This document shows, one piece after another, positions 1 through 64,000 of a stretch of DNA of 64,000 nucleotides. A program made the translations under genes and the position numbers. A model generated the notes under the pieces. It saw only the letters and a program-made list of their open reading frames with translations, made no database searches and was not told the DNA's origin. Numbering within the stretch: position 1 is the first letter of the stretch; every line of letters begins with the position of its first letter. This stretch comes from Bacteroidia bacterium (GTDB taxonomy: Bacteria > Bacteroidota > Bacteroidia > NS11-12g > UBA9320). The DNA is taken from assembly GCA_965216465.1 (NCBI GenBank), contig CBDCFW010000001.1:160001-224000 (forward strand). The letters run 5' to 3'.

Positions 1-586
1 GCACTGCAATTCCTCCGCTCGAGTTAACTGCATCAACAGCTATAGTGTAGTTCTTTTCTCTTATTGCTTCTACATTGACTAATGGTAGTTTTAAGATCTC
101 TTCAATGTGCCAATCGATGTAACCTTCCTTTTGCGTGTAGCTTCCAATATCATCAATCTCGTTGTAGTTAAAATCAGACTCTTTTACACGAGCAATGATC
201 TCTTCGCCGAGTTCTGATGATATGAATTCTCCCTTTTCGTTTAATAACTTAAGAGCATTCCATTGCTTAGGGTTATGGCTCGCAGTAAGTATTATACCTC
301 CGGCTGCTTGTTCATTCACCACGGCCATTTCAACAGTAGGAGTCGTTGAAAGTCCGAGGTCAACTACTTCGACACCCTTACTGATCAAGGTTCCGCAAAC
401 AAGCTGATTAACCATTGATCCTGAGAGTCTTGCATCTCTACCAACAACAATTTTTTTATTCTCAGTGTTTGCGATTACATCTGCGAAAGCAGTGGTGTAT
501 TTCACAACATCTATAGGGGTTAACGATTCATCTTCGCGGCCGCCAATAGTTCCTCTAATTCCAGATATAGATTTAATTAAGGTCAT
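1..586 (-). CDS. glmM: Phosphoglucosamine mutase, 5' part (runs off window start)
   Basis: Manual translation from ATG at 586: MTLIKSISGIRGTIGG...GRDARLSG...STPTVEMAV...GGIILTASHNPKQWNALKLLN; catalytic TASHNP motif. Not in the ORF track. Confidence 0.9.
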   Translation of the reverse strand, partial: MTLIKSISGIRGTIGGREDESLTPIDVVKYTTAFADVIANTENKKIVVGRDARLSGSMVNQLVCGTLISKGVEVVDLGLSTTPTVEMAVVNEQAAGGIILTASHNPKQWNALKLLNEKGEFISSELGEEIIARVKESDFNYNEIDDIGSYTQKEGYIDWHIEEILKLPLVNVEAIREKNYTIAVDAVNSSGGIAV

Positions 587-683
587 CTAGTTTAGGTTTC
601 TAATATCTATCGCAAAGGAAGTTTGTTTGCCGAACTAACGGGCATTTTCGTACCAAAACATATACTCATTTTAGTGTGGATTA

Positions 684-1361
684 CTATTTAAACCAAAATG
701 TAAATCCAGCGTTTCCAAATGTGTCTGCGACACCAAATACAATTACTCCTCCTTCGGTAAAATCTCCTTCAGTTTGATTCACTAAGCTCGCTACATTCGT
801 TTCTACAAAAAAACTAATTCTAATTCCAGACTCAGCAAAAAGAGAAAGATATTGAGTTGGGAAGTACTCACCCCTTAAGCCTAAGCCAATAATGGTGGAA
901 GTAAAATCTTCTTCACGATCATCGAAACCGCTTACAGAACTTGTTGCAGTACCGTTGAATATATCAACACCCAGTACCGGAGATATAGTAACACTTTGAT
1001 CTTGGCCAAGTTTAATTAAGGGTGCTTGAACACCTAGTTTAATTATAGTTCCGGTTGTCTTCACTTGACTAAATGTGTTAAAATCAGATTCGCTTCTTCG
1101 CTTGGATGACATCACGCCAAATCCTCCATTAATAATCAAATCATCAAGTAAAAAGTACCGTAAATTAACAGCACCTCCTCCATTACTTGTTTTATAAGTA
1201 AAGTTTGAAGGTTCTCCGGTTTCCGAGTTCGAGTATCCTAGGCTAACATCTGCTCCAATGCCAAAACGGCCTTTCTTGTTTGCCCAATTGGGACTGGTTG
1301 TTTGTCCAAAACAAAGTGATGATACTGCGAATAGAAATAATAAGGTTAAAAATTTTTTCAT
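684..1361 (-). CDS. Outer-membrane beta-barrel protein (OmpA-like transmembrane domain)
   Basis: Signal peptide, alternating amphipathic strands, C-terminal aromatic signature GFTFWFK. Confidence 0.7.
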   Translation of the reverse strand: MKKFLTLLFLFAVSSLCFGQTTSPNWANKKGRFGIGADVSLGYSNSETGEPSNFTYKTSNGGGAVNLRYFLLDDLIINGGFGVMSSKRRSESDFNTFSQVKTTGTIIKLGVQAPLIKLGQDQSVTISPVLGVDIFNGTATSSVSGFDDREEDFTSTIIGLGLRGEYFPTQYLSLFAESGIRISFFVETNVASLVNQTEGDFTEGGVIVFGVADTFGNAGFTFWFK

Positions 1362-1436
1362 GGTTGTGTTAGTTGGTCTTCTTCAATTTTAACAATTTTT
1401 CTTCAATGCATCAACGCAACTAATATTAACCTTTCT

Positions 1437-2459
1437 TTGAAGCATATGATAAAGATTGCGTGGTCTCTAGCATTAATCCTTGCTTTTTCCTGCACACCCA
1501 TTAAAGAAAAGGAATCGTATAGTGTGGCATTTTATAACGTCGAGAACTTGTTCGACACAATTAACAACCCACGTACATACGACGATGATTACACACCTAA
1601 TGGGAATCGCCAATGGAATACAGAACGTTATAAGACCAAAGTACTCAATCTTTCGAACGTGTTATCTGGGATTGTAGATGGCTATCCAGCCGATTTTGTT
1701 GGATTGTGTGAAGTGGAAAATAAAGAAGTGGTTATGGACCTTATTCATCAACCTGGATTAGAAAACACCTTGTACGATGTAGTTCATTACGACTCGAAAG
1801 ATGAACGCGGTATGGACGTAGCATTTATTTACAACAGCTTGGTTTTTACAGCCACAGAATCGAAGTCACTACCCATAGACATGAGTGAATGGAGAGACTA
1901 TACACGCGACATACTGTACGTCAAGGGCAACCTTGCCAACGGTGAGGAGTTGCACTTTTTTGTAAACCATTGGCCGAGTCGACGAGAAGGCCGTAAGAAA
2001 TCAGAGCCCAAACGGATGCAAGCAGCCAAAGAATTGAATAAGTACAAACAAGAAATCTTAAACCTTGATCCCAACGCTAAAATCATCGTGATGGGCGACT
2101 TCAATGATGAACCCTCAAACCGAAGTATCTCAGACGGATTAAATTCAACTTCAGTAGTTTATGAAGTAGGTGATGGACTATACAATACCATGGCTGATTT
2201 GGAAGAGCAAGATCTTGGAAGCTATAAGTATGGCAGATGGTGGGATATGTTAGACCAGATTATGTTGAGCAATGCATTGATGACCACAGATACAGGTCAA
2301 GTCTCTTATCAGCTAAACTCGGCCAGTATTTATTCTGAAGAATGGATAGTACAACACGGGAAATACGAAGGATCGCCGCTTCGAACCTTCGGTGGTAAGA
2401 ATTATTTAGGTGGATTCAGCGACCATTTCCCTGTTTATATCAAGTTGATAATCAATTGA
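1437..2459 (+). CDS. Endonuclease/exonuclease/phosphatase family lipoprotein
   Basis: Lipobox AFSC; motifs FYNVENLFD, GLCEVEN, VNHWPSR, MGDFND, DQI, GFSDHFPV. Start may be ATG 1446. Confidence 0.9.
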   Translation: MKHMIKIAWSLALILAFSCTPIKEKESYSVAFYNVENLFDTINNPRTYDDDYTPNGNRQWNTERYKTKVLNLSNVLSGIVDGYPADFVGLCEVENKEVVMDLIHQPGLENTLYDVVHYDSKDERGMDVAFIYNSLVFTATESKSLPIDMSEWRDYTRDILYVKGNLANGEELHFFVNHWPSRREGRKKSEPKRMQAAKELNKYKQEILNLDPNAKIIVMGDFNDEPSNRSISDGLNSTSVVYEVGDGLYNTMADLEEQDLGSYKYGRWWDMLDQIMLSNALMTTDTGQVSYQLNSASIYSEEWIVQHGKYEGSPLRTFGGKNYLGGFSDHFPVYIKLIIN

Positions 2460-2482
2460 ACAAATAAGCGTTTAAAAAACTA

Positions 2483-2490
2483 TACATTTG
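2483..2490 (+). promoter_or_regulatory. Bacteroidota sigma70 -7 element (TACATTTG) for rnpB
   Basis: Exact TAnnTTTG match immediately before the RNase P RNA P1 stem. Confidence 0.8.
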
Positions 2491-2491
2491 C

Positions 2492-2857
2492 AAAGCAAAA
2501 TGGCTTATCGCTTCATTGATTTTTGATGAAGAGGAAAGTCCGGGCAACACAGGGCAGTGCACCTTTGGAAACAGAGGGTATCGCAGCAGAAATGAGGTGA
2601 TAACAGAAAGTGTAGCAGAAAATTACCACCAGTATTTTACTGGCCAGGGTGAAAACGTGAGGTAAGAGCTCACGCATTTAGGTGGCAACATCTATTTGGT
2701 ACAAACCTTGCACGTTGTAAAACCAAGTAAACTAAAGCTTGAGGGCGGCCCGCTCAAATTCTTCGGAATGCTTTAGAGGGTAGGTTGCGTAGATAAATGA
2801 TAGGCTCTTATCACACTTTGTGCGGTATAGACAGAACCCGGCTTATAGTTTTGCTTT
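2492..2857 (+). ncRNA. rnpB: RNase P RNA (class A)
   Basis: GAGGAAAGTCCGGGC near the 5' end, ACAGAACCCGGCTTAT near the 3' end; terminal P1 pairing AAAGCAAAAT/GTTTTGCTTT. Confidence 0.97.
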
Positions 2858-2879
2858 TTATAACATACTAAACCTTAAT

Positions 2880-4241
2880 ATGGCAAGAATATTAATTGTA
2901 GACGACGAAGAAAGTATCAGAGAAACGCTAAAAGAAATTTTAGACTACGAGGGATACGAAATTGAAGAAGCTCCAGATGGAGAGAAGGCTCTATCGCTAA
3001 TTAAGAAATTTAATTACGATGCTGTTTTGGCTGACATCAAAATGCCTAAGCTTGATGGACTCGAATTGCTTGAAAAAGCAAAAGAAGTAGCACCTGAACT
3101 TCCATTTATTATGATCTCTGGTCATGGTACCATGGAAACAGCGGTAGAAGCAACTAAAAAAGGAGCATTTGACTTTATTAGTAAACCTCCAGATTTAAAT
3201 AAGCTCTTAATCACCGTTCGTAACGCAGTAGATAAAAACAACTTAGTTATTGAGACTAAGGTGTTAAAGCGTAAGATTACCAAAACCCGTCCAATTATTG
3301 GAGATGCTCCAAGCATCAAAAAAATAAAGCAGACCATCGAGAAGGTAGCTCCTACTGATGCGCGTGTAATGATTACTGGAGAAAACGGTACAGGTAAGGA
3401 ACTTGTAGCACGTTGGATTCACGAAAAAAGTAACCGCTCAGACAAGCCTATTATCGAAGTTAACTGTGCCGCGATTCCATCAGAACTTATTGAAAGTGAG
3501 CTTTTTGGACATGAAAAAGGTTCATTTACTTCTGCAGTTAAGCAGAAGCTGGGTAAGTTTGAAAAAGCGAATGGCGGAACGCTCTTCTTAGATGAGATTG
3601 GAGACATGAGTCTTTCTGCTCAAGCCAAAGTTTTGAGAGCGTTACAAGAGAATAAAATTACGCGTGTTGGTGGTGAGAAGGACATTAATGTAGATGTTCG
3701 TGTTATCGCTGCGACCAATAAAGATTTGATGCACGAAATTCAAGAAGGTAACTTCAGAGAAGACCTCTACCATAGAATTTCGGTGATTGTAATTCACGTT
3801 CCTACGTTAAATGAAAGAGTATCTGATATTCCAACGCTTGCAGAAAAATTTATGGAAGAAATCTGTCAAGACAATGGAATAAATAAAAAGCAGATTACTG
3901 CTGGAGCAATGGATGCTCTGAAAAACATTTACTGGAGTGGTAATATTCGCGAGTTGCGTAACATTATTGAACGATTGATCATCTTATGCGACCAGAAAAT
4001 TACAGAGGAAGATGTTCAGTTATATGCCAACAACGGTAAAAAGAAACCAGGTACAATTGATGCTATCAATGAGTTTTCTCGTTTCCAAGACTTCAAAGAC
4101 TATGCTGAGAAAATGTTTATCGATGCCAAATTGAAGAAGAACAATTGGAACGTAGCTAAGACCGCTGCAGAAATCGACATTCAAAGAAGTCACTTGTACA
4201 ATAAGATTGATAAGTTTAGTCTTAAGCGTGACAAAAAATGA
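2880..4241 (+). CDS. Sigma-54-dependent response regulator (NtrC/NtrX family; REC-AAA+-Fis HTH)
   Basis: ILIVDDE receiver, GENGTGKE Walker A, ESELFGHEKGSFTSA, LFLDEIGD, C-terminal HTH. True start is ATG 2880; the track start lies inside rnpB. Confidence 0.92.
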   Translation: MARILIVDDEESIRETLKEILDYEGYEIEEAPDGEKALSLIKKFNYDAVLADIKMPKLDGLELLEKAKEVAPELPFIMISGHGTMETAVEATKKGAFDFISKPPDLNKLLITVRNAVDKNNLVIETKVLKRKITKTRPIIGDAPSIKKIKQTIEKVAPTDARVMITGENGTGKELVARWIHEKSNRSDKPIIEVNCAAIPSELIESELFGHEKGSFTSAVKQKLGKFEKANGGTLFLDEIGDMSLSAQAKVLRALQENKITRVGGEKDINVDVRVIAATNKDLMHEIQEGNFREDLYHRISVIVIHVPTLNERVSDIPTLAEKFMEEICQDNGINKKQITAGAMDALKNIYWSGNIRELRNIIERLIILCDQKITEEDVQLYANNGKKKPGTIDAINEFSRFQDFKDYAEKMFIDAKLKKNNWNVAKTAAEIDIQRSHLYNKIDKFSLKRDKK

Positions 4242-5185
4242 TAGGCACGGATGTGTCTGTTGCAGCTAAGCTTTTGCAAAAAGGTGAAGTTGTAGCCATT
4301 CCCACCGAAACAGTTTATGGTTTAGGGGCAAATGCTCTAGACCCAAGCGCTGTCACTAAGATTTATCAAACCAAGGAACGTCCTTCGTTCAATCCATTAA
4401 TTCTTCATCTTCCAAATTTAGAAGCAGCAAGGCCTTATATTCAGGATGTTCATCCTATGGCTCAACAATTGGCTGACCGATTTTGGCCAGGCAGCTTGAG
4501 CTTGCTATTTCCAAAAACAGACATGGTTCCTGATATTGTTACTGCTGGATTGCCCAATGTGGTTATACGCGTCCCAAATCATGAATTAACGTTGCAATTA
4601 TTGCAGGAAGTAAAATTTCCGGTCGCAGCACCAAGTGCCAATATATCGAATACCGTTAGTCCAACTTCCGCAGAGCGGGTTCAACAGAACTTAGGTGATA
4701 AGATAGAGTACATTTTAGATGGCGGACCATGTACGGTTGGAGTGGAAAGTACAATCGTTTCCTTTGTTGATGATGAAGTTACGATTTTGCGTGAAGGAGG
4801 AATTAGCAAGGAAGAAATCGAAGCGGAGTTAGGAATTTCGGTATCGTATAAGAAGGCAAAAGAGGTTACTGCACCGGGCCAGCTTAAACGTCACTATGCG
4901 ACTCGAAAGCCGCTTTATGTTGTTGACGACATCGAAGAGGCCATGCTCAGCTTTAGGGATAAGAAGGTTTCGGCCATGTTGTTTGAAACCAAGCAGATTA
5001 AAGCCAATAAGGTATACCTCCTCTCCCACAACTACAATCTATCGGAAATAGCCATCAATTTATTTGAGATGATGAATAAGGCAGACGAAGACAATAGTGA
5101 AATCATCTTAGTAGAACGTATCAAAGAAGAGGGAATTGGAAAGGCTATCGCAGATCGTTTAAGAAGGGCGAGCACTGAGCTCTAA
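4238..5185 (+). CDS. tsaC: L-threonylcarbamoyladenylate synthase (Sua5/TsaC)
   Basis: PTETVYGLGA, KERPSFNPLI, APSAN, GVESTI, APGQ..HYA Sua5 linker. Confidence 0.93.
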   Translation: MIGTDVSVAAKLLQKGEVVAIPTETVYGLGANALDPSAVTKIYQTKERPSFNPLILHLPNLEAARPYIQDVHPMAQQLADRFWPGSLSLLFPKTDMVPDIVTAGLPNVVIRVPNHELTLQLLQEVKFPVAAPSANISNTVSPTSAERVQQNLGDKIEYILDGGPCTVGVESTIVSFVDDEVTILREGGISKEEIEAELGISVSYKKAKEVTAPGQLKRHYATRKPLYVVDDIEEAMLSFRDKKVSAMLFETKQIKANKVYLLSHNYNLSEIAINLFEMMNKADEDNSEIILVERIKEEGIGKAIADRLRRASTEL

Positions 5186-5256
5186 CACACTCTAAACTCA
5201 AACTCTTGCTCAAAACTCTTGCTCAAAACTCTTGCTCACACTCAAACCTTAACCCC
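5186..5256. repeat. Degenerate hexamer / 13-mer tandem repeat (CAAAACTCTTGCT x~3)
   Basis: CAAACTCTTGCT CAAAACTCTTGCT CAAAACTCTTGCT CACACTCAAAC read directly after the tsaC stop. Confidence 0.85.
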
Positions 5257-5397
5257 CTAAATATTCCAAATCAGAATTTCATCTGACTCGTTGTAGGAGT
5301 CTTCTGTAGAGGAGTAGTCGTCTGGATTGATGATTTTCATCATGCAAGTGCTTTCAGGATTTTCTGTAGCTTGCTTTATGAGTTCGTAGTATGACAT
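5257..5397 (-). CDS. 46-aa acidic small protein (MSYYELIKQATENPESTCMMKIINPDDYSSTEDSYNESDEILIWNI)
   Basis: ATG-to-TAG ORF below the track cutoff, with a canonical TAGCTTTG -7 element ~21 nt upstream. Confidence 0.6.
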   Translation of the reverse strand: MSYYELIKQATENPESTCMMKIINPDDYSSTEDSYNESDEILIWNI

Positions 5398-5418
5398 AGT
5401 GAATTAAAATCGTTGCTT

Positions 5419-5426
5419 CAAAGCTA
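5419..5426 (-). promoter_or_regulatory. -7 promoter element TAGCTTTG for the small ORF 5257-5397
   Basis: Exact TAnnTTTG on the minus strand. Confidence 0.6.
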
Positions 5427-5562
5427 GCGAGTTATGAAATGAACTTATACATCATTTTCTACACATAATGTGTATAGAATTGGATAGCGGACGGTTTGAT
5501 GAAGTCTTCTTACTTCGTCGTAATGCCTTAATCAACCAATTTAAGCTCTCTCGAAAAGGACA

Positions 5563-5597
5563 TAGAGTTGAGTGTGAGCAAGAGAGTGAGAGTACGA
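5563..5597. repeat. GA-rich hexamer repeat; contains a 17-bp perfect inverted copy of 5229-5245
   Basis: TTGAGTGTGAGCAAGAG (5568-5584) is the reverse complement of CTCTTGCTCACACTCAA (5229-5245). Confidence 0.8.
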
Positions 5598-5607
5598 ATT
5601 CTACCTA

Positions 5608-5635
5608 TTCAAGGTCTCTTGGAGAGGACCTTGAA
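5608..5635. repeat. REP-like palindrome
   Basis: TTCAAGGTC-TCTTGGAGAG-GACCTTGAA, 9-bp perfect stem with no U-tract. Confidence 0.5.
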
Positions 5636-5719
5636 GAGTCAAATGCCTACTTATTAAACCTACATGGTAAAATCATTCACCAACCTTTGCTATATTCGAT
5701 TCCTGAACTTCTTTAATAA

Positions 5720-5905
5720 ATGGAAAACCTCTACTTCATCTTCAAAGAAACCACTGCAATATTCATTATTTGGGTAGTTGCAGAGCTTATTTTCATGTAC
5801 AAGGACATTGCTCCAAAACAACGATGGAGGTACCGAACTTGGGTACTGGCTAGTGCAGTTTTTATTGGAGTTGCTGTTTATTTGGTTTGGAGGTCGAATT
5901 TCTAG
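5720..5905 (+). CDS. Small two-TM membrane protein, unknown function
   Basis: 61-aa ORF with two hydrophobic segments and a basic loop; A-rich context before ATG. Confidence 0.55.
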   Translation: MENLYFIFKETTAIFIIWVVAELIFMYKDIAPKQRWRYRTWVLASAVFIGVAVYLVWRSNF

Positions 5906-5960
5906 GTACCAAGTAATTAAGATCCCTAATGTAGACCTTTGATTAGGATTTCGTTGCATC

Positions 5961-6227
5961 CTAGTAACTCAACAGTATTCCGCAAATGGTGAAAACACCA
6001 AAAGCAACCCAAAACAAGATTGAAAGAAATCTCACATGCTTAGGTTGTATGGCTAAATTTAAAGGATTTAATGCGTACCATTTTGAATAGTGAGTTTTCA
6101 TTAAAAAACCTTCATCCTTAAAATCACTTCTATACAAATAGATATAATGCAAAATATATTTGAGAGCAAACGCACCAAAAGCAGTTAGTCCAGAGTAAAA
6201 TGATATGTCATATATTAAGGGTTGCAT
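5961..6227 (-). CDS. Small two-TM membrane protein, unknown function
   Basis: ORF with two hydrophobic helices; ATG 6227 preferred over the track TTG 6266. Confidence 0.55.
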   Translation of the reverse strand: MQPLIYDISFYSGLTAFGAFALKYILHYIYLYRSDFKDEGFLMKTHYSKWYALNPLNLAIQPKHVRFLSILFWVAFGVFTICGILLSY

Positions 6228-6330
6228 CGAATTTTCAATAGAGCAATTATTCACCAAAATAAACAATTTGAATTGAAACCAGCATAGTGCACCTTAAATG
6301 AGCTGAATCAAACAAGTGTACCAATATTTG

Positions 6331-6392
6331 CAGTCAGTGGGAGATTGAGGGCGAATGCAGATGATTCTACCTGCACTTCGCATTATAAGTTG
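6331..6392 (-). repeat. Structured repeat E4 (degenerate copy)
   Basis: Plus strand CAGTCAGTGGGAGATTGAGGGCGAATGCAGAT-GATTCT-ACCTGCACTTCGC; homologous to E1-E3. Confidence 0.85.
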
Positions 6393-6400
6393 TTTACTAT

Positions 6401-7534
6401 TTATCTAAACTGATCTCTAATTGCAGCAATTGATTTCCCAGAGTTTGAGATTATAAGATACCTTACATCAGACACTATTCTTTTAAACTCCTCGTCATCT
6501 GACAACTCATTTACCGAATCCAAAAAGTCAATTAACTCTATTTCTATGTCTTCTTGATAAAGTATCTGACTATTGTCTTCACTTAAATACTTCTTCAGAA
6601 TGGGAATCGCAATCTTGCTGAGTTCTACTGCTTTCATTCCATTTCTCACACTCAGTCCTTCCTCTTTTATTATTGAGCTCAAATAGTAGTAGTCATTAAT
6701 ATACGACTTGCCAAGTTCAGAAGTTGACAATTCTGCTCTGATATCATAGAAAGTAGACTTGTCAATAATCTTCCCTGACACTTTTTCAGCCTCATTAATG
6801 CCACAAGTTCTTCCATAGCAATCAAAAGTCCCATCTCCATTCGACATGCAGTTCATATCCGGTGCCTCAAAACAAGGGTATTGACAGCCTTCTTTGTCCT
6901 TCTTAGGCTTGTCTGGAACATCAGGAGCTTTTTTAGACTTTAAGTAATTAGCACCTAAAACTTGGTGCAGAAAAACTGCATGATCAGGGACTTCAAATTC
7001 ATAATTACTCCGCAATGAAACTGCAGAAAAGAAGCGTTGATCTAAGTCCATTTGTCTCGCGAAAACTACAAAATCGTTAGTTGAGATTGCGTCAACCTCG
7101 ATTGACTTAAATCGATATGAAAGCTCGTTGCAATCAAATCCATCAACATACAGTCTCCCTTCTTTCAGATAAAAATACAATGCAGCTCTACTGGAATCCA
7201 GATTTAATTTCTCGCTTTTATCAAGTCGATTATTGAAGTATAAGACAATTGAGATTGGAATATTCTCGTCATTCTTCTGTATAAGATTGAACAAGTCCAT
7301 CTTTTGAATAATTGAATCTTGTCCAGTATAGTGAAATGCTAGATGAAAATTATTGTTAGTGTTGCTCTTGTTTGCATAGTACACTTGAAAGGAAATGGCA
7401 GCGAGATCATCACCAAAAAGTGCTGCTTGTTTATCAGGTGAAAACGTGTCGCAAGAAGCACATGTCAATCGATTACTATCCTTACAACTGAAAAGGAGAA
7501 AAAGGGCTAAAAATGCTAATGTTATTTTTTTCAT
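6401..7534 (-). CDS. Hypothetical lipoprotein with a Cys-rich segment and a CFI-box-CTERM-like helical tail
   Basis: Lipobox LFSC; CxxC; CQYPC...C...C...C cluster followed by FYDIRAELSTSELGKSYINDYYYLS. Confidence 0.7.
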   Translation of the reverse strand: MKKITLAFLALFLLFSCKDSNRLTCASCDTFSPDKQAALFGDDLAAISFQVYYANKSNTNNNFHLAFHYTGQDSIIQKMDLFNLIQKNDENIPISIVLYFNNRLDKSEKLNLDSSRAALYFYLKEGRLYVDGFDCNELSYRFKSIEVDAISTNDFVVFARQMDLDQRFFSAVSLRSNYEFEVPDHAVFLHQVLGANYLKSKKAPDVPDKPKKDKEGCQYPCFEAPDMNCMSNGDGTFDCYGRTCGINEAEKVSGKIIDKSTFYDIRAELSTSELGKSYINDYYYLSSIIKEEGLSVRNGMKAVELSKIAIPILKKYLSEDNSQILYQEDIEIELIDFLDSVNELSDDEEFKRIVSDVRYLIISNSGKSIAAIRDQFR

Positions 7535-7598
7535 GTCTTCAAAATGAAAACAACAAGCTCACACATATTGTAGAAATTCTACTACTTCATTAGTTGTT

Positions 7599-7652
7599 TT
7601 AATAAAAATCTTTAACTCCCTTATATACTCTAAGCTTTTCAAAATCAAACAT
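7599..7652 (-). pseudogene. Truncated third four-helix-bundle copy (MFDFEKLRVYKGVKDFY*)
   Basis: Same leader and first codons as the intact copies; TAA after 17 codons. Confidence 0.85.
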
Positions 7653-7667
7653 GTATATCAAAATTCA

Positions 7668-7728
7668 CAGTCAGTGCGAGAATGAGGGCGAATGCAGGTA
7701 GAAGCACCCGTGCTTCACACTCTAACTG
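7668..7728 (-). repeat. Structured repeat E3
   Basis: CAGTCAGTGCGAGAATGAGGGCGA-ATGCAGGTAGAAGCACCCGTGC-TTCACACTCTAACTG. Confidence 0.92.
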
Positions 7729-7732
7729 CATT

Positions 7733-8080
7733 CTACTTCTCCAACTTCCGTATTAGAGCATATAACATCTTAGACAGCTCTTCTGCTTTCTGATAGAGTG
7801 TAGAGTACTCTTTTATATTGAGTTTTGATTTATCTTTAAGTATGTCGCAAATAGCAACACATTCAAATACTGAACTTCTAGAAATAACATAGAAATTTCT
7901 TTTATCACGATTCGTAAATCGTCCTGTACCTTCAGCTATGTTTAAAGCGATACTAAGTGAAGCCCGCTTGAGCTGATTGGTAATTACTGAATCTGGTTTA
8001 CAGTTGTCTAATAGTTTCTCAATTTCAAAATGAAATTCTTTTGCTCGCTTATAGACTGTAAGTTTTTCAAAATCAAACAT
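7733..8080 (-). CDS. Four-helix-bundle protein (23S rRNA IVP / TIGR02436 family), copy 2
   Basis: FEKLxVY, QLKRASLSIALNIAEGTGR, SRSSVFEC, EELSKMLYALI family motifs. Confidence 0.93.
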   Translation of the reverse strand: MFDFEKLTVYKRAKEFHFEIEKLLDNCKPDSVITNQLKRASLSIALNIAEGTGRFTNRDKRNFYVISRSSVFECVAICDILKDKSKLNIKEYSTLYQKAEELSKMLYALIRKLEK

Positions 8081-8095
8081 GCATATCAAAATTCA

Positions 8096-8156
8096 CAGCC
8101 AGTGCGAGAATGAGGGCGAATACGGGTAGAATCACCCGCGCTTCACACTCTAACTG
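8096..8156 (-). repeat. Structured repeat E2
   Basis: CAGCCAGTGCGAGAATGAGGGCGA-ATACGGGTAGAATCACCCGCGC-TTCACACTCTAACTG; 428 bp from E3. Confidence 0.92.
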
Positions 8157-8157
8157 T

Positions 8158-8508
8158 TTACTTCTTCTCCAACTTCCGTATTAGAGCATATAACATCTTA
8201 GACAGCTCTTCTGCTTTCTGATAGAGTGTAGAGTACTCTTTTATATTGAGTTTTGATTTATCTTTAAGTATATCACAAATAGCAACACATTCAAATACTG
8301 AACTTCTAGAAATAACATAGAAATTTCTTTTATCACGATTCGTAAATCGTCCTGTACCTTCAGCTATATTTAAAGCGATACTAAGTGAAGCCCGCTTGAG
8401 CTGATTGGTAATTACTGAATCTGGTTTACAGTTGTCTAATAGTTTCTCAATTTCAAAATGAAATTCTTTTGCACGCCTATAGACTGAAAGCTTTTCAAAA
8501 TCAAACAT
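8158..8508 (-). CDS. Four-helix-bundle protein (23S rRNA IVP / TIGR02436 family), copy 1
   Basis: Same motifs as copy 2; about 8 nt differences counted by eye. Confidence 0.93.
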   Translation of the reverse strand: MFDFEKLSVYRRAKEFHFEIEKLLDNCKPDSVITNQLKRASLSIALNIAEGTGRFTNRDKRNFYVISRSSVFECVAICDILKDKSKLNIKEYSTLYQKAEELSKMLYALIRKLEKK

Positions 8509-8523
8509 GCATATCAAAATTCA

Positions 8524-8584
8524 CAGTCAGTGCGAGAATGAGGGCGAGTGTGAGTAAGAACACTCACACTTCACACTCTAACTG
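8524..8584 (-). repeat. Structured repeat E1
   Basis: CAGTCAGTGCGAGAATGAGGGCGA-GTGTGAGTAAGAACACTCACAC-TTCACACTCTAACTG; 428 bp from E2. Confidence 0.92.
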
Positions 8585-8587
8585 TTA

Positions 8588-8607
8588 TGGTACCCAGGGT
8601 CGGGCTC
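8588..8607 (-). repeat. Duplicated tRNA-Leu 3' end (att-like), ending in CCA
   Basis: GTACCCAGGGTCGGGCTC (8590-8607) is identical to 8703-8720; the minus strand reads GAGCCCGACCCTGGGTACCA. Confidence 0.9.
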
Positions 8608-8666
8608 CCCAACGTTGCAGTTGGGATAAACTTCTCGCCCGACTTTAGAATTCAAATTTTCGCCAT

Positions 8667-8696
8667 AAAAAAAGCTGACCTAGAAGATCAGCTTTT
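8667..8696 (-). terminator. Rho-independent terminator after tRNA-Leu
   Basis: Minus strand AAAAGCTGATC-TTCTA-GGTCAGC followed by T7. Confidence 0.75.
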
Positions 8697-8703
8697 CATT
8701 TTG

Positions 8704-8785
8704 TACCCAGGGTCGGGCTCGAACCGACACGTCTTGCGACATTGGTGTTTGAGACCAACGCGTCTACCAATTCCGCCACCTGGGC
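8704..8785 (-). tRNA. tRNA-Leu(CAA)
   Basis: GCCCAGG acceptor, GGCGGAATTGGTAGACGC D arm, TTGGT-CTCAAAC-ACCAA anticodon arm, long variable arm, GTCGGTTCGAGCCCGAC T arm; CCA not encoded. Confidence 0.97.
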
Positions 8786-8864
8786 ATGAAAGGACGTTTA
8801 CGTCCTTGAGCATACAGACCTAAGCGTCTGCACCGATTCAAGACCTACAACCAGGTTTCTCAAA

Positions 8865-9392
8865 TCAGGCTGCGAATGTATTTAGACTTTCTCTTATTCG
8901 CAACACATACTTTAACTTTAAGTATGTTTCTTTAACTTTTTCTAAAATTTCTTTTCGAGCTTCACTTCCAACTTCCAACTTATCAGCCTCTCCCGCCCTA
9001 TTCGCTAACTCCAAATTCAATTCTTCTTCCAACTGCCTTACCTCCATCAATACTTCATCTTGCTTCGCAGCATCAGGATCCATTTTTAAATCCATAATAT
9101 CCTCATTGATGTCCATCATCTCCATTAAAAAGCTTTGCGGAATAGCATTCTGTGCCTCTTGAAGCACCTCATTAAGTTTTAGAATGTAATTCACTCTCGA
9201 GCTGAACTTGCTTAACGCCTTGAATGCCGAATTATTGGTACTCGTCGTTTCTAAAGCCTGCTCATACTTCGCTTCATCATCAATAACAAAATCAGGGTGA
9301 TGCTCTTTACTAATCTTAAAGAATAGCTGTTTTAACTCAGCTTCATCCAAGAAGAATTGCTCTTCTATACCATAAAACTGAAAGTAGTTCAT
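8865..9392 (-). CDS. hscB: Fe-S cluster co-chaperone HscB
   Basis: MNYFQFYG, J-domain HPD motif, FLMEMMDINE. Confidence 0.9.
   Translation of the reverse strand: MNYFQFYGIEEQFFLDEAELKQLFFKISKEHHPDFVIDDEAKYEQALETTSTNNSAFKALSKFSSRVNYILKLNEVLQEAQNAIPQSFLMEMMDINEDIMDLKMDPDAAKQDEVLMEVRQLEEELNLELANRAGEADKLEVGSEARKEILEKVKETYLKLKYVLRIRESLNTFAA
8873..8880 (-). promoter_or_regulatory. Probable tRNA promoter (-7 variant TACATTCG) embedded in the last codons of hscB
   Basis: TACATTCGCAGCC has the same TAnnTTCG-CAGCC form seen before rseP (10753-10760) and ffh (26463-26470). Confidence 0.55.
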
Positions 9393-10732
9393 CAACTAAA
9401 AAACGCGTTTAAGCTATCAATAAACAGTATAAAGCCCATTAAAGCAAAAAGTAGAATCATTCCAACGATTTGGAAGTAGTACATTACTTTCTCAGGCAAT
9501 GGCTTTCTTCTAACCATCTCTATCAATAAGAACAATACGTGTCCTCCATCTAAAGCCGGAATAGGTAACAAGTTCATGAAAGCTAAGACAAATGATAGCA
9601 TTCCTGTAATCTGCCAGAATCGATGCCAGTTCCATTCCGCTCCATAAATGGTAGCAATTGTAATCGGCCCGCTTAATGTTTTGGTTGGATTAAGCTTTCC
9701 TTTAATCATCTCACCAAAAGCTCTAATGTTTAAGTTCAAGGTGTTAATTCCTCTCCTGGTTCCTTCTGGGAACGATTCTAAAAAGCCAAACTTCGTGGTA
9801 ATGGTTTTACCTGCAAATTCAGAAACATCATCCATCAATATTCCAACTCTACCATTGGTATCTAGTTTGTGCTTTATCTCAATTGATTCGTTGTCTCTGA
9901 TTATACCTATAGTTACTTCTTCACCTTTGTGATTTTGAAGCTCATCCTTCATGTTATTGTGAAAAGGAGTAGCAACATCATTAACCGATACAATTTGGTC
10001 GCCTTTTTCAAAGCCAGAACTCTTAGCCTCTTCAGTTTGTGCTTCATATACAATAGACTTAATACGCTTGTCGTATAAGCCACGGCCTTTGCTTTCCATA
10101 ACCTTAGGCTTTATACTATCTGCCAGAATGAAGTCACGAATTTGACCATTATTTTCTACGGTATAAGTTAGATCTTCATCTCCTGAAAAGAAAAGTTCAG
10201 GCTTACTAAATTCACGGTATTTTTCAAGCTTCTCACCGTTCAATGCGATAAGTTTATCTCCTTCTTTGAATCCTGCTTGAACTCCTAATTCGGTAGGAAC
10301 AATTCCATTCACATTAGCTACTTCTGTTGGTAACCATGTATCTCCATAGTGCCATAGTGATAAGGCGAAAATTAATATTCCTAAAAAGAAATTAACCGTT
10401 ACCCCACCAATCATAACAATCAAACGCTGCCATGCTGGCTTGCTTCTAAATTCATAATCTTCAGGTTCTGAAGCCATTTGCTCTTTGTCAAGGCTTTCAT
10501 CTATCATTCCTGAAATTTTAACATAGCCTCCAAGTGGCAACCATCCAATACCCCATTCGGTGTCGTTTACCTTCTTGCTGAAAAGCTTTACTCCCCAAGC
10601 ATCGAAGAAGATGTAGAATTTCTCAACACGTATACCAAAAGTACGTGCTGCGATGTAATGCCCCCATTCATGCAACGATACTAAAATAGCTAACGCTAGT
10701 ATCAGTTGCCCTGCCATGATTAATGTTCCCAT
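9392..10732 (-). CDS. rseP: RIP metalloprotease RseP
   Basis: HEWGH, LGGYVKISGM, PDZ domains, NLLPIPALDGGH. Confidence 0.95.
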   Translation of the reverse strand: MGTLIMAGQLILALAILVSLHEWGHYIAARTFGIRVEKFYIFFDAWGVKLFSKKVNDTEWGIGWLPLGGYVKISGMIDESLDKEQMASEPEDYEFRSKPAWQRLIVMIGGVTVNFFLGILIFALSLWHYGDTWLPTEVANVNGIVPTELGVQAGFKEGDKLIALNGEKLEKYREFSKPELFFSGDEDLTYTVENNGQIRDFILADSIKPKVMESKGRGLYDKRIKSIVYEAQTEEAKSSGFEKGDQIVSVNDVATPFHNNMKDELQNHKGEEVTIGIIRDNESIEIKHKLDTNGRVGILMDDVSEFAGKTITTKFGFLESFPEGTRRGINTLNLNIRAFGEMIKGKLNPTKTLSGPITIATIYGAEWNWHRFWQITGMLSFVLAFMNLLPIPALDGGHVLFLLIEMVRRKPLPEKVMYYFQIVGMILLFALMGFILFIDSLNAFFS

Positions 10733-10833
10733 GTATCCTTTTTATTTGGCTGCGAAAATAGCCTTTTAAAGCTTATTCTATTGCAGTATTAATTCCTAAT
10801 TGATGAATTGCTAATTTTTGCCGCTAAAGCCCC

Positions 10834-13374
10834 TTATTCTGCCAATTTAATGATTTTTTTAACCACCTCATCATCGCCCTGTTTCAAGCGAATGTATAAG
10901 ATGCCATTCGTTATTCCACCGAGGCTCAGTTCGTATTCTGCTGCACTTTGTACTTCTCTTTTAATCAAGGTCTGACCCAAGTTATTGTACACTTCAACCT
11001 CAATGTTGTTTTCATTCGATTCATCGAACTTCAATATCACAAATGAACTCGCTGGATTTGGAACAACATCCAATGCTGTAGATTCTGGAATTTCAACGTA
11101 ATGCATGCTTGAATCTATGTTTTGTACAACCCATAATCCGCCACTCACACTTCCAGCCCATAGCTTTTTGTTCGAAGTAACATTTGGGTCAATCATGAGT
11201 GTACGTGTTCTTCCTCCAACATTACGTGGACCTCTTTCTGTCCATGTGATGTCATTATTTTCATCGGCAATACCCGTAAAAATTCCTCTTCCGTGGGTGG
11301 CTGCAACAAACTTATCATCGCTAATACGTGAGATCAGCTGGTCTACTCGAATATTGGGTAGTCCACTGCTATTATCTCTCCAAACCGTGTTCTCTCCATC
11401 CAATTTATCGGTGGAGTACACACCCAATTCAGTTGCTACGTGAAACACGTCAGAACTTCCATTCTTAAAGCAACCCCAACGCACTGGAATGTTTGGTAGA
11501 TTTCCTTCACAACTGACCCAATCTGGATCATCTGCATATGCGTTGTGAGTCTCATAAACGCTTATGATATCGTAATTACTATATATCACCACCAAGTGGT
11601 TTGAATCTTGATCATCAGGAACGATACAATTCAAGAACACATTTGCAGAAGGAAGCTCCGCATTGCCATCCAGCTGAACTGCTCTATTGTTAGCATCTCC
11701 ATTCCAAACATTATCTACTCGAAAAGGAAAATTTAAGCGGCCAACAAAAGCAGTATTTTTTGCCAGTCTTGAAGTGGCTACGGTTGTAATCACTCCAAAG
11801 CGATTTGAAACCTGTTTCCACTCTTCTTTTTTTGCTGTTCTCGAATTAAACAATGCCCACAATCCAGCATTGGTTGCTTGATAGATAATTTGCGGATCGT
11901 TCACATCCATATGAATCTGATTGATAAATTGAGTGTTCCCATTTCTTCCATCTTCAATATATGGATTAGTGATGGTGTCAACATTATTACCGTGCGTTCG
12001 ATACATTCTTGCATACTGTGTTGTAGAATACAAGTATTCACCGTTTTCTTGGTCTATCGCACAGAAACTTCCGTCGGCATATGAAACACGTTTAAACTCA
12101 CTTATACCGTTTCCTGTAGAAGCAAAAGAACCATTGTCTTGCATGCCTCCCATTACCAGATTGTTATCTTTTTGAGGAGCAATTGCACATGCATAATACT
12201 GTGACGTATTGTAATTCAAATTGAGGTCTAGAAACAATGGAGTATCTGCCGTAAAGTTATTCGACTTCCATACACCTCCGTCGTTAGTAATGTACACCGT
12301 GTCTGAATCTTGGAAGATAAAATTATGTTGGTCTACGTGCACATATTGCAAATTGTACTTATTGTGGCGCCTGCTGCCTTCAAACATCTGTTGCCACGTG
12401 TTTCCTCCATCTTGTGATCGATGTACGTTGAACCCTCCAACAATTACGACATCTTCATTTGCTGGATCAACTTGAAGAATCAAGTCATACCATGCTTGCA
12501 GTTTGGCAAAACTGTCATTTCCTCCAGGCTTCGGAAGCTCAAACCAATTCTGTCCTTTGTCAGTCGTTTTATAAATTGGATGAGTTAAGCGATCGCTTGG
12601 TCGATAGCCTGTTGCATACATCACTTGAGCATTGCTCGGTGCTGTAGCCACCTCGATTCGTCCAATGTTACTTGTTGGAAATCCATTTGAAATTTCCTGC
12701 CAATCGTTTAAGTCTCCGGTTGAAGATATATAAATGGCATCTCCTGAAGTTAAAATCCCAAAAGCCACAACAATATCGTTATCAGCCGTAAGCTCTAAAT
12801 CCACAGCGGCATCGCGGGAAGATCCCATGTTTCTATAGATTACTTTTTCCCAAGTTTCACCACCATCTTGTGAACGAATCACACCGTCATTCGACGTAGC
12901 AACGTAAACATCACTGGTTACAGGATGAACAATCATATCCTGACAGAAATAGAAACTATCATTTGCCGTTGATGGCAATTGGCTCCATGATTCTCCAGCA
13001 TCTGTACTTTTCCAGATTCCTGCACCGCGGGCCGATCCGATATTCATAAACCCTTCTCCAGTTGAGAAGTAATACACTTTGGTATTGTTCGGATCGTGAA
13101 CGATTTGCGAAACACTTAAAGTAGCAAAACGGTCATCGACGGGAGACCATGTGTTTGGATAATACTTTGTCGCTTTGTTTTTATAGATGTCTCCCATAGT
13201 GCGAGGAAGATATTGATGCAATAGGTGACTCGGAACATCACCAGTTATTGGACTTTTAATTCTTTCAACATCAAAAATCATCCCTCCTGGAGCCATTTCT
13301 GGCTCAGCACTTTCTTGAGAAGACTTGCATCCAAAGAATGCCAATAAAACGACTAAGTATACCAGTTTTTTCAT
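10834..13374 (-). CDS. BNR/VPS10-like beta-propeller protein with a T9SS type A C-terminal sorting domain
   Basis: Asp-box repeats (STDAGESW, SQDGGETW, TTDKGQNW), HVDQH, GMQDNG, ATHGRG; CTD VVPNPAS...YNNLGQ...KKIIK. Confidence 0.85.
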   Translation of the reverse strand: MKKLVYLVVLLAFFGCKSSQESAEPEMAPGGMIFDVERIKSPITGDVPSHLLHQYLPRTMGDIYKNKATKYYPNTWSPVDDRFATLSVSQIVHDPNNTKVYYFSTGEGFMNIGSARGAGIWKSTDAGESWSQLPSTANDSFYFCQDMIVHPVTSDVYVATSNDGVIRSQDGGETWEKVIYRNMGSSRDAAVDLELTADNDIVVAFGILTSGDAIYISSTGDLNDWQEISNGFPTSNIGRIEVATAPSNAQVMYATGYRPSDRLTHPIYKTTDKGQNWFELPKPGGNDSFAKLQAWYDLILQVDPANEDVVIVGGFNVHRSQDGGNTWQQMFEGSRRHNKYNLQYVHVDQHNFIFQDSDTVYITNDGGVWKSNNFTADTPLFLDLNLNYNTSQYYACAIAPQKDNNLVMGGMQDNGSFASTGNGISEFKRVSYADGSFCAIDQENGEYLYSTTQYARMYRTHGNNVDTITNPYIEDGRNGNTQFINQIHMDVNDPQIIYQATNAGLWALFNSRTAKKEEWKQVSNRFGVITTVATSRLAKNTAFVGRLNFPFRVDNVWNGDANNRAVQLDGNAELPSANVFLNCIVPDDQDSNHLVVIYSNYDIISVYETHNAYADDPDWVSCEGNLPNIPVRWGCFKNGSSDVFHVATELGVYSTDKLDGENTVWRDNSSGLPNIRVDQLISRISDDKFVAATHGRGIFTGIADENNDITWTERGPRNVGGRTRTLMIDPNVTSNKKLWAGSVSGGLWVVQNIDSSMHYVEIPESTALDVVPNPASSFVILKFDESNENNIEVEVYNNLGQTLIKREVQSAAEYELSLGGITNGILYIRLKQGDDEVVKKIIKLAE

Positions 13375-13730
13375 CCTTTTATTTCAAATTGGGTAGCCCC
13401 TACAAATTTAATTGGTGGATTTTCCTTTACTAAATTAACCCGCCAAGTGGCATTTGGTTTTAAAGCTTTTAGGTCATCAAATATAGCCTTACAGCACTCT
13501 TCAATGAGTTTGAACTCTTGCTTCATTATTGCAATCACTCTTTCCTGAATAAATTCGTAGTTCACACTGCTCTCCAAGTCATGAAACTCCTCGTCAGCTG
13601 AAGCTGAACTTATTACTTGTACAGAGATATTGTACATCCCTCCTAATTCTCTTTCTGCTGCATACCAACCGTGATATGCTTTCACTCTGATGTTATCAAC
13701 ACTTAGAACGGTCTCTAATCGATTGCTCAT
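13371..13730 (-). CDS. folB: Dihydroneopterin aldolase
   Basis: AYHGWYAAERELG, DLESSVNY, KLIEE, KENPPI. Confidence 0.85.
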   Translation of the reverse strand: MSNRLETVLSVDNIRVKAYHGWYAAERELGGMYNISVQVISSASADEEFHDLESSVNYEFIQERVIAIMKQEFKLIEECCKAIFDDLKALKPNATWRVNLVKENPPIKFVGATQFEIKG

Positions 13731-13753
13731 TTCTAATTTGTGGGCATTAATTT

Positions 13754-13761
13754 TACATTTG
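13754..13761 (+). promoter_or_regulatory. -7 promoter element TACATTTG for gcdH
   Basis: Exact TAnnTTTG ~20 nt before the ATG. Confidence 0.65.
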
Positions 13762-13780
13762 CAAACATATTTAAAAACTT

Positions 13781-14998
13781 ATGACTGAAGGTGAAATTAA
13801 TTCGTTGAAAGAGGCAAATAAAGGCAAGGATGTTTTCAATCATCCTGATTTCTATCAAATAGACGATTTACTGAGTGAAGAACATAAGCTGGTACGCGAT
13901 AGTGTAAGAGCTTATGTGAAGCGAGAGCTCTCTCCTATTATAGAGGAATGTGCGCAGAATAATTATTTCCCTTCACACATTGTAAAACAACTGGGTGAAA
14001 CAGGATGCTTCGGCCCACAACTACCTATTGAATATGGTGGTGGCGGTTTAGATTATATAAGCTACGGACTAGCTATGCAAGAGTTAGAGCGATGCGATAG
14101 TGGAATCCGCTCTACCGCTAGTGTTCAAGGATCACTCGTTATGTATCCGATTCACTTATTTGGTAGTGAAGAGCAAAAAAAGAAGTACTTGCCAGCACTT
14201 GGATCTGGTGACATGCTTGGCTGTTTCGGACTGACTGAACCCGACCACGGTTCTAACCCGGGAGGAATGACCACAAACTTTACGGAAGATGGTGATGACA
14301 TCATACTTAACGGAGCTAAAATGTGGATTAGCAATGCTCCTGAAGCAGATGTTGCTGTAGTTTGGGCTAAGGATGAAGAAGGTGTGGTACGCGGTGTAAT
14401 TGTTGATCGCGAAATGGAAGGTTTTTCTACTCCGACCACACATAATAAATGGAGTCTACGAGCAAGTTGCACGGGTGAACTTGTTTTTGACAATGTTCGT
14501 GTTCCTAAAGCTAACATACTACCTAATGTAAAAGGACTTAAAGGACCATTAACCTGCTTAAATTCTGCACGATACGGTATAAGCTGGGGTGCAATCGGTG
14601 CTGCGATGGATTGTTATGAAAGTGCTAAGAAATATGCTGCTGAACGTCATCAGTTTGGCAAACCAATCGGTGGATTTCAATTGCAGCAAAAGAAGCTAGC
14701 TGAAATGCTAACCGAGATAACAAAAGCTCAATTGGTATGCTGGAGACTTGGTGTGTTGATGAATGAAGGAAAGGCCACTCCCGCCCAAATTTCATTGGCA
14801 AAAAGGAACAATGTTGAAATGGCGATGAATATAGCTAGAGAAGCACGTCAAATGCATGGAGGTATGGGAATTACGGGTGAATACTCTATGATGCGCCATA
14901 TGATGAATCTTGAGTCTGTTGTGACGTATGAAGGCACACACGACATTCATCTACTAATCTTGGGAATGGAAATAACTGGAGAAAATGCATTTACATAA
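13781..14998 (+). CDS. gcdH: Glutaryl-CoA dehydrogenase
   Basis: QELERCDSGIRSTASVQGSLVM, GCFGLTEPDHGSNP, NLESVVTYEGTHDIH. Confidence 0.9.
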   Translation: MTEGEINSLKEANKGKDVFNHPDFYQIDDLLSEEHKLVRDSVRAYVKRELSPIIEECAQNNYFPSHIVKQLGETGCFGPQLPIEYGGGGLDYISYGLAMQELERCDSGIRSTASVQGSLVMYPIHLFGSEEQKKKYLPALGSGDMLGCFGLTEPDHGSNPGGMTTNFTEDGDDIILNGAKMWISNAPEADVAVVWAKDEEGVVRGVIVDREMEGFSTPTTHNKWSLRASCTGELVFDNVRVPKANILPNVKGLKGPLTCLNSARYGISWGAIGAAMDCYESAKKYAAERHQFGKPIGGFQLQQKKLAEMLTEITKAQLVCWRLGVLMNEGKATPAQISLAKRNNVEMAMNIAREARQMHGGMGITGEYSMMRHMMNLESVVTYEGTHDIHLLILGMEITGENAFT

Positions 14999-16084
14999 AC
15001 TTTTAGCTGTTTCTTTACTTTTTTATTTGGATGTCAATCAAGCAATCGACTTCCAGCCAACTACGACAACACGCCGGTAATGTTGTATGTATCTAAAGAC
15101 TTACAACACGATTCGATTGGATTCAACTTTGTTGCTGAACTGCAAGAATTAGTATACCCACGTCTACTGACAGGCGACCTTCCACTTTGGGAAAATCCGA
15201 ATAAAGAAATTATTGTATCAAAAGAACGTTTTGCTCAGATTGAGAAAGGTGCAGCAAAACCCTTTGTTCAAAGTTCGAATCTCTTTATTCATGAGATTTG
15301 GCAGATCTATAAGAAAAATTACGATTTCGCAACCCTAGGCTTTTCATTTACAGGACAATCAAAATATGGCAAGAGTATTAATTATGGATATGTTGACATT
15401 ATAGATATTCTAGATCTTTTGAAGTCAACTCCTATTCCTTCCAATGCTAATGGTTCTTCTACCCTAACATTTTGGAATGCTCTGCACAGCAAGGCGTATA
15501 ATTTTAATTTGGTTCAGTTTGGAGACGAATCGTTTAAAGAAGATCAAGTACTTGCACTGAGACTTAAACATCAAGCAATAACCAGCGACAAAGTACTCAG
15601 AGAGTTGTATCAAATAGAAGATGTGAAAAGCATTGAATATAAGGTGCTTCAACCCAATATTAACTCGAACGAAGAAAATGCAAGCTTCTATTCAACCTTT
15701 GAAAAATTTGTGAATGAAAACAAGCAAACCATTCTTAACGCTGGAGGAGATGCACACTTTGACCATTTGATGTTTGTGCCTTGGAAGATTGAAGCCATTG
15801 AAGTTGCCGAAGAATGGAGGCGATATAATAGCATAGCATTTCAACAGTTGACACGTGTAAGTTTGTTTATTGACGGGCACTCTATCACACTGAACAGCAA
15901 GCAATTGGAAGAGCTAAACATCAAAATCAACTTAAGAGGTTTAGAAGAATACCTGAGCGAAAAGTCTTTTGACTTTGTACTTCAGAAAGTAAATGATGAA
16001 GAAATCGCTCCGAACAAATCAAGATTATACTACGAGGCATTACTAAACAATAATTGGAATAATATCAAACCTACTCATGACTAG
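14985..16084 (+). CDS. Hypothetical lipoprotein (possibly GldN-like), apparently frameshifted at the T6 tract 15019-15024
   Basis: 334-aa ORF from 15080; the in-frame upstream lipobox LFGC has no start unless joined to ATG 14985 by +1 nt. Confidence 0.65.
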
Positions 16085-17474
16085 AATAAAATTCGGAACC
16101 GACGGATGGAGGGCCATCATCGCAAAAGAATATACTACAGACAATGTTGCCCGAGTGGCATTCGCAACAGCTCAATGGATTAAACAGAAGTCGGATAACC
16201 ATACCGCTCTTGTTGGCTACGATTGTCGATTTGCAGGCAAGCTTTTTACGGAAACAACTATTTCTGTACTTATCAAAGAAGGAATTAAAGTGTATACATC
16301 TCATGGATTTGTTTCTACACCAATGGTTTCTTTGTCTACATTAAAGCATGATGCTTTTGCAGGAATTGTTATTACGGCTAGCCACAATCCACCATCTTAT
16401 AATGGCTTTAAAATCAAAGCTAATTATGGGGGGCCTGCAATCCAATCTGAGATTGATGCCATTGAAGCATTGATTCCTGATAGTTATTCGGTAGATATTC
16501 AATCGTTCGACAAACTCATTGAACACGAGCAAGTTGAAGTAATTGATATGGAGCAAGAATATATTGATCACGTCCACGCAAACTTTGATATCGACGCTAT
16601 TAAAAACAGTGGATTGAAATTTGGATACGATGCCATGTATGGAGCGGGTCAGAATGTAATCAGAAGACTGCTTCCCGATGCGTTTTTAATGCATGCTGAA
16701 TACAACCCAAGTTTTTTGGGCCAGGCTCCTGAACCTATTGCGAGAAACTTGCAGCCTTTTGCATCAGAAATCAAGCAAAAAGGCTTATCAAGCGGATTGG
16801 CCACAGATGGGGATGCAGATAGAATTGGACTATTTGATGAGAATGGAGACTTTGTTGACTCTCACCATATTATCCTTCTGCTAATTCGTTACCTCGTAGA
16901 GTTTAAAGGTGTTAAAGGAGGAGTTTATACCAGTTTTAGCTGCACTTCAAAAATTAAGAATTTGTGTGAGCATTATGGCTTAGATCACAATGTAACCAAG
17001 ATCGGGTTTAAGTACATCTGCAAAGAGATGATTGAGAACGAAAGTTTGCTCGGAGGTGAAGAAAGTGGCGGAATTGCGGTAAGCACTCACATCCCAGAAC
17101 GTGACGGAATTTGGATGGGTTTAATCCTTTGGGAATACATGGCAAAAACAGGCAAACTTCTCAGCGAACTGATTCAAGATGTGTATGATTTAATTGGTTC
17201 ATTTGCTATGGATAGATACGACCTGCATGTACCTGAAGATCAGAAATGGGCCATTATTGAGAAGTGTAAAAATAATGAGTACGGAAGCTTTGGTCAGTAT
17301 GAAGTAACCGGAACCGAAACGGTTGACGGATATAAATTCTTACTTGAGAACGACACTTGGGTTATGATTAGACCAAGTGGTACGGAGCCTCTTTTAAGAG
17401 TATACGGACAAGCCGCAAATGCTACGGATGTAATCGCAATTCTAGATGCTACTAAAGAGACTATATTGTCATAG
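16077..17474 (+). CDS. Phosphoglucomutase/phosphomannomutase family protein
   Basis: FGTDGWR, TASHNP, DGDADR, GGEESGG, RPSGTEP. Confidence 0.93.
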   Translation: MTRIKFGTDGWRAIIAKEYTTDNVARVAFATAQWIKQKSDNHTALVGYDCRFAGKLFTETTISVLIKEGIKVYTSHGFVSTPMVSLSTLKHDAFAGIVITASHNPPSYNGFKIKANYGGPAIQSEIDAIEALIPDSYSVDIQSFDKLIEHEQVEVIDMEQEYIDHVHANFDIDAIKNSGLKFGYDAMYGAGQNVIRRLLPDAFLMHAEYNPSFLGQAPEPIARNLQPFASEIKQKGLSSGLATDGDADRIGLFDENGDFVDSHHIILLLIRYLVEFKGVKGGVYTSFSCTSKIKNLCEHYGLDHNVTKIGFKYICKEMIENESLLGGEESGGIAVSTHIPERDGIWMGLILWEYMAKTGKLLSELIQDVYDLIGSFAMDRYDLHVPEDQKWAIIEKCKNNEYGSFGQYEVTGTETVDGYKFLLENDTWVMIRPSGTEPLLRVYGQAANATDVIAILDATKETILS

Positions 17475-18360
17475 TCTCACACTATTGTTTTTAGCACTGT
17501 GCTTTTCAAGCCAGGCACAAAACGATAGCATTAATTATAAACTTCGAAAGCAAATTGTAATTGGTGGAAATGCAATTGCTTACACTTCTACCATGGTGGG
17601 TCTATATCACCTTTGGTATAAAGACCATGACCTGGGGAAATTTCATTGGTTCAACGATAATGCTGAATGGAATCAGATGGATAAGGTAGGCCATACCTAT
17701 TCGTGTTACTATGAAGGTGTCGCTGGAATTGAGATGATGAAATGGGCTGGCTACAATCACAAACAAGCTTCTTGGATAGGTGGTTCGTATGGTTTCTTCA
17801 TACAATCTGGGGTTGAAATTTTTGATGGATTCTCTAATGGTTGGGGAGCTAGTTATGGAGACATAATAGCCAATACAGTAGGAAGTGGAATGGCTATCTC
17901 TCAAAGTCTATTGTGGGACGAACAACGCATAACGATGAAGTATTCTTACTCCCGTTCTCCTTATGATAAAATTCGCCCAAACGTACTCGGTAATAATCTC
18001 CCAGAACGTATGCTTAAAGACTACAATGCTCAAACTTATTGGTTGAGCACTAACATAAAAGCATTTGCTCCAGAATCAAAATGGCCAGATTGGTTATGCA
18101 TTGCAGTTGGTTATGGAGCGGACGGTATGATAGGCGGTCATGACAATGTTTTTGATCGCGATTGGGTCGTTTACGACTATTCTCACATCCCACGTGCGAG
18201 GCAATTTTACCTTGCACCTGATATCGACCTAACCAAAATAAAGACGGATAGCAAGCTCTTAAAAGGAGTTCTAATCGTTGCTAATTCTATCAAATTTCCT
18301 TTGCCAGCTCTTGAATATCATTCTAAAAATGGATTTAGAGGTCATATTATTATGTTCTAA
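17446..18360 (+). CDS. DUF2279/YfiM family protein
   Basis: FHWFND..W.QMDK.GH, EIFDGFS..WGAS.GD, KDYN.QTYWLS. Confidence 0.85.
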   Translation: MLLKRLYCHSLTLLFLALCFSSQAQNDSINYKLRKQIVIGGNAIAYTSTMVGLYHLWYKDHDLGKFHWFNDNAEWNQMDKVGHTYSCYYEGVAGIEMMKWAGYNHKQASWIGGSYGFFIQSGVEIFDGFSNGWGASYGDIIANTVGSGMAISQSLLWDEQRITMKYSYSRSPYDKIRPNVLGNNLPERMLKDYNAQTYWLSTNIKAFAPESKWPDWLCIAVGYGADGMIGGHDNVFDRDWVVYDYSHIPRARQFYLAPDIDLTKIKTDSKLLKGVLIVANSIKFPLPALEYHSKNGFRGHIIMF

Positions 18361-18377
18361 TTCGTAAATTTGGCCAT

Positions 18378-18971
18378 ATGAAAATGGCTAAAAGTGTTGA
18401 AGAGTATTTGAGTTTTCACCCTGAGTGGGCCGATTCTCTACAAATCTTGCGAAAAGTAGTTTCAAACCTCGGTATGGAAGAGGAAATGAAATGGGGGGCC
18501 CCACATTATACAGTTAATAAAAAGAATGTTGTCGGTTTAGGAGCCTTCAAATCGTATGTCGGCTTGTGGTTTCATCAAGGTGTATTCTTAAAAGACGAGG
18601 CTAAGGTATTGATTAATGCTCAAGAGGGTACAACCAAAGCACTTCGTCAATGGCGATTCAATTCTCCAACAGAAATTGATGAAGATCTTGTCAAGACCTA
18701 TGTCTTGGAAGCCATAGAAAATCAAAAGGCGGGAAAGATGATTAAACCAGAACGTCAGAAAACCTATGACATGCCAGACGAGCTCAAGCATGCCTTGAAG
18801 ACTAATGATGATCTAGCTCAGCACTTCTTTCAACTGACTTTTGGAAAACAAAAAGAATATGCCAATCACATCTCGAGTGCAAAACAAGAAGCAACTCGGC
18901 TTAAAAGATTGGATAAAATTACCCCGATGATCTTGTCAGGAATTGGTTTAAACGATAAATACCGAAAGTGA
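18378..18971 (+). CDS. YdeI/OmpD-associated (DUF1801) protein
   Basis: KWGAPHY, WFHQGVFLKD, LTFGKQKEY, AKQEATR; TAAATTTG promoter at 18365-18372. Confidence 0.88.
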   Translation: MKMAKSVEEYLSFHPEWADSLQILRKVVSNLGMEEEMKWGAPHYTVNKKNVVGLGAFKSYVGLWFHQGVFLKDEAKVLINAQEGTTKALRQWRFNSPTEIDEDLVKTYVLEAIENQKAGKMIKPERQKTYDMPDELKHALKTNDDLAQHFFQLTFGKQKEYANHISSAKQEATRLKRLDKITPMILSGIGLNDKYRK

Positions 18972-19258
18972 GCAGTGGAGGACACATGTCGCTGATGCAA
19001 AGCATGTTGCGTAACAATGGCTTAGTAGGCAGAAAGCATACTTATTTTGACAACAAGAACCTGTATGTAGGATTAGCAGATAAACAATACCATAAAAGAT
19101 TTAAGCAGCTAACACCAGCTGAAAAAGAAGAAATTCGTTTACTGATTAAGAAAAGAAGAGAGCGGGAAGGAATTCGAAACCTGATACTATTATTTGTTGC
19201 TCTTGGAATAACAGGATGGTTGTTTTGGTATGGCTTTCAAATGTTAGAGTCTGCGTAA
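18968..19258 (+). CDS. Small hypothetical membrane protein
   Basis: GTG start overlapping the upstream stop; basic N-region and one C-terminal TM helix. Confidence 0.6.
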   Translation: MSSGGHMSLMQSMLRNNGLVGRKHTYFDNKNLYVGLADKQYHKRFKQLTPAEKEEIRLLIKKRREREGIRNLILLFVALGITGWLFWYGFQMLESA

Positions 19259-20116
19259 TTCGCCACTATGCTCCCTCCTATCATCGAAAATCATTTCTTT
19301 CTTACGCCACGAGCCCTTTTCAAATTCTAAGAAGTCGTATGTTCCATCGGGCACGTAGTTCTCATATCTGCCTTCCAACGCCGGGTTTATGGGTACCAGA
19401 TTGGCATATACAATGGCCTCTTCGTCAGGATCATACCTACAAATCATAGCTGCCTTATCAGCAAAATCAAATATGATGCGTGATTGCATGTCTCCATCGT
19501 AGTTAAAGATTTCTTTACCGAAGTGAGGTTTATCCTCTTCATCGAACCAAAGTACTTCGATAATCTTGCGGTTCGTTCGAGAATCTTGACCATCCCAGCC
19601 AAAAAGCAGGTAGTGATCTTCGCGTTTCCAGCGGTAATGGTGTACTTGGTAATACAGGGCCCCCATCCAATGTTTATGGTCAAACTCGCCATAAATGACA
19701 TCTCTGTTGTAGTCTGAACTATCGTAAAGGCCATACAACACCAAGCTGTCGGCGTTATTCATTTGGATAGCCCCGAAGTACATGTACTTGCCCGAATCGA
19801 GGAGAAGATTCCAGGTGAATATTCTAAACTTATTGTCGTCGGGTCTAAGAGCAGACACCGTTCTGAGTGAAGTAAAGTCATAGTAAAAGGACTGAGGTAC
19901 CTGCAATGCTTCTTTCAACGTTTGGATAAAATAATAACAGCTTGTTATTCTTTCCTGCTTGTCTTCAGCATTGATAATGTTGTAACTCAGTCCTTCTAAC
20001 TGATACTCATAATTTCGAATTGAGTCGAAATTAACCGAGTCTATTACAGCTTTTTTGCTGCGCTGGGCAAAGCTCAAGCTCGAAATAAAAATCAATATCC
20101 AAGTTACAAACCTCAT
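19244..20116 (-). CDS. Conserved Bacteroidota hypothetical exported protein
   Basis: Signal peptide; FRIFTWN, WMGALYY, YLLFGWD, YVPDGTYD motifs. Confidence 0.75.
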   Translation of the reverse strand: MRFVTWILIFISSLSFAQRSKKAVIDSVNFDSIRNYEYQLEGLSYNIINAEDKQERITSCYYFIQTLKEALQVPQSFYYDFTSLRTVSALRPDDNKFRIFTWNLLLDSGKYMYFGAIQMNNADSLVLYGLYDSSDYNRDVIYGEFDHKHWMGALYYQVHHYRWKREDHYLLFGWDGQDSRTNRKIIEVLWFDEEDKPHFGKEIFNYDGDMQSRIIFDFADKAAMICRYDPDEEAIVYANLVPINPALEGRYENYVPDGTYDFLEFEKGSWRKKEMIFDDRREHSGELRRL

Positions 20117-20165
20117 CGTATACTATAACTTAGAATTATCAATTTTCGTGCCCAAACAGATTAAA

Positions 20166-21344
20166 TTAGATGTTGCGGATAACCATAGCACTGGCTCCAC
20201 CCCCACCGTTACAAATACCAGCAGCACCAATTTTACCGCCGTTTTGTTTCAATACGTTGATAAGTGTAACCAAGATTCTTGCTCCCGATGCTCCAAGTGG
20301 ATGACCAAGGGCAACTGCACCACCATTCACATTAACTTTTGCTGGGTCTAGGTTTAATAGCTTGTTATTTACAAGGGCAACAACTGAAAATGCTTCGTTT
20401 AACTCAAATGCATCAACATCATCAATTGAGCAGCCTGCTCTTTCAAGTGCTATAGGAACTGCCTTTGCTGGTGCCGTAGTGAAGTACTCAGGTTCATGTG
20501 CTGCGTCAGCAAACGAAACAACTTCTGCAATTGGAGTTAATCCCAATTCTTTTACTTTGTCTTCGCTAGCTAAAATGATACAAGCTGCTCCGTCGTTAAT
20601 TGTAGACGCATTTGCAGCAGTTACCGTACCATCTTTTTCAAAAACTGGTCTCAAACTCGGAATTTTCTCAAATTTCACATTTCTGAATTCCTCATCTTCG
20701 TTCATTACAATAGGATCTCCTCTTCTTTGTGGAATCTCAACAGGAACAATCTCATCCTTAAATTTCCCAGCCTCAGAAGAAGCAGCAGATTTTTTGTATG
20801 AATTGATTGCAAATTCGTCTTGTTCTTCACGTGAGATGTCATAATCTTTGGCTGTTTTATCAGCTGCATTACCCATCATGTATTCGTTATAAACGTCGCG
20901 TAATCCGTCGTACGCTAAACCGTCAACAGCTGTGAAGTTTCCGTATTTATATCCTCCTCGAGAGTTAGGAAGGTAGTGAGGAACCTGGCTCATGTTTTCC
21001 ATTCCTCCGGTAACTACAATATCGTTGTGTCCTAGCATGATTGAAGAAGCCCCTAAAGCAACGGTCTTCATTCCACTTGCACATACTTTATTTACTGTGG
21101 TACATGGTGTTGTATTCGGAAGACCTGCATAAATCGCTGCCTGTCGAGCTGGAGCTTGTCCTAAGCCCGCTTGCAAAACATTTCCGAAGAAAACCTCGTC
21201 TACTTGATCAGGTTGAACACCTGCTTTTTCTAAAGCTCCTTTAATCGCAACCGATCCAAGTTTTGGAGCCGATATTCCGCTTAGTTTGCCATTAAAACTT
21301 CCCATTGGTGTTCTAACTGCAGCAACAATATATACTGATTTCAT
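20166..21344 (-). CDS. atoB: Acetyl-CoA C-acetyltransferase (thiolase)
   Basis: NKVCASGMK, NEAFS, GHPLGASG, CNGGGG; TATCTTTG promoter at 21350-21357. Confidence 0.93.
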   Translation of the reverse strand: MKSVYIVAAVRTPMGSFNGKLSGISAPKLGSVAIKGALEKAGVQPDQVDEVFFGNVLQAGLGQAPARQAAIYAGLPNTTPCTTVNKVCASGMKTVALGASSIMLGHNDIVVTGGMENMSQVPHYLPNSRGGYKYGNFTAVDGLAYDGLRDVYNEYMMGNAADKTAKDYDISREEQDEFAINSYKKSAASSEAGKFKDEIVPVEIPQRRGDPIVMNEDEEFRNVKFEKIPSLRPVFEKDGTVTAANASTINDGAACIILASEDKVKELGLTPIAEVVSFADAAHEPEYFTTAPAKAVPIALERAGCSIDDVDAFELNEAFSVVALVNNKLLNLDPAKVNVNGGAVALGHPLGASGARILVTLINVLKQNGGKIGAAGICNGGGGASAMVIRNI

Positions 21345-21515
21345 TGGTGCAAAGATAGTGCATTATAAACACAATTCTTGTGTAGCTAAACGTCAGAGCT
21401 ATCTACATAATACCAACTCTTTTTAATTAATAAAAATGACTAACAATTCGAACCGATGTAAGATATATGTCATTGTTTACTAACGGTTTGCTTACCTATT
21501 TTATCAAAATTAGAT

Positions 21516-23114
21516 TTGACGCGACTGATGAATTCTCGCTCTAACCCCGCTAAGTATAAAAACCTTTTGGTCACTCTCTTCTTTTTAGTTTATGCCATCG
21601 TTATGCTGGTCATGAATCTTAAAGTACCAATTGGTGGAGATGAACCATTCTCAATTTTCTATGCCCAAAGAAGTACTTTAGAGATAATTAACGCTCTTAA
21701 GTACGGAAATAACCCTCCTCTTTTTGAAATAATACTGCACTTTTGGATTCATCTATTTGGCACGTCTACCCTTGCTGTTAAAGCACTTCCTGTTTTATTC
21801 AATACGCTCACCTCCTTTTTTATATATCGACTAATACTGACGAAGTTCAACACTCTAATGGCCCTTATGGGTGCTGTTTTGCTAGCCGTAAGTAACCTTA
21901 ATTTTGGGTTTTTGTTGGATGTAAGAGCCTACTCACTCCTTGCATGGTTAACTACCATGTTGATTTTCTTTATTGTCACTAAGAAGCTAGATTCTCTTCG
22001 ATCTATGCTCCCAATAGTCTTGGTCTCGATAGTAATGATTTACACCCATTACTTCGGTATTCTTATCGTGTTCACCTTAGGTGCAGTGGTTGCCCTGAAT
22101 GCGGCTACCAAGAAAACATATAGTTTAAAAGTAATTGGTGTCGGATACCTCATAATTTTGGCATCGCTAGCTCCTATTGTACCTCTTCTTTTTATGCAAG
22201 CCCACTATGCAGTTTCAAATGGGAACTGGTTGCAGCCGATCCAAAATGTAGGAAACCTACATGATTCATTTCTACATTTTCTCAATGGAAGTAGATTATT
22301 GTACCTGATTGGCCTTGTTTGCCTGTATACAGCGTTAAGCAAAAGAAATAGGACTAAGTTAAAAAAGGCTTCTATTTTAGTACTGTTCGCACTCCTTGCT
22401 GTTAGTTCTTCAGTTCACTTTAATCTACCATTTATTTGGAAACTAACCAGTCAGTTGTGGTTTAATGCCCTATTCCTTATAACTCTTCTTTTTTTCACAA
22501 TTCGGGCAATGTATAAATCAAGAACCGACATTTATCTTCTATCCATTATTTCCGTTGGATTCTTGCTTCCATTGCTCATCTATATTCTAAGTCTATGGAT
22601 ACCGCTTTATACCGAAAAATACATCTCATTTGCCTTTCCTTGCCTAGCCATCATCATTCTTGGTAGCATTATTGAACTGTTTGCTGTTTGGCGATCTCGT
22701 TACGTTTTAACCGGGTGTTTTATCATAATTATGGTTCTCGGATTTGATACTAATGCATTCAAGCAGACAAATATTGTAGAAGTTACGGACGACGTCAAAT
22801 CTTGGAAAACAGATGATGAATGCATTGTAATTACTCCTTACTATTGTGACAAGGTATTTTTATATCACTACAATAAAGCAATATTCAACAATTATCAGAA
22901 CTATAGTGATGAGCTGGTTAATAACTCGATATTCAAAGTAAATTCAGTTGATCAAATAGCTCTAGAGTTGTCTAAAAAAAACTATCTCATATTGGTTAAG
23001 AAATTCTGCGGCGAAACCCATACGGCCGAATCGAATCTATTGAAGCACTTTCATTTGGTTAAAGAAAAGAAATATGAAGACCAAACCGTTATTGAGTATT
23101 ACAGCCGAAATTAA
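21516..23114 (+). CDS. GT-C fold membrane glycosyltransferase (GT39/ArnT-like)
   Basis: DE motif after TM1, NPPLF, VRAYSL, YTHYFG, many TM helices. Confidence 0.8.
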   Translation: MTRLMNSRSNPAKYKNLLVTLFFLVYAIVMLVMNLKVPIGGDEPFSIFYAQRSTLEIINALKYGNNPPLFEIILHFWIHLFGTSTLAVKALPVLFNTLTSFFIYRLILTKFNTLMALMGAVLLAVSNLNFGFLLDVRAYSLLAWLTTMLIFFIVTKKLDSLRSMLPIVLVSIVMIYTHYFGILIVFTLGAVVALNAATKKTYSLKVIGVGYLIILASLAPIVPLLFMQAHYAVSNGNWLQPIQNVGNLHDSFLHFLNGSRLLYLIGLVCLYTALSKRNRTKLKKASILVLFALLAVSSSVHFNLPFIWKLTSQLWFNALFLITLLFFTIRAMYKSRTDIYLLSIISVGFLLPLLIYILSLWIPLYTEKYISFAFPCLAIIILGSIIELFAVWRSRYVLTGCFIIIMVLGFDTNAFKQTNIVEVTDDVKSWKTDDECIVITPYYCDKVFLYHYNKAIFNNYQNYSDELVNNSIFKVNSVDQIALELSKKNYLILVKKFCGETHTAESNLLKHFHLVKEKKYEDQTVIEYYSRN

Positions 23115-24352
23115 TTCAATTGCTGTCTGAAGCCAATTCTCAAGCCACTGGCATATTGATTTTGATTCACTGGATAAGGCTGTTTGAACGTTGAGTTGAT
23201 GTTCGATTTAAAGTGCGGGTTGATGAACATTTCCAATCGATTTCCAACAAACTGTGAAACGGTAAACCCTGCAGAAACCCCCATTCCGTACATTCTAAAT
23301 ATTTCTTCCTTAGAAGTAATCCAGTAGTAATAGTCGGTGTCGAAGTCATAAACTAATGCGTTTACATTGTCTAGCTTTTGAAAATGAACCCCAGCATTAA
23401 ACGAAACTTTCGATTTGTCAAACACAAAGGCATCGTAACTCAAATTTAATGGTACCTCCACATAAGAATATCGGTTTGAATATGGAATATTGTTTTCAGG
23501 AGATTCAGTCTTATAAACCTCATACATTGGATCTTGGCCTAGAAAATTAGATCTGTTGTAGTTTAGGTTTTGTTTATCCACCCCACAGATTTGAATCTGT
23601 TCACCGTATTGAGCATAATGAATACCCGAGTTCAAAGTTAGTTTAGGCGTAATTCTTCTTCCAATATCTATTCCAACAGTGTAAGAAGTAATCGCTTTAT
23701 CGCTAATGTTTCTTTGTTCTTCAGTTAAACCGTATACATAACGGTAGTTTCCAACTACCTTAACACCGTTTACATTGGTCGGATCGTAACCAAAGCTTCT
23801 ATAACTCAAGGTCGGAGCAAAACTGATTCCGATAGACCATTTCCCGGTATGCGGTGTAAGGTTTGGATTAATTAAGTATTCGTTCTCTAACCTACTGAAA
23901 TACTTAGCCAAAACCGGGTTGTTAATTTGAAATGACAAATCAACATCAGAAATATTCTCTAAACTTCTAAAATCTTCAAAACGAGGCAAAGTTTGAAACT
24001 GTGTTTGATCCGGTTCAATAATCACCGCAGGACGAGTTCGTACCTCTTCGAACGAATTCTTCTTAATAGGAGAAAATAATGTCAGCTCTGGAATATCTTC
24101 GGTATAGCGTGGTGTGTAGTCAAATACAATATCAGACTCTTTGATGGGTTCGTCTACAACAACTTCTTCTTTGCTCTCCCAGAGTTTTCCAATTTCGAAG
24201 TTTAATTCTTTGAACGATTTTCCTGTAATCAGGCTATAGGTTTGAAACCCAAGTAGACCCAAACCAGCAACAACCAATGGTGTAACAACGATGGTTGCCA
24301 TCGAAGCCTTACCTAGGAGTGCTTTCTTTATATTTTGAAGTTGGTAGCCCAC
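23111..24352 (-). CDS. Outer-membrane beta-barrel domain protein
   Basis: N-terminal TM anchor; C-terminal strands WSIGISFAP, YVEVPLNLSY, SGLRIGF; TATTTTTG promoter at 24361-24368. Confidence 0.7.
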   Translation of the reverse strand: MGYQLQNIKKALLGKASMATIVVTPLVVAGLGLLGFQTYSLITGKSFKELNFEIGKLWESKEEVVVDEPIKESDIVFDYTPRYTEDIPELTLFSPIKKNSFEEVRTRPAVIIEPDQTQFQTLPRFEDFRSLENISDVDLSFQINNPVLAKYFSRLENEYLINPNLTPHTGKWSIGISFAPTLSYRSFGYDPTNVNGVKVVGNYRYVYGLTEEQRNISDKAITSYTVGIDIGRRITPKLTLNSGIHYAQYGEQIQICGVDKQNLNYNRSNFLGQDPMYEVYKTESPENNIPYSNRYSYVEVPLNLSYDAFVFDKSKVSFNAGVHFQKLDNVNALVYDFDTDYYYWITSKEEIFRMYGMGVSAGFTVSQFVGNRLEMFINPHFKSNINSTFKQPYPVNQNQYASGLRIGFRQQLN

Positions 24353-24488
24353 TATTTTAGCAAAAATAACTTTTCAAAGAAGTTAAGAGTCAACATTTTA
24401 ACGTGTTTGACCGAAATATGAGATAATGATTGATTTTATAAAATTTAGATAGCGCTACACAATAACGCAAAAGTGCTTCATTTTCGTG

Positions 24489-25115
24489 CTATGGTTGAAG
24501 CCTTACCAACTCCCAACTACCCTCATTTAGCCTATATAACAGTCTGTCGTGCAGCCGGTTAGCCCTACCCTGCCAAAATTCAATTTCGTATGCTTGAACA
24601 GCATATCCTCCCCAATGATCGGGCCTTGAAACTGATTTATCGTCATAGTACTCAATTTTGGCCTTCAACTTAGCTTCTAACGCTTCTCTAGACTCAATTT
24701 CTTCACTTTGGTTAGAAGCCCATGCTCCTATTCTACTTTCAACAGGACGTGAATCGTAGTATTCATCAGATTCAGAAGAGTCAATTTTGGTGGCGCTACC
24801 TCGTACAATTACTTGTCTCTCCATCGGTAACCAAAGGAATAATAAAGAGCAATATGGGTTTTCAGCTAGTTGCTGGCCTTTGTTACTCTTATAATTGGTA
24901 AAAAAGACAAATTCTTCATCACGTATGCCTTTTAACAGCACTGTTCTGCTGTCTACCCTGTTATTAAGCGAGGTAGAAAGCGTCATGGCATTTGGTTCTA
25001 AAACGTTGTTTTCTTGTGCCTGATCAAACCACAACTGAAACATTTCAAACGGGTTGCTTAAGGCTTCCTCTTCGAGGAGTTGAGACTTGGTATAGTTTCT
25101 ACGTAAGTCTTTCAT
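24489..25115 (-). CDS. pdxH: Pyridoxamine 5'-phosphate oxidase
   Basis: RTVLLK, FFTNYKSNKG, EFWQGRANRLHDR. Confidence 0.95.
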   Translation of the reverse strand: MKDLRRNYTKSQLLEEEALSNPFEMFQLWFDQAQENNVLEPNAMTLSTSLNNRVDSRTVLLKGIRDEEFVFFTNYKSNKGQQLAENPYCSLLFLWLPMERQVIVRGSATKIDSSESDEYYDSRPVESRIGAWASNQSEEIESREALEAKLKAKIEYYDDKSVSRPDHWGGYAVQAYEIEFWQGRANRLHDRLLYRLNEGSWELVRLQP

Positions 25116-26443
25116 TATCTTCTAAATGGAGTTCTTCCACCTAAGCTACGCATACCCTTTCCGCTATTCATGGCCTTCATCATCTTACGCATTTCATCGA
25201 ATTGCTTAACCAATTTATTTACTTCGGCAGTGCTTGTACCACTACCTTTTGCGATACGTTTTTTACGACTTCCGTCTAATACTTGAGGATTTTGACGCTC
25301 ATGAGTAGTCATACTTTGAATAATGGCCTCAATACCTTTAAAGCTATCATCATCAATATCAATGTCTTTTATGGCTTTTCCAACCCCAGGAATCATGCCC
25401 ATAAGGTCTTTAATGTTACCCATTTTCTTGATCTGGTTAAGCTGCTTTAAGAAATCGTCGAAATCAAATTGATTCTTACGCATTTTCTTTTGCAGTCGAG
25501 CTGCCTCTTCTTGGTCGAAGTTTTCTTGGGCTTTTTCAACAAACGACACGATGTCTCCCATTCCCAAGATACGATTTGCCATACGGTCTGGGTGGAATAC
25601 ATCAAGAGCATCCATTTTTTCACCCGTACTTACAAACTTGATCGGTTTGTTAACTACGGTTTTAATCGATATTGCCGCACCACCTCGAGTATCACCGTCA
25701 AGTTTTGTTAAGACAACACCATTAAAGTCTAGCTTGTCGTTAAAGGCCTTGGCCGTATTAACAGCATCCTGACCCGTCATCGAATCCACAACAAACAAGA
25801 TTTCCTGAGGCTTTAATTGGTCCTTCAGGTTGCCAATCTCGTTCATCATTTCCTGATCAACACTTAATCGACCAGCGGTATCGACAATTACCACATTGTT
25901 TTGGTGGGCTTTTGCATGCTTTATCGCATTTTGAGCAATGGCTACAGGGTTTTTAACATCATCTTCAGCGTAAACGCTTACACCAACTTGCTCACCTAAT
26001 ACCTTGATTTGGTTAATAGCTGCGGGACGATACACGTCGCAGGCAACCAGCAAAGGATTTCTTCCCTTCGATTTCAGGTGATTCGCAAGTTTTCCAGAAA
26101 AAGTAGTTTTACCAGAACCTTGAAGACCCGCAATTAAAATTACTGCAGGACTTCCTGTTAGGTTTATTGGTTTTGTTTCACCTCCTAAAAGCTCTTTTAA
26201 TTCATCGTTAACAATCTTGGTCATCATTTGACCAGGAGAAACGCTGGTTAGCACGTTCTGACCCAAAGCTTCTTCTTTCACTTTGTTCGTGAAATCTTTG
26301 GCAATCTTATAACTCACATCGGCATCAACTAAAGCTCGTCTAATCTCCTTAACTGTTTCTGCGATATTTAATTCTGTAAGCGATGAATGCCCTTTAAGCG
26401 TCTTAAAGGCACGGTCTAATCTGGATGATAAATTTTCGAACAT
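25115..26443 (-). CDS. ffh: Signal recognition particle protein
   Basis: GLQGSGKTT, DTAGR, TKLDGDTRGG, M domain. Confidence 0.97.
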   Translation of the reverse strand: MFENLSSRLDRAFKTLKGHSSLTELNIAETVKEIRRALVDADVSYKIAKDFTNKVKEEALGQNVLTSVSPGQMMTKIVNDELKELLGGETKPINLTGSPAVILIAGLQGSGKTTFSGKLANHLKSKGRNPLLVACDVYRPAAINQIKVLGEQVGVSVYAEDDVKNPVAIAQNAIKHAKAHQNNVVIVDTAGRLSVDQEMMNEIGNLKDQLKPQEILFVVDSMTGQDAVNTAKAFNDKLDFNGVVLTKLDGDTRGGAAISIKTVVNKPIKFVSTGEKMDALDVFHPDRMANRILGMGDIVSFVEKAQENFDQEEAARLQKKMRKNQFDFDDFLKQLNQIKKMGNIKDLMGMIPGVGKAIKDIDIDDDSFKGIEAIIQSMTTHERQNPQVLDGSRKKRIAKGSGTSTAEVNKLVKQFDEMRKMMKAMNSGKGMRSLGGRTPFRR

Positions 26444-26690
26444 TTTGTATAAAAATGGGCTGCGAATTTATTTAAAAAAAAGGCCACCAAAAAACTTTGG
26501 ATGCCTTATTATCGTTTTTAGCGATTCAACGCATTTAAGTTGCTCTTTTTAAGCGGAATTACGTCAATTCTTACGCACGATGTTTTCAATCAATTTTTCT
26601 AAGAATTCTGCATCCCAGAATACCTTCGTCCCAAATTGATTGAAATTATGTTTAAACGTAGGCAGTATTTGCATATTTTCGCCCTCCCAT

Positions 26691-27404
26691 ATGAAAAAGA
26701 CTTTAATCATACTAAGCGTTGCGATTGGATTGTACGCTTGTCAAGAGCAAAACAACGACCTTGAGAATGCGAAAAAACTGTATAAAATTGCCCAAGAAAA
26801 TCTTGATGCAAGCACAACCAAAGTAGCTCTAAACCAGTTAATTCTGTTAGATTCTACCAATATGGATTACAAAGATTCTTTGGCTCGTTTGTATATGGCA
26901 ACTGGTAATTACAAAGCAGGTTCTAAGCTCGGAAACTTGGTGTATTTAAGCGGTAAGGCTGATAATGAGCTTAAGGAAAGTCTTGCACTTTCTTACCAAC
27001 AGCTCAATGAAATTGATAAGGCAGAAAAGATGATTGAGGAATTATGGATCGACACCAAAAACTATAAATACCAATACCAAAAACTCGTTTTAGCTTACAA
27101 CAAACGTGATGTTATTGGTTTTGATACAATGGCCACCAATATGATCAATCTTATTGCAAGAGATTCAGTAGTTGCACAAACCACAGTGTCGCTAAGAGGC
27201 CCTGTTTCTGGAGTTAATCAGGATGTGCCATTGTTATCTGCTGTTTACTTTATTGTAGGAAATAATTCATTTGACAACGAGCAAAACGTTCAAAAATCGG
27301 TAGAGTATTTCACACGAAGCCTTAATATCTTCCCAGAATTTGAATTGGCTAGATACTCGCTTCAAGAAATCGAGCGAATGATTGCTGCCTCGCGCATGCA
27401 GTAG
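26691..27404 (+). CDS. TPR-like lipoprotein
   Basis: MKKTLIILSVAIGLYAC lipobox; helical repeats; TATTTTCG promoter at 26674 supports the 26691 start. Confidence 0.7.
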   Translation: MKKTLIILSVAIGLYACQEQNNDLENAKKLYKIAQENLDASTTKVALNQLILLDSTNMDYKDSLARLYMATGNYKAGSKLGNLVYLSGKADNELKESLALSYQQLNEIDKAEKMIEELWIDTKNYKYQYQKLVLAYNKRDVIGFDTMATNMINLIARDSVVAQTTVSLRGPVSGVNQDVPLLSAVYFIVGNNSFDNEQNVQKSVEYFTRSLNIFPEFELARYSLQEIERMIAASRMQ

Positions 27405-27405
27405 T

Positions 27406-27936
27406 CTATTTAGACTCCCACTTCACTTCTTCTTTTCCTTCCTCGCGAAGGAATTCTCGACTGAGCACAAAAAGATAATCGCTCAAACGGTTTAAATATT
27501 GAACCAATATACCATAGTCATCATTTTCGAGAGCTACTACCCTTCTCTCAGCTCTACGGCAAACACTTCGTGCAACGTGAGCCTGAGCACTTAATACAGA
27601 GCCCCCGGGAAGAATAAAGTTTCTTAATGGCTCTAAATTCTCATTAAGCCTATCAATTTCTTTTTCAAGAGTCTCGATATCAGCAGCATCCACCGAAGGA
27701 AGTTCAAAGTTCACCTCGCGTTCAACAGCCAAAAGACTACCAATGTTAAACAAGCGGTGCTGAATATTTTGAAGAAATTCTTGATGCACTTTGCTTGACG
27801 AGCTTACTACTCCTAAAACAGAGTTTAATTCATCTACAGTTCCATAAGCTTCTAACTTCTGATGAGCCTTGCTTACTCGAGTTCCACCAAGCAATGATGT
27901 GGTTCCTTTATCTCCTGTTTTAGTGTAAATTTTCAT
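27406..27936 (-). CDS. ATP:cob(I)alamin adenosyltransferase (PduO type)
   Basis: IYTKTGDKG, YGTVDELNS, RRAER, YLNRLSDYLF. Confidence 0.93.
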   Translation of the reverse strand: MKIYTKTGDKGTTSLLGGTRVSKAHQKLEAYGTVDELNSVLGVVSSSSKVHQEFLQNIQHRLFNIGSLLAVEREVNFELPSVDAADIETLEKEIDRLNENLEPLRNFILPGGSVLSAQAHVARSVCRRAERRVVALENDDYGILVQYLNRLSDYLFVLSREFLREEGKEEVKWESK

Positions 27937-27941
27937 CTTGG

Positions 27942-28622
27942 TTATATGTTTTCGTCGGTATCTACTTTACCATCAAGCAAACGAATTATACGCTTTGCAT
28001 TTTGGGCAATGTCCTCTTCATGCGTTACCATAATAACAGTATTGCCTTCGCTATGAATCTTGTCGAACAGGGCCATTATTTCACTGCTGCTTTTACTATC
28101 TAGATTTCCGGTTGGCTCATCAGCTAATACAATAGACGGGTTGTTTACCAATGCCCTTGCTATTGCAACACGCTGCCTTTGACCTCCTGAAAGTTCATTT
28201 GATTTATGATCACCTCGATTTCCTAAACCTACTTTTTCAAGTGCCGCTTGAGCCCTTTCGGTACGCTCAGTTTTAGACACACCCGCATAAATTAATGGAA
28301 GAGCAACATTTTCAATGGATGTTGTTCTGGGTAAGAGATTAAACGATTGAAATACAAAACCAATTTCTTTGTTTCTTACTTCTGCCAACTCGTCGTCGGT
28401 GCGTTTGCTGACATCTTTACCATTTAACAGATATCTTCCTTCAGTTGGCGTATCAAGACAACCAATCATGTTCATTAAGGTAGATTTTCCAGACCCTGAA
28501 GGTCCCATTAGAGCAACATACTCTCCTTTATCAATCTTGAGGTCCACACCATCCAGGGCATGGATTTCTGTGGTTCCCATTTTATAAATCTTGAAGAGGT
28601 CTGAAATATCAATCTGAGGCAT
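27942..28622 (-). CDS. ABC transporter ATP-binding protein (LolD/MacB-like)
   Basis: [26 protein letters not shown]. Confidence 0.92.
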
Positions 28623-28912
28623 TACTTCTTTATCACTTTTGGAACTTTGAAGTAATCAGAATCTTTTGATGGAGCATTTTTGAGTACTAGCTCTTTTGCA
28701 AGGTGATCTTTGGCAACATCTTCTCGCAAAACATTTTGCTCGTGACTCATGTATACTAAAGGCTCAACATTCTCTGTATCAACTTCTCTAAGCTGGTCAC
28801 AGAAGTCAATTATTTTACCTAAATCGGATTTAATATGCACCTTGTCTTCGTCCTTAAACTCTAATCGAGCTAAGTGAGCCAAGTCATCTATTAGTTTGTC
28901 GTCAACTTTCAT
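28622..28912 (-). CDS. gatC: Asp/Glu-tRNA amidotransferase subunit C
   Basis: [32 protein letters not shown]. Confidence 0.92.
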
Positions 28913-29646
28913 GCAAAATTGTATTCGTTAAACTTCTCTTCAATTATACGATAAACCTGATTGGCAAGCTCTACTTCGTCTTCAGGTTTTAGATTTTTGG
29001 TAGGAATAGGTCGATGAACATACATTCTCATTTTACCGGGTGTGCCTCCCCCAGACAATCCTCCAGCTGGAAGTCTCTTCCAATTATCGAGTAAGGTAAT
29101 GGGCACAATTTCTAATCCATGTTGAATAGCCATGCGAAACGGTCCCATCTTAAACTTTTGCATTTTAGGTACAGTTTTCCCAATTCCTCCTTCTGGAAAG
29201 TTAAGTATGCTTACATTTTTTCGAAGCTTTGCATTAGCCATTTTATAAGCTCGTTTAGCTCCTCTAATTGATTTTCGTTCTACAGGAATATCAATAGTTC
29301 TGAAAAAGATGCCAAACACAGGTATATCAGCTAATTCTTTTTTGGCCATAAAGCTGAAATAGAAAGGCATTTGAGAATTCACTGAAACAATGTCAAAATA
29401 GCTAAAGTGATTTGGTGTAAAGATGTAGGTTTTGTCTTTGTCGAGCGGTTCTTCATATATGGTTTCACCCCTCAAACCTGATAGAAACATTAGAGATCGT
29501 CCCCAAAATCCGCGTAAAGCATGAGCCTTCGAGTATCTCGATTCTTCCGCTAAATAGTATCTAAATAAAGGGTACAGCAAGAAGAATAGCAATACAAACC
29601 ATATAAGAAAATATACGGCCCAGGCATATTTTAGAACCTTAGTCAT
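28909..29646 (-). CDS. plsC: 1-acyl-sn-glycerol-3-phosphate acyltransferase
   Basis: NHFSYFD (HX4D), FPEG. Confidence 0.85.
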   Translation of the reverse strand: MTKVLKYAWAVYFLIWFVLLFFLLYPLFRYYLAEESRYSKAHALRGFWGRSLMFLSGLRGETIYEEPLDKDKTYIFTPNHFSYFDIVSVNSQMPFYFSFMAKKELADIPVFGIFFRTIDIPVERKSIRGAKRAYKMANAKLRKNVSILNFPEGGIGKTVPKMQKFKMGPFRMAIQHGLEIVPITLLDNWKRLPAGGLSGGGTPGKMRMYVHRPIPTKNLKPEDEVELANQVYRIIEEKFNEYNFA

Positions 29647-30043
29647 TCAGATGTTTTGTCAGTTTGTGAACTTGAACGTCTAAAAAGTCTTTAAGCAGTT
29701 TTTCAGCCATCAAGCGCATCATAAAGTTCAGCTCTGCATTAATGGTTGCTTCAACCTCAGCCTGCTGATCCGAAATGGACTTTATATTCCATTCTAAATT
29801 AAAATTGAAAGGAAGTTTGTTCTGCGGTTTAAGTTCAAGATAGGTAGGAGAATCTTTCTGAACGAATGCCAGCTCTACCTTCCCAATACCTTCAATATCA
29901 AGCGTTGCTTCGTCGTCAGTTGCTTCAAATGAACGAACTTTGCTTGGCATAAGAATTCGGTAATTCTCAGGTACACTCAAGTATTCAAAAACAACTTCAG
30001 CCGATTGGTTTATTGTAGTCTTATTACTCTTTATTGACACCAT
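29639..30043 (-). CDS. SRPBCC family protein
   Basis: VFEYLS..N...LMP and AELN..M.MM..K.L..F patterns. Confidence 0.7.
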   Translation of the reverse strand: MVSIKSNKTTINQSAEVVFEYLSVPENYRILMPSKVRSFEATDDEATLDIEGIGKVELAFVQKDSPTYLELKPQNKLPFNFNLEWNIKSISDQQAEVEATINAELNFMMRLMAEKLLKDFLDVQVHKLTKHLND

Positions 30044-30557
30044 CGTACATCATATTTTTTGAGATAAATACGGCTGTGAGAATTGATATGATAAATCCGG
30101 TAATCAAACTTTGGGCTATGGCCAATAAGGCATAGCTCATAGGCTTAAACTGTCTTTCTATATCTTGCAGTGTAATCTCCAATTCTGTGCTTTTATCCTC
30201 TTCTGCGATTTGATCGTCGTTGGCAATCTTATCTTTAGCTAACTCAATGGCCTCATTAACTTTTGGTTGATAAAACTCTCCATTTGGGTAGTAAAAGATC
30301 ATAAAAGAAATGATCAACACTAATGCTCGAACCAGTGCAATTAATGATCCTGAAAGTAAGGTCCTTCCGATGCTAATCGTTCCACCCAACAGTTTTCGGA
30401 TTAATATCAATCCAAAAACAACACAAATGATTAGTACCAAGCCTTTGGCTAGATACATGGTCATGGGACTAAAATTGTCGCTTGAATAAAATAGATATTC
30501 TAAAAATGCACTGAAGATTCCAGCGATTCCTCCAAAAATCCAGATTGATTTTTGCAT
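30024..30557 (-). CDS. DUF4199-like membrane protein
   Basis: Four TM helices with a periplasmic helical insert. Confidence 0.65.
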   Translation of the reverse strand: MQKSIWIFGGIAGIFSAFLEYLFYSSDNFSPMTMYLAKGLVLIICVVFGLILIRKLLGGTISIGRTLLSGSLIALVRALVLIISFMIFYYPNGEFYQPKVNEAIELAKDKIANDDQIAEEDKSTELEITLQDIERQFKPMSYALLAIAQSLITGFIISILTAVFISKNMMYDGVNKE

Positions 30558-30571
30558 ATTTTTATTTTCGA

Positions 30572-30868
30572 TTATTCTTCTTCTTGAGTTTTGCGTGTAA
30601 ACTCATCAAAATCATACTCAGGCATTAAATCACTCTTAACGTAGTTCACTGTTTCAGTGAACGCCTCCGAAAACTTATTGAAGTCTTCTTTGTACAAGAA
30701 TATTTTGTGCTTGATATATCCCCCATCCTCATATCGCTTTTTACTTTCGGTAATGGTTATATAATAATCATCGCCTCGAGTTGTTTTAACATCAAAAAAG
30801 TAGGTTCTTTTTCCAGCTCTTACTTTTTTAGAGAAGACTTCTTCTCTGTCATAATTTGACTCACCCAT
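30572..30868 (-). CDS. DUF3276 / PUR-like nucleic-acid-binding protein
   Basis: FSKKVRAGKRTYFFDVK, ITESKK, KHKIFLYKEDF. Confidence 0.9.
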   Translation of the reverse strand: MGESNYDREEVFSKKVRAGKRTYFFDVKTTRGDDYYITITESKKRYEDGGYIKHKIFLYKEDFNKFSEAFTETVNYVKSDLMPEYDFDEFTRKTQEEE

Positions 30869-30932
30869 CTCGTGTCTTTTTTATTAACTATCACAAAAAA
30901 CGTTAAAAAAAGGCAGATTCAGAAACATTTTT

Positions 30933-32723
30933 TTATGACACTTCATTGGCTCTAAGCATTTGCTTGCTGTACAATTCAGCATAAACTCCACCTGAATTAT
31001 ATAAGCTAGTGTGGCTGCCTTCTTCAATTACTTCTCCTTCATCTAGAAATATTATATGGTCAGCATCCTGTATTGAAGAAACGCGATGGCTAATATTTAT
31101 AAAGGTCTGTGCTGAGTTCCATTCGCTCAAATTATTCTTGATTTCAACTTCTGTTTTGGTATCCACAGCCGAAAGTGCATCATCCATCAACAAAATTTCT
31201 GGACGTTTAATTAAGGCTCGAGCTATTGCCGTTCTTTGTTTTTGTCCGCCCGACAGGGTTATACCTCTTTCTCCCAATATGGTCTCTAATCCATCTGGGA
31301 AGCTTCCAATTTCACCGCTCAATGCAGCTGATTCAATAGCCCTATCAAGATTCTCTTCATCTTCAAGCTTATTCCCTCCAAACAGTACATTATTTCTTAT
31401 ACTATCTGAAAACAAGAAAATATCTTGAGCCACATACCCAAATAACTGTTTGAGATTCTTCTGGTCATATTCCTGCATGGCAATACCATCAATGAGTATT
31501 TCCCCTTTGGTCGGTTCATAAACACCCATTAATAGCTTAGCTATGGTTGATTTTCCACTTCCTGTAGTTCCAATTATGCCAAGTTTGTCTTTCGCATTTA
31601 CCTTGAACGAAACGTCTTTAAGCACATAATTGTCGGTTCCTGGATACTTGAATGACACATTTCGAAACTCAATTCCTTCTTTGAGACTTTCTATTTTTAA
31701 CGTTCCTGTAGACTCTTCAATCGGTACATTTAAAAATTCATCAATACGCTTCTGCGAGGCAGCAGCACGCTGAACCAAAGAAGTCACGTAGCCTAATGAT
31801 GCCACGGGCCATGTAAGCATGTTTACATAAATTACATATTCTACGATGTTTCCAATTGTAAAGTTTCCGTTTACTACTTCATTTCCTCCTACATACAGCG
31901 TAATCAATATACTCATCCCCACCAATCCCAAAACAGCAGGCATAAACACTCCATTAATTTTTACCAGCTTCATATTGTCGGCCATGTATTCATCATTTAC
32001 CTTTATAAAGCTTTTAGAAAAATTCTTTTCTGCAGCATATGACTTCAAAACATGGATTCCAGCAAAAGTTTCTTGTACAAATGAGGTGATTTTTGACAAT
32101 TTGGTTTGAATAAGATCACTTTGTTTGTTCATCATATCACTCACCAGATAAATAGTAATTGCCAACAGGGGTAACGGAATTAACACATACAAAGTGATTT
32201 TAGCATTGATGTATAACATCAGGGCAACCACCATGATAATCATACAACTTAAATTCAGCGTATACATGATGGCAGGACCAGCAAAAGCTCGAACTTTTGA
32301 AACATCGTCGCTTATACGGTTCATCAAATCACCGGTATAGTTCTTGGCATAAAAGCTCTGACCCAAATTTTGGTAATGCTTAAATATGTCATTCTTTAAG
32401 TCGTACTCGATGTATCTCGACATCACGATGAGGGTCATTCGCATAAAGAACATAAATATGCCCTTCATGAGTGAACTTCCAACAACTAGAATACCTGCAA
32501 GCAACGCAATACGCGAGGTAGTTCTGAAGAACGGCGGAATTGAATCCATGTACTTTGGTGTTTTGTTTTCTTGTAGCAACAAAACAATGCCATCAATCGA
32601 TTCTCTCACAATCGGAGGAATTACGATGGAGAACACATTTGAAAAGATGATAAATAGCAATCCTAAGGCTATGTATTTTCGATATGTGTAAAAATATTTT
32701 TTAAGTGTGAATAGTGCTCTCAC
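30933..32723 (-). CDS. ABC exporter, fused permease and ATPase
   Basis: TGDLMNR, GTTGSGKST, LSGGQKQR, DDALSAVD. Confidence 0.92.
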   Translation of the reverse strand: MRALFTLKKYFYTYRKYIALGLLFIIFSNVFSIVIPPIVRESIDGIVLLLQENKTPKYMDSIPPFFRTTSRIALLAGILVVGSSLMKGIFMFFMRMTLIVMSRYIEYDLKNDIFKHYQNLGQSFYAKNYTGDLMNRISDDVSKVRAFAGPAIMYTLNLSCMIIMVVALMLYINAKITLYVLIPLPLLAITIYLVSDMMNKQSDLIQTKLSKITSFVQETFAGIHVLKSYAAEKNFSKSFIKVNDEYMADNMKLVKINGVFMPAVLGLVGMSILITLYVGGNEVVNGNFTIGNIVEYVIYVNMLTWPVASLGYVTSLVQRAAASQKRIDEFLNVPIEESTGTLKIESLKEGIEFRNVSFKYPGTDNYVLKDVSFKVNAKDKLGIIGTTGSGKSTIAKLLMGVYEPTKGEILIDGIAMQEYDQKNLKQLFGYVAQDIFLFSDSIRNNVLFGGNKLEDEENLDRAIESAALSGEIGSFPDGLETILGERGITLSGGQKQRTAIARALIKRPEILLMDDALSAVDTKTEVEIKNNLSEWNSAQTFINISHRVSSIQDADHIIFLDEGEVIEEGSHTSLYNSGGVYAELYSKQMLRANEVS

Positions 32724-32752
32724 GAAGTGCTATTTTATATTAAATTAAATCC

Positions 32753-32760
32753 TACTTTTG
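32753..32760 (+). promoter_or_regulatory. -7 promoter element TACTTTTG for ldh
   Basis: Exact TAnnTTTG followed by CAGC. Confidence 0.7.
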
Positions 32761-32795
32761 CAGCAAAATTAAGAAACATAATAATCCTTAAAAAT

Positions 32796-33896
32796 ATGAG
32801 TACATCAACAGTTAGCACCCACGATACAGAATTAGATCTATTTGCTGAGATTAAAACAACAAATCATGAGCAAATAGTGTTTTGTAACGACAATGCAACT
32901 GGCCTTAAAGCCATTATTGCTATTCACAACACAATCTTAGGTCCTGGTTTGGGTGGAACAAGAATGTGGAATTATGCAACTGAAGCTGAAGCATTGAATG
33001 ATGTTTTAAGATTATCTCGAGGGATGACTTACAAAGCATCTATCTCAGGATTAAATCTTGGTGGTGCAAAAGCTGTAATCATTGGCGACGCTTCAAAACA
33101 TAAATCTGAAGCTTTAATGAGAAAGTTTGGCCGCTTTGTTGAGAATCTAAATGGAAAGTACATCACTGCAGAAGATGTAGGAACCACTACAAAAGATATG
33201 GAATATGTAAACATGGAGACTGACAGCGTTGTTGGACTTCCTGAAAGCATGGGTGGCGGAGGAGATCCTTCTCCAGTAACCGCTTACGGTGTTTACATGG
33301 GTATGAAAGCAAGTGCTAAAAAAGCTTACGGTTCTGATAGCTTGAGCGGAAAATCAGTATCTGTTCAAGGTATTGGTAAAGTTGGTATGCACTTGGTTGA
33401 ACTCGTACAAAAAGAAGGTGCTAAAGTTTACGTTTCTGACATAAACGAGGCAAACCTTAAGCATGCAGTAGAAACTTACGGTGCAGAAGTGGTTAACGGT
33501 GACGACATTTACGGTTTAGGAGTAGATATTTTCGCTCCATGTGCTTTAGGAGCCATCTTAAATACGGAGAACATCAATGCACTTAATTGCAGCATTATTG
33601 CCGGAGCGGCGAACAACCAATTAGCTAATGAAGATGAGCACGGTAATATGATTAAAGAAAAAGGATTGCTTTACGCTCCAGACTTCTTAATCAACGCAGG
33701 TGGTTTAATCAATGTTTATTCAGAGTACATTGGCTACAACAGAGAAAATGCAATGCGTGACACTGAGAAAATTTTCGATACTACGCTTAACATTTATGGT
33801 TTAGCTGAAGAAAAGAATATGCACACGCAGAAAGCTGCTACAGTTCTTGCTCAGAAGCGAATTGACGACATCTTAGGCGTTCAATCTACTTACTAA
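32796..33896 (+). CDS. ldh: Leucine (Glu/Leu/Phe/Val) dehydrogenase
   Basis: GPGLGGTR, GGAKAVI, TAEDVG, GAANNQL; start corrected to ATG 32796. Confidence 0.93.
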   Translation: MSTSTVSTHDTELDLFAEIKTTNHEQIVFCNDNATGLKAIIAIHNTILGPGLGGTRMWNYATEAEALNDVLRLSRGMTYKASISGLNLGGAKAVIIGDASKHKSEALMRKFGRFVENLNGKYITAEDVGTTTKDMEYVNMETDSVVGLPESMGGGGDPSPVTAYGVYMGMKASAKKAYGSDSLSGKSVSVQGIGKVGMHLVELVQKEGAKVYVSDINEANLKHAVETYGAEVVNGDDIYGLGVDIFAPCALGAILNTENINALNCSIIAGAANNQLANEDEHGNMIKEKGLLYAPDFLINAGGLINVYSEYIGYNRENAMRDTEKIFDTTLNIYGLAEEKNMHTQKAATVLAQKRIDDILGVQSTY

Positions 33897-33911
33897 TATT
33901 TGGTGCCTATT

Positions 33912-35354
33912 ATGAATTCTAGGCAATCATCTATTTTTCTGATATTATTGAGTGTATTGGTTACCAGTATACTCTTGTGGCTGAACATCATATCTCCTGG
34001 TTTAGAAGGGGGAATGGATTCGTATAACCACTACTTAATTTCGAAATTCTCGTGGCAAAATCCCGAATTGTTTCTTGACTATTGGGGAAAGCCTGTATTT
34101 AATGTTCTAGCCTCTCCTTTTGCCCAATTTGGACTTAATGGCATGTTTGTATTGAACTTGTTAAGTCTGTTGGGATCGGCACTTCTTGCCTATAAGATTG
34201 CTCAGCATTTGGAGCTCAAGCATTATGCTTTTTTAGCATTTACCTTGGCTTTGTTGAGTCCAATCTTTTTAGATAACACCATATCAGCACTTACAGAACC
34301 AATGTGTGCCTTTTTGGTGTGTTTAACGTTTTACTTCCTTGTAAAAGATCAAAATATACCAGGAGCTATTGTTGCAGGTTTACTCCCTCATGCGCGATCC
34401 GAAGGGTTTATCATACTATTTGTAGTATTTCTCTATTTTGTTATGAAGAGAGAATCGATTAAGACATTTCTTTACTTAGGATTAGGAAGCTTGATATTCA
34501 ATACTTTAGGATGGATAATTACCGGACAACCTTTTTGGATTTTTACCGAGAATCCATACATCAACTTCGAGATGTCGGGGAACAATATCTGTGGGTCTGG
34601 AGGCCTATTTCATTATGCTTGGGCTGCACCCTACACTTTTGGACTCGGTGTTAGTGCTCTTGCCCTAATTGCCTTGCTGGTAATTGCATTTCGAATTGTA
34701 AAAGAGCGTAAAATTAACCTCAAGCTCAATGTAGTTGCGTTATCGTTCGTTTTGTACATCCTTGCTCATGCTCTTATATGGTATAAAGGTATGATGGGAA
34801 GCTGCGGATATATCCGTGTTATGGTTGTTGTGGCTCCATTGGCAGCTATATTGGGGGCCTATGCATTTCAGCAAATTGCTCAGTTTATTGACCAGAAATA
34901 TAGTAAAATGGCAAGGACCATTACTTCTGGCTTGCTACTCGTTTTAATTGCTCATGTTTTGTACGTTCCCTATCGCTACTACATCTATAAGTATCCACTG
35001 ACCATTTCAGAGGAGCAGGAACAATTCGAAGAATTAAATCGTTGGTATCAGGAGCAAGACTATAAAGATCGCACCAAACTCTACTTATATCCATATTTTT
35101 CAATTATTGCGGATATCAATCCATACAATCAAGATGAACATTTAGAGCTTTGGGCTTCAAGTTTACAATGGACTAAAAAAGGAGATATTTTAATTTGGGA
35201 TGGCCACTTTGGTCCGAATGAATCAGGACTACCTCTTGATACGCTAAAAGCAAATGAAGAATGGCAGCTTATTCACTCGATAATTCCTAAAAAAACAATT
35301 AAAACGCTCAATGATTATAACTTTGAGATTCATGTTTTTGAAAAAATAAAATAG
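33912..35354 (+). CDS. Multi-TM GT-C-like membrane protein
   Basis: DSYNHY..S..W..P.LFLDYWGKP, LTEP, RSEG, many TM helices. Confidence 0.65.
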   Translation: MNSRQSSIFLILLSVLVTSILLWLNIISPGLEGGMDSYNHYLISKFSWQNPELFLDYWGKPVFNVLASPFAQFGLNGMFVLNLLSLLGSALLAYKIAQHLELKHYAFLAFTLALLSPIFLDNTISALTEPMCAFLVCLTFYFLVKDQNIPGAIVAGLLPHARSEGFIILFVVFLYFVMKRESIKTFLYLGLGSLIFNTLGWIITGQPFWIFTENPYINFEMSGNNICGSGGLFHYAWAAPYTFGLGVSALALIALLVIAFRIVKERKINLKLNVVALSFVLYILAHALIWYKGMMGSCGYIRVMVVVAPLAAILGAYAFQQIAQFIDQKYSKMARTITSGLLLVLIAHVLYVPYRYYIYKYPLTISEEQEQFEELNRWYQEQDYKDRTKLYLYPYFSIIADINPYNQDEHLELWASSLQWTKKGDILIWDGHFGPNESGLPLDTLKANEEWQLIHSIIPKKTIKTLNDYNFEIHVFEKIK

Positions 35355-35406
35355 ATAGTTTTTCCAAGCGATAAAAAAACTTAGGTTTGCCACACCAAAA
35401 CGTTCA

Positions 35407-36345
35407 ATGATAAATAGGAGATTAATAAGAATCAAGGTTTTTCAAGCCTTGTTTGGAGAGTTCGGACAAGAAGACACCAGACCCTCAACTATTACAAATA
35501 ATGTCAGAAAGTCGATTCAGGGTATCGAGCACAATCTTTTAAGCGTACTCAGTTTTGGACCTGAATTTAGCCATTTCATTTCGGCTGAACATGACCCTTC
35601 GGAGTTTAAGTACAATCCGACTTCAGACGATATAAAAACGTTTAATTTAATTACGAACAATAAGTTCATCAACGACTTAGAAAGTACTCCTGAGTTAGAA
35701 GAATACCGTAGCCGCCCATCATTCGATTGGCAGCAAGAAAAGGAAATCATGTTCTTGATTTATAAACATCTGAAAAACACAGATGCTTATAAGATTGCTA
35801 TGGTTTCTCAACTCGACGAGGAGAATTACTTCACATTCGCTAAATACATCTACAAATTTTTGCTGCTTGAATCTGTTGAGTTTGAACAGTTGATGGAAGA
35901 CAAGAATATTTTTTGGTACGATGAAAAAATTCCTATTCTGAAAAGCTTAGAACGTGTTTTTAAGGCGTACGAAGAAGAAGGAGTTATAAAGATGCCTGAA
36001 TTGTCGCGGAATGCCACTGAAGATTTCGAAATGGCTGATGAGCTGGTGAGCAACTATTTTGAGCACAAGACTGAAATTGAAGACTCCATTAATTCTTATA
36101 CCCCAGGTTGGGATAGTGAACGAATTACAAAGGTTGATTTTGTGTTGATGACCATGGCTTTATGCGAGTTCAAGTATATGCCAATGATTCCAGTTAAAGT
36201 AACCTTGAACGAGTACATCGAAATAGCTAAGATGTACAGTACTCCTAAGAGTTCTAAATTCTTAAACGGTACGCTAGACAAGATCTTACAAGACTGGACC
36301 GATCAGCAATTGATAAATAAAAAAGGAAGAGGATTGATTGGATAA
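35407..36345 (+). CDS. nusB: Transcription antitermination factor NusB
   Basis: MINRRLIRIKVFQAL, IPVKVTLNEYIEIAKMYSTPKSSKFLNG; TAGGTTTG promoter at 35382. Confidence 0.93.
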   Translation: MINRRLIRIKVFQALFGEFGQEDTRPSTITNNVRKSIQGIEHNLLSVLSFGPEFSHFISAEHDPSEFKYNPTSDDIKTFNLITNNKFINDLESTPELEEYRSRPSFDWQQEKEIMFLIYKHLKNTDAYKIAMVSQLDEENYFTFAKYIYKFLLLESVEFEQLMEDKNIFWYDEKIPILKSLERVFKAYEEEGVIKMPELSRNATEDFEMADELVSNYFEHKTEIEDSINSYTPGWDSERITKVDFVLMTMALCEFKYMPMIPVKVTLNEYIEIAKMYSTPKSSKFLNGTLDKILQDWTDQQLINKKGRGLIG

Positions 36346-36386
36346 GAGGGATATTTTAATTTTGCCAATAACGTAACGATCAAAGA

Positions 36387-36824
36387 ATGACAAATAAATT
36401 ATTACTGATTGCATTTCTAGCGTTTACACTAGCATCATGCAATTCGCAACCAGAAAGCTCTAATCAGATGTCAGCAGAGCTAATTGAAACTGACTCTGAA
36501 AGTGTAAAAGAAGCTAAAATTGAATTCAAAGAAACCGTTTGGGACTTTGGAAATATAGTAGATGGTGAACGAGTGATTCACACCTTTAAATTTACTAACG
36601 TTGGAGAAGGTGATTTACTAATTTCAAGCTGTACAGCATCTTGCGGATGTACAATTCCTGAATGGCCAAAAGAACCAATTCCTCCAGGTGGAGAAGGGTC
36701 GATTAAGGTTGAATTCAATAGTACGGGTAAAAGCGGAAATGTGACTAAAGACATTACCATTTTATCGAACGCTAATCCTGTAAAATCAGTGCTACAAATC
36801 AAGGTGTTTGTAAGCAAAAAATAG
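36387..36824 (+). CDS. DUF1573 lipoprotein
   Basis: Lipobox LASC; ASCGCTIP, PIPPGG. Confidence 0.88.
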   Translation: MTNKLLLIAFLAFTLASCNSQPESSNQMSAELIETDSESVKEAKIEFKETVWDFGNIVDGERVIHTFKFTNVGEGDLLISSCTASCGCTIPEWPKEPIPPGGEGSIKVEFNSTGKSGNVTKDITILSNANPVKSVLQIKVFVSKK

Positions 36825-36830
36825 AAAGAC

Positions 36831-37109
36831 ATGACACAACAAATGATATTCTTCGTGCTATTTATAGCCGTGTTTTACATCTTCATCTTTTTACCTCAAA
36901 TTAGAAAGTCGAAGAAGCAAAAACAGTTCAGAGCTGAAATTAGCAAAGGAGATAAGATTGTAACAACGGGTGGCATACACGGTAAAGTTGCTGAAATAAA
37001 GGAACTTACAGTTGTTATAGAAGTTGGAGCAGGTGTTAAATTAACCATCGACCGATCAGCTATTAGCATGGAGGCTACGGCTTTAGCCAATGGCGAGTCG
37101 TCTAAATAA
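36831..37109 (+). CDS. yajC: Preprotein translocase subunit YajC
   Basis: TM then PQ..K.K, KGDKIVTTGGIHG. Confidence 0.93.
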   Translation: MTQQMIFFVLFIAVFYIFIFLPQIRKSKKQKQFRAEISKGDKIVTTGGIHGKVAEIKELTVVIEVGAGVKLTIDRSAISMEATALANGESSK

Positions 37110-37112
37110 AAA

Positions 37113-37736
37113 ATGCAGCATTTAAGAATTGGTATAACCGGAGGAATGGGTGCAGGTAAATCTACCGTGTGCCAAATTTTCGAACGTATTGGGGTGCCAG
37201 TTTATAATGCTGATATTCGAGCGAAATGGTTAATGAACAATGATCTCGAGCTTAAAAAAGCCATCCAAGATCAGTTTGGTTGGGATGCATATACCCGAAA
37301 AGATGAGCTAAACACATCTTACCTTGCCAAAATAGTATTCAATCACCAAGAAAAACTTGAAATTTTAAACGGCTTGGTTCATCCAAAAGTTAAAATGGAC
37401 TACGAACAATGGACCATTGAACATCGTAATGAACCATACTCTTTAAAAGAAGCGGCCCTGCTCTTTGAAAGTAACAGCTATAAAAGCTTGCATAAAGTAA
37501 TTGTGGTTACTTGCCCTATTGAGTCCAGAATAGAACGAATTGTGAAGCGAGATCATGTTAAGCGTGAGGATGTTTTGAAGAGAATTCAAAATCAAACTAC
37601 CGACAAGGAAAGATTGAGCAAGGCAGATTATGTAATTTACAATGACGGAGTTAGGTCGTTAATAGAACAAACGCTTAGCATTCACCACAATATATTGGAA
37701 ATTAGAGAGCAAGAAGCAATTCCTTTAAAAGTATAA
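37113..37736 (+). CDS. coaE: Dephospho-CoA kinase
   Basis: GITGGMGAGKST, VHPKV, EAALLFE. Confidence 0.93.
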   Translation: MQHLRIGITGGMGAGKSTVCQIFERIGVPVYNADIRAKWLMNNDLELKKAIQDQFGWDAYTRKDELNTSYLAKIVFNHQEKLEILNGLVHPKVKMDYEQWTIEHRNEPYSLKEAALLFESNSYKSLHKVIVVTCPIESRIERIVKRDHVKREDVLKRIQNQTTDKERLSKADYVIYNDGVRSLIEQTLSIHHNILEIREQEAIPLKV

Positions 37737-38233
37737 TGACACGACTACCAATATTAAACCACAACGAAATTGCACTCAAGCTCGATCGTATTGCATGGCA
37801 AATTCTTGAAGAGCATTATGACGCAAAAGAAATCGTGTTGGTAGGTATTGAAGATCGTGGCTTTTTAATTTCTGGTTTTTTAGTAGAAAGACTTAGAAAA
37901 TTTAGCGAGGTTAAGATTTCGCACGCATCGATTGCTGTTGACAAAAAACACCCTTTGGTTAATCCAGTAAAATTCGAAGCTGGTGAATCAGTGGCTAAGA
38001 AACCCATAATACTTGTAGACGACGTATTAAACTCTGGAATTACTATGGCAGCTGCAATAAGAGAAATGCTTAACCATAATCCATCAAGTTTAAAAGTAGC
38101 CGTTTTAGCTAACAGAGATCATCATAAATATCCTGTTCAAGCCAACTTTGTTGGAATTTCTATGGCTACTACGTTGCAAGAACACATTACATTTCAAATA
38201 GTAAATGACCAAATGTCTGTTTGGTTAGATTAA
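37736..38233 (+). CDS. PyrR-like phosphoribosyltransferase
   Basis: RIAWQI, ILVDDVLNSG, RDHHKYPVQA. Confidence 0.8.
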   Translation: MTRLPILNHNEIALKLDRIAWQILEEHYDAKEIVLVGIEDRGFLISGFLVERLRKFSEVKISHASIAVDKKHPLVNPVKFEAGESVAKKPIILVDDVLNSGITMAAAIREMLNHNPSSLKVAVLANRDHHKYPVQANFVGISMATTLQEHITFQIVNDQMSVWLD

Positions 38234-38244
38234 AATATCGCATA

Positions 38245-39060
38245 ATGATACACTTACAAAATACGATTAATGCTGCTTGGGAAGACCGCAGCTTGTTGAA
38301 AAACGAAGAGACGGAAGCAGCAATTAGAGAGGTTATTCAACTAATCGATAGTGGCCAACTAAGATGTGCTGAGCCTACTGCTGATGGTTGGCAGGTAAAT
38401 GATTGGGTGAAGAAAGCAGTTATTCTATACTTCCCTATTCAACAAATGGAAACCATCGAAGTCGGACCATTTGAGTTTCACGATAAGATGGCTCTTAAGT
38501 CTAACTATGCACAACAAGGCGTACGAGTAGTTCCTCACGCAGTAGCACGTTACGGAGCATTTTTAGCAAAAGGTGTTGTTATGATGCCAAGCTATGTAAA
38601 CATTGGAGCCTACGTTGACAGCGGAACCATGGTTGACACTTGGGCTACTGTCGGGTCTTGTGCTCAAATTGGTAAAAATGTTCACTTGAGTGGTGGAGTT
38701 GGAATCGGTGGAGTGTTAGAGCCCGTTCAAGCTGCTCCTGTTATTATAGAAGACAATTGCTTTATTGGAAGTCGTTGTATTATAGTTGAAGGAGTTCATG
38801 TTGAAAGTGAAGCCGTTATTGGAGCAGGTGTAACCTTAACACAGAGTACAAAGATTATAGACGTGTCTGGACCTGAACCAATAGAATATCGCGGACGAGT
38901 TCCTGCTCGCTCGGTGGTAATTCCAGGCAGTATACAGAAAGATTTCCCTGCAGGAGCTTATGGCGTTAATTGCGCTCTTATTATCGGAACACGTAAAGAA
39001 TCTACTGATAAGAAGACATCACTAAACGATGTGCTTCGAGATTTTCAAGTTGCCGTATAA
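38245..39060 (+). CDS. dapD: Tetrahydrodipicolinate N-succinyltransferase
   Basis: WVKKAVILYF, DTWATVGSCAQIG, GGVLEP; start ATG 38245. Confidence 0.95.
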   Translation: MIHLQNTINAAWEDRSLLKNEETEAAIREVIQLIDSGQLRCAEPTADGWQVNDWVKKAVILYFPIQQMETIEVGPFEFHDKMALKSNYAQQGVRVVPHAVARYGAFLAKGVVMMPSYVNIGAYVDSGTMVDTWATVGSCAQIGKNVHLSGGVGIGGVLEPVQAAPVIIEDNCFIGSRCIIVEGVHVESEAVIGAGVTLTQSTKIIDVSGPEPIEYRGRVPARSVVIPGSIQKDFPAGAYGVNCALIIGTRKESTDKKTSLNDVLRDFQVAV

Positions 39061-39062
39061 AC

Positions 39063-40160
39063 GTGCATACTTCTACTGAAAATACATCCAATTATAATTG
39101 GCCAAATATTGGCTTTGATGCTAAACGGTATTTTAACAATCAAACAGGTTTAGGAAACTATGCCCGTTGGTTAATCAATGGTTTAGCAGAAGATGAGCAA
39201 ATGAAGCTTCATCTTTATCACACAAAAAGAGTAAAAACCAGTGATCGTTTTGTGGTGCACAGCCCGAAGTATGCATTTAAACCTGCAGCGGCGGTTTGGC
39301 GCTCGAAGGGAATAACTAAAGACCTTGTTAATCAAAGTGTTAAGCTATACCATGGTTTATCGAATGAAATTCCTTTAGGTCTAAAAAAAGCCGGAATTAA
39401 ATCCGTGGTTACCATTCACGACTTAATCAATATGCGGTTCCCTGAGAACTACAATAGTATTGACTTAAGAATATATGAACAAAAACTACAGCATGCCATC
39501 GAAAATGCTGATGCCATTGTTACACCTAGTATTCAAACCAAGGTTGACATCCTCTCCTACTTTGATACCGATAGCGATAAAATTAGCGTAATTCCGCTTA
39601 GCATTTCACCACCTTTAAAAGCAAAAAAGAAAGCTAATGTTTCTCCCTATGTGCTTTGCGTAAGTGGATTCAGCAAGCGTAAGAATTTAGAAAACTTAGT
39701 AGAGGCTTATGGTGGACTAGATTCAAATGTCAAATTGATAATTGCTGGCAGAGAAGGTGATAGCTTTAAAAAAGTTGATCGACTAGCTAAAAATTTCACC
39801 AACATCGTTCTTGAATTAAACCCAAGCAACGAACAATTGGCTGAGCTTTATACCAACGCCTTGTGCTGTGTTTATCCTTCTGTGTTTGAGGGATTTGGAA
39901 TTCCTATTCTTGAAGCCATGTCTTATGGAAAAGCTGTTGCAACATCGAATGTAAGCAGCATGCCAGAAGTAGGAGGAAAAGCTGCTATATACTTTGACCC
40001 CAATGATATTGCTGATATTCAAAAATCGATTCAAGATATTTTGAAGCCAGAAACACGAATGCACCTAGAATCAGCAATCGACGAGCAGATCGCAAAATTT
40101 GACTCTGCAACTTTATTAGATCGATATAAGTCTTTGTATCAGAACGTGCTAAATTCATAG
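39063..40160 (+). CDS. Glycosyltransferase family 4
   Basis: TGLGNYAR, TIHDL, YPSVFEGFGIPILEAM. Confidence 0.9.
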   Translation: MHTSTENTSNYNWPNIGFDAKRYFNNQTGLGNYARWLINGLAEDEQMKLHLYHTKRVKTSDRFVVHSPKYAFKPAAAVWRSKGITKDLVNQSVKLYHGLSNEIPLGLKKAGIKSVVTIHDLINMRFPENYNSIDLRIYEQKLQHAIENADAIVTPSIQTKVDILSYFDTDSDKISVIPLSISPPLKAKKKANVSPYVLCVSGFSKRKNLENLVEAYGGLDSNVKLIIAGREGDSFKKVDRLAKNFTNIVLELNPSNEQLAELYTNALCCVYPSVFEGFGIPILEAMSYGKAVATSNVSSMPEVGGKAAIYFDPNDIADIQKSIQDILKPETRMHLESAIDEQIAKFDSATLLDRYKSLYQNVLNS

Positions 40161-40287
40161 TTCGTTTGAAATGACTGCGTTATGACAAAAGTTGAACAAC
40201 AACGTGCTTAACTTTGTGTTAATATATTGTCGCCCATGTCTATTTGGGAGTTGACAATAGCAATATTTCAGTTTTAGTTTTTGGTTT

Positions 40288-40317
40288 CAAAAAGGGGGCG
40301 GTTTGACCCTCTTTTTG
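40288..40317 (+). terminator. Rho-independent terminator-like hairpin
   Basis: CAAAAAGGGGG-CGGTTTGA-CCCTCTTTTTG. Confidence 0.6.
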
Positions 40318-40405
40318 TTTTATAGGGCTTTATTTATACCAAGTCAAAATAATTAAGTTGTTAATTATTTGGTGAAACTCTTCTATGTTAATTTAAAAAT
40401 CAAGG

Positions 40406-40413
40406 TATTTTTG
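40406..40413 (+). promoter_or_regulatory. -7 promoter element TATTTTTG for the cox operon
   Basis: Exact TAnnTTTG ~40 nt before the coxB ATG. Confidence 0.65.
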
Positions 40414-40452
40414 CCACGAAAATTTTCAAAATTTATATAATTGAGCAAATCA

Positions 40453-42249
40453 ATGAGTTATAAACCAAAAACGTTATCAAAATGGCTAATCCTAGTCATT
40501 GGCTTATTCTTTGTAAATCAATCATTTGCATTCAAAAACAACCTTGAAAGACCAATTAATGGTCAAGAGGGTTCAGATGCTCGGATTGAAGAAGGAAGTA
40601 ATTTATTTAGTGCTAACTGTGCATCTTGTCACGCACTTGATGCTAAAGTTGTAGGACCGGCATTAAGTGGAGTAATTGACAAGTACGACGAAGACTACGA
40701 TTGGCTAGTCGCTTGGATCAAAAACAATGTTGCACTTGTTAAATCTGGAGATGAACGAGCAATCACTGCCTTCAATGAAGGTGGAGGTCAAGTAATGAAC
40801 ATTTTTGAGAATCTATCGGATGATCAAATTACGTCAATCTTAATGTGGATAGACAACAATGGAGACGGAGATGCTCCTGCTGCCGAAGTTGGTGAGACTA
40901 TTGCTGCTGAGCCTGTAAGCGATTCAACGTTTAACAATATCAATTGGGCTGTTGTATTGCTAACAGCACTATTCTTATTGATTATCATTTTAATTTTTGG
41001 AATTTTAGAGTTAGTAGGAAATCTAACCGGAAGAGAAATCATCAACTGGAATAATGTAAACGCATTTATGATGATTATCTTCTTGATTTTATTCTTTGTT
41101 CTCGTATTGTACGAATACTCAATTCATGCACAATACTTGTTGCCTGAAGCTGCTTCTGAGCACGGACTTGAAATCGACAAGATGATGAAGTGGACGTTCA
41201 GAGCAACGTTGCCGGTATTCTTTATCACACAATTCTTATTGTTCTACTTCTCGTTTAAATACAGAAGAAAGCCAGGACACAAAGCTTACTACTATCCTCA
41301 CAACAATAACTTAGAATACGTTTGGACCTTGATTCCTGCCATTGTACTTGCTGCATTGGTATCAGGAGGTTTCAAAACATGGAATAAAATTTTAAGATCA
41401 GAAGCTAAAGAAGATGCTCAGAAAATCGAAGTATTTGCCTACCAATTTGGTTGGAATGCAAGATACCCTGGAGCAGACAATGAGCTAGGAAAAGCAAACT
41501 ACAATCTGATTAATGGTACTAACCCTTTAGGTGTTGCTAACAAAGATCACGCAATCGCTCTAATTTCTGAGCTTGAAGAAGATATTGTATCTCTACAACT
41601 CAGACACGATTCTATTCTTCCTATCGAGCAGGCTAAGCTACAGTCTACTTTAGGAGGACGTGTTGGAGCAGACAGAGAGGAACACTTAAGAAAAATTAAG
41701 AGTTATACTTCTGGCGATGTTGCCAACGATATCAAACTAACTATCAGAGCAAGAAAAACTCAAATTGCTCGATTAAAAGCTGCACTTGCAGTTGAGCAAG
41801 GTAGCATGTTTGATGGCAAAGGAAATGATGACCAAGTGGTTCAAGAACTTCACGTGGTAATCGGAAAACCAGTAACCTTGAAGTTTAGAGCAAGAGACGT
41901 AATTCACTCAGCTTATCTTCCATATTTTAGAACTCAAATGAACGTTGTACCTGGTTTACCAACCGAGTTCACCTTTACTCCTACCATTACAACTACTGAG
42001 ATGAGAGGAATTAAAAAAGACCCAGAATTTGATTACTACTTAGTATGTAACAAAATATGTGGTAACGCTCACTTCAATATGAAAATGAAAGTTATCGTTG
42101 AAGATGAAGCTTCATATAACGAATGGATTAGCAACCAGTCTGCATTATTTGTTCAGGCTGAAGAAACAGAAGAAGCTGCACCAGTAGAAGAAGAAAGTTC
42201 TGAAGAAACTGAGGCAGAAGAAACAGAAGAAACCGTAGCATTAAACTAA
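40453..42249 (+). CDS. coxB: Cytochrome c oxidase subunit II with an N-terminal c-type cytochrome domain
   Basis: CASCH heme motif at 40618-40632; LEYVWTLIP, QFGW, DVIHS, CNKICGNAHFNM CuA site. Confidence 0.92.
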   Translation: MSYKPKTLSKWLILVIGLFFVNQSFAFKNNLERPINGQEGSDARIEEGSNLFSANCASCHALDAKVVGPALSGVIDKYDEDYDWLVAWIKNNVALVKSGDERAITAFNEGGGQVMNIFENLSDDQITSILMWIDNNGDGDAPAAEVGETIAAEPVSDSTFNNINWAVVLLTALFLLIIILIFGILELVGNLTGREIINWNNVNAFMMIIFLILFFVLVLYEYSIHAQYLLPEAASEHGLEIDKMMKWTFRATLPVFFITQFLLFYFSFKYRRKPGHKAYYYPHNNNLEYVWTLIPAIVLAALVSGGFKTWNKILRSEAKEDAQKIEVFAYQFGWNARYPGADNELGKANYNLINGTNPLGVANKDHAIALISELEEDIVSLQLRHDSILPIEQAKLQSTLGGRVGADREEHLRKIKSYTSGDVANDIKLTIRARKTQIARLKAALAVEQGSMFDGKGNDDQVVQELHVVIGKPVTLKFRARDVIHSAYLPYFRTQMNVVPGLPTEFTFTPTITTTEMRGIKKDPEFDYYLVCNKICGNAHFNMKMKVIVEDEASYNEWISNQSALFVQAEETEEAAPVEEESSEETEAEETEETVALN

Positions 42250-42270
42250 ACAAGAAATAGTACAATTAAT

Positions 42271-44142
42271 ATGAGCACACACGCAGATCATCACCATAAA
42301 GAGACGTTCATTTCGAAATACGTCTTTAGTATGGATCATAAAATGATATCCAAGCAATTTTTGATCACGGGTATCATCATGGGGCTAATTGGGGTAGCAA
42401 TGTCTATTGCTTTCCGTTTGCAATTGGCTTACCCTGATATGGGTTTTCCTATCTTAGAGTGGGTATTTGGTAGCAAATGGGCACCGGATGGAAAACTTGA
42501 TGCTGGATACTACATGGCACTAGTAACCTTACACGGTACTATCATGGTATTCTACGTACTTACAGCAGGTTTGAGTGGAACGTTTGCCAACTTACTTATT
42601 CCATTGCAAATTGGAGCAAGAGATATGGCATCTCCTTTCATGAACATGTTATCGTACTGGTTCTTCTTCCTTTCGAGCGTTGTTCTTCTTTCTTCATTAT
42701 TTGTTGAAACAGGACCAGCATCTGGTGGTTGGACAATCTACCCTCCTTTGAGTGCTTTGCCTAAAGCAATGCCAGGATCAGGTATGGGTATGACACTTTG
42801 GTTAGTTGCAATTGTATTGTTTATCGCATCATCTCTATTAGGTGGTATCAACTATATCAGTACCGTTCTTAACATGAGAACTAAAGGTATGACCATGACC
42901 AGAATGCCTCTAACTATTTGGGCATTGTTCTTAACAGCTGTTCTTGGTCTTCTTTCTTTCCCAGTATTATTAGGAGGAGGTTTACTGTTGTTATTTGACC
43001 GTGGTTTCGGTACAAGTTTCTACCTATCTGACATTTACTTAGGTTCTGGTGGAGCTCTTGAGCACAGTGGAGGTAGCCCTATCTTATTCCAGCACTTGTT
43101 CTGGTTCTTAGGTCACCCTGAGGTATACATTATTATTATGCCAGCCTTAGGTATTACTTCTGAGGTAATTGCTGTTAACGCGAGAAAGCCAATCTTTGGA
43201 TATACTGCGATGGTAATTTCATTACTGGGTATTGCATTCCTATCGTTTATCGTTTGGGGTCACCATATGTTTATTACCGGTATGAATCCTTTGCTTGGAG
43301 CAGTATTCTTGATTACAACGCTAATCATTGCGGTTCCTTCAGCGGTTAAGACGTTTAACTATCTAGCCACACTTTGGAGAGGTAACATTAGATTTACAAA
43401 CGGTATGATGTTCGCTATCGGACTTGTATCATTCTTTATTTCTGGTGGTTTAACGGGTATTTTCTTAGGAAACGCAACACTTGATATCCAATTGCACGAT
43501 ACTTACTTCGTAGTAGGTCACTTCCATATCGTAATGGGTTGTGCTGCAATATTTGGTATGTTAGCAGGAATCTATCACTGGTTCCCTAAAATGTTCGGTA
43601 GATTAATGAACAAGCCTCTTGGTTACATTCACTTCTGGCTAACATTTGCTTCTGCATACATGGTATTCTTCCCAATGCACTTTATGGGATTAGCTGGTGT
43701 ACCTAGAAGATACTACGCATTTACCTTGCTTCCTGAGTATGGAGTTTGGTTTGATGTAAACGTAATCATGACCTTAGCTGCCATTGTTGGTGGTGTTGCT
43801 CAGTTGATCTTCATCTATAACTTCTTCTCTAGTATCTTTATTGGCAAGAAGTCAGGTGCAAATCCATGGCAAGCAAATACTTTAGAATGGACTACTCCTG
43901 AAGAAAGAATTCACGGAAACTGGCCAGGTGAGATTCCAACTGTTTACCGTTGGGCATACGACTACAGCAAGCCAGGATACGATGAAGACTTTATTCCTCA
44001 GAATGTTCCAGAAGAAGGTCAAGAAGTCGAGTTGTTTGAAACAAGCAGTACTCCTGCTTCGGATGCAGTTGACGAACCCGAAAGAGAAACATTACATTTC
44101 TGGGCACTGCTTAAAAAGTGGTTTAGTCCCAAATCTGTTTAA
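42271..44142 (+). CDS. coxA: Cytochrome c oxidase subunit I (type A1)
   Basis: WFLGHPEVY, VWGHHMF, HDTYFVVGHFH, PRRY. Confidence 0.97.
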   Translation: MSTHADHHHKETFISKYVFSMDHKMISKQFLITGIIMGLIGVAMSIAFRLQLAYPDMGFPILEWVFGSKWAPDGKLDAGYYMALVTLHGTIMVFYVLTAGLSGTFANLLIPLQIGARDMASPFMNMLSYWFFFLSSVVLLSSLFVETGPASGGWTIYPPLSALPKAMPGSGMGMTLWLVAIVLFIASSLLGGINYISTVLNMRTKGMTMTRMPLTIWALFLTAVLGLLSFPVLLGGGLLLLFDRGFGTSFYLSDIYLGSGGALEHSGGSPILFQHLFWFLGHPEVYIIIMPALGITSEVIAVNARKPIFGYTAMVISLLGIAFLSFIVWGHHMFITGMNPLLGAVFLITTLIIAVPSAVKTFNYLATLWRGNIRFTNGMMFAIGLVSFFISGGLTGIFLGNATLDIQLHDTYFVVGHFHIVMGCAAIFGMLAGIYHWFPKMFGRLMNKPLGYIHFWLTFASAYMVFFPMHFMGLAGVPRRYYAFTLLPEYGVWFDVNVIMTLAAIVGGVAQLIFIYNFFSSIFIGKKSGANPWQANTLEWTTPEERIHGNWPGEIPTVYRWAYDYSKPGYDEDFIPQNVPEEGQEVELFETSSTPASDAVDEPERETLHFWALLKKWFSPKSV

Positions 44143-44151
44143 CTAGATAAA

Positions 44152-44186
44152 TTAAAAAGCCAAATGAGTTTCATTTGGCTTTTTTC
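44152..44186 (+). terminator. Rho-independent terminator after coxA
   Basis: AAAAAGCCAAATGA-GTT-TCATTTGGCTTTTTT. Confidence 0.85.
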
Positions 44187-44197
44187 TTGCATTTGGC

Positions 44198-45232
44198 ATG
44201 CTCAAACGAAATTTCATAAGGCTTAACTGGTTATCCCTGTTTTTTGTATTTATGCTTTTTGCAATTGGTGGATTGGTGAGAAGCACAGGAAGCGGTATGG
44301 GCTGTCCCGATTGGCCTAAGTGCTTTGGAGAATACGTCCCTCCTACTTCGGCTGATAACTTACCAGAGAATTACGAAGACTATTTCAAGGATCAACGGAT
44401 CAAAAAAACCGAAAGATTTGTGGCCTTGCTTAGAATGCTGGGAATGGAAGACAAAGCAGAAGCCATTGAAAGCAACAAGAATATCGAAGAAACTCATGAA
44501 TTCAATGTCACCAAAGCCTATGTAGAATATGGCAATAGAATTTGGGGTGCGCTAACTGGCATTGTGGTCTTTCTTGGATTTTTAAGTTCATTGTTCTACA
44601 TCCGACAAGATTTCACATTGTTTCTTTACACCCTACTTGGTTTTATCGCGGTGTTTGTAAACGCCCTGTTGGGAGCCATTGTAGTAAGTTCAAATCTGAT
44701 TAGTGGATTAGTAACAGCACACTTCCTGGCAGCTTTTGCTTCTATCTGCTTTTTCATGCTTGCACGATTTAGAGTCAAGAAGATCGCATTAAGTTCAACT
44801 GTTCCAATTTGGGTTTCAGTTTACAGTTTAGCCGTTTTGGTTCTAATTGTATTTCAAACTGTATTAGGAACAGATGTAAAATCATATTTTGAAGCCTTAG
44901 AAAGTGGCGATTCGGTTATAAAAAATGTGATATTAACGGAGATTCCATCCTATCCGGCACACCGGGTTTATGCGGTAATTGCAGTTATTGCATCCGCAAT
45001 ACAATTAGCTCTTATTCAGCGATATACGTCAGATGCTTCATTCAATAAATTTGCCATTTTATTGGTCGTATTAACCCTGCTTCAGATTGCTTTTGGAGTG
45101 AGTATGATTTATGAGCTATTTATGGCTATTTCAAAACTATTCCATATTAGCATTGCTGCTTCAATATTTGGTATACAATTTTATATTTGCACCCTGCTAA
45201 TTAAAGCAGGCCTAAAACGAAACAGAAATTGA
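44198..45232 (+). CDS. ctaA: Heme A synthase (COX15/CtaA)
   Basis: GGLVRSTGSGMGCPDWPKCFG, EY.NR, conserved His residues. Confidence 0.9.
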   Translation: MLKRNFIRLNWLSLFFVFMLFAIGGLVRSTGSGMGCPDWPKCFGEYVPPTSADNLPENYEDYFKDQRIKKTERFVALLRMLGMEDKAEAIESNKNIEETHEFNVTKAYVEYGNRIWGALTGIVVFLGFLSSLFYIRQDFTLFLYTLLGFIAVFVNALLGAIVVSSNLISGLVTAHFLAAFASICFFMLARFRVKKIALSSTVPIWVSVYSLAVLVLIVFQTVLGTDVKSYFEALESGDSVIKNVILTEIPSYPAHRVYAVIAVIASAIQLALIQRYTSDASFNKFAILLVVLTLLQIAFGVSMIYELFMAISKLFHISIAASIFGIQFYICTLLIKAGLKRNRN

Positions 45233-46122
45233 AATCAGTAGCCGTAAATACGACCACAGTTACTTGGAAGGATAAGCTTCGTGACTACAATCAACTGATA
45301 AAATTCAGATTGACTTTCACCGTTGTACTTTCTTCTGTTCTTGGTTTTTTATTAGGAAACTCCGGAGCCGTAAATTACACCGATTTAACTGCTTTAATTA
45401 TTGGAGGTTTTTTAGTGGTTTCTTCATCAAACGGAATCAATCAAATTATTGAGAAAGACTTCGATAAGTTAATGACGCGTACTGCAAACCGCCCTATTGC
45501 TCAAAATAGAATGAGCATCCTAGAAGCAGGGATTTTTTGTGCGGTAACGGGTATTATAGGAGTTAGCATTCTAGGACTTTATCTTAATACTTATGCCGCT
45601 TTATTGGGATTTGGCTCGCTCATGAGCTACGCATTCATCTACACTCCGCTTAAAAGAGTGTCGAGCTTAGCCGTATTGGTTGGGGCATTTCCTGGTGCTA
45701 TTCCACCGCTTTTGGGTTGGGTAGCTGCCACTGGAGCTTTCTCTACCGCAGCACTTGTATTGTTCCTAATTCAATTCTTCTGGCAATTTCCTCATTTTTG
45801 GGCTATTGCTTGGATTCTTGACGACGATTATAAAAAAGCTGGATATCGATTACTTCCAACAAAAGGGGGAAGAGATAAGGCTTCTGCTCAACAAATCATA
45901 TTCTATTCTGCTCTCCTAATCCCATTGGCACTGTTGCCTTATTTCATCGGAATTAGCGGAATTGTTTCAATGATTATTGTAGTTCTAGGTTCTGTGTGGC
46001 TTACCGCACTAGGATTTAAACTCTACAAAACATTAAGCGTAAAAGATGCCAAACGACTCATGTTCGCATCTATCATTTACAATCCAATTGTATTAATTTC
46101 ATTACTGCTCGATAAAATCTAA
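45229..46122 (+). CDS. cyoE: Heme O synthase (protoheme IX farnesyltransferase)
   Basis: NQIIEKDFDKLMTRTANRP, YTPLKR, WQFPHFWAI. Confidence 0.95.
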   Translation: MKSVAVNTTTVTWKDKLRDYNQLIKFRLTFTVVLSSVLGFLLGNSGAVNYTDLTALIIGGFLVVSSSNGINQIIEKDFDKLMTRTANRPIAQNRMSILEAGIFCAVTGIIGVSILGLYLNTYAALLGFGSLMSYAFIYTPLKRVSSLAVLVGAFPGAIPPLLGWVAATGAFSTAALVLFLIQFFWQFPHFWAIAWILDDDYKKAGYRLLPTKGGRDKASAQQIIFYSALLIPLALLPYFIGISGIVSMIIVVLGSVWLTALGFKLYKTLSVKDAKRLMFASIIYNPIVLISLLLDKI

Positions 46123-46727
46123 TGACAGACGATGTAACATACAAAGGAAAAGTACATCCAAAGAAATTTGCCTTGTGGTTACTACTGCTTGGTATTTTGA
46201 TGTTATTCGCTGCATTTACCAGTGCTTATATCGTTCGTAAAGGAGATGGAAACTGGTTTAATTTTAGACCGCCAATAGTATTCCTATATTCTACACTTGT
46301 TGTTGTTCTCAGCTCTGTTTCAATGCTTTTTGCATACAAATCGGCAAAAAAGGACAACTTAGGCAATGTTAAGATTGGTTTAGGGATCACTATTTTGCTT
46401 GGTGTTGTATTTAGCTACCTTCAATACCAAGGCTGGGTTGTAATGAATAGCCTTGATCTTCATTTTGTAAATAACAACAATGAGATCAGCAATAATCTCT
46501 CTGGAGATCGAATATCTGCATCGTTTTTAATCGTTATTGCAGCTGTTCACTTAGTACATATTTTAGCAGGAATTATCTTCTTGCTTGTAGTATTACTCAG
46601 GACCTTTCAATTTAAAGTACACAAGAATAGCTCACTTCTAATCGATATGTGCAATACTTATTGGCATTTCGTAGGACTGTTGTGGGTATATTTATATTTG
46701 TTTTTATATTTTGCACCCGAATTTTAA
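46122..46727 (+). CDS. Cytochrome c oxidase subunit III (first paralog)
   Basis: MLFAAFTSAYIV, HLVHILAG, YWHFVGLLW. Confidence 0.9.
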   Translation: MTDDVTYKGKVHPKKFALWLLLLGILMLFAAFTSAYIVRKGDGNWFNFRPPIVFLYSTLVVVLSSVSMLFAYKSAKKDNLGNVKIGLGITILLGVVFSYLQYQGWVVMNSLDLHFVNNNNEISNNLSGDRISASFLIVIAAVHLVHILAGIIFLLVVLLRTFQFKVHKNSSLLIDMCNTYWHFVGLLWVYLYLFLYFAPEF

Positions 46728-46729
46728 GA

Positions 46730-47581
46730 ATGTCAACACAAACAATTTCAAAAACTAGCATGTGGAGAGGTGGCAATTCACCTTTTAAAATTAGTTATGG
46801 TAAGCTAATGATGTGGATTTTTCTCCTGTCAGATGCTTTTACATTTTCATCTCTACTAGTAGGTTATGGAGCTCTGAGATATAGCTTCTCTTCTACTGAA
46901 GAATACATTGAGGAAGTAACTCCTGCACACTTAGAAAGTCAAGGAATTCCTATGGAAGGCGACTTGATTAACTTTGAGTTTAACAGCGAGATCATTGCTA
47001 TGTATGCTCCGGAAGGAACTGATCTTCACCATGACCATACCGACTACTTTGTTGAAAAACTTGGTGAGGTTGGAGTGTTTGCTGAAGACCACTGGCCATC
47101 GCCGGATTTGGTATTTAATCACTTCCCAGGTTTCCATGGAAAACATCTTCCTTTGATGTTCGTTTCGCTGATGACTTTTATCCTTATCTTTAGTTCTGTA
47201 ACCATGGTACTTGCTGTGGAAGCAGGACAACGTAACTCCAAAAATGAAGTTAATAAATGGCTGTTATGGACCATCTTAGGTGGTGCAGCATTCCTTGGCT
47301 GTCAAGCTTGGGAGTGGACGATGTTTATCAACGCCGGTGCTACTCCTTGGAGTAACCCTTATGGCCCTGCAACATTTGCAGCACTCTTCTTCTTGGTTAC
47401 AGGATTCCACGGATTTCACGTTTTCTCGGGTGTAGTTATAAATGTAGTTGCTTACGTTAACTCGCTAAAGGGAACCTACGAAAAGAGAGGACATTACGAA
47501 ATGATTGAGAAGGTTGGACTATACTGGCACTTTGTAGATCTAGTATGGGTATTTGTATTTACATTCTTCTACTTAATCTAA
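46730..47581 (+). CDS. Cytochrome c oxidase subunit III (second paralog)
   Basis: GKLMMWIFLLSDAFTF, TGFHGFHV, GLYWHFVDLVWVFVF; start ATG 46730. Confidence 0.92.
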   Translation: MSTQTISKTSMWRGGNSPFKISYGKLMMWIFLLSDAFTFSSLLVGYGALRYSFSSTEEYIEEVTPAHLESQGIPMEGDLINFEFNSEIIAMYAPEGTDLHHDHTDYFVEKLGEVGVFAEDHWPSPDLVFNHFPGFHGKHLPLMFVSLMTFILIFSSVTMVLAVEAGQRNSKNEVNKWLLWTILGGAAFLGCQAWEWTMFINAGATPWSNPYGPATFAALFFLVTGFHGFHVFSGVVINVVAYVNSLKGTYEKRGHYEMIEKVGLYWHFVDLVWVFVFTFFYLI

Positions 47582-47607
47582 GGTAAAATTCATAAAAAAG
47601 AACAGAA

Positions 47608-47961
47608 ATGGCACACGCAAATCATAACGTAGATATACACGACGAAGAGAATTACGACCCAACAGTATGGGTACCTAAAGCTCATAGCCACGGAACAAGA
47701 GACATCTGGATTAAACTGGGAATTCTAGCATTCCTAACTATCATTGATGTTGCCTTATATTTCATACTTGATCCTTCTATGGGAAGAAATATCACATTCA
47801 TCATTTTAGGAATCTTTAAAGCAATCTACATTGTAGGAACGTTCATGCACATGAAGCACGAAAAACTAAGCTTCGCTACCATGATTATCGCTCCAATGTT
47901 ATTGATTGTTTTCTTCATCGCTTGGATGATGTATGAAGGAGACTTCTGGGGATCATTCTAA
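47608..47961 (+). CDS. Cytochrome c oxidase subunit IV family protein
   Basis: KAIYIVGTFMHMKHE motif; three TM helices. Confidence 0.88.
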   Translation: MAHANHNVDIHDEENYDPTVWVPKAHSHGTRDIWIKLGILAFLTIIDVALYFILDPSMGRNITFIILGIFKAIYIVGTFMHMKHEKLSFATMIIAPMLLIVFFIAWMMYEGDFWGSF

Positions 47962-47979
47962 AACCTTAACATTTAGCTT

Positions 47980-48633
47980 ATGAAAAGAACTACTGGCATA
48001 ATAATTCTAGTGGTTTTGTTAGCAATACCTGCAATCTGGATATTTCTCTGGAAGAATACTCAGTTTGGGTATAATGAACTACCGGTTTATACCACAGATG
48101 AAATGGGCGTTAAAGAGCCTTATTACATCGACTCTTTCTCTTTGGTTGATCAAAACAATAACGTCTTCACACGCGATAGCATAGGAGACCGTGTTTTTAT
48201 TTCAAGCTTCTTTTTTGCTACCTGCCCAGACGTATGTCCAACCATTAATGGACACCTAAAGATAGCTACCGAAAAACTAAAGAACAGTACCGATGTAATG
48301 TTTCTCACTCATTCTGTAGATCCTTATCACGACACACCCGAAGTCTTAAATAAATATGCAGAAGATTTTGAAGCAGACTACAACCAATGGAAGTTCTTGA
48401 CAGGTAAAAAGAGTACCATCTACTACCTAGCCACTCAAAATTATAGAACTGTAATTGAGGAGGTTCCTGACACCAATAACTTCATCCATAGTGATAAACT
48501 AATCTTGGTAGATAAAGAATTTCATGTTCGCGGTATTTATGACGGTCTAGACATTAAAAGCGTTCTTGACATGGTTGAAGATGCGCGATTCTTATTAAAA
48601 TCGTACAAAGACCAAGCTAGAAATGAAGAGTAA
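47980..48633 (+). CDS. SCO family copper chaperone
   Basis: FFFATCPDVCP, DPYHDTPE, HS...LVD. Confidence 0.92.
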   Translation: MKRTTGIIILVVLLAIPAIWIFLWKNTQFGYNELPVYTTDEMGVKEPYYIDSFSLVDQNNNVFTRDSIGDRVFISSFFFATCPDVCPTINGHLKIATEKLKNSTDVMFLTHSVDPYHDTPEVLNKYAEDFEADYNQWKFLTGKKSTIYYLATQNYRTVIEEVPDTNNFIHSDKLILVDKEFHVRGIYDGLDIKSVLDMVEDARFLLKSYKDQARNEE

Positions 48634-49165
48634 CTGGAACGACAAACTTATATTTCGTCTTGCACTTGTAGTTTCAATCGTTGTTTTTGTATTGGTTGTT
48701 GTACTGAACAAACGTGTACTAAATCCACCTACTGAGTTTCCTGAATTTATTTACAAGCTCCCACTTTTACACGCAGTAATCAATGGAAGTTGTGCTGTAA
48801 TACTAATTCTTTCCTTGCGTGCTATACGCAGAAAGAATGTGGCTTTACATAAACGTTTAAACCTAACTGCTTTTGGATTATCTGCATTATTCTTACTGAG
48901 TTATGTTACGTTTCACTTCTTCGTTCCTGAGACTACTTATGGTGGTGATGGGGCTATGAGAATAGTCTACTATATCATTCTGATTTCTCACATCATATTG
49001 GCAGCAGTAGTACTTCCATTGATCCTACTATCATTTTGGCACGGTTTACAAAACAACGTCGACAAACATAAACGAATAGTAAGGTTTAGTTACCCAATTT
49101 GGCTTTATGTTGCCATTACAGGGGTTCTTGTATATCTCATGATTTCACCTTACTACAACTTCTAA
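48623..49165 (+). CDS. DUF420 membrane protein
   Basis: LPLLHAVING, FLLSYV, ILISHIILA, PIWLYVAITGV. Confidence 0.9.
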   Translation: MKSNWNDKLIFRLALVVSIVVFVLVVVLNKRVLNPPTEFPEFIYKLPLLHAVINGSCAVILILSLRAIRRKNVALHKRLNLTAFGLSALFLLSYVTFHFFVPETTYGGDGAMRIVYYIILISHIILAAVVLPLILLSFWHGLQNNVDKHKRIVRFSYPIWLYVAITGVLVYLMISPYYNF

Positions 49166-49166
49166 A

Positions 49167-49898
49167 ATGAAATCTCTTATTCAACGTATACTTCAACGCC
49201 TGCTGGGTTATGACCTCTATTTATGGTGCTTTACGTTGTATAAGCTCAGGGTGTTGAAGTACGACAAGAATGAGAACGATTTCTTTCACTTCATTTCATT
49301 GATAGACCCAAAATCTACAGTACTTGATATCGGAGCGAACATTGGGCTTATGACATATTACATGGCAAAACGCTTTGATAACGTCATTGCATTTGAGCCA
49401 ATGCCAAATAACATCAAGATTATTCAAAGATTGATTCAGAAGTTCAAGTTTAAGAATGTAAAATTAGTACAATGTGCATTGGGCAACCAAAACACTCAAA
49501 TTCAATTGGTATTGCCTATTGTTGATGGAGTTAAGAAACAAGGGCTAAGTCATGTCGTTGATGAGAAAATGACTGAGTTCAACGAAGGTCGATTATTCGA
49601 AACGGAATGTTATAAATTGGATGATGTAGAAATCATTCAGAATAAAAAAGTAGATGCGATAAAGATTGACGTTGAAAATTTTGAATTTGAAGTGTTTCAG
49701 GGTGCTGAGCAGTTGCTTCTTGCCCATAAACCAATGATTTACTGCGAATTATGGAACAATAAAAATCGAATTGATTGCTTTGAGTTTTTAGCTGGATTGG
49801 GATATGACCGTTATGTATTTAATGGAGTCGATCTGGAGAAAATCGAGGGTAACCCAAGTGACATTCAAAATTTCTTCTTTATTGCTAAACAAGATTAA
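49167..49898 (+). CDS. FkbM family methyltransferase
   Basis: LDIGANIG, AFEP, IKIDVENFE. Confidence 0.88.
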   Translation: MKSLIQRILQRLLGYDLYLWCFTLYKLRVLKYDKNENDFFHFISLIDPKSTVLDIGANIGLMTYYMAKRFDNVIAFEPMPNNIKIIQRLIQKFKFKNVKLVQCALGNQNTQIQLVLPIVDGVKKQGLSHVVDEKMTEFNEGRLFETECYKLDDVEIIQNKKVDAIKIDVENFEFEVFQGAEQLLLAHKPMIYCELWNNKNRIDCFEFLAGLGYDRYVFNGVDLEKIEGNPSDIQNFFFIAKQD

Positions 49899-49908
49899 CT
49901 TTGCACTG

Positions 49909-50127
49909 ATGAAAAAAATACTTTTCGCATTATTCCTTACCTTTTCAATTGGTCTAACTGCTGAGGCTCAGTGCCCTATGTGTAAGACTGCAGTTGAGAG
50001 TGGAATGGAAGACGGTCATTCTAAAGGAAAAGGACTAAACGATGGTATTCTCTACTTACTTGCAACTCCATACATCGCAGTTGCTGTTATTGGAGGAGTG
50101 TGGTACCGCAAAAACAAAAGACAGTAA
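49909..50127 (+). CDS. Small conserved Bacteroidota protein (QCxMC...GLNxGILYL family)
   Basis: Signal peptide, AQCPMCKTAVES, GLNDGILYLLATPY; TAACTTTG promoter at 49896-49903. Confidence 0.8.
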   Translation: MKKILFALFLTFSIGLTAEAQCPMCKTAVESGMEDGHSKGKGLNDGILYLLATPYIAVAVIGGVWYRKNKRQ

Positions 50128-50129
50128 CC

Positions 50130-50516
50130 ATGAGCGGACTTTCAGCCTTTGCGAGTGGTAAATGCCCTCAATGCAGGGATGGTAAGGTTTTTAAACACTC
50201 GCTTCTTAAAATCTCAAAATTTAAGGTTATGAATGAGCACTGCCCATCGTGTGGTGTAAAATTTGAATCAGAACCAGGCTTCTTTTGGGGAGCAATGTAT
50301 TTCAGCTATGCGTTAAATGTAGCTATGTTCATCATTATTGGAGCTTTATTTTTTATGATAAGCGACGATGTTAATCTTGGCTTACTCATTGGTACAATGG
50401 CAGTTGTATCGATTGCTGTATCTCCAATTTCGTTTCGATTGAGCAGAATGCTCATGATGTATCTTACTGCTCCTTATAGAAAGTTCAGATCAGGAGCAAA
50501 AAAAATCGGGAAGTAA
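50130..50516 (+). CDS. DUF983 family protein
   Basis: KCPQC, CPSCG...EPGFFWGAMYFSY. Confidence 0.88.
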   Translation: MSGLSAFASGKCPQCRDGKVFKHSLLKISKFKVMNEHCPSCGVKFESEPGFFWGAMYFSYALNVAMFIIIGALFFMISDDVNLGLLIGTMAVVSIAVSPISFRLSRMLMMYLTAPYRKFRSGAKKIGK

Positions 50517-50532
50517 ATACTCCCCGACTTTT
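50498..50532 (-). terminator. Rho-independent terminator for recA (overlaps the DUF983 end)
   Basis: Minus strand AGTCGGGGAGTA-TT-TACTTCCCGATT followed by a T run. Confidence 0.75.
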
Positions 50533-50549
50533 AAAAAGTTTTTCCCTAA

Positions 50550-51581
50550 TTATTCTGCAGCTGCTTGAGGAACTTCCTCTACTACCCCATTAATTTCATT
50601 GAAAATTTTCTCTTCAATTTCTTCCATAAGTTCAGGATTGTCTTTGAGCAAGTTTTTCACTGAGTCTCGTCCTTGGCCTAATCGTGTTTCACCATAGCTA
50701 AACCAGCTACCGCTTTTCTGAATAACATTGTTTTCTACTCCAAGGTCAATGATTTCTCCTACTTTAGAAATTCCTTCTCCGTACATAATATCGAATTCGA
50801 CAACTCTGAATGGAGGAGCCACCTTATTTTTGGCTACTTTAACCTTCACGCGGTTTCCGATTATATCTACACCATCTTTAATACTTCCAATTCTTCTGAT
50901 ATCCAATCGAACTGATGCATAAAACTTAAGTGCATTACCGCCGGTAGTTGTTTCAGGATTTCCGAACATCACACCAATCTTTTCTCTAAGCTGATTAATG
51001 AATATGCAAATACATCCGGTTTTGTTAATTGTTCCTGTAAGCTTTCTAAGTGCTTGAGACATCAAGCGAGCGTGCAATCCCATTTTAGAATCACCCATGT
51101 CGCCTTCTAATTCAGCTCTAGGCACCAAAGCAGCAACAGAGTCAATCACAATGACATCAATTGCCCCAGATCGAATCAAATTATCTGCAATTTCCAAAGC
51201 TTGCTCTCCATCGTCGGGTTGTGAGATTAACAATTCATTGGTATCAATTCCAATTTTCTCACCGTAAAACTTATCAAAAGCATGCTCAGCATCAATAAAT
51301 GCACAAATACCTCCTTTGCGTTGTGCTTCAGCAATACAATGCATCGCCAACGTTGTTTTACCTGATGACTCAGGACCGTATATTTCTATGACTCTTCCGC
51401 GTGGGAAGCCACCTACTCCAAGACCGATATCTAAGCCCAATGACCCTGTAGATATTGCATCTACCTTCTCAACGTTCTCATCATCCATCTTCATTACCAC
51501 ACCTTTACCATAAGACTTTTCTAACTTGTCGATGGTAAGCTTGAGGGCTTTTAATTTTTCTGCGTTTTCGTTCTTTGACAT
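50550..51581 (-). CDS. recA: Recombinase RecA
   Basis: [45 protein letters not shown]; TATATTTG promoter at 51606-51613. Confidence 0.98.
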
Positions 51582-51732
51582 TATTATTATCTAACCTGTT
51601 TTATCCAAATATATAGAATTGGATGAAGTAATCAAAGCTTTGGAAAAGGTGTTGATATAATAAGCTTTTGCACCATAAACTTATACTATCATCCATCTAT
51701 TTTCGTTGGACATTAAACGCATTTCAGTCGCA

Positions 51733-53343
51733 TTGAAAAGATTACTAACACTGCATATTGGCATTCTTTGCTCTCTTGTTGTATTCAGTCAGAACACATC
51801 AACTGACAGTACAGATTTAGGTGATTATACCATCAACACCAAGTATAAACCCGATGTTGCAGAGTCGCATAAAATTGATTTAGAGCCTGCGCTTGAAGAC
51901 CCAAAGGTTGACCCACCTACCTTTAAATACAGGTTCCCTACTGTGGCCTACAAGCCTAAAGCTGTGTATTCCCCTATAGATCCTGTGTTCATTAAGCCCG
52001 AACAACCCGAAGACTATTTCGACAACTACATCGAAATTGGCGGAGGTAATTACTTAACTTCCTATGTTGATGCTAGCATTCATAACACCCGCGACAAGTA
52101 TTATACTTATGGCCTTCGTCTAAAGCATCATGCTGCCAGTGCTTCAAAAAATCCAAATCAAGGATTATTTAGCCAAAATCGCGTTACGGCATTCGGAACA
52201 CGTGAAAAAGGAAATGACCTTACCGGAGAAATTGACTACCAGCGTAATGTGGTGCATTACTACGGATACACAGATACTCCTAGCTTAGAGCTGAACGACA
52301 TCAATCAGATTTATAACGATGTGAACGCCAGTGCTGTGTGGTCATTTAAAAAGAGAAAAATAACGAGCGACCTTGGTTTTGCATTTAACCTGTTTGATGT
52401 TCTTGGTGAATTTGAAAATACGTACAATGTTTACTCCGACAACCAATTCAAACTGGGGAAAGACTATCTGCATATTGATGTTGGAGCTACCTATACGCGT
52501 TTAACGGAAAAAGCGAACTACAACCGATTATTTCTTGATATTAATCCGCATTACGAGTTTAAGTACAAGAAGTATCTCTTGAACATTGGAGCTATGATCA
52601 ATTACTTCAACGACTCAAATTCAAACCTTCTCTATTTTGCTCCATTCTTAAAGGCAGAAACCTATTTGGTTCCAGATCGCTTGAGACTTTATGCTGGAAT
52701 TACCGGTGGTTTGAATCAAAATACATTACGTAGCCTTTCCTATGAAAATATGTTTTTGGCATATGAATCACAATACAACAATCCTAGAACGTTATTCAAT
52801 GCTTATGTTGGAATGAATGGTAACTTTAAACGATTTGTGGAATATGGTATCAAAATTCAACAAGAAGCCATTCGTGATCAGTACTTCTTCGTAAATGACA
52901 CTTCCCGCTTAAGAAACTTTACAACGGTTTACGATAATATTGGAAGATTTACTTTTTCAGGAGAGATGAAATTTGATGTAAATCAAAATGTTGACATTGG
53001 ATTTAGAGGAAACTTTTATGCGTACTCTACCACAAATGAAAAAGAAGCCTGGCATATGCCAACTTACGATGCCGCATTGTTTGCAACTGTACGCATTGCA
53101 GATAAGATTTATGTGCGTGGAGGCTACTTTGCTACAAGTACAAGATTTGCACGTGACCTTGCAGGAAACCAATTTAGTTTAGCAGCAATTAACGACATTA
53201 ACGTAGGTGCTGAATACCGCTATAAAAAGAACATCTCAGGATTCATAAATGTGAACAATATCCTGAACCAACGATACGAATTGTGGAAGTTCTACAACGC
53301 CCAAGGACTAAACGTTTTGGCTGGGGTTACTTTTTCTTTATAG
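51733..53343 (+). CDS. Outer-membrane beta-barrel protein (TonB-dependent-receptor-like)
   Basis: Signal peptide, YKP.V....KI, NNILNQRYE, C-terminal GVTFSL; a TATTTTCG promoter at 51698 favours TTG 51733. Confidence 0.75.
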   Translation: MKRLLTLHIGILCSLVVFSQNTSTDSTDLGDYTINTKYKPDVAESHKIDLEPALEDPKVDPPTFKYRFPTVAYKPKAVYSPIDPVFIKPEQPEDYFDNYIEIGGGNYLTSYVDASIHNTRDKYYTYGLRLKHHAASASKNPNQGLFSQNRVTAFGTREKGNDLTGEIDYQRNVVHYYGYTDTPSLELNDINQIYNDVNASAVWSFKKRKITSDLGFAFNLFDVLGEFENTYNVYSDNQFKLGKDYLHIDVGATYTRLTEKANYNRLFLDINPHYEFKYKKYLLNIGAMINYFNDSNSNLLYFAPFLKAETYLVPDRLRLYAGITGGLNQNTLRSLSYENMFLAYESQYNNPRTLFNAYVGMNGNFKRFVEYGIKIQQEAIRDQYFFVNDTSRLRNFTTVYDNIGRFTFSGEMKFDVNQNVDIGFRGNFYAYSTTNEKEAWHMPTYDAALFATVRIADKIYVRGGYFATSTRFARDLAGNQFSLAAINDINVGAEYRYKKNISGFINVNNILNQRYELWKFYNAQGLNVLAGVTFSL

Positions 53344-53385
53344 TTCGTAAAGAATTAAACTCCGTTTTGTTAATATTGCAATAGA

Positions 53386-54363
53386 ATGAATTTAGCGAAC
53401 GACATAGCTTTTTTACTTTATAAGCACAACTGTGTAATCGTACCTGAATTGGGTGCTTTTCTTGTTAATGAAAAGCCAGCTGAACTCAATACGACTGCCA
53501 AGTATGCTTCTCCTAAACAGCGTGCTGTATCGTTCAATGAGCAAATTCAAAATAACGATGGGTTATTAGCCAATCAAATTGCATCTTCACGAAACATGAG
53601 TTATGAAGACGGAATGGTTTCTATTAAATCGTACGTTGAACAGCTCAAAACCAAGCTGAGTGAAAATAAAAATGTTGAGCTATCAGAAATCGGAACATTT
53701 TATCGAACTGATGAAGGCAAACTGATTTTTGTACCTTACCACACGGTTAATTTTTCACTAGACTCGTTTGGTTTACCTAAGCTTCGTTTAAAAACACTAG
53801 AAAAGCCTGTTGAGGTTAGTAAACAACCAGAAATTGCTAAGCAACCTGTTGTAAGTGTTAGATCTAAACCAGTTGAAAAGAAAATCGAACAGCAGGAAAA
53901 ACGTAGACAAAGCAAGGCTCCTAAACAAAAAAGAAGAACATCAAATTTATCAATAGTCAATGTATTGGGTTCATTCTTTCTGATCGGAATGTTTTTCGCT
54001 TTGTTAAACTTTGAACTTAATACAAATTCAGGAGCGGCATTTGACCAGAATTATGCTAGTATCTTAGATACACCAACCGTGGTGGATGATTCTGATTCTC
54101 ACCAAGCTTCTATTGATACTCAAGACGAAAAGCCATTATTCACGCTCTTCGAAATCTGCACTGAAGACATTTTAAGTTTGGAAGAGGCAGAAACCCTTAG
54201 AAGTGAGCTTATTGGGAAATATGCTCAAGCTCAAATACAAAAAAATGAGAATGGATCGTATCACGTATCCATTATTTCCTTCAGCAACGAAGGTTTGGCC
54301 CATGAATACATGGACCTAATCCAAAATAGAATAACACAACAACTATTTATCAATACAAAATAA
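53386..54363 (+). CDS. HU-CCDC81-like / SPOR-like domain protein
   Basis: LLYKHNCVIVPELGAF, NNDGLLA, IGTF, FGL; central TM helix. Confidence 0.8.
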   Translation: MNLANDIAFLLYKHNCVIVPELGAFLVNEKPAELNTTAKYASPKQRAVSFNEQIQNNDGLLANQIASSRNMSYEDGMVSIKSYVEQLKTKLSENKNVELSEIGTFYRTDEGKLIFVPYHTVNFSLDSFGLPKLRLKTLEKPVEVSKQPEIAKQPVVSVRSKPVEKKIEQQEKRRQSKAPKQKRRTSNLSIVNVLGSFFLIGMFFALLNFELNTNSGAAFDQNYASILDTPTVVDDSDSHQASIDTQDEKPLFTLFEICTEDILSLEEAETLRSELIGKYAQAQIQKNENGSYHVSIISFSNEGLAHEYMDLIQNRITQQLFINTK

Positions 54364-54364
54364 T

Positions 54365-55057
54365 ATGTCTATACTACTTCAACTAGTAGAAGGAGGAACA
54401 GCTGTAACTGACTCATTATCTTCTGCATCTGGTGAGTCTACCATGAACGTTTTAAATCTTGTAATTAAGGGAGGTGTCGTAATGATTCCTATCGGAATCT
54501 TGTTACTAATAGCAATTTACCTGACTATAGAACGTTATTTATCTATTAAGAAAGCTGGTGTAATGGACGACAAATTCATGAGTGGCATCAAAGAAATGGT
54601 ATTGGATGGAGACATTAAAGGTGCTCAACGTCTTTGCCACGATCGCGGTACTCCTATCGGTCTTATGATTGAGAAAGGACTGTCGAGAATTGGTAAACCT
54701 TTGAAAGATATTAGCGTTGCTGTAGAGAACGTTGGTAAACTTGAAGTTTATAAGCTAGAAAAAGGAATGCCTGTATTAGCGACTATTGCCGGTGCTGCTC
54801 CAATGCTCGGATTCTTAGGAACAGTAACGGGTATGATTAGAACATTCTTCCAACTTCAAGATAGTGGCCAACAAATTACTGCTAACCTTTTAAGTGGAGG
54901 TATTGGTGAAGCGATGATGACCACAGTAGCTGGTCTTGTTGTTGGTATCTTTGCTTATATGGCATACAACCTACTATCAGCCTTGATAAACAAGGTAGTT
55001 TATAAAATGGAAGCAACTTCGGTTGAATTCCTAGATATCTTACACGAACCTGCATAA
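54365..55057 (+). CDS. exbB: MotA/TolQ/ExbB proton channel
   Basis: APMLGFLGTVTGMI, GGIGEAMMTTVAGL. Confidence 0.9.
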   Translation: MSILLQLVEGGTAVTDSLSSASGESTMNVLNLVIKGGVVMIPIGILLLIAIYLTIERYLSIKKAGVMDDKFMSGIKEMVLDGDIKGAQRLCHDRGTPIGLMIEKGLSRIGKPLKDISVAVENVGKLEVYKLEKGMPVLATIAGAAPMLGFLGTVTGMIRTFFQLQDSGQQITANLLSGGIGEAMMTTVAGLVVGIFAYMAYNLLSALINKVVYKMEATSVEFLDILHEPA

Positions 55058-55059
55058 TT

Positions 55060-55458
55060 ATGGATTTAAGACCAAAAAGTAGAGTATCAACTGAGTTTAA
55101 CATGTCGAGTATGACCGACATTGTTTTCTTGTTGCTTATTTTCTTCATTATTATCAGTTCAGTTGTGAAAGATCCTGCACTTAAACTGATCTTGCCAAAG
55201 GGTGTTAATAACGTAAATGTAGTTAACAAGGTAATTCGAATCGGAATTGAAGAAGACTTAACTTATTCAATAGATGGAAAAAATGTTTCGCTTTCTCGTT
55301 TACCTTCTGAGCTTCAAGCGGTATTAAATACTAGTCCAAATGCAACCGTAAGCATACACGGAGATAAGAATATCAAGTATGATAACGTTATGGAGATAGT
55401 TATGATCGCCGATAAGGCAAATGCAAAGGTGGTTTTAGCACTAGACGGAACTAAATAA
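55060..55458 (+). CDS. exbD: Biopolymer transporter ExbD
   Basis: MSSMTDIVFLLLIFF, GDK...Y. Confidence 0.9.
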   Translation: MDLRPKSRVSTEFNMSSMTDIVFLLLIFFIIISSVVKDPALKLILPKGVNNVNVVNKVIRIGIEEDLTYSIDGKNVSLSRLPSELQAVLNTSPNATVSIHGDKNIKYDNVMEIVMIADKANAKVVLALDGTK

Positions 55459-55466
55459 ATTGAATC

Positions 55467-56252
55467 ATGGAAATATTAAAAAGAGACGAAGATAGAAAGG
55501 CCTTAGGAGGAACAATAATTGTTGCAGTCCTACTCTTCTTACTGCTTTTTTTAATGTTGGTGGGCAACTCGCAAACTCCAGATGAAATGGCACCTGGAGG
55601 TGTTACAATTAGCCTAGGAGAACCTGATCAAGGTGGTGAAGACAACAGTACAGCTAAACAAGAAGAATTTGTTGAACAGGTTGAAGAAGAGTATACTCCA
55701 GAAAATCAGCTAACCAGTGATGTAGAAGAAGCTCCAGCTGTTCAAGAAACGCCTCCAACAAATAATACAACCAAACCAAATACTACTAAACCGAAAGAAA
55801 CTACGACTCCTAAGGAAGAACAAAAGCCTAATCAACGTGATTTATTTGGTAGCTCAAAATCTGGAGGAGGTTCAAATGGTGGAACTACCGGTGGTGATAA
55901 AGGAGATAAAGACGGTACACCTGATGGAAGTCCAGACGGTCAGGGGAAAGGTGATTCAGGCGAAGGTATCGATTTAGGTGGTGGCATGTTCGGAGGTATT
56001 GGCGGATTTAAGGTTGCACATAAAGTTACTCCACGATCTGGCTCTCAAGAGTCAGGAGTTGTAAAACTACAAGTTTGCGTTGACGCTAGTGGACGTGTAC
56101 TACCCCATAAAATTAAGGTTCTTAGAGGAACCACAGGCGGTAGCGATCTCCAAAATAGATCGATAGAAGCCTTGAAAAAATTTAGATTTCAAAACACCAG
56201 TGGATCTAGCGGTGGCTGTGGTTACATCAGCTTCACATTTAAACTGAATTAA
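55467..56252 (+). CDS. tonB: TonB-like energy transducer
   Basis: N-terminal TM, Pro/Thr/Lys- and Gly-rich linker, ESGVVKLQVCVD..G.V C-domain; follows exbBD. Confidence 0.8.
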   Translation: MEILKRDEDRKALGGTIIVAVLLFLLLFLMLVGNSQTPDEMAPGGVTISLGEPDQGGEDNSTAKQEEFVEQVEEEYTPENQLTSDVEEAPAVQETPPTNNTTKPNTTKPKETTTPKEEQKPNQRDLFGSSKSGGGSNGGTTGGDKGDKDGTPDGSPDGQGKGDSGEGIDLGGGMFGGIGGFKVAHKVTPRSGSQESGVVKLQVCVDASGRVLPHKIKVLRGTTGGSDLQNRSIEALKKFRFQNTSGSSGGCGYISFTFKLN

Positions 56253-56258
56253 TACGAC

Positions 56259-57515
56259 TTGACCTACGAGCAAACGCTTGACTTTCTTTTCACAAAGCTA
56301 CCCATGTATCAACGCATTGGTAAACAAGCTTTTAAGAAAGATTTAACCAATATTACAAAACTGTGTAATGCCTTAGGCAACCCACATGACAAGTTCAAAT
56401 CCATTCACATTGCTGGAACCAACGGCAAAGGTTCAACTTCTCATATTCTATCGGCTATTTACCAACAAAATGGGTATAAAGTAGGGATGTACACCTCACC
56501 TCATCTGGTTGACTTTAGAGAGCGAATCAAGGTTAATGGTCAGCTATGCAGCCAAGAATTTGTAATTTCATTTGTAGATTCGATTTCTAACTTGATAGAG
56601 ACCATAGAGCCCTCATTTTTTGAGATTACGGTAGCAATGGCCTTTCATTATTTCGCCGAAGAACAGGTGGATGTAGCAATTATCGAGACAGGGTTGGGAG
56701 GCAGATTAGACTCGACAAACATTATAACCCCATTGTGCAGTGTGATAACATCTATTGGCTTTGATCATATGGACATGCTGGGTAATACACTAGAAGCAAT
56801 TGCTGGTGAGAAAGCAGGAATCATTAAACCCAATATTCCAGTTGTAGTTGGTGACCTACCTGACGAAGCACTCCATGTTGTACAAGAAAGAGCTAAAACC
56901 CAAAACGCTTCACTTACGAAAGCTAGTTTAACGAACCATGAAACGGATCTCTTGGGTGCGTACCAACAAGCGAATATCGCAATTGCTGTGCATGTAACAA
57001 GCGTATTAGACCAACAGCTTCCTACAAAAACAGAAGAAATAAAAACCGCTCTACTTAATGTAAGCAAATTATCAAATTTCGAAGGACGATGGCAAGTGAT
57101 TAATAACACACCCCCCTCTCCTACAGTGATTTGCGATGTTGGACATAACGAAGAAGGATTTAGATTGATTGCTGACCAATTGAAGTCGTTGAACAAAAAA
57201 ATTCATTATGTTTTGGGATTTGTATCCGATAAAAAACTGGATCAATTAATTCCTCTTCTACCCCAAGCTATATCGTATCACTTTGTTAGACCTGAAGTTA
57301 TTCGCGGTATGGATGTTGAAACCGTTCATAAGCACTTTTTGGAACACGGAATAAAGGGTACGACTCATGAAAAGCTATACCTTGCCCTCAAAACAGTGGT
57401 AGATCATGTTATTGCACAAAACGACAGTGAAGATTCAGTTGTTTTTGTTGGAGGGAGCAACTTCGTGGTTGCAGATTTACTACATTTGAAGGCTAAACAA
57501 GAACTCCCTTTTTAA
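56259..57515 (+). CDS. folC: Bifunctional folylpolyglutamate/dihydrofolate synthase
   Basis: HIAGTNGKGS, YTSPHL, ETGLGGRLDSTN, DVGHN. Confidence 0.95.
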   Translation: MTYEQTLDFLFTKLPMYQRIGKQAFKKDLTNITKLCNALGNPHDKFKSIHIAGTNGKGSTSHILSAIYQQNGYKVGMYTSPHLVDFRERIKVNGQLCSQEFVISFVDSISNLIETIEPSFFEITVAMAFHYFAEEQVDVAIIETGLGGRLDSTNIITPLCSVITSIGFDHMDMLGNTLEAIAGEKAGIIKPNIPVVVGDLPDEALHVVQERAKTQNASLTKASLTNHETDLLGAYQQANIAIAVHVTSVLDQQLPTKTEEIKTALLNVSKLSNFEGRWQVINNTPPSPTVICDVGHNEEGFRLIADQLKSLNKKIHYVLGFVSDKKLDQLIPLLPQAISYHFVRPEVIRGMDVETVHKHFLEHGIKGTTHEKLYLALKTVVDHVIAQNDSEDSVVFVGGSNFVVADLLHLKAKQELPF

Positions 57516-57516
57516 C

Positions 57517-58008
57517 TTGGAGACAATCGAAATATACACCGACGGCAGCTCGCTTGGAAACCCTGGTCCAGGTGGATATGGTATTGTCTTAAAATACAAA
57601 GGAGTAAAAAAAACTGCAAGCAAAGGCTATCGCAAAACAACCAATAATAGAATGGAACTTAGAGCGGTTATTGAAGCTTTAAAGTTGCTAAACATTAACG
57701 CTCGCGATAAAAAAATCAAGATCTATTCCGACTCCAAATACGTAATCGATGCCATTGAAAAAGGATGGGTTTACAGTTGGCATCGTAAGAACTACAAAGA
57801 CAAAAAGAACGCTGATTTATGGCGATTGTTTATGCAGTTCTACCAAGGATATGACATTTCATTTGAGTGGGTTAAAGGTCATAGCGGGGTTCCCGAGAAT
57901 GAAGAGTGCGATAAGCTGGCAAAAAAGGCTGCAGGTGCCAAAAAACTAGCTATTGACAATGGCTATGAAGCTCAATCACGATCAGATACAACGGATAAGC
58001 TGTTTTAA
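57517..58008 (+). CDS. rnhA: Ribonuclease HI
   Basis: YTDGSSLGNPGPGG, TTNNRMEL, DSKY, WVKGHSG..NE.CD.LA. Confidence 0.96.
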   Translation: METIEIYTDGSSLGNPGPGGYGIVLKYKGVKKTASKGYRKTTNNRMELRAVIEALKLLNINARDKKIKIYSDSKYVIDAIEKGWVYSWHRKNYKDKKNADLWRLFMQFYQGYDISFEWVKGHSGVPENEECDKLAKKAAGAKKLAIDNGYEAQSRSDTTDKLF

Positions 58009-58041
58009 ACGTCTTAATAGTATCTTTGTCAACTGACTAAC

Positions 58042-61000
58042 GTGAAAGCTATAAAGGCTATATCGCTGATCTATTTACTTTGCTTGGTTCATCTATCCTT
58101 TGGCCAGGTAAATGCTGATTTTTCAAGCGATTCAACTTCTGGCTGTGCACCGGTTACCATCAACTTTGAAGATAATAGTTCTGGCTCTAATTTGAGGTAC
58201 CTCTGGTCATTTGGCAACGGTAACATTTCAACAAAGCAAAATCCTTCTGCTATTTACTACCTTCCAGGGAAGTATACCGTTAGTTTGACCGTCACCGATC
58301 AAACCGGAACTAAATCAACCAAAACAGCAACGCAGTACATTACAGTATTTAAGAATCCTGAAGCTTTATTTTCGGGATCTCCACTAAAAGGTTGCAACCC
58401 GCTTCCAGTAAGCTTTGATCCCAATGTTAATTTAGGTGACACTGCAATTCGTGAATTCTTTTGGGATTTTGGTGATGGAAAAACATTAAAGCAAGACAGC
58501 CCCAATCACAGCTTTAACAACATTGGAAAGTATAATGTCTCGTTGCTTATAACCGACTACAATGGCTGTCAATCTAAACTGATAAAACGAAACTACATTG
58601 AGGTGATTCGAACACCTGAAGTAGACTTCGAAGTAGATAAGAATTTCTCATGCGATGCACCGTTTACCGTCCAGTTTACGGATAAATCGAAGAAAACACT
58701 TAACACAGATATTTACGAATGGGATTTTGGGGATGGTAATAAAAGCTCTGCACGAAATCCTTCTCATACCTATACAGCCAAAGGGCGATACACGGTAACG
58801 CTTACAATAAAAGCTGGAAACGGATGTGCTCCTGCCAAAATCAAAACGAACTTGATTAAAATTGGGGCCATAGTCCCAGATTTTGTCGTCGATAAGACTA
58901 AAATATGCAACCCCGATGAGGTCAACTTCACCACGACAACTTCTCCCCCAGGCTTAAAAACTTCTTGGGATTTTGGCGATGGATCAACTGGAGAGGGACC
59001 TTCTCCTGTACACACCTACGATACTGAAGGAAGCTATAATGTGACCATCTATGTCGAACAAAATTCAACATGTAAAGATTCGCTTACCAAATACAATTTC
59101 ATTACCGTAGTTAAGCCTCCGATTGCAGAATTTACCATTGACGATACCTTCTCTTGCAAGCTTCCTCATATTGTTTATACTCCTAGTAAAAGTAAACATC
59201 ACGTAAGACAAGAGTGGTATGTAAATGATAGCCTTTTTTCTAAAGAACAACATGGTTCGCTTGTAATAACCGAATATGGAACCTACGACTACAGACTTAA
59301 AGCCTATAACAGTTTTGGATGCGTTGACGAGGAGTTTATCCAAATTCGAGTGAACTCATTAGATGTAGAGCTTTCTAGTGACAAAATTGAAGGCTGCGTG
59401 CCGCTTACGGTTAATTTTAAAGACATTTCAACCCATGGGCAATCGGTTAGTGCAAAGTCCTGGAACTACGGTGATGGAACAATAGCAAACTTGAATACCG
59501 ATTCAACTACTCAAACCTTTACCGATACAGGAGTTTACGTCGTGACCCTTGAAGTTACTACAGCAGATGGATGCAGCGGTGAAGCCAGCCTAGAAATCAA
59601 AGTTGGGCAAAAAACAAATCCAGACTTTTCAGTAAATAAAGACACCTTCTGTAACAATGAAGAATTGGTAATCTACAACGAAACAGAGTTATTCAACCCA
59701 AAAGTTGAACGCATCCTATGGAATATTTTTTCTGACTCGAGTGACTTGCATGATTTTAAGGATTCAACTGAAAACCTGCCAGAAGAAAAAAATTATGACG
59801 AATGGCTTGATCGAGACTCTGGCTCATATCACATTGGTTTAATTGCCATTCGCAACGGATGCAGAGACACTACAATAAAATACGATGAGTTTTACATTCA
59901 TCCACCTTGGACCAACATCAACATGCTTCCTTATGACAGTTGTTTTGGTGATACGGTCTACTTTGTAAATGAATCAAAAGGGTACGATAGTCTAATCTGG
60001 GGCATTTATCCCGCTAAAATACCATCGTACGCAAGCACGGGTGACACCATTATGATTACCCGACAAAAGCACGGAACCACAGGTGTAACGTTAACAACTT
60101 CTAACTCTATTTCAAAATGCAGCCACTTCAAAGCGGCCCGTATTGAATTTGGTGAGCTCTTTGAACCTGACTTTGAATACGTTGGAGACCCTTGTGCCCC
60201 GGCTAACATGGTTTTTTCTGCTATAAAAGGTGATAGCCTTAAGCAAGATTATGAATACTATTGGACCGCAGATGGAGAGTACATAGGTTATGGTGGTAGC
60301 ATGTATATGGGCTTCGAACAGCCTGGAAGTCACACTGTTCAATTAAAAATGGTTCAAGATGTATCGGGTTGTGCAGATACTATTTCTAAGGCAGTAGCAG
60401 TAACTGGGCCAACCATTGAAGGTGAATTGACCTATACCGGTAGCTGTCCTCCTTTGGCACTTGAGCTCAAGTGTACTACAGACCCGTCGCAATACGACTC
60501 AGTTTATTGGGACCTTGGAGATCGCAAGGTGATGGTTACTTCGACTGCAACACTGTACGACTCACTATTTAAACCTGGAGCCGATACTGGCTATCATGAT
60601 GTTCGTTTAGTTGCTATTGATACGAACGGTTGTTCAGCGTACGAAAGTTTCCCTGTGTTTGTAGATGGTCCAGCCACCGCACACATTAAAACAAGAAGGT
60701 TTAGAGGCTGTAACGGAAACCAGTTTATCTTTAATGCAGAAACCCCAGGTTTCGACCCATCGGATTTTGAGTTTTTATGGGACCTAGGTAATGGCGACAC
60801 AAGCACACTTCAAAATGTAAATATCTACTACCCAGTTGATAGCACCTACCATATTACCTTAAAAATTAAGGATGAAAATGGCTGTGTTTCGACGTACAAT
60901 GAGACGATAATAATTGAACAAGAAAAGTTATATGCCAACTTTGAAGCTGATAGTATTGCCACCGATTGCCCACCCCTATTTGTTCAGTTTAAGAATAAAA

Positions 61001-63336
61001 GCATTGCGAAAAACAGAAGAATTACTTCTTATCTGTGGGAGTTTGGCGACGGTAGTACTTCTACATTAGAACATCCATCCAAACTGTACTTAACCGCAGG
61101 TAAATTTACCGTTAAACTGTACATAGAAGACGAGTGGGGATGCGAAGACTCAATCATTTTTCCCGAATTTGTAATTGTTAATGGTCCGGAGGGAAGCTAT
61201 ACCTTCGATAAGAAATCCGGATGTGTTCCATTGGAAGTTAATTTTGATAGTGAGACCTTACGCACTAGTGCTTATGAGTGGGATATGGGTGACGGAAATG
61301 TAATAGAAGACACCAATAAGTATACGCATAATTACACCTTGCCCGGCACATACATTCCGTTACTAATACTTAAAGACAGTTTTGGGTGCAGTTACACCCT
61401 CCCTCCTATTGATACCATTGAAGTATATCCTTACCCAGACCCTGATTTTGTATATTCTGGTACGTGCGTTAATTACCCGATTACGTTCTCTGCTTTTAAT
61501 AAGAACAATTCGACAACGGCAGAATTCATTTGGGAGATGATTTATGATACACACACCGATACAGTTTATGGAAAGGATGTAACTTATACATTCTTCGATA
61601 TTGATCAACCTCAGGTACAGTTAACCATAGTATCTGATAGTGGATGTGCTAACTCCATTAGTAAGCAGCTGTTGTTGAACAAGTTAGAAGCAAATTTTGA
61701 TTCCAAAAATGAAGCAAACTGTGTGGGTTCTATTATTGATTTGAAGAATTTAACCGTAAGTGACACTACAATCGTGAAAACCACATGGCTGATAGGTGAT
61801 AGCACGATTGAAGCAAATGAAACTTCATTTAGAGCTACAAAAATCGGCCCCATTGAAATTACGCTTATAGAAGAGAATATCTTAGGATGTATCGATACCC
61901 TAATCAGTCATACTGTAATAATTGGAGACACCATTCCTCCTCTAGATCCAGAAATGTTAAGAGTTACAGTAAATGATGATCACACCATTCAATTGGACTA
62001 CAAGAAAAGTACGATGGCTGATTTTAAATCGTATCTGATTTACAAAGACCTGGGAACAAGTTTTGAACCAATTGAGGAAGTTTTCGATGTGAATACGACT
62101 TCCGTATTTGACTATGGCAACGATGCCCTTTCACACAGTTACTGTTATAAGATTGAAGTTAAGAATACCTGCGACTTACTTTCAGACACATTCACCGACT
62201 TTAAACACTGTACTATAGAAACTAAGGCTAAGGGTGAGGAGAATAGGAATGTTGTTTCGTGGTCTCCTTATATTGGATGGGACTCTGTAGCAACCTATAC
62301 GGTGTTGAGAAAAGAAGTTAATGTACCTTCCACATTTCAGCCGATAGGAACTGTTATTTCTGACAGTTCAACTTACATTGACTCATTGCTTTATTGCAAC
62401 ATTGAATATGCCTACAAAGTGCAAGGAACAGAATGGAGTGGTAACAACCAGATTTCGTTCAGTGATACTGCTCAGGCGATGCCGGAATGGACTTACATCC
62501 CACCACCAAATAAGTTAATTAGGGTTACTGTGGAAGATGATCTTGAAATAAAAGTAGAATGGGATTCAAGTGCTAATTCAATTATTCCGATTGAGAAATA
62601 CATTATTGAAAAATCGCTAAATGGATCTACTTATTCCAAGATTTATGAGGGTCCTGCAGATGAGTTTAGTCTCATAGATTCTGATGTATTGGTTGACGAC
62701 CGTTCTTATTTCTATCGAACTTATGCCGTTGATGAATGCGAAGACACCACAGAAATTACAAACTTTGGCAAGTCGATACTACTCAATGCTGATACATCAG
62801 CAGATCAACGTCCGAAATTGGTGTGGAGTACGTACCTTGGGTGGACAGAACCCGTAGATTTCTATACCATTGAGATTAAGAATGAGGATAATACTTTCAC
62901 CGAGATTGCGTCGAGCACATCGCTTGACACCTTGCTAATTGATATTTGGACTGACCTTAACCAACGCCCAGATTATTGCTATCGCATAATTGGTCATAAA
63001 ACTTTGGTGAATGGAGAGTCTCGAGTTATCAGCATATCGAATGAAGATTGCTCGCCAGTACGTTCTGCAATATTCTACCCTAATGCCTTCACTCCTGATG
63101 GCAACGGAATAAACGACTTGTTTGTAACGCCTTCAATTTATATCAAAGAGTACCATATCCAAATTTACAATAGATGGGGTGAGCTCGTTTTTGAAAGCTT
63201 CGACAAGAATAAAAATTGGGATGGAATGTATTTAGGAGAACCGGCACAGCAGGATGCCTATGCCGTTATTGTGGTATCTACGGGTGTAGATAACGTAAGA
63301 AGAGTTCATCACGGAACTATAACACTACTGCGATGA
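58042..63336 (+). CDS. Large PKD-repeat surface protein with FN3-like domains and a T9SS type B (gliding-motility-associated) C-terminal domain
   Basis: Repeated W(D/S/N/E)FGDG...P.H.Y...G.Y.V.L motifs; C-terminal YPNAFTPDGNGINDLF...IYNRWGE...WDG; TATCTTTG promoter at 58021-58028. Confidence 0.92.
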   Translation: MKAIKAISLIYLLCLVHLSFGQVNADFSSDSTSGCAPVTINFEDNSSGSNLRYLWSFGNGNISTKQNPSAIYYLPGKYTVSLTVTDQTGTKSTKTATQYITVFKNPEALFSGSPLKGCNPLPVSFDPNVNLGDTAIREFFWDFGDGKTLKQDSPNHSFNNIGKYNVSLLITDYNGCQSKLIKRNYIEVIRTPEVDFEVDKNFSCDAPFTVQFTDKSKKTLNTDIYEWDFGDGNKSSARNPSHTYTAKGRYTVTLTIKAGNGCAPAKIKTNLIKIGAIVPDFVVDKTKICNPDEVNFTTTTSPPGLKTSWDFGDGSTGEGPSPVHTYDTEGSYNVTIYVEQNSTCKDSLTKYNFITVVKPPIAEFTIDDTFSCKLPHIVYTPSKSKHHVRQEWYVNDSLFSKEQHGSLVITEYGTYDYRLKAYNSFGCVDEEFIQIRVNSLDVELSSDKIEGCVPLTVNFKDISTHGQSVSAKSWNYGDGTIANLNTDSTTQTFTDTGVYVVTLEVTTADGCSGEASLEIKVGQKTNPDFSVNKDTFCNNEELVIYNETELFNPKVERILWNIFSDSSDLHDFKDSTENLPEEKNYDEWLDRDSGSYHIGLIAIRNGCRDTTIKYDEFYIHPPWTNINMLPYDSCFGDTVYFVNESKGYDSLIWGIYPAKIPSYASTGDTIMITRQKHGTTGVTLTTSNSISKCSHFKAARIEFGELFEPDFEYVGDPCAPANMVFSAIKGDSLKQDYEYYWTADGEYIGYGGSMYMGFEQPGSHTVQLKMVQDVSGCADTISKAVAVTGPTIEGELTYTGSCPPLALELKCTTDPSQYDSVYWDLGDRKVMVTSTATLYDSLFKPGADTGYHDVRLVAIDTNGCSAYESFPVFVDGPATAHIKTRRFRGCNGNQFIFNAETPGFDPSDFEFLWDLGNGDTSTLQNVNIYYPVDSTYHITLKIKDENGCVSTYNETIIIEQEKLYANFEADSIATDCPPLFVQFKNKSIAKNRRITSYLWEFGDGSTSTLEHPSKLYLTAGKFTVKLYIEDEWGCEDSIIFPEFVIVNGPEGSYTFDKKSGCVPLEVNFDSETLRTSAYEWDMGDGNVIEDTNKYTHNYTLPGTYIPLLILKDSFGCSYTLPPIDTIEVYPYPDPDFVYSGTCVNYPITFSAFNKNNSTTAEFIWEMIYDTHTDTVYGKDVTYTFFDIDQPQVQLTIVSDSGCANSISKQLLLNKLEANFDSKNEANCVGSIIDLKNLTVSDTTIVKTTWLIGDSTIEANETSFRATKIGPIEITLIEENILGCIDTLISHTVIIGDTIPPLDPEMLRVTVNDDHTIQLDYKKSTMADFKSYLIYKDLGTSFEPIEEVFDVNTTSVFDYGNDALSHSYCYKIEVKNTCDLLSDTFTDFKHCTIETKAKGEENRNVVSWSPYIGWDSVATYTVLRKEVNVPSTFQPIGTVISDSSTYIDSLLYCNIEYAYKVQGTEWSGNNQISFSDTAQAMPEWTYIPPPNKLIRVTVEDDLEIKVEWDSSANSIIPIEKYIIEKSLNGSTYSKIYEGPADEFSLIDSDVLVDDRSYFYRTYAVDECEDTTEITNFGKSILLNADTSADQRPKLVWSTYLGWTEPVDFYTIEIKNEDNTFTEIASSTSLDTLLIDIWTDLNQRPDYCYRIIGHKTLVNGESRVISISNEDCSPVRSAIFYPNAFTPDGNGINDLFVTPSIYIKEYHIQIYNRWGELVFESFDKNKNWDGMYLGEPAQQDAYAVIVVSTGVDNVRRVHHGTITLLR

Positions 63337-64000
63337 GTTATTTCTACGCTTGATTTCTTTCATAATCAAAGATAGTTCTCTGCCAGCTTGGCCTTTAACA
63401 CTTGTGTTTTCTTGAGCTCTTCTACTAAGGTAAGGAAGCACTTCACGAACAGGTCCATAAGGAAGATATTTAGCCACATTGAATCCAGCTTTTGCTAGGT
63501 TAAAACTGATATGGTCACTCATTCCATACAATTGAGCAAACCAAAATCGGCTATCTGATTTATCAATGTTATTGCTATCAATTAGCTTGGCCAAAAGGTA
63601 AGATGATTCTTCGTTATGCGTGCCTGCACACAGACTTACGATGTCTTTGTTTTCGAAACATAGTTCTAGTGCCTTATTATAATCTGCATCAGTCTCAGCT
63701 TTACTGTTTTGAATTGGATTTTCATAGCCCATATCTGCCGCACGTTCTCCTTCTTTCTCCATGTAAGCACCTCTAACCAATTTGTAACCAATTTTGTAGC
63801 CTTTCTCACGGGCAATTGCAATCTGCTTTTCCATTTCTTCAATACGGCCTTTGCGGTATAACTGAATGGTGTTATAGACTATGGCTGTTTCTTTGTTAAA
63901 CTTTTCCATGTTCGCATAGCTTACTGCATCAATTGGACTTTGAATCCAAGATTCTTCCGCATCTATAAAGATTTTGACCTTTTTATCGTGCGAACGCTTA
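63325..64000 (-). CDS. Proline dehydrogenase, 3' part (runs off window end)
   Basis: Frame open to 64000: IFIDAEESWIQ, KLVRGAYMEKE, GTHNEES, QLYGMSD, KYLPYGP..RRAQEN. Confidence 0.93.
   Translation of the reverse strand, partial: KRSHDKKVKIFIDAEESWIQSPIDAVSYANMEKFNKETAIVYNTIQLYRKGRIEEMEKQIAIAREKGYKIGYKLVRGAYMEKEGERAADMGYENPIQNSKAETDADYNKALELCFENKDIVSLCAGTHNEESSYLLAKLIDSNNIDKSDSRFWFAQLYGMSDHISFNLAKAGFNVAKYLPYGPVREVLPYLSRRAQENTSVKGQAGRELSLIMKEIKRRNNSSQ

What the first reader, a model, noticed from the sequence alone, without database searches (positions are those of the whole stretch)
6305..8607. tRNA-anchored, polar cassette-like array of structured repeats and four-helix-bundle (Avd-like) genes carrying cargo
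Seen, reading the minus strand from the tRNA: duplicated tRNA 3' end (CCA) - E1 - intact four-helix-bundle gene - E2 - intact gene - E3 - 17-codon stub - 377-aa lipoprotein - E4 - ~3-codon stub - small membrane gene. Each ~61-nt element begins 1-8 nt after a stop codon or the CCA. Each is followed by a homologous 15-nt spacer and (A/T)TGTTTGATT. Known: TIGR02436/PF05635 proteins are structural relatives of the RNA-binding DGR accessory protein Avd, and some are encoded in excised 23S rRNA intervening sequences; integron attC sites also sit just after cassette stop codons. Inference: the hairpin plus gene is a propagating unit, or the hairpin is a recombination/processing site that builds a gene array. 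No integrase, transposase or RT is visible in the window, so any catalyst would act in trans.
Basis: partly seen in the sequence, partly recalled or inferred. Interest (0 to 1): 0.9.

Follow-up and report, generated by a model that had tools for sequence, protein, structure and literature searches.

The report
tRNA-linked hairpin plus four-helix-bundle gene cassettes
Next to a leucine tRNA gene lies a tandem array of a small cassette, a folded hairpin followed by a gene of the family also found inside ribosomal RNA intervening sequences; related cassettes sit right after tRNA genes in other bacteria, which suggests a relocating gene unit without a known enzyme.

Summary
Four copies of a ~67-nt hairpin element (E1-E4) lie on the minus strand downstream of tRNA-Leu(CAA). 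Two are followed by intact PF05635/TIGR02436 four-helix-bundle (4HB) genes and two by 17- and 3-codon stubs. An 18-nt copy of the tRNA 3' end sits just before E1. E occurs nowhere else in this genome and is not detectable by sequence in relatives.

The design, however, recurs. The window's 4HB genes fall in a well-supported clade. Its members in at least five other genera sit just downstream of tRNA or tmRNA genes. A related A-tract/hairpin/U-tract element starts 0-5 nt after the tRNA 3' end there. One genome carries such units at three different tRNAs. At an orthologous tRNA-Glu site, 4 species are filled, 6 hold remnants and 13 are empty. In one filled species a 520-nt unit exactly replaces the native terminator.

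So hairpin plus gene is a discrete, relocating unit, a free-standing relative of the 23S rRNA intervening-sequence ORF elements. The window array is a 428-bp tandem duplication with distal decay. The integron-like cassette-builder reading is not supported. What E does (terminator-like insulator or processing stem) and how the unit moves remain inferred.

The parts
8703..8785 (-). tRNA-Leu(CAA), intact
   Evidence: ARAGORN; Rfam tRNA 55 bits
8667..8693 (-). hairpin plus T-run directly after the tRNA (its present terminator), inside the 95-nt segment between the two 18-nt repeats
   Evidence: read; the simple terminator scan did not call it
8588..8643 (-). tRNA-like 3' block: T-stem-like stem enclosing an inner hairpin, then the 18-nt exact copy of the tRNA 3' end (8590-8607) ending in CCA. 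Read as the old tRNA/E junction displaced by a later insertion
   Evidence: D8; the same block in relative G008 with a covarying inner hairpin; analogy with G397
8520..8586 (-). E1 hairpin element
   Evidence: z -4.35, 0 of 200 shuffles as stable
8158..8508 (-). 4HB gene 1 (116 aa from the ATG at 8508; stop at 8158-8160)
   Evidence: PF05635 6.7e-25; TIGR02436 83.8 bits against cut-off 24; PDB 2gsc E 2.8e-4
8092..8157 (-). E2 hairpin element, starting at the last base of or the first base after the stop codon
7733..8080 (-). 4HB gene 2 (115 aa), 98% identical to gene 1
7664..7730 (-). E3 hairpin element
7599..7652 (-). 17-codon stub of a third 4HB gene (homology to units 1 and 2 decays after about codon 7)
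6401..7534 (-). 377-aa orphan lipoprotein gene (lipobox-like N-terminus)
   Evidence: no family; weak matches in 4 of 190 other genomes of the order
6323..6390 (-). E4, an older and more diverged element copy (60-75% identity)
   Evidence: (nhmmer E 2.7e-20)
6306..6315 (-). remnant of the 4HB start (TTG in place of ATG plus two codons)
5961..6266 (-). small ORF with two hydrophobic stretches (membrane protein candidate), no family
5186..8702 (.). species-specific insert between the tRNA-Leu 3' end and the convergent tsaC gene (4238-5185)
   Evidence: in 5 of 8 same-genus genomes examined the tRNA and the tsaC end are only about 37-145 nt apart

Best explanation
The locus is a tandem array of a small self-contained gene cassette. 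Each unit is a structured hairpin (E), a short leader and a 116-codon PF05635/TIGR02436 four-helix-bundle gene. The cassette belongs to a clade of such units whose characteristic position is immediately 3' of a tRNA or tmRNA gene.

Shown:
- The unit is discrete. Between copies at different tRNAs, homology starts at base +1 after the tRNA.
- The unit is present, decayed or absent at orthologous sites.
- In one case it exactly replaces the tRNA's native terminator.
- The window array has a strict 428-bp period, two near-identical intact units nearest the tRNA, and progressively decayed units further away.

Inferred:
1. The cassette once abutted tRNA-Leu(CAA) directly, as it does in relatives G044 and G081.
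2. It was tandemly duplicated by unequal recombination or slippage between E copies, and the distal copies decayed.
3. A later integrase-type event at the tRNA left the 18-nt direct repeat and a 95-nt insert carrying a new terminator. This pushed the old tRNA 3' end, with E1, 113 nt away.
4. E acts at the RNA level as an insulating hairpin. In relatives it has the A-tract/stem/U-tract shape of an intrinsic terminator and ends the tRNA or upstream-cistron transcript. In the window copies the U-tract has shrunk to four, so its efficiency is uncertain.
5. The lipoprotein and membrane genes are resident islet genes lying between decayed units, not captured cassettes.

How the unit reaches new tRNA genes is unknown. 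No recombinase or reverse transcriptase travels with it.
For: Array anatomy. Units 1 and 2 differ at 20 of 428 positions.

Clade and tRNA linkage: in the tree, a clade with 100/98 support holds 20 rows, 15 of them within about 1.5 kb of a tRNA or tmRNA. None of the other 30 rows is.

The element starts 0-5 nt after the tRNA 3' end in 7 loci of 5 genomes: Leu-CAA, Phe, Val-TAC, Val-GAC, Glu twice, and Ser. It follows a tRNA 3' fragment in 3 genomes: the window, G008 and G397.

The orthologous rseP-hscB-tRNA-Leu(CAA) site carries 4HB genes in G044 and G081.

G102 holds units at three tRNAs, and the alignment shows homology from base +1 to about the stop codon.

tRNA-Glu site in one genus: of 23 loci with the tRNA, 4 have a 4HB gene, 6 have remnants and 13 are empty. 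A 520-nt unit in G108 replaces the 53-nt native terminator of G110 and G086, with both borders exact.

All 9 tRNA-adjacent elements fold into a long hairpin. In the 8 relatives it is flanked by A- and U-runs. Z-scores run from -1.9 to -6.0, and 7 of 9 were matched by at most 1 of 200 shuffles.

G397 repeats the whole architecture: tRNA fragment, E-like array, two 4HB genes and a 5' stub. There a 62.5-kb island with an integrase separates the fragment from the intact tRNA.

No RT is found in the window genome or in 4 of 5 other carriers. No integrase lies beside the units in 4 of those 5.
Against: - The window's E is unique by sequence. There were 0 further copies in the genome and 0 of 40 relatives by DNA. 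None of 65 family genomes scored E<0.01 with the covariance model. Scans of two public collections gave only chance-level hits. Its kinship with the E-like elements of other genera therefore rests on position, shape and short shared motifs that I read by eye, not on a statistical alignment.
- The window copies lack a proper U-tract, and the terminator scan called none of them.
- In G397 up to six E-like copies precede a 4HB gene with no promoter-like box. That fits poorly with efficient termination.
- 4HB divergence between the window and G044 (54% identity) resembles that of the neighbouring housekeeping genes (hscB 41%, rseP 56%). Long vertical residence with losses could explain much of the patchiness without recent mobility.
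- Copies at different tRNAs in G102 are diverged (alignment), so no recent transposition is seen.
- Kin are not independent, so the tRNA-linkage counts overstate the number of independent events.
- Five rows of the clade have no tRNA within the 1.5 kb fetched.
Confidence: 0.55

Rival explanations
1. Ordinary local tandem duplication with decay. On this view a dispensable accessory gene with its own terminator-like hairpin happened to lie beside the tRNA and was duplicated, and the extra copies rotted. Nothing about the unit is mobile or tRNA-directed.
For: The period is a strict 428 bp, with 97.5% identity outside the inner hairpin. E is found only here by sequence. 4HB divergence from G044 matches that of the flanking housekeeping genes. 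No circles or joints appeared in the contigs of 4 runs (low depth, so weak evidence).
Against: It does not explain why homologous units abut seven different tRNA genes, with homology starting at base +1. It does not explain the filled, remnant and empty states at the tRNA-Glu site or the exact replacement of a native terminator. It does not explain why the same architecture (tRNA fragment, E array, two genes, stub) recurs in another family.
Confidence: 0.2
2. IVS-type RNA processing module. On this view E, and the purine-rich and pyrimidine-rich arms of relatives, form double-stranded stems. RNase III cuts them, as in 23S rRNA intervening sequences. This releases the 4HB mRNA from the tRNA or operon precursor and leaves the host RNA functional. 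E is then a processing site rather than a terminator.
For: The Coxiella 23S IVS is a 428-nt element with a PF05635 ORF, a 28-bp terminal stem, heptamer repeats upstream of the ORF and RNase III excision (PMC4990558, passages read). Of 30 4HB genes from the same order, 16 have flanking inverted repeats above the 95th percentile of 600 control genes, 13 are above the 99th and 6 are above the control maximum. In G321 the gene sits between tRNA-Ser and tRNA-Pro, bracketed by complementary arms. Operon-inserted units sit exactly between a stop and a start codon with arms on both sides.
Against: G.U versus A.C mismatches in the long arms show no strand bias (35 against 32), so there is no signature of selection on the RNA of the gene strand. 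In the window, E is a local hairpin ahead of the gene, not a bracket around it. No cleavage data exist.
Confidence: 0.2
3. Integron-like or other site-specific cassette system. On this view E is a folded recombination site, used by a recombinase encoded elsewhere, that inserts gene cassettes next to the tRNA. The lipoprotein and membrane genes would be captured cargo.
For: E sits 0-8 nt after stop codons. Its outer arms are conserved while its centre is hypervariable yet still paired: 10 of the 20 differences between units 1 and 2 fall in 23 nt (Fisher p 3e-9). The array is polar. These features resemble attC sites. The attC description is recalled and comes from no call.
Against: No tyrosine recombinase lies on contig C1; there are 4 elsewhere, two of them of XerC/D size. 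By eye, on either strand, E lacks the inverse core pair RYYYAAC...GTTRRRY in the order required of attC (consensus recalled). E and E-like elements flank only 4HB genes or their stubs in every locus examined. The lipoprotein has no E-flanked relative. No joints were seen.
Confidence: 0.05
4. Decayed end of an integrase-borne genomic island that integrated into tRNA-Leu. On this view the 4HB units are merely island cargo.
For: The 18-nt direct repeat runs from the T-loop to the 3' end, which is typical of tRNA att sites (the att description is recalled). The tRNA-Leu to tsaC interval is a variable hotspot in the genus.
Against: In G397 the integrase island lies on the other side of the tRNA fragment from the E-4HB array. 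In G102, G108, G044 and G078 no integrase is near the units. The units abut many different tRNAs and carry no tRNA-derived att segment.
Confidence: 0.05

Closest known systems
23S (and 16S) rRNA intervening sequences that encode a PF05635 'S23p' ORF (Coxiella, Leptospira, CPR bacteria)
   Same: The protein family is the same. The unit size is the same (about 430 nt; the Coxiella IVS is 428 nt). Both lie inside or beside a stable-RNA transcription unit. Both have complementary flanking sequences built of short repeats, a patchy distribution, and ORFs that often decay (PMC4990558 passages; PMC11270868 passages).
   Different: The unit is not inside an rRNA helix but just after a tRNA gene. In the window the hairpin precedes the gene instead of bracketing it. 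RNase III excision is untested. Relatives carry an A-tract/hairpin/U-tract form that looks like a terminator.
Integron cassette arrays and attC sites (including integrase-less attC clusters)
   Same: Imperfect palindromes sit just after stop codons. The array is polar, with the freshest units at one end. The arms are conserved and the centre is variable but still paired.
   Different: There is no IntI and no attC core motifs. The repeated gene is always the same family. The cargo is not bracketed elsewhere. The anchor is a tRNA 3' end, not attI.
DGR accessory protein Avd / bAvd
   Same: Related four-helix-bundle fold family (PMC10053308 passage). A relative of the window protein gave a weak bAvd hit.
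   Different: The genome has no reverse transcriptase. No template/variable repeat pair is present. The gene is free-standing.
Rho-independent terminators of tRNA genes
   Same: In 8 relatives the element is an A-tract, a long stem-loop and a U-tract starting at the tRNA 3' end. In G108 it stands where the native terminator stood.
   Different: The element is homologous between different tRNA genes, travels with a gene, and carries purine-rich loops and a pyrimidine-rich tail. The window copies have only four U.
MITE/REP-type small structured repeats and heptamer repeat arrays (for example TAACTGA repeats of Beggiatoaceae, Cyanobacteria and a few Bacteroidetes)
   Same: Short repeat-built arms, intergenic position close to start codons, and patchy phyletic spread (PMC4679880 passages). 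One relative (L026) has arms built of that very heptamer.
   Different: The arms differ in sequence from locus to locus. There is no transposase, and target duplications are not seen. That paper does not mention 4HB genes (0 occurrences of the terms searched).

Membership tests
PF05635 / TIGR02436 four-helix-bundle protein | Score above the curated cut-offs of the family models | tested here: met
   PF05635 87.8 and 89.3 bits against cut-off 33.8; TIGR02436 83.8 bits against cut-off 24
PF05635 / TIGR02436 four-helix-bundle protein | Four-helix-bundle fold, pentameric ring | not tested
   Only a sequence match to PDB 2gsc (E 2.8e-4). No structure was predicted.
rRNA intervening sequence (IVS) | Inserted in a helix of a 16S or 23S rRNA gene | tested here: not met
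   Rfam scan of 5500-9500 found only the tRNA. No rRNA was found in 20 related loci.
rRNA intervening sequence (IVS) | Terminal complementary sequences that form a stem around the element | tested here: inconclusive
   The window E is a local hairpin. In a tandem array its arms could equally pair across a gene. In relatives 16 of 30 genes have significant flanking inverted repeats.
rRNA intervening sequence (IVS) | Excision from the precursor by RNase III | not testable with these tools
   No RNA run was listed for this organism.
Integron / attC cassette array | Integron integrase (IntI) adjacent to or acting on the array | tested here: not met
   PF00589 hits lie only on contigs C4, C5 and C6; none on C1.
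Integron / attC cassette array | attC inverse core sites (RYYYAAC ... GTTRRRY; consensus recalled) | tested here: not met
   Read on both strands of E1-E4. GTTAGAG lies at the 5' side and there is no matching partner core at the 3' side. No attC model was available to run.
Integron / attC cassette array | Sites bracket diverse, unrelated cassettes | tested here: not met
   E and E-like elements flank 4HB genes or their stubs only. The one lipoprotein is an orphan.
Diversity-generating retroelement | Reverse transcriptase with a TR/VR repeat pair next to the Avd-like gene | tested here: not met
   PF00078: 0 matches in a genome that is 100% complete.
tRNA-integrating genomic island | Direct repeat of the tRNA 3' part at the island border | tested here: met
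   18-nt exact repeat at 8590-8607 and 8703-8720. However, it bounds only a 95-nt segment.
tRNA-integrating genomic island | Tyrosine integrase within the island | tested here: not met
   In G397 the integrase island is separate from the E-4HB array.
Intrinsic terminator | G+C-rich stem-loop followed directly by a U-run | tested here: inconclusive
   Relatives have hairpins followed by U5-U9. The window copies have GAAUUUUG after the outer stem, and the scan called none. That scan also missed the tRNA's own hairpin.
Known RNA families (Rfam 15) | Match to a curated covariance model | tested here: not met
   No family matched on E1-E4 at E up to 10. Only tRNA and tmRNA matched in 20 related loci at gathering score.

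The most novel reading that the evidence does not exclude
The hairpin+4HB unit would be a new kind of minimal mobile cassette. It would home to the 3' ends of stable-RNA genes (tRNA, tmRNA, and as IVS the rRNA helices) and to stop/start junctions in operons. It would do so without any recombinase or reverse transcriptase of its own, with the RNA-binding-type 4HB protein and the structured ends as its only parts. That would identify the long-sought free-living source of ORF-bearing rRNA intervening sequences and give the PF05635 family a function in its own spread or in processing its host transcripts.
Probability: 0.25. Interest if true: 0.85.

Novelty: new variant of a known kind. Interest (0 to 1): 0.66.

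Why it matters
The PF05635/TIGR02436 family is large and has no known function outside DGRs. In the Coxiella paper's discussion, the origin of the rRNA intervening sequences that encode it is still called unclear more than 25 years after IVSs were first found (PMC4990558 passages).

This work shows that a clade of these genes travels with a structured element, sits exactly at tRNA 3' ends, and shows filled and empty sites. A sister group sits exactly between stop and start codons, flanked by inverted repeats. Together these give concrete and genetically tractable material outside essential rRNA. With it one can ask whether these are selfish elements, how they move, and what the protein binds.

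It also warns annotators that 'four helix bundle protein' genes scattered in operons (beta-oxidation, mevalonate and capsule here; cas loci in PMC3936711, passages) may be hitch-hikers rather than pathway members.

I found no paper describing tRNA-linked or operon-inserted 4HB units in five full-text searches. Subscription-only papers and supplementary files were not visible and may bear on this.

Tried and rejected
- Rfam scan of the region at E up to 10 gave nothing on E.
- nhmmer of E on the whole genome found only the four copies, plus one hit at E 5.3.
- DNA search of E plus gene in 40 relatives gave 0 matches.
- Covariance model R1 run on 65 family genomes gave two hits at E 0.28 and 0.44, treated as noise.
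- A 24-letter degenerate core pattern was scanned in genome contigs and metagenome contigs. It gave one hit each. One is an intergenic stretch in a Microcoleus contig without a 4HB gene nearby. The other lies inside a high-G+C coding region. By my own estimate about 0.3 chance hits are expected per collection, so both were set aside.
- G.U versus A.C asymmetry in the flanking arms was 35 against 32, so there was no signal.
- RNA duplex energies proved too permissive a measure (control median -34 kcal/mol) and were replaced by a Watson-Crick local alignment score.
- Co-orientation with neighbours was 27 of 38 upstream and 24 of 31 downstream. I judged this uninformative without a baseline.
- Sigma-70 promoter and terminator scan: promoters were at the shuffle level and 0 terminators were called.
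- A Bacteroidota-type -7/-33 motif (consensus recalled) was searched ahead of 21 units. A paired motif was present in 8, six of them from one genus. The window units have a -7-like box only. The two G397 units have no box at all, so the result is not decisive.
- PADLOC gave no hit for the 4HB, the lipoprotein or the small ORF.
- Public runs: no RNA holder was listed. Contigs of 4 low-depth runs from one study were laid on 5000-9500. They break at the repeats and show no joints, so nothing can be said about circles or copy-number variants.
- Synteny search with the gene downstream of the G102 tRNA-Glu unit found no orthologous context. The upstream gene worked instead.


Full report
**What is in the window**

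Reading the minus strand, the order is:

1. tRNA-Leu(CAA), 8703-8785.
2. A hairpin with a T-run.
3. A tRNA-like block that ends in an exact 18-nt copy of the tRNA 3' end, 8590-8607.
4. Four copies of a ~67-nt element, with start-to-start spacing 428, 428 and 1337 nt.

E1 and E2 are each followed, after a 15-nt leader, by an intact 115/116-codon gene. These genes score 87.8 and 89.3 bits on PF05635 and 83.8 bits on TIGR02436. E3 is followed by a 17-codon stub and then a 377-aa orphan lipoprotein gene. E4 is followed by a 3-codon remnant and then a small ORF with hydrophobic stretches.

**The element itself**

- On the gene strand, E1-E3 fold into an outer stem enclosing an inner hairpin (-27.2, -27.1 and -25.1 kcal/mol; z -3.5, -2.7, -1.8).
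- The opposite strand folds 4-7 kcal/mol worse for E1-E3. E4 is no better than shuffles.
- The consensus fold has 22 pairs, 3 of them with compensatory changes among the four copies.
- Units 1 and 2 differ at 20 of 428 positions. Ten of these lie in the 23-nt inner hairpin (Fisher p 3e-9) and nine of those ten are transitions. Pairing is largely kept.
- I have no tested explanation for this hot spot. It was not seen in the E-like copies of G044 or G102.

**Is E found elsewhere?**

By sequence, it is not:

- Only four copies in the 3.23-Mb genome.
- 0 of 40 relatives by DNA.
- None of 65 family genomes at E<0.01 with a covariance model.
- No Rfam family.
- One chance-level hit in each of two public collections.

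**The locus in relatives**

In 5 of 8 same-genus genomes examined, the order is rseP-hscB-tRNA-Leu(CAA)-terminator, with the convergent tsaC ending 37-145 nt after the tRNA. Three others hold unrelated inserts. Window 5186-8702 is thus a species-specific insert at a variable site.

The closest relative, G008, shares the tRNA-like block, with a covarying inner hairpin. Directly after it comes a hairpin that starts with the same dozen bases as E but carries no 4HB gene.

**The wider pattern**

4HB genes are common in the order: 94 of 190 other genomes at E up to 1e-5. A tree of 50 of them shows a clade with 100/98 support. It holds the two window genes and 18 others. Fifteen of these 20 rows lie within about 1.5 kb of a tRNA or tmRNA gene, against 0 of the other 30 rows.

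In 7 loci of 5 genomes, a related element begins 0-5 nt after the 3' end of a tRNA:

- tRNA-Leu(CAA)
- tRNA-Phe
- tRNA-Val(TAC)
- tRNA-Val(GAC)
- tRNA-Glu (twice)
- tRNA-Ser

All nine tRNA-adjacent elements, E1 included, fold into a long hairpin. In the eight relatives it is flanked by an A-run and a U-run, with z from -1.9 to -6.0.

G044 and G081 carry 4HB genes at the orthologous hscB-tRNA-Leu(CAA) site. G102 has units at three tRNA genes, and in an alignment homology begins at the first base after the tRNA and ends near the stop codon.

At the orthologous tRNA-Glu site of one genus, 23 loci have the tRNA. Of these, 4 carry a 4HB gene, 6 carry remnants and 13 are empty. In G108 a 520-nt unit stands exactly where G110 and G086 have a 53-nt terminator.

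In a 400-genome sample of the phylum, only 3 further genomes have a close relative. One of them, G397, repeats the window's architecture in another family: tRNA-Leu(TAA) fragment, four E-like copies, 4HB, six E-like copies, 4HB, one E-like copy, and a 5' stub.

**The duplicated tRNA end**

In G397 the intact tRNA-Leu(TAA) lies 62.5 kb upstream of the fragment, and a tyrosine integrase gene abuts the fragment. An integrase island has therefore split the tRNA from its old downstream neighbour, the E-4HB array.

I read the window the same way. The junction of the tRNA 3' copy with E1 is the ancestral tRNA/E junction. The 95 nt between the repeats, which now supply the tRNA's terminator, are what is left of a later insertion shared with G008. 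This is inference. The CCA in the copy is one base away from the sequence at the live tRNA and is absent in G008, so I give it no weight.

**A sister group in operons**

The other 4HB clade sits between cistrons: idi2 and HMG-CoA reductase; fadB-like, thiolase and acyl-CoA dehydrogenase; capsule genes.

In the window genome the same junctions are empty, with spacers of 1-80 nt. In filled sites the left arm starts at the host stop codon and the right arm ends at the host start codon. The arms are purine-rich on one side and pyrimidine-rich on the other, and complementary to each other. Of 30 genes, 16 exceed the 95th percentile of 600 control genes, 13 exceed the 99th and 6 exceed the control maximum.

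This is the design of the ORF-bearing 23S IVS of Coxiella (PMC4990558, passages). There is no G.U over A.C bias in the arms (35 against 32), so RNA-level selection is not shown.

**What it is and how it works**

I conclude that hairpin plus 4HB gene is a discrete unit, related to IVS elements, whose usual home in this clade is the 3' end of a tRNA gene. The window array arose by tandem duplication of that unit, with decay of the distal copies.

For E, I favour an RNA-level insulating role: terminator-like in relatives and weakened in the window. The IVS-type RNase III stem is the main alternative. Neither is shown.

No recombinase or reverse transcriptase accompanies the units. How they reach new sites is unknown.

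The integron-like reading fails three defining tests: no integrase, no core motifs and no diverse bracketed cassettes.

**Novelty and limits**

Papers I could search describe the following:

- PF05635 ORFs in rRNA insertions (PMC4990558, PMC11270868; passages).
- PF05635 genes between cas genes (PMC3936711; passages).
- PF05635 as Avd relatives (PMC10053308; passage).
- Heptamer repeat arrays, without any link to 4HB genes (PMC4679880; passages).

None describes tRNA-abutting or stop/start-inserted units.

The kinship of the window's E with the E-like elements of other genera rests on position, fold and short shared motifs that I read by eye. Counts across related genomes are not independent. 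No expression data exist.

Noticed in passing
window 8547-8569 (inner hairpin of E1) and the matching parts of E2 and E3: The 23-nt inner hairpin holds 10 of the 20 differences between two otherwise 97.5%-identical 428-nt units. Nine of the ten are transitions and pairing is mostly kept. This is many times faster than the gene's silent sites. The cause is unknown.
   Followed up: partly
window 8588-8643 and L066 2399-2447 (G008): The tRNA-like block ahead of E1 is conserved between two species whose HscB proteins are 64% identical. It has a 20-nt identical stretch and an inner hairpin that differs on both strands yet still pairs. It may be a functional structure rather than a dead att remnant.
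   Followed up: partly
L016 2020-2073, L085 1288-1341, L100 1211-1264, L102 2710-2761, L103 1144-1197, L104 1178-1231, L113 2796-2849: A ~50-nt hairpin lies between the tRNA-Glu terminator and the E-like element in several species of one genus. Eight of its 16 predicted pairs show compensatory changes. Its ends resemble the acceptor strands of tRNA-Glu (my reading). It is not in Rfam at gathering score.
   Followed up: partly
G000:C5:420451-420463; G000:C6:984543-984551 and 985723-985805; L029, L035, L037, L039, L082: 4HB genes with inverted repeat arms sit exactly between the stop and start codons of operon genes (idi2/HMG-CoA reductase; fadB-like/thiolase/acyl-CoA dehydrogenase) in relatives. 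The window genome has the empty junctions.
   Followed up: yes
L090 4565-4774 and 7779-7992 (G044): The last ~55 nt of the 4HB gene plus about 150 nt of tail is repeated 3.2 kb downstream (81-89% identity). The repeat brackets five small genes, including a TehB-like methyltransferase.
   Followed up: no
L090 3179-3742 (G044) and L099 about 1170-1500 and 1846-2330 (G397): E-like elements also occur as gene-less tandem arrays of 4-6 copies right after the tRNA or tRNA fragment.
   Followed up: partly
G397:C1:499296-561887: A 62.5-kb stretch is bounded by an intact tRNA-Leu(TAA) and an exact 24-nt copy of its 3' part, with a tyrosine integrase at the far end. It is a classical tRNA-integrated island.
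   Followed up: partly
G000:C4:84742-84894: A third, very diverged 4HB-like ORF (22.8 bits, below cut-off) is wedged between two genes that I read by eye, without a family search, as a tgt-like gene and a permease gene. It has no spacer on either side.
   Followed up: no
G000:C6:445784-447201: A dense run of at least seven tRNA genes lies within 1.4 kb (Leu, Gln, Pro, Ala, Asn, Trp, Cys).
   Followed up: no
L004 7660-7735 (Microcoleus contig): A 34-nt stretch resembles the 3' arm of E beyond the 24 letters searched. It is intergenic, near a contig end, and has no 4HB gene in the 300 nt that remain. It is probably chance, but cyanobacteria are rich in this gene family (recalled).
   Followed up: partly
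L026 about 1340-1500 and 1870-2010 (G070): The arms around this 4HB gene are built of the heptamer TAACTGA and its complement. This is the repeat described without explanation in Beggiatoaceae, Cyanobacteria and a few Bacteroidetes (PMC4679880 passages).
   Followed up: no

What the first reader, a model, noticed from the sequence alone, without database searches (positions are those of the whole stretch)
7668..8584. Repeat cores are hypervariable yet keep base-pairing, with wobble pairs favouring the sense strand
Seen: the flanks (CAGYCAGTGCGAGAATGAGGGCGA / TTCACACTCTAACTG) are nearly invariant in E1-E3, while the 22-nt core differs at 10/22 positions (E1 vs E2) and 4/22 (E2 vs E3); the adjacent CDS copies differ by only ~2%. 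Cores stay hairpins with 6-nt loops: GTGTGAGT/ACTCACAC, CGGGT/ACCCG, and TGCAGAT/ACCTGCA in E4. Many plus-strand A-C mismatches become G-U pairs on the minus (mRNA) strand, including the outer CAGUUA/UGRCUG stem. The 5' arm can pair in two registers (with TCGCCCTC or TCGCAC). Inference: selection acts on a strand-specific RNA or ssDNA structure ending 15 nt before the start codon, such as a leader, processing site or protein-binding site.
Basis: partly seen in the sequence, partly recalled or inferred. Interest (0 to 1): 0.75.

Follow-up and report, generated by a model that had tools for sequence, protein, structure and literature searches.

The report
Hairpin spacers flanking tRNA-linked gene cassettes
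A 61-base hairpin that precedes each copy of a small duplicated gene beside a tRNA gene belongs to a widespread family of stem-forming flanks resembling those of ribosomal-RNA intervening sequences; its variable tip is real, but the claimed strand bias does not hold in relatives.

Summary
The repeats exist as described. A 61-nt element occurs four times (E1 7668-7728, E2 8096-8156, E3 8524-8584, degenerate E4 6331-6391), only here in the genome. Each has two near-invariant arms around a 21-nt tip that differs at 4 or 10 positions yet stays a hairpin.

E1-E3 separate tandem copies of a PF05635/TIGR02436 gene, the 23S rRNA intervening-sequence (S23p, Avd-like) family. The array lies in a 3.4-kb insertion downstream of tRNA-Leu.

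- In 44 of 63 related loci this gene subfamily follows a same-strand tRNA or tmRNA gene, against 0 of 30 loci of other PF05635 genes.
- The spacer in relatives holds the same kind of hairpin, usually a longer form ending in a T run.
- The relatives' apical helix shows clear covariation; the four window copies alone do not reach significance.
- The sense-strand wobble bias holds for E1-E3, which share their arms, but reverses in relatives (5 sense, 12 antisense, 1 tie).
- The "2%" CDS divergence hides a mosaic.

Best reading (about 0.45): an IVS-like RNA stem, a processing or insulating hairpin in read-through transcripts, with an unconstrained tip. Rivals are a DNA recombination junction, a by-product of palindrome mutation, and a protein-binding array. 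It is a new variant of a known kind.

The parts
8703..8785 (-). tRNA-Leu(CAA), the stable RNA gene upstream of the array
   Evidence: ARAGORN; Rfam tRNA 55 bits. The same gene follows the HscB-like gene in 10 of 10 same-genus loci.
8667..8702 (-). A-tract, stem and T-tract hairpin directly after the tRNA, read as an ordinary tRNA terminator
   Evidence: Read. Rfam noise hits to terminator-like sRNAs only. The simple scan did not call it.
8588..8643 (-). Motif X: a T-arm-like stem plus the 3' acceptor strand of tRNA-Leu, with the T-loop replaced by a conserved GAGAAGTTTATCC-type segment and a variable hairpin. E3 follows it directly.
   Evidence: 18-nt exact repeat of the tRNA 3' end (D9). The same motif with other tRNA or tmRNA tails occurs in 6 other loci: L019, L047 (two copies), L049, L073 (two copies), L087, L122. 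No Rfam match.
8524..8584 (-). E3: GU-rich arm 8569-8584, tip hairpin 8548-8568 (perfect 8-9 bp stem), CA-rich arm 8524-8547
   Evidence: RNA fold -27.2 kcal/mol, z = -4.48 on the sense strand.
8158..8508 (-). Gene B, 116 aa, PF05635 / TIGR02436 four-helix-bundle (S23p, Avd-like) protein
   Evidence: Pfam E = 6e-25; NCBIfam TIGR02436 E = 9e-24.
8096..8156 (-). E2: the same arms, tip differing from E3 at 10 of 21 positions
   Evidence: Fold -25.0 kcal/mol, z = -3.51.
7733..8080 (-). Gene A, 115 aa, PF05635; 3 synonymous differences from gene B over the 288-nt body
   Evidence: Pfam E = 2e-25.
7668..7728 (-). E1: the same arms. The tip's left arm matches inverted E4 and its right arm matches E2, so it looks chimeric.
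   Evidence: inverted repeat I15. Fold -24.0 kcal/mol, z = -2.89.
7601..7653 (-). Truncated 5' remnant of a third PF05635 gene (17 codons then a stop), followed by an unrelated 377-aa ORF (6401-7534)
   Evidence: Alignment A1. No Pfam or NCBIfam hit for the 377-aa ORF.
6331..6391 (-). E4: degenerate copy with an inverted tip (loop reverse-complemented), followed by a decayed leader and gene start (about 6264-6316) and a 101-aa ORF
   Evidence: D1, I14, I15; (2 mismatches); A1. Fold -14.7 kcal/mol, z = -2.18.
5190..5262 (-). Tandem GU-rich arm-type repeats abutting the stop of the convergent TsaC/Sua5-like gene; the far end of the 3.4-kb insertion
   Evidence: I2, I7, I11. Relatives have TsaC 88-128 nt from the tRNA.
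5568..5597 (-). CA-rich arm-type sequence preceded by a loop-like GGTAGAAT motif; a fifth, decayed element
   Evidence: I2 is 17 nt, 100% complementary to 5229-5245.

Best explanation
E1-E4 are short-form members of a family of hairpin elements that accompany one subfamily of PF05635 (S23p, 'intervening-sequence protein') genes. These genes sit immediately downstream of tRNA and tmRNA genes in Bacteroidota and some candidate-phyla bacteria.

Proposed mechanism, inferred and not shown: the gene has no clear promoter of its own in relatives, so it is expressed from read-through of the stable RNA gene. The GU-rich arm and the CA-rich arm pair in the RNA. They can pair locally, giving the 61-nt hairpin, or across an ORF with the arm of the next repeat, giving an IVS-like stem-loop. 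This stem acts as the terminal stem of a 23S rRNA intervening sequence does: as a double-stranded processing or insulating site, most likely for RNase III. It would separate the ORF RNA from the tRNA and from the next cistron and cap the mRNA end 15 nt before the AUG.

Only the arms are constrained. The apical 21 nt need only close the stem, so they drift and are also remodelled by palindrome-driven DNA events such as loop inversion and arm exchange. That gives the variable-but-paired tip.

Because the whole element is repeated on both sides of the gene, unequal recombination makes tandem arrays and leaves solo elements.
For: Shown.
- Gene identity: PF05635 and TIGR02436.
- Stable-RNA linkage: 44 of 63 subfamily loci have a same-strand tRNA or tmRNA ending within 700 nt upstream, 33 within 260 nt. 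The mix is 17 tmRNA, 11 Leu, 7 Arg, 3 Met, 2 Ser and one each of Lys, Ala, Val, Thr. None of 30 loci of other PF05635 genes has one (Fisher p = 1e-11).
- The window elements align with the relatives' spacers, GU-rich arm to GU-rich arm and CA-rich arm to CA-rich arm (A2).
- The relatives' apical helix covaries (0 of 500 shuffles reach the % paired, the further pair types or the covariation score; slid controls are 34-54% paired).
- In relatives the CA-rich arm runs to within about 10-25 nt of the ATG with no conserved promoter-like motif (read).
- All four window copies fold better than shuffles on the sense strand.
- A 501-nt fold pairs the GU-rich arm of E3 with the CA-rich arm of E2 across gene B (z = -3.0).
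- 19 of 30 other PF05635 genes are bracketed by lineage-specific inverted periodic arms, against 2.9% of cross-locus control pairs.
- The genome encodes RNase III.

From the literature (PMC4990558, abstract and passages): the Coxiella IVS is 428 nt and carries an S23p ORF. It has a 28-bp terminal stem cut in its middle by RNase III. Tandem heptamers upstream of the ORF vary in number between strains.
Against: - There are no RNA data: the runs that hold the locus are contigs only.
- The window's own tRNA-Leu now has an ordinary terminator and motif X between it and E3, so read-through into the array is uncertain here.
- A near-consensus Bacteroidetes -7 motif (consensus recalled, not from a call) lies in the 15-nt leader and might make the genes independent of upstream transcription.
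- No family-wide sense-strand preference.
- Arm-to-arm covariation in this subfamily is weak, and RNAalifold gave no consensus structure.
- Covariation among the four window copies is not significant.
- The window's short form lacks the T run of the relatives' long form (0 terminator-like sites, and direct reading), so the function may differ between forms.
Confidence: 0.45

Rival explanations
1. The element is a DNA-level junction. It would be the recombination site, or simply the repeat substrate, through which PF05635 cassettes are inserted, duplicated and deleted next to stable RNA genes. The hairpin would matter as folded or cruciform DNA, or not at all. Tips would differ because crossovers or conversion tracts end inside them.
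For: - The whole element is repeated directly on both sides of the gene in 18 of 65 loci, scoring at or above the 99th percentile of cross-locus controls (alignments).
- The element overlaps the stop codon.
- Tandem genes follow in several loci.
- The closest relative has a solo element and no gene at the same tRNA-Leu locus.
- Some loci hold arrays of arms alone (L040, L052, L055, L081).
- E4's tip is an inverted copy of the E1/E2 tip (I14, I15).
- E1's tip combines an E4-type left arm (7 of 7) with an E2-type right arm (6 of 7), by direct reading.
- Motif X looks like an integration scar in a tRNA T-loop.
- The mosaic divergence implies gene conversion.
Against: - No recombinase lies nearby: the genome's 4 tyrosine-recombinase hits are all on other contigs.
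- A site-specific recombinase would need conserved core sequences, but the centre is the variable part.
- Arm-type sequences cluster next to the PF05635 gene and are rare elsewhere in the loci, which is unlike a general cassette system.
- Other PF05635 genes sit at conserved operon positions with rapidly changing but complementary arms, which fits selection on pairing better than a recombination site.
- Contigs of 4 runs show no alternative junctions (weak, because contigs drop rare variants).
Confidence: 0.25
2. The tip has no function and is under no selection for pairing. Quasi-palindromes are corrected to palindromes, and their loops inverted, by intramolecular template switching during replication. 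That process changes several bases at once and automatically yields 'compensatory' pairs.
For: - E3's tip is a perfect palindrome, and its left arm repeats the adjacent GU-rich arm motif (direct reading).
- E4's loop is the reverse complement of E2's loop (I14).
- Covariation in the four copies is not significant.
- In other arrays the upstream and downstream copies are near-identical or differ mainly outside the hairpin (L017, L034, L075). Hypervariable tips are therefore not a family trait.
- 12 of the 14 tip differences are transitions, which is compatible with ordinary mutation.
Against: - The apical helix covaries across distantly related genomes.
- The arms are far more conserved than the adjacent coding sequence (1 of 55 against 4-9 of 54), so at least the arms are under constraint.
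- Mutational templating explains the origin of paired changes, but not their retention across phyla.
Confidence: 0.15
3. The periodic arms (GAG every 6 nt, and the complement) are a binding array for a protein: the multimeric PF05635 product itself in autoregulation, or an unknown factor. The hairpin would be incidental.
For: - Hexamer periodicity gives several equivalent registers.
- Other PF05635 genes carry arms of 6-7-nt repeats of quite different sequence.
- The Coxiella IVS has heptamer repeats before the ORF.
- Avd, a homologue, is said to bind nucleic acid (recalled, not from a call).
Against: - The repeat sequence differs between lineages while the protein is conserved.
- What is kept is the complementarity of the two arms.
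- No binding data exist. Complex prediction was not used, because it does not handle nucleic-acid partners.
Confidence: 0.1

Closest known systems
23S rRNA intervening sequences carrying an S23p (PF05635) ORF, e.g. Coxiella burnetii and Leptospira helix-45 IVS
   Same: - The ORF family is the same.
- Complementary arms can close a stem around a roughly 0.4-kb ORF-bearing unit. The repeat period here is 428 bp, and the Coxiella IVS is 428 nt; this may be coincidence.
- Short periodic repeats lie next to the ORF start, and that region is the most changeable part.
- The element is selfish-looking, horizontally acquired and of unknown benefit.
   Different: - It is not inside an rRNA: Rfam found no rRNA in 5000-10000. 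It lies downstream of a tRNA gene.
- The two arms are adjacent and form a local hairpin before the ORF, as well as bracketing it.
- The units are tandemly repeated.
- RNase III cleavage is untested here.
Integron attC sites and gene-cassette arrays
   Same: - Short promoterless ORFs are separated by imperfect palindromes with conserved outer parts and a variable central hairpin.
- The site overlaps the stop codon.
- Strand-specific folding was proposed.
   Different: - The R''/R' consensus (recalled) is met only approximately and at the wrong ends.
- There is no integron integrase: the 4 tyrosine recombinases are all on other contigs.
- In relatives the element accompanies only PF05635 genes, not diverse cassettes.
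Genomic islands and cis-mobilizable elements integrated in tRNA or tmRNA genes
   Same: - A 3.4-kb insertion lies downstream of tRNA-Leu relative to genus relatives.
- There is an 18-nt direct repeat of the tRNA 3' end.
- Targets include tmRNA.
   Different: - The insertion carries no integrase.
- The tRNA 3' repeat lies only 95 nt from the tRNA, with the cassettes beyond it.
- The repeat sits in a T-arm whose loop carries a conserved ~35-nt insert (motif X). I could not match this to any described att site; no literature search was made for it.
Intercistronic stem-loops and REP/BIME-type elements, and intrinsic terminators
   Same: - A stable hairpin lies between cistrons.
- The long form in relatives has an A-tract, a stem and a T-tract directly after the tRNA or tmRNA.
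   Different: - Only 4 copies exist in the genome.
- The short form here has no T run.
- A third complementary segment follows the terminator in the long form.

Membership tests
S23p-type intervening sequence (IVS) element | ORF of the PF05635 / S23p family | tested here: met
   Pfam E = 2e-25 and 6e-25, above the 33.8-bit cut-off; TIGR02436 at 83.8 bits against a cut-off of 24.
S23p-type intervening sequence (IVS) element | Complementary terminal arms that close an extended stem around the ORF | tested here: met
   Each ORF lies between a CA-rich and a GU-rich arm. The 501-nt fold closes the GU-rich arm of E3 on the CA-rich arm of E2 across gene B. The stem is shorter (about 14 pairs with bulges) than the 28 bp reported for Coxiella.
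S23p-type intervening sequence (IVS) element | Inserted in a hairpin loop of 23S (or 16S) rRNA | tested here: not met
   No rRNA match in 5000-10000. The neighbour is tRNA-Leu.
S23p-type intervening sequence (IVS) element | Excised from the precursor by RNase III | not testable with these tools
   An RNase III gene is present. No raw RNA reads were available.
Integron attC site | Inverse core RYYYAAC at the 5' end and core GTTRRRY at the 3' end of the site (consensus recalled) | tested here: not met
   Read. Only near-matches with one mismatch each exist, and they lie at the opposite ends from those expected relative to the ORF.
Integron attC site | Integron integrase and attI next to the array; diverse cassettes | tested here: not met
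   The 4 PF00589 hits are on contigs C4, C5 and C6, none on C1. In relatives the arms cluster at the PF05635 gene only.
Diversity-generating retroelement (Avd + RT + TR/VR) | Reverse transcriptase gene | tested here: not met
   0 RVT_1 matches in a genome rated 100% complete.
Diversity-generating retroelement (Avd + RT + TR/VR) | Differences between repeat copies confined to adenines of a template | tested here: not met
   The 14 tip differences involve all four bases; 12 are transitions (read).
Intrinsic (rho-independent) terminator | GC-rich stem followed by a T run | tested here: not met
   No T run follows E1-E4; 0 terminator-like sites in 6200-8900. By reading A2, most of the 18 aligned relatives do have a run of 4 or more T after the apical hairpin.
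Dispersed REP/MITE-type repeat | Many copies scattered over the genome | tested here: not met
   4 copies, all within 2.3 kb. Other GAG-periodic hits at C1:120-121 kb lie in His-Thr repeat coding sequence; those at C6:427 kb were not inspected.
Any Rfam family | Covariance-model match | tested here: not met
   Only tRNA passes. The best other hits are 14-27 bits, far below gathering scores.

The most novel reading that the evidence does not exclude
S23p/PF05635 'intervening sequences' would not be an rRNA curiosity. They would be a general class of small selfish ORF cassettes that live in the transcripts of stable RNA genes and operons, each carrying its own double-stranded excision stem. One subfamily has specialised on the 3' flank of tRNA and tmRNA genes across Bacteroidota and candidate-phyla bacteria. 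It would arrive through a previously undescribed T-loop-targeted integration that leaves motif X, then multiply and vanish by recombination between its hairpin flanks.
Probability: 0.3. Interest if true: 0.7.

Novelty: new variant of a known kind. Interest (0 to 1): 0.5.

Why it matters
PF05635 is present in 96 of 121 sampled genomes of this phylum, often in many copies. It is still described as functionally uncharacterised in the papers I read (passages; abstract and passages).

Three results turn a 30-year-old rRNA oddity into a testable general model: an ORF embedded in a host transcript and released or insulated by a double-stranded stem.
- One subfamily is tied to tRNA and tmRNA genes.
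- Its flanks are the same kind of stem-forming arms as in rRNA intervening sequences.
- Other subfamilies sit inside operons between lineage-specific complementary arms.

The work also yields a candidate new integration scar in tRNA T-loops (motif X).

For annotation, it explains the recurrent 'four helix bundle protein' genes beside tRNA genes, and it cautions that 'compensatory' changes in tandem palindromes can be mutational.

Tried and rejected
Searches that found nothing useful.
- Rfam, both strands: nothing for E or X. The GEBRO hit of 14 bits against a 285-bit gathering score is noise.
- DNA search with one 501-nt unit in 40 relatives (24 same-genus, 16 same-order): 0 matches.
- Exact degenerate pattern of the CA-rich arm in metagenome contigs: 1 hit, inside a GC-rich coding region, with no tRNA and no element. 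I treat it as chance.
- The same pattern in viral contigs: 0. The protein in viral contigs: 0 confirmed of 35 pattern hits.
- Literature, 4 full-text searches: no paper found that describes PF05635 genes beside tRNA or tmRNA genes. This covers that library only, and supplements were closed.

Analyses that gave weak or null results.
- RNAalifold on the 22-sequence family alignment: no consensus pairs. The periodic arms allow several registers.
- Own-versus-cross arm complementarity in the subfamily: weak. Before that count I dropped L041, E3 and E1 as near-duplicates.

Hypotheses rejected.
- DGR: no reverse transcriptase.
- Integron: see the membership test.
- Genome-wide dispersed repeat: the other GAG-periodic sites at C1:120-121 kb are His-Thr repeat coding sequence; the C6:427 kb sites were not inspected.

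Sequencing runs.
- The look-up of sequencing runs found 4 runs of one study, possibly the source sample, that hold the locus. All other runs hold only a small share.
- Read laying used contigs only. In run X1, records 2, 4 and 6 cover E1, E2 and E3 with 0 other letters. No joints were found. The three A>G differences in X2 equal the gene A/B paralogue differences. This gives no information on RNA ends or rare variants.

Not attempted or not available.
- The simple sigma-70 and terminator scan is uninformative for this phylum.
- No structure prediction, complex prediction or protein-database searches were run. The family assignment was already clear and they would not bear on the element.
Full report
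ANATOMY. Coding runs on the minus strand here, so the order below follows decreasing coordinates.
- tRNA-Leu(CAA), 8785-8703.
- An ordinary A-tract, stem and T-tract hairpin, 8702-8667.
- A 56-nt tRNA-3'-end-like segment, motif X, 8643-8588.
- E3 (8584-8524), then gene B (8508-8158).
- E2 (8156-8096), then gene A (8080-7733).
- E1 (7728-7668), then a 17-codon remnant of a third gene copy (7653-7601).
- An unrelated 377-aa ORF.
- E4 (6391-6331) with a decayed leader and gene start, then a 101-aa ORF.
- Further decayed arm-type repeats down to 5190, where the convergent TsaC/Sua5-like gene ends.

[quoted passage not shown] Each E has three parts: a 16-nt GU-rich arm, a 21-nt tip and a 24-nt CA-rich arm. 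It ends 15 nt before the ATG.

CHECK OF THE OBSERVATION. The arm motif occurs four times in the window, and 0 of 100 shuffles gave four matches. These four are the only real copies in the 3.23-Mb genome: of 7 hits with up to 3 mismatches, 3 lack the rest of the element.

- The tips differ at 10 of 21 positions (E3/E2) and 4 of 21 (E1/E2).
- Arms plus leader differ at 1 of 55 in each comparison.

The '2%' CDS divergence is a mosaic.
- The 288-nt gene body differs at 3 synonymous sites.
- The first 54 nt of the CDS differ at 4 (gene A vs gene B) and 9 (remnant vs gene A).
- So the E1/E2 tip is no more diverged than its neighbourhood (p = 1.0). Only the E3/E2 tip stands out (p = 2e-4).
- What is really unusual is how conserved the arms are within a diverged segment, together with a homogenised gene body.

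On one common register the tip helix is 90.6% paired and 3 of 8 pairs changed on both sides. With four sequences, 76 of 500 shuffles do as well on that count and 21 of 500 on the covariation score. MFE folds use partly different tip pairings in E1 and E2.

STRAND BIAS. For the named structure the sense strand has 15 G-U cells and the antisense strand 4. The sense strand also folds better against shuffles in all four copies: z = -4.5, -3.5, -2.9 and -2.2 against -3.1, -2.0, -1.1 and -0.7.

E1-E3 share their arms, so the independent evidence is about 8 columns against 3 by my count from the pair table (p = 0.23). E4's MFE is lower on the antisense strand.

In 18 aligned relatives the sense strand is more stable in 5, the antisense in 12, with 1 tie. 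Over 34 whole spacers the split is 12, 21 and 1. The bias is therefore a property of this one arm pair and not of the family.

WHERE THE LOCUS CAME FROM. No DNA match to the unit was found in 40 relatives.

In 10 of 10 same-genus loci the HscB-like gene is followed by tRNA-Leu(CAA). In three of them (L123, L125, L126) the convergent TsaC gene ends 88-128 nt after the tRNA. In the window that gap is 3.5 kb. Window 5186-8607 is therefore an insertion.

The closest relative (L122) has the tRNA, a terminator, motif X and one long-form element, but no PF05635 gene. This is a solo element.

THE GENE SUBFAMILY IS TIED TO STABLE RNA GENES. A scan of 185,579 species genomes gave 76 loci with relatives of 40-88% identity. 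They come from Bacteroidota, a few candidate-phyla bacteria and one Ignavibacteria genome.

Of 63 loci with a full ORF and at least 700 nt upstream, 44 have a same-strand tRNA or tmRNA ending within 700 nt, and 33 within 260 nt. The mix is 17 tmRNA, 11 Leu, 7 Arg, 3 Met, 2 Ser and one each of Lys, Ala, Val, Thr (first seen).

As a control, I took the 30 best-scoring PF05635 loci from an even sample of 121 genomes of the phylum, of which 96 have the family. None of the 30 has an upstream same-strand tRNA or tmRNA in the 1.5 kb held. The window genome's other 51 tRNA and tmRNA genes have ordinary terminators without such arms.

THE ELEMENT FAMILY. In relatives the spacer starts within a few bases of the stable RNA's 3' end, typically with AAAACAG. 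Next comes a GU-rich arm built of GAG every 6 nt (GAGTGTGAG or GAGCAAGAG types). Then follows an apical part, then a CA-rich arm (CTCACACTC type) that runs to about 10-25 nt from the ATG.

Most relatives have a long form. The apical part contains a second complementary segment and a T run, so the first hairpin looks like the tRNA's intrinsic terminator and the CA-rich arm is a third complementary segment. The window copies align arm to arm with these and are a short form without the T run (A2).

The relatives' apical helix covaries.
- 83.6% paired against 68.6 ± 2.2 in shuffles (0 of 500 reach it).
- 7 of 11 pairs with changes on both sides (13 of 500).
- 23 further pair types against 15.7 (0 of 500).
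- Slid controls are 34-54% paired.

Two results go the other way. RNAalifold gave no consensus on the sequence alignment. A locus's GU-rich arm also pairs only marginally better with its own CA-rich arm than with other loci's arms (21.1 vs 19.0, p = 0.04, driven by L031).

CASSETTE BEHAVIOUR.
- In 18 of 65 loci the whole element is repeated directly upstream and downstream of the gene, overlapping the stop codon.
- A second gene start follows within 200 nt in 3 of the 65 loci. L017 and L047 also show one in the alignments.
- Some loci carry runs of one arm type alone (L040, L052, L055, L081).
- In most other arrays the flanking copies are nearly identical, or differ mainly outside the hairpin (L017, L034, L075). 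A hypervariable tip is not a general trait.
- In the window, E4's tip is an inverted copy of the E1/E2 tip: 14-15-nt inverted matches I14 and I15, with the loop reverse-complemented.
- E1 joins an E4-type left arm to an E2-type right arm. E3 is a perfect palindrome whose left arm repeats the neighbouring arm motif.
- These are the marks of palindrome-driven DNA events or of conversion tracts ending in the tip. They can produce paired changes without selection.

MOTIF X. Window 8643-8588 is a T-arm plus acceptor 3' strand identical to the tRNA's 3' end over 18 nt. Its T-loop holds a conserved GAGAAGTTTATCC-type segment, a variable hairpin and GGRA.

The same construction occurs in 6 other loci: L019, L047 (two copies), L049, L073 (two copies), L087 and L122. 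Its stem and tail match the local tRNA-Lys, tRNA-Met, tmRNA or tRNA-Leu. It is mostly followed at once by an element. It has no Rfam match.

It looks like the scar of integration into the T-loop that displaced an older tRNA 3' end together with its cassettes. The genome's four tyrosine recombinases are all on other contigs. I could not take this further.

LINK TO KNOWN INTERVENING SEQUENCES. Of the 30 control PF05635 genes, 19 are bracketed by inverted arms made of 6-7-nt repeats that are specific to each lineage, against 2.9% of cross-locus pairs. Several sit at the same operon position in different genera.

The Coxiella burnetii IVS is described as follows (PMC4990558, abstract and passages).
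- It is a 428-nt selfish element with an S23p ORF.
- A 28-bp stem of terminal inverted repeats is cut in its middle by RNase III.
- Tandem heptamers before the ORF vary in number between strains.

The window's arrays have the same ingredients. A 501-nt fold closes the GU-rich arm of E3 on the CA-rich arm of E2 around gene B. The genome has RNase III and no reverse transcriptase, so the protein is not part of a DGR.

MECHANISM. Shown:
- the anatomy;
- the family link and the stable-RNA linkage;
- conserved arms and a variable but paired tip;
- covariation of the apical helix in relatives;
- flanking direct repeats and the solo element.

Inferred: the element works as RNA, as the terminal stem of an IVS does, and serves as an RNase III-type processing or insulating stem in read-through transcripts. 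The tip is unconstrained (confidence 0.45).

The main rival is a DNA recombination or duplication junction (0.25). A purely mutational palindrome (0.15) and a protein-binding array (0.10) are not excluded. No RNA evidence could be obtained: the runs holding the locus are contigs, and they show the three elements unchanged.

NOVELTY. Elements with an S23p ORF and stem-forming ends are known from rRNA. I found no description of a tRNA/tmRNA-linked subfamily, of its hairpin junctions or of motif X (searches; passages read; supplements closed). I rate it a new variant of a known kind.

The finding as worded is moderately interesting.

Noticed in passing
window 8588-8643 (- strand); also L019:3406-3482, L047:2814-2890 and 5799-5875, L049:3432-3508, L073:1768-1941, L087:2822-2898, L122:2214-2290: Motif X is a tRNA or tmRNA T-arm plus 3' acceptor strand. 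Its T-loop carries a conserved ~13-nt segment, a variable hairpin and GGRA. The stem covaries with the local tRNA. It has no 5' half of a tRNA and no Rfam match. It may be a T-loop integration scar or an undescribed structured element.
   Followed up: partly
window 5186-8607: A 3.4-kb insertion lies between tRNA-Leu and the convergent TsaC/Sua5-like gene, compared with three genus relatives where the gap is 88-128 nt. It carries the cassettes, a 377-aa lipoprotein-like ORF (6401-7534) and a 101-aa membrane-like ORF (5961-6266). Neither ORF has a Pfam or NCBIfam hit, and each is preceded by an element plus a decayed PF05635 gene start.
   Followed up: partly
L091-L120 (30 loci from the phylum sample): Other PF05635 genes are not next to tRNAs. 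In 19 of 30 they are bracketed by lineage-specific inverted arms of 6-7-nt repeats. Several sit at the same intergenic position of conserved operons, for example before a thiolase-like gene in L091, L092, L100 and L113.
   Followed up: partly
own genome, downstream of several tRNA genes, e.g. C3:148778 (Arg), C3:155738 (His), C3:254876 (Ser), C3:364916 (Pro), C6:530104 (Val), C6:908714 (Ser), C6:1039173 (Pro): After the ordinary tRNA terminator comes a second palindrome whose loop holds AAGCTCGCTT. It is followed by an A run and a segment complementary to the terminator, so the whole forms a large composite palindrome.
   Followed up: no
own genome C6:445784-447434: A dense array of about 19 tRNA genes lies within 1.7 kb, separate from the housekeeping tRNA genes. 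It may be a mobile or phage-derived tRNA array.
   Followed up: no
L040, L052, L055, L068, L081 (downstream of the PF05635 gene): Tandem runs of one arm type alone (GU-rich or CA-rich, period about 30-37 nt) occur without intervening genes.
   Followed up: no
own genome C1:120580-121700: Two adjacent paralogous ORFs (230 aa, and at least 136 aa, the second cut by the end of the region shown) have His-Thr repeats near the N-terminus. Their DNA mimics the GAG-periodic arm motif on the opposite strand. They are unrelated to the element.
   Followed up: yes
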